Assembly: GCF_009914755.1 (NCBI RefSeq)
Contig: NC_060939.1
From: the human T2T-CHM13v2.0 reference genome, Homo sapiens
Reading direction: 5' to 3' (one strand)
Length of the DNA: 64,000 nt
Position numbers and translations under genes: made by a program. Below the pieces are notes generated by a model that was given only the letters and a program-made list of their open reading frames with translations, was not told the origin of the DNA and searched no databases. Each line of letters begins with the position of its first letter. Positions within the stretch are counted from its first letter, which is position 1. Positions 1 to 64,000 of the stretch are shown here, piece by piece.

Positions 1-860
1 TTGGAGTAACAAAGGAAACTCCAAAAAATACTTTCAATATGATTTCTTCTAAATAAAATTTACACCCGGCAAAATGAACTATCTTCTTAAGGGATAAACT
101 TTCCACTAGAAAAACTATAAGGAAAATCAAGAAAACGATGATCACATAAACACAGTTGTGGTTACTTCTACGGGGGAAGGAAGAGGGTGTGAACAGAGAC
201 ACACAGGTTTGGCAAGTCTCCTAACAAGAACAGAACAAATACATTACAGTACCTTGAAAACAGCAGTTAAACTTCTAAATCGCAAGAAGAGGAAAATGTA
301 CACAGCTGTGTTTAGAAAATTCTCACTCCGGCACTGTTCATAATAGCAAAGACATTAACCCAGGTTGGATAAATAAACGATGACACAGGCAATTGCACAG
401 TGATACAGACATACATTCAGTATATGAGACATCGATGATGTATCCCCAAAGAAATGACTTTAAAGAGAAAAGGCCTGATGTGTGGTAGCACTCACCTCCC
501 TGGGCATCCCCGGACAGGATGCAGGCTCACTGTGTGGCAGGGCAGGCCGGTACCTGCTGGCAGCTCCTGGGGCCAGATGTGGAGCAGGCACAGAGCCGTA
601 TCCCCCCGAGGACATATACCCCCAAGGATGGCACAGTCGGCACATTCCAGAGAGAAGCAACTGAGCCACACTCCCAGACCAGAGCCCGAGAGGGACGCCC
701 ATGCACAGGGAAGCAGAGCCCAGCTCCTCCACAGCCAGCACCACCTGTGCAGGGGCCGCCATCTGGCAGGCACAGAGCGTAGGCTGGGAGGAGGGGCAGG
801 GACACCAGGCAGGGTTGGCACCGACTGAAAATTACAGAAGTCTCATACATCTACCTCAGC

Positions 861-1126
861 CTTGCCTGACCTGGGCCACACCTGACCTGGACCTCACCTG
901 GCCTAAGCCTCACCTGGCCTGGACCTCACCTCTGGGCTTCACCTGACCTCGGCCTCACCTGACTTGGACCTTGCCTGTCCCGAGCTCACATGATCTGGGC
1001 CTCACCTGACCTGGGTTTCACCTGACCTGGGCTTCACCTGACCTGGGCCTCATCTGACCTGGGCATCACTGGCCTGGATCTCACCTGGCCTGGGTTTCAC
1101 CTGGCCTCGGGCCTCACCTGCACCTG
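861..1126 (+). repeat. 16-bp tandem repeat (consensus CTCACCTGACCTGGGC), ~17 degenerate units, IGH D-region minisatellite
   Basis: Units read directly (cacacctgacctggac, ctcacctggcctaagc, ttcacctgacctgggc ...); about 12 contain CACCTG. Confidence 0.9.
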
Positions 1127-1554
1127 CTCCAGGTGTTGCTGGAACCTCAGTAGCACTGAGGCTGCAAGGGCTCATCCAGGGTTGCAGAATGACTCTGGAA
1201 CTCTCCCACATCTCACCTTTCTGGGTGGAGGCACCTGGTGGCCCAGGGAATATAAAAAGCCTGAGTGATGCCTGCGTGATTTGGGGGCAATTTATAAACC
1301 CAAAAGGACATGGCTATGGAATGGGTAGGGACAGTACAGACAGATATCAGCCTGAAATGGAGCCTCAGGACACAGGTGGGCACAGACACTGTCCACCTAA
1401 GCGAGGGGCAGACCCGAGTGTCCCCGCAGCAGGCCTGAGAGCGCTGGGCCCACAGCCTCCCCTCGGTGCCCTGCTACCTCCTCAGGTCAGCCCTGGACAT
1501 CCCGAGTTTCCCCGGACCTGGCAGTAGGTTTGGGGTGAGGTCTGTGTCACTGTG

Positions 1555-1585
1555 GTATTATGATTTTTGGACTGGTTATTATACC
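1555..1585 (+). other. IGHD3/OR15-3: Immunoglobulin heavy diversity segment, D3 family, orphon
   Basis: GTATTATGATTTTTGGACTGGTTATTATACC (31 nt; YYDFWTGYY). 5' RSS: GGTTTGGGG(1527-1535)-12 bp-CACTGTG(1548-1554). 3' RSS: CACAGTG(1586-1592)-12 bp-TCAAAAACC(1605-1613). Differs at two positions from IGHD3-3 as recalled and matches the recalled OR15 orphon. A vs B copy cannot be distinguished. Confidence 0.93.
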
Positions 1586-1672
1586 CACAGTGTCACAGAG
1601 TCCATCAAAAACCCATCCCTGGGAGCCTTCTGCCATAGCCCTCCCCACGGTGGACCACCACATGCCGCGTTA

Positions 1673-1742
1673 GGATTTTGATCGAGGCCACAGCACCATG
1701 GGTGTAGTGGCTACCACAGCAGTGCAACCTGTGTCCCAAACA
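1673..1742 (+). pseudogene. Degenerate D-like segment (D5-like core GGTGTAGTGGCTAC) with decayed 12-RSSs
   Basis: GGATTTTGA-12 bp-CACCATG [core 1701-1714] CACAGCA-12 bp-TCCCAAACA; both spacers are exactly 12 bp. Confidence 0.6.
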
Positions 1743-2675
1743 CACAGGGCAGCAGGCACAATGGACAAGCCCAAGAGTGACCACCCTGAGCTCCTGCCCG
1801 CCAGCCCCGGAGACCATGAAACAGATGGCCAGGATTATCCCATAGGTCAGCCAGACCTGAGTCCAACAGGTCTGCATCACTGCTGCCCTCCAGTGCCAGT
1901 CCAGATGGGGACAGGCACCCAGCAGTCCCGGAAGCCCCTCCCTCAAGGCTGAGCCACATGTGTGGACCCTGAGAACCCCCCAGGTCCGAGTAGGGGCAGG
2001 AGGGCGGGGCTGGTCCTGTGCGCTGTCCCTGCCCCTGTGGTCCCTGGCCTGCCTGGCTCTGACACCTGAGCCTCTCCTGGGTCATTTCCAAGACAGAAGG
2101 CATTCCCGGGACAGCCGGAGCTGGGAGTCGCTCATCCTGCCTGGCCGTCCTGAGTCCTGCTCCTTTCCAAACCTCACCCGGGAAGCCAACAGAGGACTCA
2201 CCTCTCACAGTCAGAGACAAAGAACCTTCCAGAAATCCCTGCCTCTCTCCCCAGTGGGCACCCTCTTCCAGGACAGTCCTCAGTGATATCACATCGGGAA
2301 CCCACATCTGGATCAGGACGGCACCCAGAACACAAGATGGCCCATGGGGACAGCCCCACAGCCCAGCCCTTCCCAGACCCCTAAAAGTTGTCCCACCCCC
2401 TGCACCTACCCCAGGACTAAAAATCCAGGAGGCCTGACTCCTGCACATGCTCTGACCGGATGTCACCTTGGCCCCTCCTGGAGGGGACAGGAGCCCTGGA
2501 GGGTGAGTCAGACCCTCCTGCCCTCGACGGCAGGCGGGGAAGATTCAGACCGGTCTGAGATCCCCAGGATGCAGCACCACTGTCAATGGGGGCCCCAGAC
2601 GCCTGGACCAGCACCTGCGTGGGAAATGCCTCTGGGCTCACTGAGGGGCTTTTTGTGAAAGGCCCTCCTGCTATG

Positions 2676-2694
2676 TGACTATGGTGCTAACTAC
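2676..2694 (+). other. IGHD4/OR15-4: Immunoglobulin heavy diversity segment, D4 family, orphon
   Basis: TGACTATGGTGCTAACTAC (19 nt). 5' RSS: GCTTTTTGT(2648-2656)-12 bp-TGCTATG(2669-2675, non-canonical). 3' RSS: CACAGTG(2695-2701)-12 bp-GCAAAAACT(2714-2722). Confidence 0.92.
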
Positions 2695-3628
2695 CACAGT
2701 GATGAACCCAGCAGCAAAAACTGACTGGACTCCCAGGGTTTATGCACACTTCTCGGCTCAGAGTTCTCCAGGATAAGAAGAGCCAGGCCCAAGGATTTCT
2801 GCCCAGACCCTCGGCCTCTAGGGACATCTTGGCCATGAAAGCCCATGGGCTGGTGCCCCACACTTCGTCTGCCTTCAAACAAGGGCTTCAGAGGGCTCTG
2901 AGGTGACCTCACTCATGACCACAGGTGCCTGCCAGCTGCACCGAACCCTGTCCCAACAGCTGCCACAGTTCCAACAGCCAATTCCTAGGGCCGGGAATTG
3001 CTGTAGACACCAGCCTTGTTCCAGCACCTCCTGCCAATTGCCTGGATTCCCATCCTGGCTGGAATCAAGAGGGTAGCATCCACCAGGCTCCCAATAGGCA
3101 GGACTCCCACACACCCTCCTCTGAGAGGCCACTGTGTTTCGTAGGGCCAGGCCCTGGACAGTCTCCCTCACCTGCCACTAGAGAAACACCTGCCTTGGAC
3201 GTCCCCATATGGCAAAGACCACTCATGGAACCCCCAGCCCCAGGTACAGCTGTAGAGACAGTCCCCGAGGGATCTAAGAAGGAGCCATGCCCAGTTCTGC
3301 CCGGACCCTCGGCCAGGCTGACAGGAGCGGACGCTGGAGCTGGGCCCACACTGGGCCACATAGGAGCTCACCAGTGAGGGCAGGAGAGCACATGTCAGGG
3401 AGCACCCAGCCTCCTGCTGACTGGAGGCCCGTCCCAGAGCCCAGGAGGCTGCAGAGGCCTCTCCAGGGGGACACTGTGCATGTCTGGTCCCTGAGCAGCC
3501 CCCCACGTCCCCAGTCCTGGGGGCCCCTGGCACAGCTGTCTGGACCCTCCTTGCTCCCTGGGAAGCTCCTCCTGACAGCCCCGCCTCCAGTTCCAGGTGT
3601 GGTTATTGTCAGGGGGTGTCAGACTGTG

Positions 3629-3651
3629 GTGGATATAGTGTCTACGATTAC
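3629..3651 (+). other. IGHD5/OR15-5: Immunoglobulin heavy diversity segment, D5 family, orphon
   Basis: GTGGATATAGTGTCTACGATTAC (23 nt; one change from IGHD5-12 as recalled). 5' RSS: GGTTATTGT(3601-3609)-12 bp-GACTGTG(3622-3628). 3' RSS: CACAGTG(3652-3658)-12 bp-GCAGCAACC(3671-3679). Confidence 0.93.
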
Positions 3652-4559
3652 CACAGTGGTGCCACCCATAGCAGCAACCAGGCCAAGTAGATGAGCCACT
3701 GCCATGCAGCCCCAGGCCTCCAGCTCACCTGCTTCTCTTGGGGCTTTCAAGGTCACTGTTGTCTGCACTCTGCCCTCTGTGGGGAGGGTTCCCTCAGTGG
3801 GAGGTCTGTTCTCAGCTTCCCAGGGCCTCATGACTGCATGGAAGGTCAAGGGCTGGGCCTGCCAGGGGCACGGCACCCTCACATGCCACACCTAAGATAG
3901 GGTGGGCAGTCTGGTGGGGACAGGACATACTGCTGGGGTGTCTGTCACTGTGCCTAGTGGGGCACTGGCTCCCAAACAATTCGGTCCTTGCCAAAATCCC
4001 CACTGCCTCCCCTGCTAGGGGCTGGCCTGGTCCCCTGCTGTCCTAGGCAGCTGCTGACCTCCAGAATGGCTCCATCCCCAGTTCCAGGGCCAGAGCAGAT
4101 CCCAGGCAGGCTGCTGTCTGGGAGGCCACCCCCTCCTTGCCAGGGTTCACTGCAGGTGACCAGGGCAGGAAATGGCCTGAACACAGGGATGACTGCACCA
4201 TCCCCCAACAGAATCTGCCCCCTCCTGCTCTGCACCCCGCACCCCCCAGGCCAGTCCACGAAAACCAGGCCCCACATCAGAGTCACTGCCTGGCCCTGCC
4301 CTGGGGTGGACCCCTCAGCCCCCACCCTGTCTAGAGGACTGGGGAGGACAGGACACAAGCCCTCTCCTTATGGTTCCCCACCTGGCTCCGGCTGGGACCC
4401 TCGGGGTGTGGACAGAAAAGACGCCTGCCTGATTGGCCCCCAGGAACCCAGAACTTCTCTCCAGGGACCCCAGCCCGAGCACCGCCTTACCCAGGACCCA
4501 ACCCTGCCCCTCCTCCCCTCTGCTCTCCTCTCATCACCCCATGGGAATCCAGAATCCAG

Positions 4560-4852
4560 ATTCCTCACGAATGGCTTAGTGCCATCCACTTGGTAATGAG
4601 TGAGTTCTCACATAGTTAGATCACTCAGGATCTGATTTTTTAAGAGAGACTTGGATCTCCCCCTTTCCTTCTTCCCCCTGCTCACCATGTGACACTCCTT
4701 CTTCCCCTGTGCCTTTTACCATAAATATAAGGTTTTTGAAGCCCTCACCAGAAGCAGATAGCAGAACCACACTTCCTGTACAGCCTTCAAAACCGTCAGC
4801 CAAATTAGATTTTTTATAAATTACTCATCCCCAGGAATACTTTTATAGCAAT
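4560..4852 (+). mobile_element. MST-type (ERVL-MaLR) LTR, 5'-truncated
   Basis: Motifs aatggcttagtgccatcc, gtaatgagtgagttctc, gaagccctcaccagaagcagat, cttcctgtacagcct, ending tttatagca. Confidence 0.8.
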
Positions 4853-5134
4853 TAAGGAATTTCTTTTTTTTTTATTTTATGAATGTTTCATTGCCACTTA
4901 AAAAAGAATGAGTTGTTATGTTCAGACATACACACACATATTTCTACCTTATCAATTACGATATTTAGGTATTTTTTAGTCTTGCTTAATTTTGGTCCTC
5001 TTGATGTTTAATGAACTAAAACACATGAATTAAATAATTAAGATGCTGTGTTTTCTATATTTTTTCTTGTTTCCCCTATAGCTCTTCTCTGTGAATGCTG
5101 ATGCTCTGTTACCTGGTGCACAGTTATTCATAAC

Positions 5135-5250
5135 TTTTTTTTTTGAGACAGACTCTTGCTCTGTCACCCTGGCTGGAGTGCAGCGGCACAATTTCGGCTC
5201 ACCACAGCCTCTGCCTCCCAGGTTCAAGTGATTCTCATACCTCCGCCTCT
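5135..5250 (-). mobile_element. Partial Alu (right-arm fragment)
   Basis: Poly-T followed by gagacagactcttgctctgtcaccctggctggagtgcag...ggttcaagtgattctc. Confidence 0.9.
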
Positions 5251-5713
5251 CTACATATAGATAGTTATGTATCTATTCTATTATCAAGGTTTACAACTCC
5301 AACATTTAATTTTCAAATCAAAATCCCTATATTAGTCTTGGCCTCCTATAGGTAATTAGATTCAATGCTTACTGCCATTTTTGGTTGTTTTTCTCATTAA
5401 TCTCCTAGTTATCTGAGTTTATCTTCTAACAGTATTCAGAAGTAATCACTATGCTAACTTTTGACACTGGTCTTGATTGCTGTTTTTGAAATTTTGAAAT
5501 GGAATGTACAACCTCTGCCTTGAGTCTTTCATTCAACATTGTTTGTGAGATTCATATAGGTAATACATGTCAGTGGTTAATTGATTTTCATTACTGAAAA
5601 TCAGTAATATGTTTAGATAATTAGTAATATGTTTAGATATTTTTCTAGTCTTTATTCTGTTCAGTTGTTCTGCCTATATCTTTATATTAATATTAAACTA
5701 CTGTAGCTGTAGA

Positions 5714-5870
5714 GCAGGGTGTCCAATCTTTTGGCTTCCCTGGGCTACATTGAAAGAACAATTGACTTGGGCCACACATAAAATACACTAACACTAAAAA
5801 TAGCTGATGAGCTAAAAAATAATAATAATAAAAATCACAAAGGAAGTTTGCAAATTTCTGTCGGGCTGCT
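5714..5870 (+). mobile_element. MER30-like hAT-Charlie DNA transposon
   Basis: cagggtgtccaatcttttggcttccctgggctacattgaaagaacaattgacttgggccacacataaaatacactaacac matches the recalled MER30 consensus. Confidence 0.75.
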
Positions 5871-5899
5871 TTCTATAAGAAAGAAAGTACTGAATTTTA

Positions 5900-7300
5900 A
5901 AGGAGATGATGAGGGTGAAACATCAGAATGAAATTACTGACCTCATAAGTAAAGACACCAGACAGCCTCTCTCTCTCTCTATTTCTCTCTCTCTCTCTCT
6001 CTCTCACACACATGCACACACACACACATGCCCTACAATGAAATGATCATATGAAAAAGTAACAATATGATGGCTGCTCTGAGCCAAAAGTGGAAGCCTC
6101 AAAATAAAACCTATCTTGTCAGCATCTTGATCTTGGAGTTCACAGCACTGATAAATGAAATAAAATTAATGTTGCATGAGTCACCAAATATGATAGTTTG
6201 TAATGGCATCTTAAACTGACAAAAGAAAATTTGGGGTTAGGAAGTGGAAATCTGATGTTACAATTATTTGAAAATTGTGAAAGTAGCTTGGAATTGGGTT
6301 ATGTGTAAAAGGATGGGTACCTTTGACATATATGAAGAAATTTGTATGTTGAGGGTCATGCTGATAGACAGAAATGAGTAGAGTGGTTTTGGAAAATGGA
6401 GCAATAGTCATCCTTATCATAAAGTTTTTAAAAAAATCTTGGCTGGACAGTGATACAATATTTAGTGAAAGAGAAGTTGCGAGTAGTGAGAACTTGTGAG
6501 TAGCTGAGAATAGTTCTAAGTAAAGTGTTGAAGATATTTTGCTTGGTTCCTCCTGAGTGCTTATAACAAGTGAGGTAGATAAATTAAAATCAGAAAAAAA
6601 TATAAACGAAAAAGAATAAAAAACCTGAGCACTTAGAAAATTCTCAACCTATCCATATTGCCAAAATCAGAAACTGTATTCTACAAAGAACACTGAGTAT
6701 ATGACTGAAATATCACTCAGTAAGAAGCCTAAGATACTCTATGAAAAGAAATATTTCAGGTTTTAAAGAATGAGAATTGACCTGAGACAAATCTGATGAA
6801 AACTGTTAGATTTTTCAGATTTAATGGCCTGGAATAATAGAGCTACTTGGCAGCAAATGTACATGATTCTTCTGGAAGGGAGAAAAAATAAGCTTTAAAT
6901 TTATTTAGAAACTATCAGACCACTGCCTTTATTTCAACAGACCAGAAAGCCTGTTTCTAAAATCTTGAGGAAGAAACCACCCAACAGAGGCTTGGGCTTG
7001 GGAGCAACCAGCCAGCCCTGTGTGTAGGGCTGCATGAGGCCTTTGACATGGGAGCTGGGCCTAGCAGTGCTTCAGGAGCGGTGCCTCTGCCTGCAGCCTT
7101 GGAGCTGACTCTGCCACCCAAATAAGCTGAGAAGGAAAAAGATTGTTTCAGAGATGATTGCAGGGGAGCCTTAAAGCATATGACAATTTGTTTTCCTATG
7201 CATTGTATTTGCTGGAGACATACCACCCATTTTACCCCCTACTTTTTTTCTTTGGCAATGAAGCTGTCTATTCTATGCCTAACTCAACAGGACACAGCCG
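5900..7300 (+). mobile_element. MLT-type LTR plus MaLR internal sequence, with (CT)n(CA)n microsatellite at ~5967-6028
   Basis: LTR 3' motifs (agcatcttgatcttggagttcacagc, tttgtaatggca) followed by MaLR-int-like aaaatttggggttaggaagtgg...; boundaries approximate. Confidence 0.55.
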
Positions 7301-7990
7301 AGACTGTATCCAGTTTGACAAGATTCAGCACGAAAGGTTCCTATTACCTGAGCCAGATGCATCACTGATATGCGGCCACCAGTTCCTTAGGTTCATATCA
7401 CTTTAAGGGACCAAATACAAATGTCAGTAGCGTATGTCATTCTTAAGCTGCAGATATGGTGTCAAAGAAGAATGTGGAGATAAGAGAGCAGGAGGAATTA
7501 TGAAAATCCAGACAGCATCTTCTCTTCTAGAGTGGAAGGTACACTAGTAATTTTATGAAACAATAACATAAATGAAATGTGTCATCATCATGGAGTGTCT
7601 CACAGTGGCAGTGCACAAATAAATTTCTAAAAATTCCATAAGGTAGGTGTGATGGATGCGGCTTATTTCCACCCAGGGAGCCCATAAATACCCAGATAGG
7701 TAAAAAATCCAACACCTGGAAAGAAAAACACCTCATCTTGACATCACAAACACATCTCAGTAAGTCCAAGGAGTAATGTGGAAATGAAATGGAAAATTCA
7801 CAGACACATTTATTGTGAAATTTTTAGCACATGCTTGAACATCAAAACAGAATTGTCCACAATTTTAGGAAAACCACCCCATGACCACGAATCACTACAC
7901 TCATAGAAACACCACTGAGTCAACAGAGTTCTAACTGTGAGCAGGTCACTACTGAGGCCTCAGGAGAATCAAGGCTCTAGGGTACATTTT

Positions 7991-9310
7991 ACAGAACCCA
8001 GAATTGAGCCACACAATCTATAGCCAAATGATCTTTGACAAACTTAACAAAAACATACACCAGAAAAAGGACACCCCATTCAATAAATGGTGCTGGGGAA
8101 ATTGGAAATGAACATGCAGAAGAACAAAACTAGACCCCTACCCTCAACACATACATACTCAACACAAAATGAATTAAAGACTTAGATATGAGACCTCAAA
8201 CTATAAATGTACTCAAATAAAATACGAGGACAACTCTTCTGGGCACTGGGCGAGGTGAAGAATTTATGACTAACACCACAAAACACACCCAAGAAAAAAA
8301 TAGACAAGTGAGAATTAAACTATAGAGGTATTTCACAGCAACAGACTGAACAGGCAAGTTGCAGAATGACAGAAAATTTTCGCACACCTTGCCTGTGACA
8401 AGGAACTAACATGAAAAATTTACAAGGAATTAAACTATACAACAACAGGAAGAAGAACCAAATAACCCTATTAAAATGAGCAAAGGACGTGAGTAGACAT
8501 TTCCAAAGAACACATACAAATGGATAATAAATATATAAACAATGCTCAACATCACTAACCATCAGGGAAATGCAAATTAAAACTACAGTAAGATATTATC
8601 TTACAAAAGCCACAGTGACTATTATTAAAAACTCAAAAGTATCAGATGTTGGTGAGGATGGAAAGTAACAGGAACTCATCGACACTGTAGATGAGGATGT
8701 GGACTAGGACAACCTCTATGGAAAATGGTATGGAGTCTTCCCAAAACACTGGAAATAGAACTGCCATTTGATCCAGCAATCCGACTACGGGGTAACTACC
8801 CAAAGGAAAATAAATCATTACTTCAAAAAGATATCCATGCTTCTATGTTTACCACAAAACTATTCTTAATAACACACATGTCAACCTGAGTGTCCACCAA
8901 CAGATGATTTTATAAAAGAACACAGCACATATGCACAATTCAATACTAGTCAACCACAATAAGAAATGAAACTGTGTCTTTTGCAGCAAGATGCCTAGAA
9001 CTGGGGACAATATAATTAGTGAACTAACTCACAAACAGAAAGTCATATGCCACACATTATTATTTGTAAGTGGGAGGTAACAATGTGTCCACAAGGATAT
9101 GGAGAGAGAAATGATGGACACCGGAGACTTAGAAGGATGGGAGGTGGAAGGTGGGAGCATGAGGAGACATTACCTAGTGGGTACAATGTACATTATTTGG
9201 GTGATATTACACTAAAAGCCAAGACCACTATGGAATATATCCATGTGCAAAAGTTGCACTCATAGCCCTTAAATTTATCAAATAAATGTACACACAAAAA
9301 AGTTAAAAAT
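7991..9310 (+). mobile_element. L1 (L1PB/L1MA-type) ORF2 3' end and 3'UTR
   Basis: caataaatggtgctggggaaaattgg, atcagggaaatgcaaattaaaac, ctgccatttgatccagcaatcc. Confidence 0.85.
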
Positions 9311-9355
9311 ATAAAATAATTAACAGTTGACCAATGATCTTAAAATTAAAATTTA

Positions 9356-10450
<1,095 letters not shown>

Positions 10451-11879
10451 AAGGAACACATCTGTAAGCAGCACTGTCAACCCCAGGTGTCAGTGGTTTG
10501 GGCTGGGCTCTCTCTGTCTCTCTCCTGACCAGACCCAGATGTTGAGCTCTGCCACTTGCAGATGGAAAATTGTACTATTTTCAATCATGCACTGAGGTTT
10601 GAATTACTTCACAGACTGAACCAAACAAACATGGGCTCCATTGAAGAGTGTCTGGCATTTGTTTCAACCACAAGAGAACTTTCCCCAGCTCTCCCTCGTC
10701 CTCGGTTCTCTCCTGCAAGCCAGCAGCCCTGCAGTGTAGCCTGCATCTCCCATGCATCCACCCGTCTCCTTCCAAGGGCTTTCCACCACACCATCCACTG
10801 TTTTTGAGAGCACTGGCAGGCTTTCAATTTGTCCACATTCTGCTGTTACTGAAGTTAGGATTTTTAGGACTAATTAAGGATCATATTTTATGACTGAATT
10901 CCATTGCCCCCTCTCTCCTGGGACAGAGCTCCTAAACAAGGTTCTGCAGGTGTAGAAAAAGTTGAGCTGTTTTATTCCTCAGCCTAGGAGCTGAGCTCTC
11001 AGTGGAGGGTCGGGCAGGAGCTTCCCACCTTCTCAGCACTTCGGTTATTGTGGGGTGGAACCTCTGCCATAGGACAGAGCTAGAAACCAGAGACCCAGTG
11101 TTCCCAGTGGCACTGGACCCGGGACAGAGCCTCCATCCATGAGTGGGGCTCCATGGAAGAAGTGAGTCTCTGGCTCTCAGTAGCTCTTGTTCAGCACTGA
11201 ACCTCAGCATCATGTGCTGTGTGCAGGGTCAGAGGGCCAACGTACTGGGTCCTGGGGAAGAGTTTCCTCTGGTGGGAGTTGGTAGAAGGTGACCTGTCTT
11301 CTTGGCTGCATCTGTCCGCAGTGGAGTTTACATCATGCTGAGCTGGGATGTGGAAGGAAGGAAGAGCATCTTAGATCAAGTATGATGACTGGCCTTACCG
11401 AGTTTTCTAGATTTTCTTGAATAAATATTTCTTCACTTGCTTTATGTTGTTAGAGCCTTTCCAAACCCTGTAATTTTTCAAAATAATTTTCACTGGTCTC
11501 ATGAGGGCCTGGATTCACTGAAACCCTCATGCTGTCAAAGAGAAATAGAATTTTTTTTCACTTTTTAGAGAACACCCATGCGTTATAAAATAATGGGTTG
11601 ACTTTTCATCCAACACTTTACAGATACCATCAACTTTCCTCTTGCTTGTAAGGTTTTAACCAGAAGAATGCTGTCATCATCTTTTCTGTTCTTTTGGAAG
11701 GAATGCCCCCTCTGCTCACCTCCACTTGCCTGCGTATATTTCTATTTGTCTTTCCTTTTCAGCAGTTTTAATAAGATTTACCTAAATGTGTGTGGGGGGG
11801 ATCAGTGGGTGTAATTCTGCTGTTCTCTGTTCTCTGAGATGCATGGATTCACGGTTTACTCTGTCTCCATTTTGGGGAA

Positions 11880-12090
11880 CACAATTAGAAAAAATGTCAG
11901 TATGAGCCCAGAAACAAGCCTCCCTGAAGAGGGAACAGGACCAGCTGGGGGCACTCAGGACCCACTGAGCACAAAAGCCAGCCTCAGGGCAGGTGCAGAG
12001 GGAGGCTAAGGTCTGGTTTCCTGTCAGCCCTGTGGCTTCCTCTCCATGAAACAGTTTCCTCTGGGGCACTTCTCTGGATTCCTTATCCTG
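11880..12090 (+). pseudogene. IGHV3-type RSS and 3'-flank remnant without a recognisable V exon
   Basis: CACAATT-agaaaaaatgtcagtatgagcccag-AAACAAGCC-tccctg resembles the VH3 RSS cacagtg-aggggaagtcagtgtgagcccag-acacaaacc-tccctg. Downstream ctcaggacccactgagcac...cagggcaggtgcag...ctggtttcctgtcag resembles the VH3 3' flank. Confidence 0.55.
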
Positions 12091-13169
12091 TTCTTCCTGA
12101 AGAAGAAACATTTGTGGTGACAAGAGAAAAATTTTCTCACATGCACCAAAGGCAGAGTCACCTACAATCACTCCTGTTTCTCAATGTGAATAAATTATCA
12201 ATGCTTCTGAATTCAATCAGCTAAATCTATAAAAGGTGTGGTGTTTAACTCAACACTGCAGCCCAGCTCAACAGAACTCCAAGGGTCAGTGAGCAGCAGG
12301 CAGGATAAAGTGCATGCTGGGCACTGGGGCAGAGGGAGTTAGCATCCAGTGCAAAACAAGAAAGGCCCCGTGGTGGTCACTGTCAGGACTCCAAACCCAT
12401 AGTTCCAATTGTAGGTGACCCCATGCAAAAGAAGAGAGAGCCCGCCAATTGTTAGTGTGGATGTCAGGTCTGATAGTGCCACACTCACACCTCAGGTGGT
12501 TATGAAAAGATTTACCAACTCTATTATTGTCTGCTGAGAGCAGCACAGGCCTCTCAAGAAATTCCAAACTGGAATTTCTTCAATGGAACAGGAAAGGAGG
12601 CTGGCTCAGGGCTTTATAATGATTTGGTGGTGGGGTTGGGGGTAGGGGCACGTTTCTACTCAGGAGAAGGAGCTTGTGTGATTTAAACCTCACACTGGCA
12701 TCAGATAAGGGAGCTTCTACGATTTCTTACTAGATTTCCCATATGTGGGGGACAAGGAAGAAGAAGAATAAACCTTAATTCATCAGCAGTGAGCACCAAA
12801 ATAGGACCTGACACTTTATTCTCCCTAGCAGTTTAAGAAAATGAGTGAAAAAGAGAGATAAGAGTCCACTATGTGTGAAAAGCAAACAGATCTAAAGACA
12901 ATAAAAATTTTTATTATGGTAAGCACATAATAAAAAGAAAGAGAAGAAGGAATGAGACAGGCAGGGGTGCTCAATCAATGTCCTGGGTGGGGCCTTTTCA
13001 TTATCCACAGTGATCAGTTTATTCTGAAGGTCTCAGGTCAGCTTCCTGCTTCAAAATATCACAGGCCCTTATAGGGTATATAAAAATTATTATAGGATAT
13101 CCACAGTTTGTCATACTTTACTAAAGTAGTCTAATAATTAGATGAAGTTCTGAATTTAATATTCAGTTG

Positions 13170-14054
13170 TATTAAATATTTAAAAATACCACAATCTACA
13201 AATTAGGAAACTGAGACTATATTTTTATCAAGGGTTACAGCCATCCTATACACTGGAAAGCATAGATTTGGTAAAAATGAGAGACAGGCACTCCCAAGAA
13301 GAAGGGGTTGGGCAGAAGCTTTATGCTGAACTGTTTGGTTAAACAGACTTAATCAACAGGTTACAGGAGGGGCTATGGATGTTCATGGAGGTTGTCCTGA
13401 CACACGCATACTGAACAAACACACATGAAGCTTATGAGCCCTGTTCACTCACCAGTGGTGACTTAGCATTTAAATCCATTACAGTCAGGCCCTATGTGCA
13501 AATAGCAGAAGCAGAGACACAAAGGCACTCAGGGTGCACATTCTGTAAACGGCCAGAGCCAGGCCATGGTCAGTGGCCTCTGATCAGGAAAAAGATCCTG
13601 ATAGCAAATGTTCAATCAAAGCTGGGGTTATGGCTTGTGGAACAGGGGGTCAGTTCATCAGGGGATGGGCTGCAATTGTCTTCATAGTGCTTGTCTCAGT
13701 GCCAGTGCTTACTGAGCCACTAGAGAAAAGGAATAACCTATTGGCAGTTAAAACATAGTTTATCTTTTAAGTGTAGAAGTGAGTGGCAAAATCCTTGCCT
13801 GGCAAGGCCTTAGGTCTTGTTTATAATTTGACATCTTACTGCCACTCTTCTGTCAGTCTTAAGATCTCTATTTTAACATGAGTGTTGGTCACTGCTGTGA
13901 CTAAACCACAAAGGGGAGTAGGTATAACGAGGCGTGTCTGATCTCTTGTTTAGTCATGGTTGGAAAAAGTTTTTAGATTTTTAGGGGGTTCCTTAGGCCA
14001 AGAGATGGACTATTTAATCAGTGGTGGGTTTTAGGGATTTATTTTTAGGTTACA
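13170..14054 (-). mobile_element. MER4-group (ERV1) LTR
   Basis: Reverse strand begins tgtaacctaaaaataaatccctaaaacccaccactgattaaatagtccatctcttggcctaaggaacc, as in MER4-family LTRs. Confidence 0.6.
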
Positions 14055-17000
14055 GTTTATAAATATGAACCCAACTATTGACTTTCTGCAATTTCACTGC
14101 TGTGTTGTGGTTAAAAGTACCTGGTAAAATTCCTTCCAAAGTGGTTCAAGAGCAATTTTCTACCCTGATAAATAAAATAAATAAAATATTTTAGCCTAAT
14201 GACATCCAAACATTACTTCCTTCTGAGCCCCTAAAGGGCAGATTCTAATTCCATCTATAGTAATATCAGTCAAAATATTCACAAATGCATTCTTCTAAAT
14301 GCCTAATATTTTTACCTAAATAAGGTATCACCAAAAACGTGATGGGTCAATTTATTGAGTTTTAGATAATAGAATATCTCCCCCTAAAAATTGGACAGGG
14401 CAATGGTGTACTTGTGGATACACTGCTTAAGTTCAAAAAATAAAATCAATGGCAGTTCATTGTCATTTGTTGCTAAAAGAATGTGAAAATAACATGAAGG
14501 AAAATTTTTAAAGGAAAAAAGCATTTATAGTTCAATTGCTCTAATGTATCTATTTTTGTTAATATGTCTGTTTCATGTGATTTAATGTTGAACTTGCTCC
14601 CATTTATAGCAAGTTTTCATAATTATCATTCTTAGAAAGCATAATATTTTATTGAACTAACATGCCATGAATTGTGAATTTTTATGTGGGGAGATGAACA
14701 TTGTCCTAGACGAAGGGCCTTCTTTCCAAGAAGCTAAGAGCTGACTAGCAAAAGGGAATTTTCAGAAGGGATATTAGGAGAAAAATGAATGCCTCTACTA
14801 CACAAGAATGACTTCTCACAGAATTTGTACTGTGGCATTCTGGGGTAAGGTTACTGAACACTCCAACACCTTCCTTCCTTCTACCACCAATTTTTTTGAT
14901 GAACATTACAGTTATCCCATTTTTTGTTATAAAATAATATCTCAATAAAATCTCCATAAAGATTTGCCTTGATAATATTTTGCAAACCTGAATTAGGACT
15001 CATCATCTAATCTGAAACAGACTGTCCCAGAAAATACAGAATATAAGAATATGATGTATGTGCAACAATTTTCCTTTCAGATTTTTTGTCTTATAACAGT
15101 TTATTGGGAAAGAGATCATTATTCAGTTCAAAAGGTAGGAATGCATTTGTGAATTGGGGCCTGGACATTCCAGGTAGAACAATTATTTGCTCCTTTGATG
15201 TAAGACAGTATCAAGCTTTTAGTCAATCTTATTAGAACTCTGCCATATCTCTCACTTGTATAGCCGCTGAGGATCTTTCCTGTTTCCATACTCCTTTCCA
15301 GGGTATATGACTTTTAAGTTACCTGAGTTCTGATCAGCAAATGGACTCAGGAAGAACAGGTAGTCAAGGCAGGCAATATTTCCACCACAGTTTCAGAACT
15401 CCCTACTTTGTGGTACTAAGTTAATACATTTGTGCAGCCACTACCTTTTCAAAGGTTTCTTCTTACAACCTCAAATACTATGACTGGTTCACAACCTTTT
15501 CCATAGTGCTAAATTATTTGACCAAACACCGCATATATACCATATTTTTTCAAATCCAAACTGTATCCCAAAGAGAGAGAAGGAGAGAGAAAGAATAGCA
15601 GTAAAAATACAGTGTTATTTCAGGTTGATATTTAAAAACAATTGTGCTGGTTAATGGTTTCCTCGGGGGAAATGACAATTGAAAGTCGGTATTTTCTACT
15701 TTCAAATACAAGTCATGGTGTTTATTCGCTGCCTTTACAACTGAATAGATGGAATTCGCTGAACAAACTTTGATTCTACCCTCAATTACAACTAATTCCC
15801 TCACAAAGCAAAATTTATTTCACAACTAAACATTATGTACATTCAAGATTACTAGAAAACTTAGGACATAAGGTGCAAGTGCGACAATATTAGGAGAAAA
15901 GAAAGAGTGTGTATCAGTTTAACAGGTTTTCACATGCAAATTCACCACCACAGGGTTCGCTGTCTTGGCAACATTGAAAATAATAATAATTAACGTTTTA
16001 AGACACCTATTTTGTGTCAGGCAATGTTCCAAGTCTTTTCTATGTATTATTTTATTTCCTACTTATGAAACCCAAAGAAATTGGGTTGGTATTATTGTAT
16101 CTCTAATTTTTGAAGAGTGAAACAGGCAGAAAAGGTAACTTGCCTAGTTGGAGATGGCATCTGATCTCAGGCAGGCTAACAATGGAGCCCACAGTTTTTA
16201 CTACTATTAGGGGAAAAGACCAACACTATCGAATGAAATAGATTGGATCAAATCTAAGTCACTGATTGTGTGAGCTTATGCAAATTATTTGACCTTTCTG
16301 CCTAGATTTGTTTAGACTATAAAATAGAACTAATGATAATACTTTTGTCAGACAGTGGATTTGATGATTAAATGCGGTAAATCAAGGTAGGATCTTACAC
16401 ATAGTATTTATGGAATCTATTTCAGTTAATATTATTAATGTCTTTCATTTGTAGGGCTCTTCAGCATTTCCCAAACACTTTTCTATAGTTGTTCAGTTCA
16501 TCCTCACAAATTCTGTCATCACACAGTTAAGGTAGACATTCCCATACTCATTTCACTGATGAGATTCAAAGAAATCAAGTATACTGTCCAAGGTCACCCA
16601 TAGTAAGTGAAGGAACCAGTTCTTCTGACTTCAAGTTCAGTAAGAATTCTGCTGTACCATACATCCTATTCTGGGAAATGTGGCTAAGTCCTGTGTAGCT
16701 AACTTCAGAACTACATGGCCATGCAAGCCAAAGAGCTGGATTTACCCCAGAAATGAATACTGTAGAGAAGAAATGAGTGAAGTAGAAGAACTAAGGGATT
16801 TCTTTCCAGTAGTTTTAAGGTAATAACTAGTCAAATTATACAAATATTTATGTAAAACGTATTTCACGTGCAAAATATGTCACTGAGTGAAAATGGCAGA
16901 TCATGAAACAATAGTATTATATAATCTTACACAAACATGAAGTCATGGGATTATGGGTAATTAAGATTCGTTGTTTCCTCTTTTATGCTAATATTTATTT

Positions 17001-17574
17001 CCTAATTTTTCCATGACAAATATGCATTTTTTGTTCAATTTACAAACAACATGGAGTTAACAAAAAATTAGTGTTTACAAATGGATGCATAATTTAAAGC
17101 AATGCTTTTAGACACACCACTTACCCACACTTCCCCTCCACTTTGTGTGTAAGGGAAAGGATAATGCTACTGTCTTTGGTAAGCTTTTACCATGTCTTTA
17201 CAGAGCTTCTCAAGTACTTTTCCATGTGGGGTCACTTTGTGGAGAGGAGTTAATTTGGCACCCTAGTCCTTCTATTTCACTCAGAACCAGCTTTTTCTGC
17301 AAAGGAAAGAGTGGTCCTTGATAGCAAACCCTGGCCTTGTGGTTTTCATTCTAGATGCTTCGAACAACAACAACAACAAAAACAAAAGACAGAGACAGAG
17401 AGAATGGAGGAACATGTCATACAATCAAATGAACCTTCCCAATCAAGAACTTTACCTGGGAACCTCCCATCTACACTTGTACACATCTCTCCCCCCAAGC
17501 TCCCTGCTTACTACTAATACAAGAACCAACTTTAATTAAAAGAGGGTTTGAATTGTTATGTTTTTGATACCTAC

Positions 17575-18470
17575 CTTTTTTTTATTATACTTTGTTTTAG
17601 GGTACATGTGCACAACCTGCAGGTGTGTTCCATATGTATACATGTGCCATGTTGGTGTGCTGCACCCATTAACTTGTCATTTAGCATTAGGTATATCTCC
17701 TAATGCTATCCCTCCCCACTCCCCCCACCCCACAACAGGCCCCGGTGTGTGATGTTCCCCTTCCTGTGTCCATGTGTTCTCATTGTTCAATTCCCACCTA
17801 TGAGTGAGAACATGCGGTGTTTGGTTTTTTGTCCTTGCGATAGTTTGCTGAGAATGATGGTTTCCAGCTTCATCCATGTCTCTACAAAGGACATGAACTC
17901 ATCATTTTTTATGGCTGCATAGTATTCCATGGTGTATATGTGCCACATGAACTCAAACAAATTTACAAGAAAAAAACTAACAACCCCATCAAAAAGTGGG
18001 CAAAGGATATGAACAGACACTTCTCAAAAGAAGACATTTATGCAGCCAAAAGAAACATGAAAACATGCTCATCATCACTGGCCATCAGAGAAATGCAAAT
18101 CAAAGCCACAATGAGATACCATCTCACACCAGTTAGAATGGCGATCATTAAAAAGTCAGGAAACAACAGGTGCTGGAGAGGATGTGGAGAAATGGGAACA
18201 CTTTTACACTGTTGGTGGGACTGTAAACTAGTTGAATCATTGTGGAAGTCAGTGTGGCGATTCCTCAGGGATCTAGAACTAGAATTACCATTTGACCCAG
18301 CCATCGCATTACTGGTTATATACTCAAAGGATTATAAATCATGCTGCTATAAAGACACATGCACATGTATGTTTACTGCAGCACTATTCACAATAGCAAA
18401 GACTTGGAACCAACCCAAATGGCCAATAATTATAGACTGGATTAAGAAAATGTGGCACATGTACACCATG
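17575..18470 (-). mobile_element. L1PA (PA3/4-like), 5'-inverted (twin-primed)
   Basis: Antisense 3' end 17575-17948, then sense ORF2 piece 17949-18470. TSD GATACCTAC at 17566-17574 and 18471-18479. Confidence 0.92.
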
Positions 18471-19402
18471 GATACCTACGTTTTATTTATCTGTGTTTAT
18501 TATAAGAACATATTTTAAACGTTTATCTCTTCCGAGTTTTTATTATGAGCAAACTGGGCACTCATCTCTTTTAAAGAACATAAGCCATTTATCTATCAAA
18601 AGTATATACTACTAGTCATCTTAATAAAAACAGAACCATTTTTAAAAGATAATAATTCAACTATGGCCAAAGAAGCAAAGTATCTATGGTTGGAATAAAT
18701 AATTATTACTTTTTATTAAGTAGTTCAATTACTCCACATTTTACTTAAGTGTTGGAAACTCAAGATCTATCCAGGGACTCAAATTTGCTGCACATAGTAG
18801 ACTTAGATTCAGCTGCATATAATAGAAACTCAAGCTACAGTAATTTATGCAACATAAAGGTTTAGTTTTCTTCTCTCATGCGTGCTTCTAAAGATAATCA
18901 GTCCACTGCAGTCCAGAGGTGGGCAGTGCCAAGATATCATCAGGGACCTAGGCTTCCCTGCCTTTTTGACAAATCTTTTGTAGTATGTGTTTCTTTCCTT
19001 AAGTTCACCTTATTACCTGAAGATGGCTGCTGAAGTGTCAGACAGCGGCAAAACTATATTCCGTTTATATATCGGAACATAAGCATGTCAAATGATAATC
19101 ATCATAAACAGAAGAGACTGCAACATCTAATTTTTTAAACTGGGCACATTCTCAAATTGAATAAAATTGAGGTTGTATTAGTTAGGAAGATAATAAAATT
19201 GGGTGTTAAATATGTAGCTAACAAACTTTGCCACACATGTATTGGGTATAAAATTAAGAAAATGGACATAAGTGATAGAAGTTTAGAAGTAGCCCCTCTT
19301 CTCAAAAGCCTCACTCTAGGAGGTTGATACACCTCTTAAGCAAAACTTTATACCCAAATGAACTGCAAAAGAGACAGAGTTGGTGGATAGAAAAGTTTTT
19401 AA

Positions 19403-20824
<1,422 letters not shown>

Positions 20825-22651
20825 AAAATAAATGCTTGGAACAAGAGATGAGAAAACTATTTTAATGTCTCCAAAGGCAAACTTATGTCATTGTTATTGC
20901 AAGAACAGAACAGAAGCAGAAAAAATATTCAAAAGGGCTTCAGTCAAGTCAAACAAAATATGAATTAGAGTATGGGGACTTTTCTCTCTTTGGGAGATTA
21001 AATTACCAAAACCCTGTTCTGGCTTTGATTTTTTGACTTCCTTCCCAAAAGTTTCCCATTGGCCTGTGTCCTCTGGAAAACAAGATCCGACCATTCAGAT
21101 AAACATCCATCTTTCCTCTTCTCCCTCTATTCCGTAATCCCAACTTCAGTAGGAAGGTCATGTTCCTTCAGCAAGACTGTGGGTCCCTCTTCAATTGTAC
21201 TGCCATAAAGGGAGCACTGGGATGGGGAGGTAGAAATGGAGAGATGATGGGGTGCTCTTACTGCAAGGAAAAAAACTCTCCTGGAAAATGGAGATGGAAC
21301 TTGTTCTTTCAGAGATAGGAGGATATTATACAAAGTTAGTGGGAACTGAAATCCCCAAATCAGGCTGAAAAAGAGGAAATCAAAAATAGAAAAGGTAGCT
21401 GGGAGGGAAAAGGGAGAGAATATGATGCAATTTGGGGAGATGTTAAGAGGTTAACAAAGCACTCTCCTTCTTCCCTAGAAATTCCCACCTGACAGTTAAT
21501 AACAAGGGAGTCACACCTGTGTGTGACAGAGGGCAGCCAATGGCCATTGTGGAGGAAAGAATCACCGAAAAAAAGGCTTTACTCTTGCTGCACGATAAAG
21601 TGGAAAAAAAAATCCTTCCTGAGAAATTTCAACCTTGTCTCTGCTGACTTCCATTTTCTCTGCTCAGAGGTAAACAGCCGCTAGATAAGCCTTGTGGACA
21701 AGGTGGAAGAGCAAGTAAGTAGAAACTGACAGGGCAGAAAGCAGAAATGAAGAATCTCTCACACAGAGAGACTCTGCCCCTCTCCAAGGGAAGCCAGAGG
21801 CTTGAAGCCAGGCAGGGATTAGGTGGCATTTAAGAGGAATCTGTGTGTTAAGACTTGCCACAATTTAACTGCTCAAGTAAGGAGCTGTCATTTGTGGATA
21901 ATGTAAGTATGCTTCAGGTGATACTATCAAACTTGATTTCCTGAAAGCAAAGGACCACTGCATAGCTCAGAATTCTATATTCCTAGGATCTCTACCTCAA
22001 AACCATTGCGTCTTCTTGGTCTGAGATTTACCCCAGCCTCTGAAATCTCCCTGAATGCTAGAATAGAGAGGGAAGCCCAAGAATAACAGGGCATGCTATT
22101 TGACACAGTCAGGGCTCAAGAAACAGACTTTGAAAAATGTGAGGAAATAGCCATGGAAATAGGATGATGGAGCACCAAATGTATTGAATGATATCCACAA
22201 TGAGGTGGATGGCTTTGCAAGGTTGAGTCATCTAGATGATTCATTCCCAGGACCTTCTCAGGCCTCCTCTGAACTTTTCACTGAAATCTGAGGCATGTAC
22301 ACTACTCATGCTCCAGCTCCCTTTGAAGAGACATTATTACTCAATGAAAGGCAGCTTCTGTGCTTCCAGAGCCAGCTTTCTGTGGTCACCCAGCAATGTT
22401 ATCTCAAGAGAAAGACACAGAAATCCATGTCCTTTGATAGAAAATCCTCCTTTGCTCAAGGGCATGAGTTACTGAATAAGTCCAAGGAGGGTGACACTTT
22501 TCATTCTTGTTTGATGTCTGTCATTCTCAGAGCACCAGCCTGATCTGCCTCTTTCCATCTTTTCAGGGACCCAGATAGGGGACACATGATTATTGCTGAT
22601 TTCATAATAGGCAACTGGAGGCTTTACCATGAAAGATGAATAAGTAAACAG

Positions 22652-22891
22652 TGCAACTTGGAGGTAGGGCTGGCCACCTACCACTTGGTGGCCAACGCAG
22701 GGACTGCTCACCTCCTGCTGCTGTTTCTGGAGCCTGTTGATCAGCAGCAGCTGCACAGCTACCACCGCTTTACCCGGTAGCTTCAGAAGGAGGACTATTT
22801 TGATTTACCCCAAGGTGAGGTTGAGTGGGATGCCTTCTGTGAGTGACTTTGGAGAAGGCTAAGGAAAGCCAGATGAGAAAGAGAGGATTAG
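22652..22891 (+). pseudogene. Toll-like receptor 11 (mouse chr14 Tlr11-type) pseudogene fragment: C-terminal part of the TIR domain
   Basis: Manual translation: [76 protein letters not shown]. Collinear with the recalled mouse TLR11 C-terminus ([78 protein letters not shown]). Three in-frame stops, no frameshift. Confidence 0.88.
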
Positions 22892-25800
22892 AAGCTGTGA
22901 GAGGTTTAACCAGGCAGAAATCTCTCCCAGCAGGGGCCTGGATTGCCATCACATCACTGAAGGGAGGGCTCACAAAAGTGGTCTGCAGGCAGTGCTTACT
23001 CCAAGCCCGCTTTTTACACTGAAAATGATAGTTGAAGACAACATATTTGAAAGCACCTGCAAACAAAGTTCTTTCAAAAAACAGTTCTGATACCCTGCTA
23101 GTCCTCTCACACAAGGCATTCCCTTAAAAAAGAATATGCAAAAATGGGTTGGAGAATGCTATGTGCATTTTTCAAAATGAATTCCTTCTGCCTCCACTGA
23201 AAGCAATGTGTTCACTTGTTTGATAAAAAGCTACTTTATTCCAGAGGAATGAGGCAAGAATCAATGAGCTACTTGTCAGTGTTCTAAAGCTAAATTGCAA
23301 ATTCAGAGTTTCTCTAATTCATGAGGTTCTCACAATAGTAGTATTGCATGAGTGAGAACAATAGTTGTGATCCTGTATTACATATGAGGAATCCAAGCAC
23401 ATAAAGATTAGGTGACTTACCACTGTGGCACAGCAAACTGGATCTGGTGCTCATCCTCTGAGTCACAGTCCAGGGCTCTGTACTCTCTACTGTCTTCCGC
23501 TTACCTCCAACTGATGACAGCTTACCTTGCTACGGAGTTAAATGGGCAAAAACGAGGTAAACATCTTAAAAATACACACACGTTATCTATTTCTGAGAAT
23601 ATTTTCACAAATTTACAGAGATTTTGCATAAAATTATAAGTGCCCCCAAACAGAAGGATAAAGTACATTGATAAAAATGGACTATAATGTTCTCATTAAG
23701 AATCATGTTTCAAAGAACACGTAGTGCTATGGGGAAAGACACATGATATATTAAACAAAAGTATTAACAAAACTGCATGCACTACGATTCCAATTTTGAA
23801 AATAATTACATAGATATCTAATATACGAAATACAGAGAAACAGAGGAGGCTAGAAATGGTCTTAGAAATGGTATTGTGGATGATTTAAACTTCCTATACT
23901 TTCCTGTGTTATTATTTTTTTCTAAAATAAGCACATGTTGTTTTCATAATATTAAAATAAATTCTCTTTTGTAAATGGAAACCTTAGTGTAGACTAATTA
24001 GTTTAATTCTCTACTTTTTGTTGGCATGACATGAGCTTGAGAGAAAGTATAAATGTCTAAATCTGGAAAAACACAGCAAAAAAAAAAAAAGGTAAAAAGT
24101 CACTGCAAACAATTTCAGAGACCATCTGTTAGACAAATGGGCCAAAGAGGGCTTCTTTATATAGCCCCCCTAGGGTGTTTACTTCTTTACAGTAAGCTGA
24201 ATCCTGTTAACTCAAATGCCATAGATAAGATAAATTCTGGGGCTGTAAAGACCCCAAGTTGCTGCTGTACTTTGGAGCTCTCTGACACAGAGTCCACACT
24301 GGGCTACTCAGCAACATCACCTAGACAAGCAAATCTCTCTCTTATCGCCCTCTCCCCTGAGCGCTCTCTAGTCCTCCTCCCCTTCTGGATAGAGGCCTGA
24401 TGCCATAGCCTCTGAAAGGTAATGCATTGAGGGACTATCCCTGCATGAAAAGCTATCTAAGCAGCTCCCCCAGGAAAACTGCCACCTCAGGGTCAGCTCC
24501 TCAAGTTTTGGCTCAGAAAGTGAAAGACTTCCACACACATTGCTTCAGGGGAAAAAAAAAATTAGCAATTTATTCCTTAATAGAGTTGGAGTACTTGTAG
24601 TCCTGTGGCATAACCCTGGGACTTTGCTGACCACAAGTCCAGTATTTCATCCCCCCTCCCTTTGTCTGCTGTCAACTAGTGTTCCTTAGAAAATATTATT
24701 ATTGTTATCAATGTTAATAAAACTTCACGTTCTAATTAGCCTTAATATTTTCCATTACAGTTTTTTATGTTGTTGAAATCAACCTGAATGGTTTTTTTCT
24801 TGAAATATCTTAGATCGTATCATGGAATTTCAAGATTGAAAGAAATTTGCATCTGATGCTTAGATACCCTCTCCCACTTTCCCAACCTATATCTGACAAA
24901 AGCAACTGATAGAAAGTATTGTTCTTCAGCTCGTTCCATCATTGCATATATTTCTCTGTTAAAAAGTAAGTCTCCATGATGAATTAAAATGTGTCACCCT
25001 ATAGAATTATAGTAATTCTGTACTTTAGAGATTAAATGGGACAAATTCAATTTCTTTATTAAATAATTACCCTTCATTTGTTTCAATAAAACTTTTTGTT
25101 CTCCAATTTAAATATCCCAATTCCTTCTACTGTTACTCATTTTCCGTACTTCTAAGTCCCCTCTAGTTGTTCTTCGCCAAATTCACTATAGTTTGACAAT
25201 GTACTTCTTAAGTGAAACTAAAATGACAAATTCATGAAACAAGTGGGCAAATAGTTTAAAGTTAAGTACCACTAAAACAGATATTGATCCAAAAATCTCA
25301 ACATAAGTACAGAACCCTTGGGGCTGGCACATGTGCAGAATTGTAGAAAGAAGGGAAGAGATAGATAAGCCTTTGAAGCGTTTTGTAAATTCTTTGCCAT
25401 AACTGACTTCTGTCTTTATATCCTTGGACTTCATAGAACCCCTTGTTCTTACATTTTCAGTCCTAAATCCAGTATCATCTATTTTGTGGGAAAACATAGC
25501 TATGTTAGTATAAAAACATATATCAAGGCTTCCAATTATATTTGATATTCTGATTCAGGCTTAAGGTCAACTGATTATTCAGATTAGACCCAGGCCTCAT
25601 CATCTTTCCCTTTTTCCCTAAAGGCTGAACCAATTAAGATCTCAGTTAAGAAACACTTTTTGAGATCTTCCCAAAACTTTCTCACTGTTATCCCTAGATG
25701 AGTCCACTTGGAAATGTTGGATGATCCAGAAGGGTCAAAAATAAACCTTGGCACATTTATTTAAAAATGAAGCAGGTGGAGACTGGAGGTCAGCAGTGAA

Positions 25801-26281
25801 GACTGAGTGTACACACAGCGTGCTCTTAGTCACCACTCCTCCAAGAGGAGCTGTCCAGGGTATGATAGCCACGGCTCAAAATGTGTCTGCTACATACTCT
25901 CCTAAAGAGTCAGGTGTAATCGTTGCTTCCTAAATCAGGAAAGACTGCAGTGCCCTTTACATCTGCTTGTAACCACAATATGGTTATTGGGTGGGCTCCA
26001 AATAACTGCTATACTTGATAATGTTACCTTCCAACACTGACCCTTTTAAAGGCCTTCTAAGAAATTTTGGATGTGAGCGCCACTGTGTTCCTCTTTGCTG
26101 AACACTTTCTCAAATGGGAGACCAAGGAAGATGAGGTTGACTCATGTATTCCAGCAGACAGAAACCTAACTTTAGATGTCTACTCTCTACATGTTTCTAT
26201 AATTCTCACACAACAGCTTCAGATAAGGCACAGCTCAGATTTTTTTCATGTCTTTTCCACTTTCCTTTAACCCTGTGTTGC

Positions 26282-26850
26282 ATTTGGAATCAATCACAAT
26301 CTTGAAAGACACAGTTCCAAACACCATAATCGAATGTTGAAAATCAAAAGAACAAAATCTTTAAAGTCTAAAATTCCAAAAATCGCCATCCCAAAAGACT
26401 GAAATCCTGAAAATTTAATTCTGGAAAAAATAATTTTAAAAATTCTTTAAGATATATTTATTTACATTTTTAAAAGGTATTTATTTGAGTAACATATAAA
26501 AACACAAAAATAAAAACACAGCAGAACACTTCAAAGATCACCTTACACAATAAAATAAGCAATAACATACATTTTTGCAAGCATAAACATTCAGGCCTTC
26601 TATCAACAGTCACACAAGTATAAGAGTTATAAACAGATGAACTATATTCATGAAGAAATAGGTCAAAAGGTGAAATATGTAAATGCATATCATTGTGGTT
26701 GGTAATTGTATGCACCCAGCTCTATAACTGTAGTCTTCTGAAATACTATGATAGACAACATAAGTATTTTCATGATACTGATTAATCACCACCACAACAG
26801 TCACCTAAAGAACCAAGATCTCAAGAAATAATGTTTTAAATGTTTCTGTA
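26282..26850 (+). mobile_element. Ricksha (MULE/MuDR) DNA transposon end fragment, followed by an L1MA 3' end to ~27070
   Basis: aatcttgaaagacacagttccaaacaccataatcgaatgttgaaaatc...aaaatctttaaagtctaaaattcc resembles the Ricksha terminal repeats. Confidence 0.65.
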
Positions 26851-28490
26851 GTACTGTAAGGTGAATATAGTTAACTATAATTTATTGTGTATTTTTACAA
26901 AGCTAGAAGAGAGGATTTTGAATGTTCACAAGACAAAGAAGTGCTAAATGCATGAGGCGATGTGCTAATTACCTTGATTTGATCACCCCATATTGTCTAT
27001 GTGTATTGGACTAGTACTCTATATCTCATAAATATAATTATTACATGTCAACTAAAAATAAAAGGAAAAATATATTTTTAAAATGTTAACTCAAAAATCT
27101 TAGCTTAATAGTTGTAAAGAAAGAAGACTCTCCCATCAGAGTGAAGTGGGAGTGATCTTGCTTCAGGAAATGAAGCTGCATCAGCATAACAGGACTTTGA
27201 CCTGAAGTCCTAGCTGCTGGCTGAAGCAGCCACTGAGGAGCCTTTGACAGCAAAATCTGTAAAAAACATTGCGTGATAGGCACACCTAATCGTTAAAGAT
27301 AAAAACAATACATAGGTACACGAAGACATTCGTTGTATCTCATATTTTCTATAAATGTTCTAAGGAAATGTACTTGTTGCCTAGAGCTCATTTAAGAAAC
27401 AAGGTTCTCTTCAGTGCAGCATGTGCTGTTTTAGGAACCCTGCCAGTGTCCTTCCAATAGGACCAATGCTCTAAAATCATCACATAAATAAAGTGTGACA
27501 AGAGTTTCAGCTTCTTGGTTTCGTACTCCTCCCTCAGACATACTCTACTTTGTACGTTTACATTTCCTCTTATCTATCTCAATTCTTCAAGCTTCCTCAT
27601 TGAAAAATAAGCCCTGGAGAATGAATGGAATATGTAAATAAATGAAACATCCACCAGTAGATTATTGTTAAGAACTGTAGTATGTGTACATGATAGAATG
27701 CTTCCCCGTATTAAAGTAAATATTTTTAAAGATTATCCCAAAATATGGGTAAAGACTTAAGATAGGCTATTAAAGTGATAAAAATAGAATAAAAAGTAGA
27801 ATTCAAAATTAGTCATAATATGATTCGAAGTAGAAAAAATAGGAGTAATGCAGCAAAGTATTAGTAACAATTTGATGTAAATGAACTGTGCCATTAATAA
27901 TTTTTCTATATTTTTCATATTTGTCCATTTTTTGTTTCATTTTCTAAATAGTTACTTAAATTGTGCAAAATTTTCTCTACAGTATAAATGTCTACCAACA
28001 ACTCAGAGAGAAAATGTCCTACAGTGGCATGTAACTTCAAATGATCCAGTCCTTTACATAAGTGCTAAAAAGTGTTAATGGTGTCATTTCTGGGAAGGAG
28101 GTGCCCTAGAAGAGGGAAACAGACTGGATTCTCAGGCCTTTAAGGTTGTCTTCTTGAGACAGTCTCAGTGTCCTAACTATCAGAACCGTGTATGGAGCCG
28201 AGACCCAATTTGCATATTTCAACAAGCTTAATTTTCTCAACAGTTATGGCTTTCACTTTCCCCCATCTTCTTCCAGCCATCTCTATTTATACACCCAAGA
28301 AACTTTCAGATTTTCCTTAGTTTCCTCTCATAACACAAACGTGCCTGAGATGTTATCAGGCACATTTATCATTCACATGTCTCTTGAAGGCGTTCAGAAG
28401 AAATGAATGGTATCCTTTCTCCTGGAACTGCATCCCACCCTGGAAACCAAATGCTGTTTACATTACTCTTATAGGATTTTTCCAGACATA

Positions 28491-28898
28491 TGATAAAAGA
28501 AAAAACTTCAGCTGAATTAAATTTAAAGGAGTTGAATTGAGCAATGAATGATTCACAAATCAGGCAGCCCCCAGAATCACAGCAGATTCACAGAGGCTCC
28601 AGCACAGCCATGTGGTGGTAAATTTATAGACAAACAAAAGGGAAATGACATACAGAAATCAGCAGTGAGTTACAGGAACAGCTGCATTGGTTACAGATTG
28701 GCATTTGCCTCATCAGTGTATTAATGATTGAAGTATGGCCACTGAGATTGGCTAAGACTTAGCTATTTGTTGCAGGTGCATACTCGTAAGTTAGGTTTTC
28801 AATTTTGTCTGCCTATTAAGCTAGGTTACAGTTCATCCACAAGGATTCAAATATGGAAGTACAAGTCCTTCTCAGGCCATATTTAGTTTGCTTTAACA
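28491..28898 (-). mobile_element. MER57-type solo LTR (ERV1)
   Basis: TG...CA termini; reverse strand begins tgttaaagcaaactaaatatggcctgagaaggacttgtac. Confidence 0.7.
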
Positions 28899-29210
28899 CC
28901 TATGAGCTTAATACCGACAAAGTGAACACTATTTCCTCATATCATACAAAACCAAAAGTGTTGAAACTAAATTGTCAGGATCTAATACTCAAATATCATA
29001 GTATGATATATTTTCACTTTCCCATGGTGTTCTTTCCCTCCTTTCATATATTCCTTCACTCTTATTTTTTAGCATATTCATTCATCACCCAAAACTTCAT
29101 CTTATGTGCTAGGTGTTGGGCCAAGGCTTGGAGGAACAAAGTGATGCAAAATACTGATAGACTTTTTAAAATGCTTATTGAGTCAGAGGGGCATGAGATT
29201 CTGCATTTCT

Positions 29211-30427
29211 TTTTATAGATATATATACTTTAGGTTCTGGGATACATGTGCAGAACGTGCAGGTTTGTTACATAGGTATACACGTGCCATGGTGATTTGC
29301 TGCACCCATCAACCAATCATCTACATTAGGTATTTCTCCCAATGCTATCCCTCCCCTAGCCCCCCACCCCTGAAAAGCCCCCAGTGTGCAATGTTGCCCT
29401 CCATGTGTCCATGTGTTCTCATTGTTCAACTCCCACTGATGAGTGAGCCAACATGCGGTGTTTGGTTTTTTGTTCTTGTGTTAGTTTGCCGAGAATGATG
29501 GTTTCCAGCCTCATCTATGTCCCTGAAAAGGACATGAACTCATCCTTTTTTATGGCTGCATAGTATTCCATGGTGTATATGTGCCACATTTTCTGTATTC
29601 AGTCTATCATTGATGGGCATTTGGTTTAGTTCCAAGTCTTTGCTATTTTGAACAGTGCTGCAATAAACATACTTGTGCATGTGTCTTTATAGTAGAATGA
29701 TGTATAATCCTTTGGGTGTATACCCAGTAATGGGATCACTGGGTCAAATGGTATTTCTAGTTCTAGATCCTTGAGGAATCACCACACTGTCTTCCACAAT
29801 GGTGGAACTAATTTACACTCCCACCAACAGTGTAAAAGCATTCCTATTTCTCCACATCCTCTCCAGCATCTGTTGTTTTCTGACTTTTTAGTGATCACAT
29901 ATGCAGAAAGCTGAAACTGGATCCCTTCCTTACATCTTACACAAAAATTAACTCAAGATAGATTAAAAACTTAAGTGTAAGGCCTAAGCCCATACAAACC
30001 CTAAAAGAAAACCTAGGCGATGCCATTCAGGACATTGGCATGGGCAAAGACTTCATGACTAAAACACCAAAAGCAATGGCAACAGAAGTCAAAATAGACA
30101 AATGGGATCTTATTAAACTAAAGAGCTTCTGCACAGCAAAAGAAACTATCATCAGAGTGAACAGGCAACCTACAGAATGGGAGAAAATTTTTGCAATCTA
30201 TCCATCTGACAAAGGACTAATATCCAGAATCTACAAAAAACTTAAACAGATTTACAAGAAAAAAACAAACAACCCCATCAAAAAGTGGGCAAAGGATGCG
30301 AATGGACACTTCTCAAAGAAGACATTTATGCAGCCAACAAACATGAAAAAAAAGCTCATCGTCACTGGTCATTAGAGAAATGCAAATCAAAACCACAATG
30401 AGCTATCATCTCACACCAGTCAGAATG
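29211..30427 (-). mobile_element. L1PA (older PA), 5'-inverted (twin-primed), inserted in a MER5A
   Basis: Antisense 3' end to ~29897, then sense ORF2 piece ~29898-30427. 16-bp TSD GAGATTCTGCATTTCT at 29195-29210 and 30428-30443. The flanks join into MER5A-like sequence. Confidence 0.92.
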
Positions 30428-31809
30428 GAGATTCTGCATTTCTAAAAGTCTCCAGCTGACACTGATGTTGCCGGTCAATAGACCATACTTCATGTAGCAA
30501 TGATCTAGTGATGACCTAGTTAAAATGTCCAAGGAGACAAGTTCCTGAACAAAAAAGCCTCAGAAATATCTCTACCTCACCCACATAATGATGAGAAAAA
30601 GTCAGAATTGGGAGTGATTCTTAAAAATCAGTGTTTCTCTCTCAAAGTCAGGTTAAGGAGTAGACATTGCCTGATTTCTATTAAATCCTACTAAGATTCT
30701 GCCAGATAGTAGAAAACATTGTAATACAAATTGAAAAACATCTTTGTTCCTGTCATTTATTGATTTATATAACATGTTATTTGTTGAGAACCATGGTGCA
30801 CTGGGATGTGTGGTACTAATCAGGGATACATGTTGACCTAAACTAGACCTGGAACACTCTTGAGGAGCTTACAGTCTAGTATAAATCCTAAACACTGAAT
30901 AAAATAGCCAGGTAAATAAATGCCAAATTAATCATTCAGTAAGTGTTATAAAGGAAAGGTACATTAAGGCCTAACATGATTCAATGGAGGTGGCGCAGGG
31001 AACTCTGTCTCACTCTTCATACCATAAAAGGCTTCTTGAGAAAGGAATGCTTGAGTTGAGACCCTAGAAAAATGAATAACATACTTTAAATAAAGGGAGA
31101 TGAGGGTGAAAAGTGGATTTCAGGCACAGAGAATAGAATATGACATGATTTCATCTCCCTTTTTGAAACAGTAACTGTGGCCACGGTAGTGAAGAGTTTA
31201 GAGAAGGACAAGGGTAAATGTGAAACTAATTATGAGGCAAGTATATTTGTTTTTGTATTTTTGTGTATTTTTGCAAGACAGGATGAATTTTATTCTGTTT
31301 TTAAAATAAGTAAATTTATCTTTGTTCTTTGGAAGACCTCTAGTAAAGAATAAATGTCATGACATGTTAATCCTTAAAATTGTTATAGTTGCTCAAAAAA
31401 GAAACTCAAGAACTAAAATTGGATCCTATCAACCCAGATAAAACACTGAAAATTATGAAACTTTCACTCAAAATACAGTGATAACTGCAGAAAAGCAGCA
31501 ACTATTTAATCATGCCCACCAACAATGTGCAGTGTCCTCCATGGGCCAAACACACTCCAGGTGGCGGCCATGGATGGAGGGGAAGAGGACTGGGGTTTTC
31601 TATGGGGTGATGGCAGTGTTTTGGAGCTCAAAAGAGGTGGTGGTTGCACAATGTGAATGTGCTGAATGAGGCAAGTATATTTGAAAAAGATGGAGGCAGT
31701 CAGTAGAGGTGGTGGTAGAAATTGAAGGAAATGCATATTATTACATATTTGGGAAGTAAAATGTATTTAAAGATTGGAAATGGAGGTGAACGGTTAGAAA
31801 GATGGTCAG

Positions 31810-32235
31810 ATACCTTGCCATGGCGCCTCACCCTAATACTTCAGTGCATGCCAGCCTGACTTCCAGCATTCACCCCTGCATTTCCTTACCTGAGGGCTTT
31901 CTCTGATCACAGAAGCCGCTTTTGCTGTCCCTGCTGCAGGTTGGGCATGCTGAGGAATCAATGCCGCTAGGAGACAGTCCATAACTAATGACTATCAGAA
32001 ACTGTTGTACGAATACCCTTTATCTCTCAGCATGTTTCTGAGATGAGTTATCTACACTGGATCTCAGAGTTATTCCAAGTTTAATCCACAGTTATCCATT
32101 CTGGTAACTGCTTCATAGTTCACTCTTTATAAGGGTCTTTGCCCCACTTCCCAGTTCTCCTACCAGAGATTCTGATACCTACCAAATGAATCACCTGCAG
32201 GTGAATCTTAGTCTCTGGATCTGCTTTCAGGGTAG
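31810..32235 (-). mobile_element. LTR16-like ERVL LTR
   Basis: ccttacctgagggctttctctg...gtgaatcttagtctctggatctgctttcaggg. Confidence 0.45.
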
Positions 32236-33059
32236 CACTGTAGTCAGATGAATGGGAATCCATTCTCTCAGAAATGCAAGAAGGGAATGTGGTTTGGGAA
32301 AGTTCATTAGATCAATTTTGGAGTTGAGTTTGAGGTGCCCCTGAAACATTCAAGTAAAACTATCATCCAGCAGTCAAATATTAATACCATGTAGCAGTTG
32401 TCATCTGGAACTCTGAGGATGCAATTTGTATTAACAATTTGATATACTCATTGGCAAATAAGTAATAACCAAAGCTTTGGAGAAGAAAATGACCTAGACA
32501 ATAGTATAGCATTGAAAGATGTGAAGGCCTGGAACTCAGCCTCACAGAGCTTCAGAATTTAATGGCCAAATAAAGGAAAAGAAGCCCACAAATCAAATAG
32601 AGGAGTTGTAGCCAGAAATGTGGGAGTTTTCTGGGCAATCAGGAGGCAAAGTAGAATAGAGTTGACACTGAAGCCAAAGGAAAAAATGTGTTGGAACAGC
32701 AGTGCTGAATTCTGCTGAGAAGAGATACGTCTTGAAAAAAAAATGTCCATAAGACTTAGACACATGAATGTTATTGGTGATTTCTGCAATGGCCATTGCA
32801 GGGTTATGATGGGGAAGGAACCATATTTAAATATATTGAATGTGAGGCAGGCATGAAGAAGAGATGAGGCTTTCTTGCTGTGTGTTAAGCATGCCAGCCA
32901 TCCCCCTGCCTTGTGGCGCCTATACATACCATCTCCTCTGCCTGTAATGCTCTTTTGCTAGATATTTATATTTCTTGCCCCAACACTTCCTTCAAGTCTT
33001 TTCTCAAATATCACCTTCTCAGTGAGGCCTTCCCTGACTAGCTATTGAAAATTACACCC

Positions 33060-33680
33060 AGTGGGGATGGGGAGATATTGGTTAAAGAGTTCAAAGTCTC
33101 AGCTAAACAAGATCAATAAGATCTGGAGATGTACTGTATAGCATGGTGACTGTAATTAATAACATATTGTTCAGTTGTCTCTTTATATCTAGGGGAGACT
33201 AGTTCCAGCTCACCCTGGAGACAACAAAATCAGCAGATGCTCAACCGCCTCATATAAAATGGTGCAGTATTTGCATATAACTTACACACATCCTTCCATG
33301 TAGTTTAAATAATGTCTACATTTCTTATAGTAGCTAAGACAATGTAAATGCTACGTAAATAGTTGTTATACTATATATTTGAATTATTTTTTGTCATATT
33401 GTTATTTTTATTTTTTTCTAAATATTTTCCATCTGTGATTGATTGAATCTGCAGATGCAGAACCACAGATACTAAGGGCCAAAAGAATACTTGAAAATTG
33501 CTAAGAGAGTTGATCTTAAATGTTCTCACAACAATAAAATGGCAAGCATGTGAGGTGACAGATATGTTAATCAGTTTGATTTAATCATTTTGCAATGTAC
33601 ACATATATCAAAATATCACCTTGTATACCATAAATATGTACAATGTTTTCAAATTAAACCTTAATTAAGCTGAGGGAAAA
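33060..33680 (+). mobile_element. L1MA/MB 3'UTR interrupted by a MER2-like Tigger element (~33173-33482)
   Basis: L1 3' motifs (ctggagatgtactgtatagcatggtgact; cttgaaaattgctaagagagttgatcttaaatgttctcac) flank MER2 motifs (cagatgctcaaccgcctcatataaaatggtgcagtatttgcatataac). Confidence 0.7.
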
Positions 33681-36282
33681 ATGTACACCTGCCACCTGTC
33701 ACCTCCAACACACACTTCCTATTGACCTGAACCTTCTAATTTTTCTCCATCTTTACTCATCGCCCCCCAAGCATGCCACATAGTTTATTTACCCCGTCTT
33801 CCCCCATTACAATATAACTTCCACAAGTCAGGAATTTTTATCCATTTTGTTCACTGCTGTATTCATGAGTATTTATAGTAGTGTCTGGAATGTTAACAAT
33901 TATTATTGTTGAATTAACTAATCAATTATTAATATTTTAAAAATATAAATAAACATGTATATTACATTTTGCATTTAAATGCCATTAGAGCCCAACTATA
34001 AATATAAGTATAGATGGAAGGGGAAACCTTAAATGGTTTTATCCTTATATTCTTTTTGCCAATATGTTTTCCCACATTTCTCTACAATAAACTTCTACAC
34101 CTTTATAATATTGAGAGTAAATATTTCTTAAGAAAAATTAACCTTAAGAGAGAGCTCAAAAAATAAATAATTCACAAAAAACTGCTGTGAAGGCTATGCA
34201 TGGAAAGGGCAGAAGGGAGATGGAGGGAGTGCAGAGACCTGTGGGCTGAGTCTGAGCCTCAAGGCTTTTTCAGCATGAAACTCAGCAAAGACAGGTGTTA
34301 AAAAGGCCTGCCTCCCACCGCCCCTGCTGTTCACTAAGCTTAGGCAATCAAAGTGTACCAGTGTTTTTTCACTGCCCAGCATATACTGATTTAAGGACTC
34401 AACACTCTGACTTGAGAAAACCTAAAACATGAAGTTATCTCAAAGGTGGGTGAGATTCTAAGGAGGCTCAAATATATAGTCCTCAATTAATTCTCACCTC
34501 AACTTAGTTACAATCTGATACAACATATTAGGAGACAGGAACAGCACAGTGGTAAAAATCAAACCTCACCTCAAAAGATCGTAAATTATTGCTCTCAGAT
34601 TAGTATTAACTGACACAATATGTGCAGTGAGTATCTTCTCTTCCTCCTCCCGAATTACAGAAGAGAACGTGAAAGACTAGGAGCCATACACATTACCCCA
34701 GGGAAAGCAGAGTGAAAGGGCAGTCTGGGTGTCCTTAACTGCACCACTCACAGAGGGGGCCTGTCCCACAACCAGCCAGGTTATTTCAACCTATTCTTAC
34801 CTGACAAAAAGGATCTGGGGGCCTTGGCTCCACTGTAGGTGGGTAATTTTATTCCAACTGGTTTTGGGTGCTAGTTTTCTGCCTAGTGGTCAAATTCAGA
34901 AACCCAATCAGGACCTAGGTCTCCACCTGGAGCTCTTAGGTTAGCTAATCAATGTCTTCTTGGTCCTCAAGGAAGGGTTTATTGTTTTTGTTTGCTTGTT
35001 TGATTGGTTGTTTGCCATTGCATTAAAATTCTTTCTTACCCAGCAATTGATGAGTTCAAGGCTATCCTGTCACATTTCATGATGTGGCCTGAGCCCTCCC
35101 AGAGTGTTACTGACTGGGACCAACTACTAACTAAAGTTTAGTGAAGAGAAGACAATGAGCTTGCTGGAACGTCACAGAGGCTTGGTTGCCATGGTAGTGA
35201 TTGTCAGATGAGATCACAGAGAAGGGTGTAAGAGAAAAGAAAGAAAAACATGCAGGAAAAGCTGAAGCATAATATTATACTAAAATATATATATATTATA
35301 TATATATATTTTATACATATTTATACTGTCTAAACTTACAGTGGAGTAATGTGTTGAAACTTGAGGGGAAAACTTTTTGAGAAAGACTGACTTTCCAGCA
35401 TCTTCTTAGAGAGATGTGGTTTCATGGAAGAATGGTGTCTGAGCTACATTTTGTCTTATTCTAAAAGTAAAAGGAATGGGACTGATCTGGAAGCACATAG
35501 ATTCCAGATCAATACTAATACCAGACTATTGTAATGCCAATTTATAAAAGGAAGCTAGGTATCCATTAAAATGACAGAAAATCAACAGGTATTTTTTGTA
35601 ACAGATCATTGAGTTGGATGTGAAATGGTTTAAAGCTTTAACTATTCCAGGGGCTCCTGCAAAGTGTAAACTTAGTGTTTCCTTGAGTTAGCACTGAAAG
35701 GAGAGCAGGATTGAGGGACAAAAGAAGCAATCCAGTCATCTAGTAATATGACTCTGGATGATGTTTGCTCTAAATTGCTCCCAGCATCAGTATGTGGAAG
35801 GTGGACAGTGTGTGTGAACTTCAAAGCCCCCGCAGGGCTTCAGTTGGCTTGAATAAAATGTTACTGGTTATCCTGCCACCTTGTGGCTATGGGCCAACAT
35901 GCCAGGGTGTGGAGGAGGAAGGGAGGAAATTAATGAATCACAGAGTTGCCTGACTGAAGAAGGAAAGCTCAGAAACACATCCTCTTCTCTCTTCCCTATA
36001 GATGTCAACTTGCCCATCACTTGATTAGCTAAAAGTGAATAGGGCTTAAAGTTCAGTCCTTGAGTGAGATTTTGCTTATATAGCCCTCCTAGGACTTTTG
36101 TCCTATCAGAGTAGCTTGTTGCACAGTGTGCTCCTTGTGATCAACGGTTAGTTAATCTTGTCTCTCCAAAATCTAAAGTTTAAATCCTTATTCATTAAAT
36201 CAGACTGTTTATCAAGTATAGTGCTTTACTAAAGAGATTATTTCAGAAATAAGCGAACAAAACAATAAGACGTATGCTGTTT

Positions 36283-36594
36283 GTTTTTTGAGACAGGGTC
36301 TTGCTCTGTTTTCCAGGCTAGAGTGCAGTGACACAATCACGGCTCACTGGAGCATTGACCTTGTGGCTCAAGCAATCCTCCTACCTCAGCTTCCCAAGTA
36401 GCTGGGACCAAAGGTGTATACCAACACGCCCAGCTAGGTGTTTTTATGTCTGTCTGTTTGTTTGTTTTATTTTGCAGAGATGGAGGTCTCCCCAGGTTGT
36501 CCAGGCTGGTCTCAAACTCCTGGGCTCAAGTGAACCTCCCGCCTTGGCTTCTCAAAGTGCTGAGATTATGGGCGTGAGCCACTACACCTGCCCA
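36283..36594 (-). mobile_element. AluJ
   Basis: gagacagggtcttgctctg...ggctcaagcaatcctcctacctcagc...ctcctgggctcaagtga. Confidence 0.9.
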
Positions 36595-37139
36595 ATATTG
36601 TTGATCAGAGTAAAGAAATGACATAAACACCCAGTAACAGTTAGAAGCCGTATTCAGATTAGCTATAATTTTCACTAGAACCATCCCAATCTCTTGAAAG
36701 ATAAAACATCAAATTAAATGTAGCCAAATCTAATTGCTTCACCTCTGATTTTTTTTTAATCACTTGAAAAGGGTAATGGTTCCCTCACATTTTGTATATA
36801 AAATCTACTGGCTAGGGGAAGGCTCAGAAACTTGAATGTTAAATAGGATCCCAGGTGATTCTTACACACACTGAAGTATAAAGGTCACTGGACCATTCTA
36901 GTGGCCATGGGTCCCCTCTGGTTGGCCTGTAGTTGAAATCTATGGGAACAACTTTCAAACTACCACATCTGAGGAATCAGTGGAGGTTAGGAGGTTACTT
37001 TTAGAAGGTGATTGGGAATGTACTCGAATTTGAGATTTGTTAAAGTTCATTATAGTTATCACATATGAAAGAAGAAGCACACATGAGGAAAGGAGAGCTC
37101 TGGGGCTCCATGATAATTCAGCATGCCACAAGAGAACAC

Positions 37140-40100
37140 TGAGACACAATTAAATGAAATCACAACAATGATAGATGAGCAAGATAAAAATATTGAAGTA
37201 AAGATATAGAAATTTTACAAGAAGAAACAATTAGAAATTCTGGAGCTAAGAATTCTATGACGGAAATAAAAAAAATCACTAGGGGGTGTTCACAAGTAGA
37301 CTTGATCAAACAGAAGAAGGAATCAGCTAATCCAGACATCAGTCATTTCAAATTACATAGACAAAGGAGCAAAAGAAAAAAGAATAAAAAAGAGCCAATG
37401 AACCTACGGACTTAAGGTACATCATAAAGTGAAATAATATACTGATCACAAAAGTTCCAGATGGAGAAGAGAAAAATAAGAAGGAAAGTACAGTGCTGGC
37501 TAAAAGCTTGCCAAATCTGTAGAAGAAAAAGGACATACAGATACATGAGGCCAAATGCAACTGAAATAAAACAAATTCAAGGGAAGTCCACACAAAGACA
37601 TATTATAATTATATGTCAAAAGTCAAAAAGAGTGAATTTTGAAGAAGCAAGACAATGCTGAAAGAGAGAAATTCTCAACCAAGAATGCAATTTCTGGAAA
37701 AAAATTTTCTTCAAAAATGAAGAATAGATAAAGACTTTCTCAAGCAAAAGCTGAGAGAGACAACTTCATCACCACTAGATTTGTCATAAAATAAATGACA
37801 GGTGAGCTCTTTAACTCAAACAAAATAATACTAAATAGCAAAACTAAGCATAACTAAGCATATTAAAATATAAAACTTACTGAAAAAGCTAATTTTTTAA
37901 ACAAATACAAAATTGTGCAACATTGTAATGGTGGTGCACCTTTTTCTAATATGAAAGTCAAAAGACAACAAAGTAGAAATTACTATAACTACAGAAGTAT
38001 AATAGTAGATATACACATATAAAAGATGTAATTGTGACATCAATAACAAAGTGGGAGAAGTGCAGAATTTTTTATGTGATTAAAGATGAGTTGTTATTAG
38101 CTTAGAATAAACTTTGCCTCCATATATATGATGTTTTACATAAGCCCCAAGGTAACCAAAAAAATAAAATACTACAGAAAATATACAAAAGAAAAAGAAA
38201 AGGAAATAAATACATATCAATACAAAAATATCAATGAACACAGAAGAAAACAGCAAGAGAAAAAAGAAAGAAGAATTATAACACAGACAGAAAAAATAAA
38301 ATGAAGTGCCATAGCAAGTCCTTACTTATTAATACAACTTTGTAAATACAGTTGTCCCACAGTATCCATGAAAGATGGGTTTCAAGATCGCCTGTGGATA
38401 CCAAAATTTATGGATGCTAAAGTCCTTTATATTAAGTGATATAGTATTTGCATATAACCCATGCACACCATCCCCTATACTTTAAACCATCTCTAGATTA
38501 CTTATCATATCTAATAGAATGTAAACAGTATATAAATACCTGTTACACCATCTAGTTTGCATTACTTTTATTATTCCATTTTTTATCATTGTTATTTTTA
38601 TGGGGGTGTGTGATTTTTTTTATGCATGGTTGGTTGACTCTGTGGATGTGGAACCTACATCCAGCTGACTGTAAATGGATTAAAAATTCCCCAGTCAAAA
38701 GACAAAGAACGTCCAAATGCATTAAAAAATAAAATCAAACTATAGGCTGTCAACAAGAGACTATAGATTCAAGGATGCCCAAAGGCTGAAAGTGAAGGGA
38801 GGGAAAAAAATATTCCATGCAAATCATAACGAAAAGACAGCAGGAGTGGCTAAATTTATACCAGGCCAAATAGACTTTAGGTTAAAAACTGTCACATGAA
38901 ATAAAAAAGGTCATTATATAATGATAAAAAGGTCAATTATCAGGATGTTAGAACAACTATAAATGTATAGGCACCCAAGATCAGAGTACCTAACTATATA
39001 TAAGGCAAACATTGACAGATTTGAAGGGAGAAATAGACAGCAATAAAATAACAATGAGACACAACATTACGCCACTTTCAATAATGGGAATGAATCTCTA
39101 GCAGAAAACCAGTAGGGAAATAGCAATCTTAAACATCCTATAAAACAAAAGGACCTCATAGACATGTACAGAACTATCCAGTGACAGCAGAATACACATT
39201 CTTCTCAAGTGACTATATAACATTTTTCAGGATAGGTCATCTGTTAGGCCACATAACAAGCACAAGTAAATTTAAGAATATAGAAATTATGTAAGTAGGA
39301 AAAGTATCTTTTCTATCTATAATGATATAAAACTAAGATCAATAACAAGCAAAACTAGAAAATTCACAAATATGTGGAAATCAATACACTCTTGAAAAAC
39401 CATTATGTCAAAAAGATATCGAGGGAAATTAGAATGTATCTACCTATAAAAAAAGACCAAAAACGCAAAATAACAAAACTTATGGATGCAGCTAAAGTGG
39501 TATTGAGGCAGTATAGCAATAAACATCTACTCTAAACATAAGAAAAATGTCCAAAAACAAACCCACCTTACTTTAAACTTCAAGGAAGTAAAAAGGAACA
39601 AATTAAGCCCAAATTTACCAAAGGAATTAAATAACAGAGATTAGAACAGAAATTAAATAAATCAAATACAGAATAGGAAAACAATAGAAATAATCGATGA
39701 AATATAAAATAATGTTGGCAAATCTTAGCTAGACTAACCAAGAAAAAATAGAGAAGACTCAAATAAATAAAATCAGAAATGAAAGAAGAAACAATACAAC
39801 TCATGCCATAAAAATACAAATGATCATAAGGGATTACTATAAACAATTATTTGACAATAAATTGGAAGGCCAAGAAGAAATGATAAATTTCTGGAAATGT
39901 ACACCCTCCTATGACTGAATCATGAAGAAACCGAAAATTTAAACAGACCAATAGTGAATAAGAAGATTGAATCACCAATAAAAAACTGATTAAAAACCTC
40001 TCAGCAAAGAAGCTCAGGAAGAGATGGCTTTGTTAATAAATGCCACCAAACATTTTTTAAAAATACCAGTTCTTTATATACTCTTCCAAATTATTGAAGA

Positions 40101-40408
40101 AAAACCACATTTCCAAACTCATTAAATGAGGCTAGTATTTCTGTGATATCAAAGCCAAAGACTTTATAAGATAAGAAAATTACAGGTCAATATTCTTGAT
40201 GAATAAAGATGCAAAAATTCTCAACAAACTTAAATACTCACAAACAGAATTCAACAGCACATTAAAAGTATCACACCTCATGATCAAGAGAGATTTATCC
40301 TTGAGATGCAGGGATGATTCAACATATGCAAATCAATAAATGTAGTACACCACATTAACAAAAATACTAAAAACATATAATCTCCATAGATTCAGAAAAA
40401 GCATTTGG
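37140..40408 (+). mobile_element. Old L1M ORF1/ORF2 fragment with a MER2-like insertion (~38349-38672)
   Basis: Degenerate endonuclease/RT-region motifs (gtaaatggattaaa, gcagaatacacattcttctcaagtg, gatgcaaaaattctcaacaaa). Confidence 0.8.
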
Positions 40409-42250
<1,842 letters not shown>

Positions 42251-43950
42251 GGTGATGTATCTAATGTAAACTACATAATCTATAAGAAATATGTAAATAA
42301 TATTTTCCTATGATATATAACCTCAGTTCCTAACACAGATGTCCAGAGGCAAATCTTTCAAATTCACAAGCAAAAATTAGATAGAAGCAAGTTACATGTG
42401 AACAAATGGAATCAGATGCAATGAGAGAAAACAGCTAGCACATTATATACATAGCTGAAAGCTGGACAGAATAAAAACTTGAATTTTAGATTCAATGTAT
42501 TTAGAAGCACAATAGAATTCAAATGGTACATTTAAACATGTGAGAGTGTTTTTCTACTCTAAAACTGGAAAGGAGAGGGGAGGAGGATTTAATGAGATAA
42601 TGAACATTATGTAACTGTCACAATAAACATTTAATACATGACAGTGGTTGTTGTTATGCTTACTATCTTAGAAGTCAAATGTTCTTTAAAGAAAGTGTCC
42701 AAAAGTAGATTTATGCCATAAATGATGCCAAGAATTAGGGCAAAGGGCAGGTCAAAGGTGAATAGGGGATATGATGTAGCAATTGTCAGCTTTGGTTAGT
42801 AACCTGGTTAATGTCCTCCTTTATTATAAATAGGGATCTAATTCAAAGGAAGGAACAGTATAATACATACACAATATACTTTTGCAACCATCTGAGCTGA
42901 CAAAAAAAGCAGGGTCCCACAATAGCAGAGGCTTATGAGAAAAAGTCTGAACTGAATATATGAACACCTAAGTTTTAGGCCTCTTTCTTCTAACAGCCAA
43001 CATAACTTTGGATCATTCTAACCTCTCTGGTCTCAGTTTCTGTGATACGAGGAAATTGAGCTTAATAAGACTAGAGGTCCTTTCTGACACTAACATTCTA
43101 CACTGGTGTATTCCTCTCACATTTTTAAAGTTAAATTTATGGTTTATTTTTTAATATAAGATAATTCATCACCAGTATAGTAACAAGATGAGAAGGCATC
43201 TGAGCTAAGGAAATAGATGTTTTTCCATCTGCCTCTTGCTGTTTTTCTATCATAGAGCAAGATCTTCCTAGTAAAGGGTTGAAGGCAACTTTTCTGTGTC
43301 AAATTAGCTGTTGCTCAGCAAATAGAAGTTAAATGCCACTATACGGAGCAAACAAACACGTGCTAGCATGAAATCTGTGGCAGCATCCTCAGTACCCTAC
43401 TTCAGTCAACAGAACTATCCAGGACAGATCTCCTAAAAACATAATTTATTGACAACATAATGAGGTTCTCTTTTTGTACTGACCTAATTCAATTTTAGAT
43501 TATGTTTAAACTGATTTTTCTTAGAATTTTTCAAAATACAATACAAAATTTTCTAATAGGGAGAAATTATATGTATAAATATTTGAATATGTGTATTACA
43601 AAACATTACATCAAAGCAGAATTAATTTAAATGCAAATAGAGAAAGTCGTTTGGACCCTATGTTATGTGATGTCAATGAAACTTACACTCTGAAAAACAG
43701 AGATATGATATAGTGGAGGCTGTGGGATCACGTAGTAACATGTTGAGCCACATTCTCCCATAACCCTGATTTCATTGAACTAAGACAAAGATGGGAGGTG
43801 AGTTATTGAATTGAGAACTATATGGAACTTTTCACAAAAGTGCATTAAAAGATTGTCTTGGAGTCAAAAGAAATAAATATAACACTTTAAGAGAGAGAAA
43901 ATGGCTATTGTAGTGGTCCCTATCGTTCATTTCCTTCATAGATTAGAAGA

Positions 43951-44919
43951 ATGAGTGTCATAGAAGCCAATAACATTTCTGGGCCTGTGAGTGAATTTAT
44001 CCTCCTGGGCTTCCCCTGCCTGCTGCAGGGAGACCAAGATCCTCCTCTTTGTGGTCTTCTCCCTCATCTACCTTCTGACCCTCATGGGTAACACATCCAT
44101 CATCTGCGCTGTGTGGTCAAGCCAGAAACTCCACACACCTATGTACATCCTCTTGGCTAATTTCTCTTTCCTGGAGATCTGCTGCATTAGTTCTGATGTC
44201 CCAAAATGTTGGCCAATCTCATCTCCCATATCAAGAGCATCTCCTATGCTGGCTGCCTGCTCCAGTTCTTCTACTTCTCCATGTGTGCTGCAGAAGGCTA
44301 CTTTCTGTCTGTGATGTCCTTTGATCGGTTCCTTACCATCTGTCGACCTTTGCATTATCCCACAGTCATGACTCACCACCTGTGTGTCCGATTAGTGGCC
44401 TTCTGCAGGGCAGGTGGTTTTCTATCCATACTGATGCCTGCAGTGCTTATGTCCCGAGTGCCTTTCTGTGGCCCTAACATCACTGACCATTTTTTCTGTA
44501 ACCTGGGACCATTGCTGGCACTGTCCTGTGCCCCAGTTCCCAAAACTACTCTGACTTGTGCTACAGTAAGCTCTCTCATCATCTTCATCACCTTCCTCTA
44601 CATTCTTGGGTCCCATATCTTAGTTTTGCGAGCTGTTCTGTGGGTCCCAGCTGGCTCAGGCAGGAACAAAGCTTTCTCTACATGTGCTTCCCATTTCTTG
44701 GTTGTTTCTTTCTTCTATGGCTCAGTCATGGTGATGTATGTGAGTCCAGGCTCCAGGAGCCGCCCTGGGACACAGAAATTTGTGACATTGTTTTACTGCA
44801 CAGCAAACCCATTCTTTAATCCCCTGACCTACAGTCTCTGGAACAAAGATATGACAGATGCCCTTAAAAAAGTGCTGGGAGTGCCATCAAAAGAAATATC
44901 TTGGAACACACTGAAATGA
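43951..44919 (+). pseudogene. Olfactory receptor family 11 (OR11J-like) pseudogene
   Basis: MSVIEANNISGPVSEFILLGFPC...LHTPMYILLANFSFLEI...MSFDRFLTICRPLHY...KAFSTCASH...PFFNPLTYSLWNKDM. +4 nt at ~44015-44022 and -1 nt at ~44201-44205; the ATG frame stops at 44089-44091. Splice acceptor ttccttcatag at 43931-43941. Possibly OR11J5P or a paralogue (unverified). Confidence 0.93.
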
Positions 44920-45716
44920 TATACATTCTTCTACAATTATTCCATAAGAAATGCAAAATTTCTCTCATTTTAAAAAAAACTATTTTCTGGTGATGTCTGA
45001 GCACTTGGCTTCTTACTCATAAAAGCGTGACTCATTACACACAAAGAGCCCTGATCCTATCTCAAAGCAAAAAGTATACAAAGTCCTAAGTTTCATCGTA
45101 GGTAAGATCTGTACAATTTTTATTCATCTATGTATCATTTTTCCATTTTGGAGATTTTTTAAGTCCTAAAACTATATGTAATTCAGTTGGTATGTACAAA
45201 GCTAAGACCCATGTTTCTAATTTGTATTTTGGCTTTATCCTAATGCAACTTTATGTATCTTAAATGTGTTTTAAATTTATCAACTGTTTTTTCCTTGCCA
45301 ACTATAGGTTTTTCTATAATGAAAAACAGCATCTACTCACTGTACTCACAAAAATTAAATTGCTTTATCTATAATATCAAAGAACGAGAATCCGTCACTG
45401 AAACAAGAATGTTTTTTAATTTGTATTTTCCTTATTACTAAGTCTTGGTAAGGTGTTCATGGTGCGCAGCAAATAAAAACTAGAAATGGTATAGATTCTT
45501 AAGGGAAATTCCTGTTCCAGCTCTGAAGAGAATGCATAGAAGGGCATGCATACATTCAAATATGCCAAATAATTAAATATTTCTTACTCAAACCTGGGCT
45601 TCTATACTTTCTGAGCTTATAGTGAAGAAACATCTACCGTTACAGAAAATAAACATAGGATACCAGGGAATCAACTCTATCAACCAAAATATAAGCTACC
45701 TTAAAGCAGTCACCAC

Positions 45717-46140
45717 CTGGATTAAGAAAATGTGGTGCATATACACCATGGAATACTATGCAGCCATAAAAAATGTTTGAGTTCATGTCATCATGTAGGG
45801 ACATGGATGAAGCTGTAAACCATCATTCTCAGCAAACTATCTCAAGGACAAAAAAACAAACACCGCATGTTCTCACTCGTAGGTGGGAATTGAACAATGA
45901 GAACACTTGGACACAGGAAGGGGAACATCACACACCGGGGCCTGTTGTGGGGTGGGGAGAGGAGGGAGGGATAGCTTTAGGAGATATACCTAATGTAAAT
46001 GACGAGTTAATGGGTGCAGCACACCAACATGGCACATGCATACATATGTAACAAACCTGCACATTGTGCACATGTACCCTAGAACTTAAAGTATAATAAA
46101 AAATACATATAAATAAAAAATAAATAAATAAAAAATTTAA
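45717..46140 (+). mobile_element. L1PA 3'-end fragment with A-rich tail
   Basis: ctggattaagaaaatgtgg...gtaccctagaacttaaagtataataaaaaa. Confidence 0.92.
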
Positions 46141-46364
46141 AAAAGTCACCACTTAACATAAACTTCTTTACTTAACCTGATCACCTGCCAACACTCTGAA
46201 ATTTTCATATTTTTAACTAAGGCACAAAAATTAGGGGGATAGGAAAGAGAGGTGTTTGTGATGTTGTCTCCAATATGTTGAAGAGAAAGTTAATGATTTG
46301 ACTAAAAATATCCAGTCTACATTAGACTTCATATTCAAGTTTTTTCTGTGAACATATACCTCTT

Positions 46365-47195
46365 TTATTATTTGTTAAATTTTATTTCTAATGAACACAT
46401 GATAATTATATATTTATGGGATACAATGTGATGTTTTGATAATCATTTACATTGTGAAATGATTAAATCAAGCTAATTAATAAATTCATCATCTCCTATA
46501 CTTATTTTTTGTGGTTAAAACATTTGAAATCCACTCTTTTAGTAGTTTCTAAATATGTGGTGCATTATTATTTATTATAGTCACCATTCTATGAAACAGA
46601 TCACTAAATCTTATTCCTTCCATCAAACTGAATTGTTGTATCCTTTGATCAACATCTCTCCTCCCCTCAGCTGCCTCTTCCCTCCAGCCTTAGTTAACCA
46701 CCATTCTACTCTCTACTTTTAAGAGTTCAACTGAATGAAGTATCACCTCATATCTGTTAGAATGGCTATCACCAAAAAGATGAAAGATAAGTATTGCTGA
46801 GGGTGCAGAGAAAAGTAAACATTTGTGCACTGTTGGTGGAAATGTAAATTAATATAACCGTGGAAAACAGTATAGAAGTTCCACAAAACACTTAAAATAG
46901 AATTACCATATGATTAAGCAATTTCCCTTCTGGGCATATATCCAAAGAAATTGAAATCAATATGTCAAAGAGATATCTGTACTTCCAAATTCATTGCAGC
47001 ATTATTCACAATAACCAAGACACGGAAGCAACCTAGGTATTTGTCATCAGATGAGTAGATACACAAAATGTGATATATACACACAGTGGAATACTATTTG
47101 GCCCTTAAAAAATAGAGAAATTCTTCCATTAGTGACGATGTGGATGAACCTGTAGAACATTATGCTAAGTGAAAAAAATCCAGACACACACAGAC
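46365..47195. mobile_element. Old L1MA with inverted halves (antisense 3'UTR to ~46731, then sense ORF2 end)
   Basis: Antisense atttatgggatacaatgtgatgttttga... followed by sense tatcacctcatatctgttagaatggctatc. Confidence 0.7.
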
Positions 47196-47688
47196 ATCTT
47201 AAAACCCTCTTCCAAGTTATTTTGACTTTTGGAATATTTTCTTCAATAAAATATGTTAAGGGATAAAGCTTCATAGACCACTGTGGAGCTAAGGGAGAAT
47301 TCAGAGCAACCTGCAATGCCAAAGCGTTAGTTCTTCTTGCCCTCTGCAGATTGTAGAGACTATACCCACCTGAGATAACTCTATTAGAGTATAATTCTGC
47401 CAGTGTTCTCACTTACATCCAATAAAAGCTGACTCTAGCTGATTATGTAAATGAAAAAGGATTTATTGATGGAGTAGCAGGAATCTCACAGAACCAATGA
47501 AAGCTGAAGAGCCAGAGTTGAGGCTCAAATTCAAAGATACATATGCAAACCACCATGCAGAACTGATGATGAAAAATCATGACTGCAGTCATGGCTGTGC
47601 TATAGGCCACCAAGATGCTACATGAGCACCACTGTCATTCTGTTCTAGGAACTTGTCTTTTCTGCAACAAGTGTGCTACCTTCTTGTC

Positions 47689-47995
47689 TTTTTTTTTTTT
47701 TTTTTTTTTTTTAATTGAGACGGAGTCTTGCTCCGTCTCAGGCTGGAGTGCAGCAGTGCGATCTCGCCTCACTGCAAGCTCCGCCTCCCAGTTCACACCT
47801 TTCTCCTGCCTCAGCCTCCTGAGTAGCTGGGACTACGGGTGCCAGCCACCACGCCCGGCTAATTTTTTTGTATTTTTACTAGAGACGGGGTTTCGCCGTG
47901 TTAGCCAGGATGGTCTTGGTCTCTTGACTTCGTGATCCGCCCACCTTGGCCTCCCAAAGTGCTGGGATTACAGGCGCAAGCCACTGCGCCCAGCC
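47689..47995 (-). mobile_element. AluY-like
   Basis: ctgcaagctccgcctccc, gttagccaggatggtct, long poly-T. Confidence 0.93.
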
Positions 47996-48238
47996 TGTTC
48001 ATTGTCATTTCTTATGCCAATATTTCAACATTGTTGCTCTTCCTACTTCTGCTTCTTGATTCAAAGCCTGGTATAGCTGTATCTGGTAAAGGCAAGAGTA
48101 CATTCCTACAACTTTAAGTGCAAGGGAAGCTAGGAGAGCTAATATCTGGCAATATAAACAACAATTACATAAATAGAAGCTCCAAGCCTGATAATATTGG
48201 GATTACCTCAAACATAAAAAGGGATGGAGATACTGGAC

Positions 48239-48243
<5 letters not shown>

Positions 48244-48277
<34 letters not shown>

Positions 48278-48293
48278 AGCGAGAGAGAGAGAG
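48244..48293. repeat. (CA)n(GA)n microsatellite
   Basis: Read directly. Confidence 0.95.
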
Positions 48294-49530
48294 AAATAAC
48301 TCAAACAACCCATTCATTTTGACTATTCCATATCTCTGAGCTATGTTTCCTCTAGAGATTACACAGGGTGGAAATCAAATTATCCACCTATGCAACAGCA
48401 GTGAAAGGGGAGCAGGATGAGTAAGGGGTAAAACACTGTCTCGGGTAGTTGAGGACTTGTCTATCTCATGATGAATGCTGTTAGAAGATACTGTGCTGCT
48501 TATAAGTTACTACTGCATTATCTGGAGTTCTGAGAGAAAAAGTTAAACTAAAGGTAAATAAATTATCATCTGGAAAATCTCTGTAAGCTGCAGTGAGATT
48601 TAGTGTTGTGCACTTGCCTTTCATCCTTCTTAGAACTAGTGAAGAATGGATATAGAGGATTCTTCACTTACTCTTTCTCTTTAAGCCAAAAATTCTTAGA
48701 CTTGGGGGAGGGGGCCAACGAACCATAATTAACTGAATAACTAAAATCCTCACTTGTATCTAAGCTCTCATTGTGCTTTAAAAAGATGTTCATATATAAA
48801 ATTGAAATATTTTAAAGTATGTTTTTAGTCTAAATGTGTACATAAAAACATAAAAGTTTTACTAACTGGGGCTTGCTTAGCTACACTGAAATGAATTGTA
48901 TTCCATTTTGTCTACTTTTTAATTATACAAATAAATCATATATTTTATAGTGAATAGTCGTTGTAAAGAAAAAAACTATAAAATAGTGAAAATTTTCACA
49001 TCTCCACACCTCTACACACACACATGCCTCCTCAGCAACGTGTTTAGTTTGGTGGATGTATTTCTAAGTCCTCTTTCTGTACATATAGAAGCAAAATCTC
49101 TGGGTTTTGAGTGGGTATATAAATTGGATTATACCTAAGTATTGTTCTACAACTGATTGACCCTCCCAACCACTCTGTACTCTCACCTAAACAGCAATGT
49201 CTGAAAGGGAAATTTTAGCCAGCTCTGCAGGTACTTCTGTCAGTTTGGGACAAATCAGGACAAACAGACTGAAGATACAATTCTTCAGGAAAGACTTTCC
49301 CAGGAGATGGAGCATGGATGTGTAAGGTCACTAGTTCCAACATGTAGCACACTCAGTGGGTTCTTTCCCCTGCCAAAATCAGGATTTCAATTAGGAAAAT
49401 ACGTGAAATAAGAGCATGCTTGTTCTCTCCAGGCAAAGAAACTTCATTCTGAAAAATAAAGTCAATTTAGTATTTGTTTAACCTCAATATTATTTGAGGT
49501 CTGTATTTAGTCCTTAGACCTCTCTTTAAC

Positions 49531-49756
49531 CTGTACTGTCCAATACAATAGCCACGACCCACATGTGGTTACTGAGCACCTGCAAAGTGACTAGTCCTAA
49601 TTAAGATGTGCTCCAAGTATAAAATCAAATACCAGTTTTGAACACTTGGTGGGATGAAAGAATGTAAACATCTCATTAATAGTGTTTATACTAATTCCAT
49701 GTTGAAATACTATTTTGGGTGAGTTGGGTTAAATAAAAATATTATTAAAAATTTCA
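49531..49756 (+). mobile_element. MER33 (hAT-Charlie), truncated
   Basis: ctgtactgtccaatac...cacatgtggttactgagcacc...aagaatgtaaacatctcattaat...ttgggttaaataaaaatattattaaaaatttcac. Confidence 0.75.
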
Positions 49757-49880
49757 CGGCTGCTCTTCAGCAAGGTGGAGTGGGCGCGCCACATGCCCTT
49801 CTTCCCCAAGCTGCCGGTGGCCGACCAGGTGGCTTCGCTCTGAACGCGGGTTAGGTGGCATTGTCCCTGCGCACTGCTGC
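49757..49880 (+). pseudogene. NR2F6 (EAR-2/COUP-TF family) ligand-binding-domain gene fragment
   Basis: [26 protein letters not shown], then after an internal deletion/frameshift FALNAG*VALSLRTA; compare NR2F6 [50 protein letters not shown] (recalled). A CpG-rich ~125-bp patch in AT-rich DNA. Confidence 0.85.
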
Positions 49881-52111
49881 TATTTTTCAATGGTGCATCT
49901 TCAGGCACATTTTTAAACCAAACTTCTTGCCTTTCTTAATAGCCACCATTTGGATTTGGATCTCTAAGTGTACTTGTTAGAGCATTTCCACACTCATTTT
50001 GATGATTGCCTTGCTTTCCTGCTCACCGTAAACTTGAAATAGGAAGGACAGAACTCCCTCACTTCCTATAGGTCTCCTCAAAATTTAGCTTAAATGAAAC
50101 CTTCCCAGACTATTCTATTTAAAAGAGCATCCCCACTCTCACTAGTATCTATTCCCATCATCTGCTTTGCCCTTCTTCAAAGAATGTATCACCACAGGAA
50201 ATATTGTATCCTACATATTTATTTCTCTATTTCTTGATCCCTGTCTTCCCATACTGTAATATAAACTGCATGGGAATAGGTATCACTGCTATAGCTTCAG
50301 TGCTCAGATAATGCCTAATACATAATAGGAGCTCAATAAATGTTTGTCGAATAACCTTGTTAACTCAATAATTGAGCTATTACTATTGCAGAAGCCATTC
50401 AGGAGCAGTAAAAAGATCATATTTCCTGCCCTAAAGAAACTTATATTCTAACTGGTAGGAAAGTAAAAAATAGCACAAACAATGCTGTAATAGATACCCA
50501 AAAGGCAGACCAATTTTGAGTAAATATTTGGCAAAACTCAAAAGACAATGAACTTAGAAAATAACATTATGATATACTGTAGTGGGCAAGGAAAGTTTCG
50601 TATGAGGCATCTAAACATGGGCAAGGTATGAATAGAACAATTTTAAGCTCAGGTTGTAAAACTAAGATTATACTCTGTGAATTAGAGAGAGTGAGTCAAA
50701 TGGGAGTGATGAGACATATATTAAGGTAAAAATAAAGTTTAAGAAGAAATTCAGAACCTAAAAACATTTACAAGCTAAAGAATTTGGGATTTTTTCCTGT
50801 GTTTAGGTAGAGAGAAAATAAGTGATGGAGGTTCAAGAACATAATTCTGGAATTTGACATGGGAAATAACAGAGACAGACCATTTATGAAGTGATTATGC
50901 CATCACAGATATGGAGTGCTAGGAACCTGCACAGAAAAGACGAGCGTAAAGATGACAAATGATCCCAGGGAAGATGCCTAATCTGTTTAATGACAGATTA
51001 GAAGTGGGAATGAGATGGTAAGGAATTCTACTGTCAAGATTTCAAGTTCATGCTATAAATCAACAGATCCATGAGAAAATAAGGATGGCTAGAGCTAATT
51101 TAAAAGGAGATTAACAAATTTAGGATTAGACATTTGAATTTGAAATAGATCGTCATGTAAAAATATCCAGCAGAATGCTGCAAATATTTAACTACACTTT
51201 GGTAGTAAAGTCAGTGCTGGAGTTACCCCAGAATCAAGATTTAGCACAAGATTTCCTCATGGAGTGCAGTACTGCAAATTAATAAATTGCTACTCAAAAA
51301 AATAAATTAGAGGGTAGAACTTACCCGAGGAACACTTTTCCAGAGTTTAATGAAGAACTACACACACACAAAAGTGCTTAGTAGGCCTAGATTGTCAGCG
51401 ATCTCACAGATTCTATGGCTCTTTGGTTTGCACTGGGCATCACCTGACCTTCTTGTGTCTACATATGCCAAAGTGTTAGCATTGGCAAAATGTGAGGTGT
51501 CAATCAAGTCAACATAATATTATTGAAGGCCCTTGTTAGCCCCAGAAGTTATACTTCAAATTATAAAGAATAAAAAGGCAGAGCTTAAAATTGTCCCTGA
51601 ATTGTTGAGAGTTTTGGGGGTGTGTATGTGTGTGTGTGTTTTAATCTGGTAATTTGAAGGATCAGTGGAAAACTATTTGTATAGTTGCAATACATTCAAC
51701 CATTGCTATGCTCTCAAAAAAAATGAAACAACTTGCTTCAATGAAGGCAGAATCTGAGGATGTTGAAACATACCAAACAGTATGTACTGAAAACCAAAAG
51801 AGTAAGCAGAAGCTCAGTTTTAGAGAAATAGATGAAAATATTAAGTAGAATTGCAAAAATAAAAAAATCTATTTAAGGTACAAACATATCTGGACCATAA
51901 TAGTAATAACTTCCTAAGACTGAAACCATGGGTCCAATTAATTCTTTCAAATTATCTTCCCAATATATAAAAGTAGAATAAAATGGAAAAAAGCATGATC
52001 TCATTGGTCTCATCATCTTTCATCCTTCTAAACATTAATGATGAATTATATTAAATTTGCCTCTTGGATCCTTTAGAAATTTCCTACTATAACACATACA
52101 TAAATTTTTTT

Positions 52112-52580
52112 TGCTATCCCTCCCCCCCCAAACCCACAACAGGCCCGAGTGTGTGAAGTCCCCCTTCCTGTGTCCAAGTGTTCTCATTATTCAATTCCCA
52201 CCTATGAGTGAGAACATGCGATGTTTGGTTTTTGTCCTTGCGATAGTTTGCTGAGAATGATGGTTTCCAGCTTCATCCATGTCCCTACAAAGGATATGAA
52301 CTCATCATTTTTTATGGCTGCATACTATTCCATGGTGTATATGTGCCACATTTTCTTAATCCAGTCTATCGTTGTTGGACATTTGGGTTGGTTCCAAGTC
52401 TTTGCTATTGTGAATAGTGCTGCGATAAACATATGTGTGCATGTGTCTTTATAGCAGCATGATTTATAGTCCTTTGGGTATATACCCAGTAATGGGATGG
52501 CTGGGTCAAATGGTATTTCTAGTTCTAGATCCCTGAGGAATCGCCACACTGGTTCAATCGACAGTGTGGCGATTCCTCAG
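52112..52580 (-). mobile_element. L1PA fragment inserted in the OR C-terminal coding tail, with a short 5' inversion
   Basis: Antisense L1 3' region 52112-52551; inverted copy of L1 sequence 52562-52580. TSD-like AGAAATTTC at 52075-52083 and 52579-52587. Confidence 0.88.
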
Positions 52581-53502
52581 AAATTTCTTTAGTGCCTCTT
52601 TCATATCCTTGTTCCGGAAACTGTAGATCAGAGGATTAAAGAATGGAGTTGACAAAGTATAGAACAAGGTCGCAAATTTCTTTATCCCATGATAGTCCCC
52701 AGAACCTGGGCTAACATACATCACCATAAGAGAACCATAGAAGAGAGACACTACAGCAAGGTGACAGCCACAAGTTGAGAAAGCCTTATGCCTTCCTAAG
52801 CCTGAAGGCACCTGTAGCACTGTGCTTAGAACACAGAAATAAGTCCCAAGGATATACAAGAAGGTAAGAAAGATGATGAGAGCACTAATGATACCACAAG
52901 TCAGAGTAATTCCAGGTATTGGAGCACAAGACAGTGCCAGCAAAGGTGCCAGATCACAGAAAAAATGGTCGATAGTGTTTGGACCACAAAAGAGCACCTG
53001 AGATATTAGTGTCAAAGGGGTCAATAACCAGAGACAGCCACCCACCCAGCAGAAGATCACAAAAATGAGCACAAACGTGATGGGTCATTAAGGTGGGATA
53101 GTGCAAAGGTCTACAAATGGCAGGAAACCTATCAAAAGACATCACTGACAGAAATAAGCACTCTGCAGCACACATGGAGAAGAAGTAGAACCGGAGCAGG
53201 CAGCCAGCACAGGAGATGCTCTGTGTCTGGGAGATGAGATTGGCTGCCATTATGGGCACGTCAGAACTGACACAGCAGATCTCCAGGAAGGAGAAATTGG
53301 CCAGTAGGATGTACATAGGTGTGTGGAGTTTCTGGCTTGACCACACAGCACAGATGATGGATGTGTTACCTAGGAGGGTCAGAAGGTAGATGAGAGAGAA
53401 GACCACAAAAAGGAGGATCTGGATCTCCCAGCGGCAGGGGAAGCCCAAGAGGATGAACTCATTCACAAATCCAGTGATATTAGTAGTCTCCAAGGTCCTC
53501 AC
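52554..53502 (-). pseudogene. Olfactory receptor family 11 (OR11J-like) pseudogene
   Basis: (GTG)RTLETTNITGFVNEFILLGFPC...LHTPMYILLANFSFLEI...MSFDRFPAICRPLHY...KAFSTCGCHL...PFFNPLIYSFRNKDMKEALKK. Start codon is GTG; one +1 frameshift in the A5 run at 53061-53065. Acceptor cctctacag lies just upstream (53512-53520). Possibly OR11J2P or a paralogue (unverified). Confidence 0.93.
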
Positions 53503-54312
53503 TGGTTTGGCCTGTAGAGGTGACAGAGATAGTAAGAACCACAGAAATTCTGCCCTGTCTCCCTTCTATCTCTTCTGGTGAATAGATATATGTTTATTTT
53601 CTTCAATTTGGATTTGGGATACTGCTCTCTTCCCCTTGGAAGGATGAGCTGTTCTTTCCTTTTCACCTCCGTCCTAGTTTATTCAATAAATAGTCATTTT
53701 GCAAATTATTGCTCTAGAAGATAAAGAACAATGAATAAAATAAAAAAGAGTCCCTGATCTTATAGAGCTTATGTCAAATACCTTTTGTTCAAAGCAACCT
53801 CAAGCAGTACGTTGATGGCTCCAAAAGTTCTACATAGAGCAGGCCTTGGAGCATACATGTACTGGAAGGGATCTGAGGAGATTTACCTTGGAACATCATT
53901 TGGATAGCGAAGATACTGTTTTTACTTAAATTGTATGCTTCTGATAACTTCAGGAGAAGCTGACACAAATTATGGGGTTGATGTGAGCATCCCTCCACCT
54001 ATATCAAAATGCTGCCATTGACACAGTAGCAGTAGAATGTGACAAAAACAAAACTTTCTGTGGTTGTCTGAGACACACATAATATTCATTTGGAAATAAT
54101 AACAAAAGGCTTTTGAGAAGAAAATGAACGTTGACAAAATATAGAATTTTCCATAACGATGGCGGGAAAATATTATTTGCATATAATAAAAATGTAGAAA
54201 GATTTGGATACAAAAAATTATACCCAGAGAAGAGTATAAAATAGTACAAGTGTACTTGCAAAAAGTTGTGAGACATAAGGTATAAATATACGGTAATCAC
54301 ATGGCAGAGGAC

Positions 54313-55066
54313 TTGCTGCCAGCCAGTCTAACTAGTTCAAGCTTAATTTGCTAGTCAAGGAAAAACAAGATGTATTAAGTAGAAGAATGAAATAATTGAA
54401 GCTTTATGAAAACAGCATTTTTCAAGACCATTTGGTGCAGGTTAATAAAATTAGCAGAAAAATTTGGAAATTATTTCAATAGCCCAAGGAAAAAGTGTAA
54501 AAAGCTTGACCTGGGGCAATTACATACAAACAAATACCAGGGAAGGGACAGAGGTAATTAAATTCTGCCCAAGAGGCAGAGGACGAGAACAAGGAAAAAA
54601 AAAAAAAAAAAAAAAAAAGCAAGGTTTCACTTTCCATTTGCCACAGATAGTCCTCTGCATGGGGTATCTCACAGGCGAGATCCACTTTCAGCACAGTAAT
54701 TGTGCATTGAGGACCTTTCTGTACCAAAAGATTAGCCTACTGAAGGGTCATGTTGGATATCTCTTAGATTCCCCAGTCCTTTTTTCTTTTGACTCTTTTG
54801 AATCAGAATGTTAAATTTCATGAAATAAATTAGCTACCACCTACAAAGTTTTCTCTCCAAATCACACACAATGAGTGAATATGTGCTACGCTGTATCTGT
54901 GTGAAAGAGAATAAACAAGAGAGCTAGTCCAAATTATTGCCCAAACCTGCACCAAATGGTCTTGCAAAATGCTGTTTCCATAAAGCTTTGAACATTTCAT
55001 TCTTCTAGTACATCTTGTTTTTCATTGACTAGCAAATTAAGCCTGAACTAGTTAGACAGGCAGCAA
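54313..55066. repeat. Long inverted repeat, arms ~54313-54443 and ~54944-55066, spacer ~500 bp
   Basis: Left arm gtctaactagttcaagcttaatttgctagtcaaggaaaaacaagatgta...caagaccatttggtgcaggtt; the right arm is its reverse complement with few mismatches. Confidence 0.9.
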
Positions 55067-56910
55067 TGACTCCCATTTTCCTGTCTTCTAAGAATATAAT
55101 CCTTTTGAAGATAATCTGCAAGGACAAAATTACTATTTGACAAAAAAATTCTTAATTCTGTGTCTAATAAGCCTAATAATAAAGCTGTTTGTGAAGGAAA
55201 ATAGTCATGAAAATTTATGCTCCTTTTTATACCAACATCTGAAACAAAGTGGACTTCGAGATACAGAAAAGTTACTGCTCCACCTGCCCATAATTCCATA
55301 TCCTAAATGTTGCCCGGGAGTCAAATAGCCTCTAAGTAAGGCACCTTTTGATTCTTTTCTTTACAAAGGCCCCTTTCAGGCTTTACTCAGATGTAGAACA
55401 TGCCACAAATCTCCCCATTCCTCATTACTTATCCCTTCCAGAGTCTGAGGCTCTGTCTCTGGAGATCTCAATCCTGGGACCAGTGGGGGCAATTAACGTG
55501 CATTATGCAGGCTTGAGTATGTTTCATCTTCAGAGATAATCATATTGGAGACAAAAACTACATAATATGCATACACGCTCATGTGCAGTCACACACACAC
55601 TTACACACACACAGATCAGGCTGTTAACATAGCAGTATTCCTTCCAGAGTTTCCTCTCCTAATCTTAATAAATTATCTTTGCGCTAACAAACTTTTTCTG
55701 CCATGAGAGGCACCATTACCTTCAAATTTTGTTAATCTCAGAAACTGAGAAGAAAAAAAAAATTCTGGGTCTAAACAGTTTAATAACAAATAAACAAAGG
55801 TACCACACTTGGCAGATAAAAAATGACTTTTTGTCTATGTGTCTGTGCAATTAAAACAGATTTAGATTCCCCATTGGGACAAAAGGAAAAACACACAAAA
55901 AAAGGAAGGAGGTTCTTTTGAAAAACATACTCCCTTGCTCCAAATATGTAACAATTTTTTTTCTCTTTTTAAATTCACTACACAAACTCTGTGATGAGGT
56001 AAGAAAAGCGACGAGGGCTCTTCTTGCTTTTTTTCTTAAACCATTAAAGTAAAACCCGTAATTTTCTACAGAGTACAACACAAGTTCACACAAAAAAGAC
56101 ATTTTCTTTTGCAAATCAAAACAGGAAAGAAAGGAAAAGCTCAAACAAGGTGAAGGAAAAGCATTTCTACAGCTGAATCACGACTGAGTTGATCGAAGCC
56201 CATTGTTGCTGCACAACAGACTGTGCGTTTGGTCACAGCGGCAATTTTTTTTTCTCTTCACATTGTGAAATCACTTTACATTGTTTTCTAGTAGAAAAGG
56301 CAAAAAATTGTACAAAACCCCTAGTGTTAAATACGTTTGTACCAATAAAACACTCACACAGGTTTGTCTCCAAAATGTCAAGTTTCTTTTTCTTTGCTTT
56401 TTAAATTATTCACAAGACCCAAAATTTTTCATCCATGTTGCCCAATTGGCAGTTTGAAGATCTTGCCCACTAAATCCAGAAGGATCTTATGCCCAGAAAT
56501 CCACAGAGCTACCCATCTTTATTTCTTATAAACTCTTTTTCTCCACATATAGATCAAACAAGGTAGATGTTAGTCAACTCAGAAGTTAAGATATCAATTG
56601 TGTGAAAAAGACAAATCCATTTCCTCTTTTTCAAGTGTAGATCACATTTCTGGGTCCCCTTTGGAGTTAGGTGTGGTCATGTGACCGAGTTCTAGTTCAG
56701 AGAAAACAATGAAAACTGCTGTGCAACACTTCAGGCCCTACCCATACAAGGGCCTTGATGATTTTTGATACCATTGAGCACAATGACATTGAAAGACATT
56801 TATGAAGATGATGAAGTCAAAGAGAAGTCCTGAATTCCAGAATCAGCACTTGAAGAACCTGCCAATCAGGAGCACCCATTCAGATTTTAAGTGAGCAATA
56901 AACTTCTTTT

Positions 56911-57220
<310 letters not shown>

Positions 57221-60200
57221 TCATGTTTGATCCACTTTAAAAAAATTGTTTGGAGAAGAAAGTGACCAATTGAAACCAACATTTTTACATTTTGAAGAAT
57301 GTATTAAAAAAGCAATTTGTGAATGGCTGTATCAACATATAATTCAGTGGGCTTATTCCCTTCCAAGACTCAATTCTGAAATAACAGGAATAAATTACGG
57401 AAATAATTTCTGGAGACTGAACAATTACTAGGAAGGAATAGAAAGTGAGTGTTAGTGGATACATTTACCACAAGATCACCATTAGGTTGTATTTGAATTT
57501 GAGTATGATTTCCTTTGAAATATATGATCTTGTGCCTATCTACATTCACGGCAAGCACAATCCTTCCTTTAGCTTGAGCCAAAACCTGTGGGGCAGAAAT
57601 AAGAAAAACCTTTAGCAGTAGGAAGCAGTGTGGAGTTTTTTAGTTTTTTGAATGCAAAGGTTTACAGAGACCTGAGGACCTTGAATTAAGTGAACATAGT
57701 TACAGGGGGAAAAAATAGTAAGAACTATCCCTACCATCAGCATTCAATTAACAGTAGTGAGAAAATACAGCTGTAAACCCAGTTGCAGAAAGTTGAGGAT
57801 AGGACAAATTCAGAAGCTCTTAAAATCCTGGTAAGTAGAATTAAATTTAATTTAAAGCCAGCCATGGAAATTAAAAGATATAATTAAAGTTTAATTAAAA
57901 TGTAGAGCGTTTAAGACTTTATGTGAGTGGTATATCACTTTCTTAGATGCTATAAAATTAAATTAGAAATATTGATAGAAAACATGTTCTTGAAAATATT
58001 ATTTTGCTGCCCTGTTTCAGGTATCTCTATGTCTATAAATTCAATCCCTGTCTTCCATGGGTTTGCTAATGCTGGTCTTTCTGCCCATATGCCCTCACTT
58101 TCTATCTCTGCAGTAAAATGTCACCATCCTTCTTAGGCAAATCACACACTAGCTCTTACAACTTCCATCTGAAAATTGCATGCCATTACATCTATTCAGA
58201 AATCGATAGGCAAATCAGGGTAGTCTTTTGGTCACACCTAATTTCCAAGTGTCAGGGAGGTACAATTCTATCATGCACTCAGGAGGAAAAACAAAATACT
58301 GGTGAACAGAGTAACAACTACAACATTTAAGCTTCCTTTGTTCTTCATGTAAGCATATGATTAAACCTTTATTAAAAGAATGTAAAACAACTATATGTTT
58401 AAATTAACTATAATACTTTAAGCTCTTTGATGCAAAGATCTTTTCTTGCCTTTTGTCTTTTTACCTTAGAAAGCCCACAGGACCATGGGTTCTTACTTTG
58501 TATCTAATAAATTTTTTAAAAATTTTCCTTCAGTCAAAAATTCACTGAGTGAAGATGAGTACTATATACAACCTCTTCCAGGATACCCCTTTCTGGATAT
58601 TGGTCATGCATACACTGCATACACTCAACACCATTGCCAAAATTTTGACAACTTGCCCTCAGAAAGATTAGCTACTTTGTTAAATTTTGATTCTTCCCTT
58701 TTTTTAATTTAGTTTCTACCCTTGAATCACAGGATTTCACACATACATTGCTATACATATCAGAGTTCAGTACAAGATAGAAAAACAACTCCAAATATTT
58801 TAAGCAGAAAGAAATTTAACAGGGAATTAATGCTTGATTAACTCTTTTTCCTTGTTATTCATAGTCATCCTTAGAGAGGTAGCATAATTTTACCACATTA
58901 GGATAATCTGCACTTTCGGTATCTTGTCTTTCAATATTTTAAATGTTTCAAAATGTTCTGTACTATACATTTGATGATATTTATCATACATGGTATCATT
59001 AATTGATTCAATCCTTGAGTCAATAAATATTTGTGAAATAACTACTATTCACCAGACACTTTTTTCACTCACTCTTGATATCACAGTAAGGAAATCTGCC
59101 TCCAAAAAGTAATTAATTTGTGACATAGCAAACCCCAGAAGGGAAAATTTGAGGTAACACAATGAGTTCACTTGTACACATGGTCAACTATGTGTCACTG
59201 AGATATCCAAGTAAAGACAACCAGTCAGCGATTGGACAGAAAAGTCTCAAGCTCAGGAGAGGGTAATAGATATATTAGATATTAGAAGCTGTTAACACAG
59301 AAAGGGCATTTGGACCTGAAGTGGGTATATACTTCCTAAGAAATACTGCCTAAGAAATATGTATGAGAAAAGAGCAGAGAGTCTAACGTCAAGCCACCAG
59401 CAATGCCATAATAAGCACAAATAAATATATAGTGGATAGGTGGAGAAGCAAAATACCAAAAAAGAAACAGGAAAAGTAAATAAAGAGGGAAAAAAAAAAA
59501 CAGAAGAAAATAAGCAAAGAAAATGGGATTTTCTTTGAATTTTCATTTAGAGAGTTGTCAGTCTGGTCAAACACTGCTAAAAAGTCAAACAATTCACGAA
59601 CTTACAAGTAACCATTTGATTTAGGTACATAGAAATCACTGGTGACTTTGGCAAAATTTCAGAGACATTGTGGAGAAGGAAACCAGATTGCTGTAGGCTG
59701 AGGAGTGAAGTGACAATGAGAGATACAGAGAACCGGTATAGACATGGGGCTTGGCTAAAGAAGAGGAGAGAGATGAAAACTGAAGGGGGATGTTAGATCA
59801 AGGAAGAATTATGTTTTTGTTTTTGTAAGGTAAGGTTGAGCAGGGAAAGGAGAGAAAGGTGGTAAGCAAAGGTACTCGCTCCCTGTAACTGTGGTAGAGG
59901 ATGGAATACAGAATGTGAAGGGGGAGATTTCAATTTGAACAAAAGGGTAAGAATCTCTTTTATTGTTTATAGGAAGAAATGAAAAGAATGTGAGGACAGA
60001 TTTTTTTACTTTAGTATGTTCCAATCATCAATAACAATCTTCCTGTGTCAAACTATTGGTTTGTCTTAAGTGATGTCCTAAGTGAAACACACAGTACACT
60101 AGCTTTGCCTTCAAAGCTTTCTTTTACTTAAGTAATCCAGCCACATAGAAAAAAATAACTATTGAATAGTATTTTTAGACAGTAAGATAGCTCTCCCACC

Positions 60201-60704
60201 CAAGACCCTCAGTTCTTCTAAAAGAAAACTGCTATTCCTAAGTCACATATAGATAATCAGTGCATTTACAAATATGTGTATAAACACATGGCTTTGGGCA
60301 TTTAATTTTTAATTTACATAATGCATAATATTAACAGGTAATAGTTTTACATATTTACAAGGTACACGTGTTATTTTGATACAGGTATATAGTATGTAGT
60401 GACCAAATCAAGGTAATTGGGATATCTGTCACCTCAATCATTTATCATTACTTTGTAAGCACGTTTTTAAATAAATTATAGCGTACTAATCACACATTTC
60501 TGTACTTTATTTCACTTAGAACTACTTCTTGGACATATTGCTTCTTATCAAAATGTATACATCTATCTTAATTCTTAATGGCTGTGTAGTTTTTCATTCT
60601 CTAAATGTAACATGATTTATTGATTCAGTCACCTATTAATAGACGTATTTGTTTCCAAGATTCAGCTATGACAAATAATGCTGAAAGCTTATTAATTTAT
60701 GTAG

Positions 60705-61073
<369 letters not shown>

Positions 61074-62008
61074 TAAGTGTGCACACTTTAAATTTTGGTC
61101 AATATGGCCACATTTTCCTCCAAAGAGGTGTCAGTGCTTTCCTCATTACTGTTGCTTTTCTCTCTATCCTTGGCACCAAGGCCTAGCTTTTCACAAGATC
61201 TTCAAAATGAGCTTCACAAATTATTTTAGCCACAATGTTTTATGGCTTCATTATGGTGATATGAATACTGTCCACATCAGTGACATTAATTACTGTCAGT
61301 TGAGAGAATACGGTACATATTCTTGAAGTAAGACTCTTTCATCAAAGGTGACCCAATGTCTACCCTTTAAATCTATATTGTACACACTTAATAATATAAG
61401 GTCAGTGACCACATGAAATAAAGATATGGAGTAGGAGAAGGCTGCAACAGCTACCCACAATGCATTATAGAACAAACCTAGCACTGCCACTATTTCAATA
61501 TGGGCATAGATGGGATATATGATTCTTCAGAACTCACTAGATCTGTTACCAGGCTAACCAGTTATTCCCCATAAAACTCATGACTTCTTACAAATCATTT
61601 GCTGGAAAATTTTTATATCCTAATTTCCTGAGATGGGCTCTACATTGTGGCAGATGGCTTTTTGACCTCTTAACTGTACACTCAAATTTTATCTGGCTTG
61701 TAAAAGCTCTATGACATTTAGCACAGACTGTATCATACATTCTATATGCAATAGAAAAAAGGTTCCCAAGGATATAAGCTATAAACAAAGCGCTTGTAGT
61801 AGTGTAATATAAGGGAGTAATAGTTGTTGCTATCGTTATTTTTTAATTTTAATTGACATACTAATTATACATATTTATGGGATAAAATATGATGCTTCAA
61901 TACATGTATACATTGTGTAATGATCAAATGAAGGTAATTAGCATATCCATCACCTCAAACATTTATAATTTTTGCTGTGAGAACAGCAAAGAGATACATT
62001 CTGGTTGA

Positions 62009-62351
<343 letters not shown>

Positions 62352-63059
62352 ACTTCTGCTAGTCTTTTTGCAGTTTGCCTGCTATTTAGTTATCTATGAT
62401 CTCCTCTACTTGCATAACTTACCATGAACTAACTTAAGAGCATTCTATGTCAACTAACCTTAGTAACTTTCCCTTGTCTGATGCGTTAAATTTCCTTTCC
62501 AATCAATGTGATTGACTCAACATCACACGGTTCAGCAGTTACTAAAATGCACCAAAGAGTTACTACAAGACTGTAATTTAAACCCAGGCAGGCAATTTCA
62601 AAAAGCTGTACCTGGTAGCTTTTCTGCAAAGTGGTTGTAACCCAGATGTTCTATCTATGTGAAGGCAGCTCAACAATATTTCTATGAAAAAGGCATTAGC
62701 GAACAACCTGACACGTTATCTCAAGAGATACACTATCATTCTACTGCTATACTGGGTACACTTTTGCATTGTCAATAGCTCCCATGATTAAAAGAATTAA
62801 TGACAGACATCTTGATTCATACTTTATTTCAATCATCTCACTTGATCCTTCAAACCCTATGGTATTATGTATTTTTTCATTGTAGAAATTAATGCTCAGA
62901 AATAAATAGCGCACTACAAAATGCCATAATTGAAACCCAAGCTTGCCAGCGTCTAAAGCCCATTCTTCTACCATGATACCATGGTGCTTTTTTCAAGTGA
63001 TATGGCTTTTCCCTCTCCTCTAATGACTTTTTCATTCACCTCTCCACCTTGGCTTTATG

Positions 63060-63074
63060 GCGTGCGCGCACTCA

Positions 63075-63108
<34 letters not shown>
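63060..63108. repeat. (CA)n microsatellite
   Basis: Read directly. Confidence 0.95.
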
Positions 63109-64000
63109 GAGCTTAGGTTAGCTCATCATTATTTCTTTAGTACCTGTTATTTGATTTTTTGCCAACCAGGCACCAGACTTAATTTTTTATATTGCATATA
63201 GTTTGCTAAATAAGGGACATGTAGTAATAAAATAATATCCCAGAGGACATTTTCACATTTTACTTGCTGTTTCTCTTTCAAAATTTCCAACGTTAAAAGA
63301 GGCAAACAGCCATAGGCTCTGGATATAATAGCTTCAGCTGCAAATAAAAAAATTGTCTTTCTGGATGGAAGGTGTGAAAAGGACTATTATTGCATCAGTC
63401 TCTCAGCTACTCTCCCACAGAACATTGCGGTCTGTTCAAACGAATGAGGACAGTAGTGAATAAACCAGTCTTTTAAACTTGTGTAAGATTTTCCATACCT
63501 GGGTTTCAGATCATTTTAGAGGCAAGTATTAATTTATTCTTTTTTCTCCTAATTTTTCATATGGACAAATTTAGGCACAGAGGAGATAATGAACTTGGCA
63601 GAGAATCAGGAGCAAAACACTGATGGAAAATGATGCTGATTTAAATGTTTCCTGCTTGCATTTCTCATAATGAAAGCACAGCCATATTGTGACACTTGTT
63701 ATTTTATGGTTCACTGAAGAGCCGCAATAACAAATTTTAAATACCTATCAAATGTCATAAAATGTCATTTAATATTGTTCTTCGTTTGTTAAAGGGAAAA
63801 TGAAAACTGATAAAGTTCATGTATATTTTGTGCTAGTTCAATAAACTAAATACCATACTATAAGACTTTCAGCAAACATACAGTCAATTGTAATATGGTA
63901 ATATTAAATAAGAGGGTACTACACTTTTTCAAGAGAAAGTGGTCTTATTAAAAAGGTTATTTTAATGATGCTCTAAACAATTTCTTTGGCTGCATCACAG

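What the first reader, a model, noticed from the sequence alone, without database searches (positions are those of the whole stretch)
22652..22891. Hidden human relic of Toll-like receptor 11 (TIR-domain C-terminus) beside OR11J-like genes
Seen: a + strand frame missed by the ORF track translates to [76 protein letters not shown]. It has three premature stops (22778, 22844, 22874), no frameshift, and a terminal TAG at 22889-22891. Knowledge (recalled): this aligns almost gap-free, at roughly 70-75% identity by my count from memory, with the C-terminus of mouse TLR11 (MGI Tlr11, chr14), including the position of the native stop. TLR11 and TLR12 together sense Toxoplasma profilin. Mouse Tlr11 lies in the chr14 olfactory cluster near Or11j genes, which matches the OR11J-like neighbours here. 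The commonly cited human pseudogene (TLR12P, chr1) belongs to the other paralogue, and the chr14-type gene is often treated as absent in humans. Inference: this is the syntenic remnant of that lost innate-immune receptor, carried in a pericentromeric duplicon and possibly unannotated.
Basis: partly seen in the sequence, partly recalled or inferred. Interest (0 to 1): 0.92.

Follow-up and report, generated by a model that had tools for sequence, protein, structure and literature searches.

The report
Human relic of lost TLR11 receptor
Human chromosome 15 carries two identical copies of a broken 240-base tail of the gene for the parasite-sensing immune receptor TLR11, a gene one review calls entirely absent from our genome; it is likely a dead leftover that could help date when our ancestors lost this sensor.

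Summary
Confirmed. Window 22652-22891 (+) encodes the last 79 codons of mammalian TLR11 (NCBI naming; the mouse chr14 gene, called TLR12 in Toxoplasma papers), with three premature stops. It is 59-76% identical to TLR11 proteins (mouse 57/78, tarsier 55/79) and 38-49% to TLR12. A tree places it inside TLR11 (99/94), and the chr1 pseudogene inside TLR12. Only about 9% of the coding sequence survives; the ectodomain, transmembrane helix and first half of the TIR domain were not found in CHM13. A second, identical copy at chr15:18.908 Mb keeps the ancestral neighbourhood: an OR11H-like gene upstream on the same strand, as in squirrel and tenrec gene models. The window's copy is a secondary mosaic joined to 14q32-derived DNA. 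Conserved columns have decayed as much as in TLR12P (5/37 vs 46/399). Tarsier and ring-tailed lemur keep full-length models, so loss likely came after the tarsier split. Best reading: a dead in-place deletion remnant moved to 15q11.2; a 5'-truncated retrocopy is a minor rival. No report was found in ten searches, and two papers list the gene as absent. It corrects the record but is not a new system.

The parts
22652..22891 (+). TLR11 relic: last 79 codons (C-terminal half of the TIR domain and tail) plus the native stop; matches tarsier TLR11 residues 844-922 of 922
22778..22780 (+). Premature TAG at a Trp that is invariant in the 35 TLR11 proteins compared
22844..22846 (+). Premature TGA (column mostly Gln; Arg in tarsier)
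22874..22876 (+). Premature TGA (column mostly Gln; Arg in lemur)
22892..24090 (+). Sequence after the stop, likely former 3' UTR or flank (inferred, not aligned to any orthologue). It ends in TATAAA (24048) and a 13-A run (24078-24090), followed by an 8-of-9 repeat of 22644-22652
14180..22651 (+). 14q11-derived upstream flank. It continues the sequence downstream of the OR11H-like gene seen in copy 2; no TLR11 coding remnant was detected in it
17566..18479 (.). L1 insertion with an inverted part (family recognised from sequence, not named by a call), flanked by a 9-bp target-site duplication at 17566 and 18471. The chr14 and chr22 paralogues examined stop matching at its end (18454)
19539..20841 (+). 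L1 3' fragment flanked by a 17-bp target-site duplication at 19539 and 20825, so the flank is continuous across it
   Evidence: masked 19534-20868 in the hub table
14169..14180 (.). Duplicon junction: 14q32-derived DNA (93% to chr14:100.49 Mb) on the left, 14q11-derived DNA on the right
20849..23529 (-). Terminal exon of lncRNA LINC01193, which contains the relic in antisense
   Evidence: hub annotation table
43951..44910 (+). OR11J5P, downstream neighbour; also beside copy 2
   Evidence: hub table
52556..53501 (-). OR11J2P, downstream neighbour; also beside copy 2
   Evidence: hub table

Best explanation
This is the last 79 codons of the mammalian TLR11 gene, broken by three stops, and it is likely the dead remnant left in place when a deletion removed the front 91% of the coding sequence in a simian ancestor. 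Shown: the TLR11 identity, the three stops, the absence of the rest of the gene from the CHM13 searches, two chr15 copies, an OR11H-like gene upstream on the same strand in copy 2, and decay of conserved columns. Inferred: the gene died after the tarsier split, roughly 30-45 million years ago and at about the same time as its partner TLR12; the olfactory-cluster block holding it was copied from the 14q11 fission region to 15q11.2; the chr14 and chr22 copies lost the TLR11 side at an L1; and a recent duplication inside 15q11.2 made the window's copy and joined it to 14q32-derived DNA. It would make no protein: it has no start, no ectodomain or transmembrane helix, no first half of the TIR domain, and a stop after 42 codons. 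It is transcribed only as an antisense passenger of LINC01193, as far as the annotation shows.
For: Identity is 59-76% to 38 of 38 TLR11-labelled proteins and 38-49% to 18 of 18 TLR12-labelled proteins. Tree: inside TLR11 at 99/94 and inside a boreoeutherian subset at 100/95; the AU test rejects relic+TLR12 at p=0.026. The chr1 locus is about 72% to TLR12 and 42-49% to TLR11. Genome searches with squirrel, tarsier and TIR-only queries find TLR11-level matches only at the two chr15 places. The two relics have 0 differences in 240 bp. Synteny: a squirrel 'TLR11' model (P0005) starts with 91 residues of an olfactory receptor; of the 8 receptor loci it hit in 200 kb around copy 2, the best (80-88%) lies about 7 kb upstream of the relic on the same strand, and the others scored 33-73%. 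A tenrec TLR11 model carries that receptor's start (score 52, highest of 100 shuffles 42). Both intervening L1s have target-site duplications. Decay: 5 of 37 conserved columns changed, against a median of 2.7% and a maximum of 10.8% in 35 intact orthologues; TLR12P 46 of 399; Fisher p=0.79. Full-length tarsier, Lemur catta and colugo models exist and no simian was named among 66 hits. The 14-to-15q11 duplication is dated before the human-orangutan split (PMC3814877).
Against: No genomic DNA of a species with intact TLR11 was available, so the upstream flank was never aligned to an orthologous locus and the deletion is inferred. No N-terminal remnant was detected upstream (12 proteins against 2 regions; 2 of 24 tests had p<0.05, at different places). 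A 13-A run 1.19 kb downstream and an 8-of-9 direct repeat at the 5' junction (p 0.03-0.045, post hoc) look like a truncated retrocopy. The tree rests on 79 columns, used the simpler model and gave a long-branch warning. The decay interval is wide (4.5-29%), and stops are denser than in TLR12P (3/79 vs 7/842, p=0.047), so TLR11 may have died earlier. Searches used a stricter first look that can miss weak matches, and the absence of simian proteins is weak evidence.
Confidence: 0.88

Rival explanations
1. A 5'-truncated processed copy of a TLR11 mRNA, inserted by L1 machinery, whose parent gene was later deleted completely.
For: Homology starts abruptly at 22652. A TATAAA hexamer (24048) and a 13-A run (24078-24090) follow 1.19 kb after the stop, and only 3 plus-strand runs of 12 or more A occur in the 64 kb window. 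An 8-of-9 (10-of-13) direct repeat brackets the unit, p 0.03-0.045 against random anchors.
Against: It sits where the parent should be: just downstream of an OR11H-like gene on the same strand, as in squirrel and tenrec models. No other parent remnant was found in CHM13. A random insertion beside its own parent is very unlikely (inference). The repeat is A-rich and was chosen after looking.
Confidence: 0.08
2. A fragment of TLR12 or of another TIR gene, duplicated from chr1 or elsewhere.
For: Significant similarity to TLR12 C-termini (E 3e-12 to 4e-7 among the labelled ones), and the names TLR11 and TLR12 are swapped in part of the literature (PMC5214937).
Against: TLR11 identity is about 25-30 points higher; tree and AU test; the DNA search finds no chr1 match.
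Confidence: 0.01
3. The relic has been kept for a new job, as an antisense element in the LINC01193 transcript or as a short TIR-like peptide.
For: It lies inside an annotated terminal exon (hub table). The reading frame has no indel, and the two copies are identical over it.
Against: Invariant columns are hit as in neutral decay. There is no in-frame ATG between the upstream stop and the relic, and identity between copies is just as high in the flanks (2 differences in 3,001 bp). The longer ORF P0007 exists only when TGA is read as Trp.
Confidence: 0.03

Closest known systems
Mammalian TLR11 (NCBI/MGI Tlr11, mouse NP_991388, chr14; called TLR12 in PMC5214937)
   Same: 73% identity to mouse, gap-free, same C-terminal tail, same olfactory-cluster neighbourhood as far as gene models show
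   Different: Only 79 of about 925 codons remain, with three stops; it lies on 15q11.2 in two copies and cannot form a receptor
Human TLR12P (chr1p35.1; the 'human TLR11 pseudogene' of the immunology literature)
   Same: Dead human member of the same receptor pair, with similar decay at conserved columns (11.5% vs 13.5%)
   Different: TLR12P is near full length, single copy and annotated, and belongs to the other paralogue
Fragmentary TLR11 pseudogenes of Mongolian gerbil and sand rat (PMC7046166, passages)
   Same: TLR11 reduced to short fragments with stops after loss of the whole subfamily in a lineage
   Different: An independent rodent loss; not reported as moved by segmental duplication
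15q11.2 pericentromeric duplications of the 14q11 olfactory-receptor cluster (PMC3814877)
   Same: Same transported block; OR11 and OR4-type genes with 95-96% paralogues on chr14 and chr22
   Different: The main text has no occurrence of 'TLR'; here chr15 keeps a piece that the chr14 site lacks

Membership tests
TLR11 orthologous group (mouse chr14 gene) | Best protein hits are TLR11, clearly above TLR12 | tested here: met
   59-76% vs 38-49%
TLR11 orthologous group (mouse chr14 gene) | Reciprocal: TLR11 queries find this place as their highest-identity human match | tested here: met
   68-73% at the two chr15 places vs 31-51% at chr1. By bit score the longer chr1 pieces rank first for the two full-length queries
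TLR11 orthologous group (mouse chr14 gene) | Falls inside the TLR11 clade | tested here: met
   99/94 support; AU p=0.026 against joining TLR12; 36 rows, 79 columns
TLR11 orthologous group (mouse chr14 gene) | Conserved neighbourhood in the OR11/OR4 cluster | tested here: met
   Indirect: chimeric squirrel and tenrec models and the order around copy 2. Mouse gene order itself was not seen
Functional Toll-like receptor | LRR ectodomain, transmembrane helix and complete TIR domain | tested here: not met
   Only residues 844-922 of tarsier TLR11 match; Pfam TIR not scored
Functional Toll-like receptor | Open reading frame | tested here: not met
   Three stops in 79 codons
TLR12 orthologous group | Best hits and clade are TLR12 | tested here: not met
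   the chr1 locus meets it
Unprocessed, in-place (unitary-type) pseudogene | No intact copy elsewhere in the genome | tested here: met
   (one haploid assembly; stricter first look)
Unprocessed, in-place (unitary-type) pseudogene | Flanks collinear with the intact locus at base level | not testable with these tools
   No eukaryotic genome other than CHM13 is held
Processed pseudogene | Poly(A) tail and target-site duplication | tested here: inconclusive
   13-A run and 8-of-9 repeat, p 0.03-0.045, post hoc
Processed pseudogene | Inserted away from the parent locus | tested here: not met
   Lies in the expected parent neighbourhood

The most novel reading that the evidence does not exclude
[quoted passage not shown] It survived only because the 14/15 fission region was copied to 15q11.2. 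With TLR12P it shows that both halves of the Toxoplasma-sensing heterodimer were lost together on the simian stem, while tarsiers and lemurs kept TLR11, and its three stops and deletion junction are markers that can date and order that loss across primate genomes.
Probability: 0.55. Interest if true: 0.6.

Novelty: new member of a known kind. Interest (0 to 1): 0.5.

Why it matters
Humans sense Toxoplasma differently from mice, and the loss of the TLR11/TLR12 pair is the standard explanation. A review states that the mouse chr14 gene is entirely absent in humans, that both genes are non-functional in all primates, and that the reason for the loss is unclear (PMC5214937). A vertebrate survey lists human TLR11 as '-' (PMC6946030 Table S2). 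The relic corrects the first statement; full-length tarsier and lemur models (predicted annotations already public) contradict the second. It gives dated markers for asking which partner died first. It also marks a piece of the hominoid 14/15 fission region that survives on chr15 but not at its chr14 site. It is not a new mechanism and most likely does nothing today.

Tried and rejected
Pfam scan of the relic and three upstream-extended frames: no TIR hit. Search for other TLR11 pieces in the window: none at E<=0.01 for any of 68 proteins, apart from olfactory-receptor hits of the chimeric squirrel model. Search for a retained TLR11 start upstream: the LEALP-like motif at 22615 scored at chance level (p=0.33) and I rejected it. 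Search for short primate ORFs matching the relic (43-139 aa): 1 candidate, none significant, so no monkey or ape stops could be compared. The expected chr14 site (6 kb) and one chr22 paralogue (4 kb): no TLR match, and homology to the window ends at 18454; the other two chr14 paralogues were not read, but the DNA searches found no match there. P0007 (192 aa, 97% to the window) rejected as a protein: it needs TGA read as Trp. Literature searches: searches returned 0 papers, three, one, two; some searches were read only as listings (30 of 64, 30 of 359, 30 of 115, 25 of 348, 40 of 61), and searches were swamped by unrelated papers. No listed title or abstract opening describes this locus. Roach et al. 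2005 was not available, nor the supplements of PMC3814877; either could mention it. No structure prediction was run, because the sequence evidence was decisive. No language-model atlas comparison was obtained.

Full report
Observation. Read with X at the stops (P0001), it hits five TLR11-type proteins at E 1.9e-31 to 5.1e-28 and 72-76% identity over its whole length; the sixth of 6 hits is a near-self ORF call, P0007. It does not score Pfam's TIR models and matches PDB TLR1, TLR6 and TLR10 TIR domains only weakly (E 0.005-0.03).

Which paralogue. A search with squirrel TLR11 residues 700-926 returned 66 proteins. I labelled 38 as TLR11 and 18 as TLR12; five of these labels are mine, by similarity rank, for proteins named only 'TIR domain-containing'. 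The relic is 59-76% identical to the 38 (mouse NP_991388 57/78, tarsier 55/79, lemur 54/79, colugo 57/79) and 38-49% to the 18. The alignment ends on both last residues in 29 of 38; mouse ends one residue earlier. The tree used 36 rows (19 of the 38 TLR11, 12 of the 18 TLR12, two unnamed proteins, bird TLR13, the relic and a chr1 piece) and 79 columns under LG+G4. The relic falls inside TLR11 (99/94) and inside a boreoeutherian subset (100/95); the chr1 piece falls among TLR12; the AU test rejects relic+TLR12 at p=0.026. The tool warned that long branches meet. The chr1 locus at 33.33 Mb is about 72% to TLR12 and 42-49% to TLR11 in the TIR region. Naming is swapped in part of the literature: PMC5214937 (passages) calls the mouse chr14 gene TLR12 and the chr4 gene TLR11.

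What survives. No other TLR11 piece is in the window. Whole-genome searches with squirrel TLR11, tarsier TLR11 and a TIR-only protein give TLR11-level identity at two places only: chr15:19,676,643-888 (+, this one) and chr15:18,907,873-8,118 (-). The first two used a stricter first look; the third scored 27 of 27 candidates. A 3-kb DNA query also finds only these two. They are identical over the relic and differ at 2 of 3,001 bases around it. The relic covers tarsier residues 844-922 of 922. It lacks the ectodomain, the transmembrane helix and the first part of the TIR domain, which by general knowledge holds box 1 and the BB loop needed for adaptor binding.

Neighbourhood. In 200 kb around copy 2 the order along chr15 is OR11J pair, relic (-), an olfactory pseudogene at 18.915 Mb (-), another at 18.937 Mb (-), then five OR4-type genes (+). 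The names OR11H, OR11K, OR4M and OR4N that I use for these are recalled from their sequences; only OR11J5P and OR11J2P come from the hub table. A squirrel model named TLR11 (P0005) is a chimera of 91 olfactory-receptor residues and the TLR11 3' part. Of 8 receptor loci hit, its receptor part matches best the 18.915 Mb gene (80-88%; others 33-73%), which lies about 7 kb upstream of the relic on the same strand. A tenrec TLR11 model carries the start of the same kind of receptor (score 52; highest of 100 shuffles 42). So TLR11 follows an OR11H-like gene in two distant mammals and the relic does too. The mouse order (Or4q3, Tlr11, Or11j4) is recalled and untested. The OR11H-like gene and 4.2 kb downstream have four paralogues at 95-96%, three on chr14 and one on chr22; none carries the relic. 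In the two I read, homology ends at the edge of an L1 (window 18454). In the window that L1 and the next one have target-site duplications (17566/18471 and 19539/20825), so chr15 keeps the ancestral continuity. The window's copy lacks the OR11H-like gene: at about 14170-14180 it joins DNA 93% like chr14:100.49 Mb. PMC3814877 (passages and sections 5 and 9; supplements not available) reports that the hominoid 14/15 fission fell in an olfactory cluster and that 14q11 DNA was duplicated to 15q11 before the human-orangutan split.

Decay and date. Of 37 columns at least 90% conserved in 35 TLR11 proteins (three dropped as gapped or low quality), 5 are changed in the relic. Intact orthologues show a median of 2.7% and a maximum of 10.8%; tarsier and mouse show 0 of 37. 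TLR12P shows 46 of 399 against 21 TLR12-type proteins (median 3.7%), using 842 columns kept by a local-identity filter; Fisher p=0.79. Stops are denser in the relic (3/79 vs 7/842, p=0.047). With recalled rates (about 2.2 non-synonymous sites per codon, 1.1-1.3e-9 substitutions per site per year), the TLR12P excess gives roughly 30-45 million years; the relic agrees but its interval is wide (4.5-29%). Tarsier (922 aa), Lemur catta (929 aa) and colugo (925 aa) have full-length models, and no monkey or ape is named among the 66 hits. No primate TLR12 was returned either, so the partner's state in tarsier and lemur is open. A search for short primate ORFs found nothing.

Mechanism. Shown: identity, stops, truncation, two copies, neighbourhood, decay. 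Inferred: loss after the tarsier split, an in-place deletion ending at about 22651, transport to 15q11.2, loss of the TLR11 side from the chr14 and chr22 copies, and a recent intra-15q11.2 duplication. No upstream coding remnant was detected. Against this reading, a TATAAA and a 13-A run lie 1.19 kb after the stop, and an 8-of-9 repeat brackets the unit (p 0.03-0.045, post hoc). That is what a truncated retrocopy would show. I give it 0.08 because a retrocopy would have had to land in the parent's own neighbourhood. The relic lies antisense in the last exon of LINC01193 (hub table); nothing here suggests it is selected.

Novelty. The RefSeq table has no row for it. [quoted passage not shown] PMC6946030 (passages; supplement searches and part 4) lists human TLR11 as '-' in Table S2, though that survey kept only full-length genes for analysis and may have ignored fragments. 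PMC10998774 (passages) says only a TLR12 pseudogene is annotated in humans. PMC12377914 (passages) repeats that one of the pair is completely lacking, and PMC2691675 (passages) calls TLR11-13 non-primate. PMC7046166 (passages) describes similar fragments in gerbils. Ten searches, five seen only as partial listings, showed no report of this locus. Roach 2005 could not be read, and GENCODE, pseudogene.org and chain or TOGA data could not be checked. A simple tblastn finds the relic, so a database mention is quite possible.

Verdict. Real, correctly identified, and probably unreported in print. It is a new member of a known kind, a gene-loss relic, that corrects a repeated statement and makes the timing of TLR11/TLR12 loss testable. 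Interest 0.5.

Noticed in passing
G000:C15:18,907,873-18,908,118 (-); loci L002, L014, L019: Second copy of the relic, identical over 240 bp, in the more complete ancestral olfactory-cluster context; this is the better locus to annotate.
   Followed up: yes
window 17947-20442 vs L020/L019: Copy 2 lacks about 1,970 bp present in the window between two L1 pieces that share a 526-bp, 94% identical stretch, consistent with an L1-L1 recombination deletion.
   Followed up: partly
window 14169-14180: Sharp junction between 14q32-derived DNA (also at chr15:17.90 Mb) and 14q11-derived DNA.
   Followed up: partly
P0011, P0015: Full-length TLR11 gene models in tarsier and ring-tailed lemur contradict the printed statement that all primates lack functional TLR11/12; they are predictions and transcription was not checked.
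   Followed up: partly
P0007 vs window 22205-22777: An ORF call (14 member sequences, 113 contigs) that reads TGA as Trp across the junction. It differs from CHM13 by one in-frame extra residue and one substitution, so other assemblies carry variant copies.
   Followed up: no
G000:C1:33,327,899-33,330,574 (L004, L005): TLR12P in CHM13 has 7 stops in 842 aligned columns and several frame changes, more than the 'three stop codons' quoted in PMC5214937.
   Followed up: partly
G000:C4:157,004,142-157,004,576 and C4:189,424,032-189,424,649: TIR-region matches with stops inside: one about 25 kb from the intact TLR-like match at C4:157.03 Mb, the other possibly only an intron-containing gene. The first may be a TLR2-type duplicate pseudogene (name recalled).
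   Followed up: no
window 20861-20866 (-): An ATTAAA hexamer on the minus strand just before the annotated 3' end of LINC01193 (20849), next to the L1 target-site duplication (read).
   Followed up: no
P0005, P0042: Public TLR11 models of grey squirrel and lesser hedgehog tenrec are chimeras with a neighbouring olfactory receptor, likely annotation errors but useful as synteny markers.
   Followed up: yes
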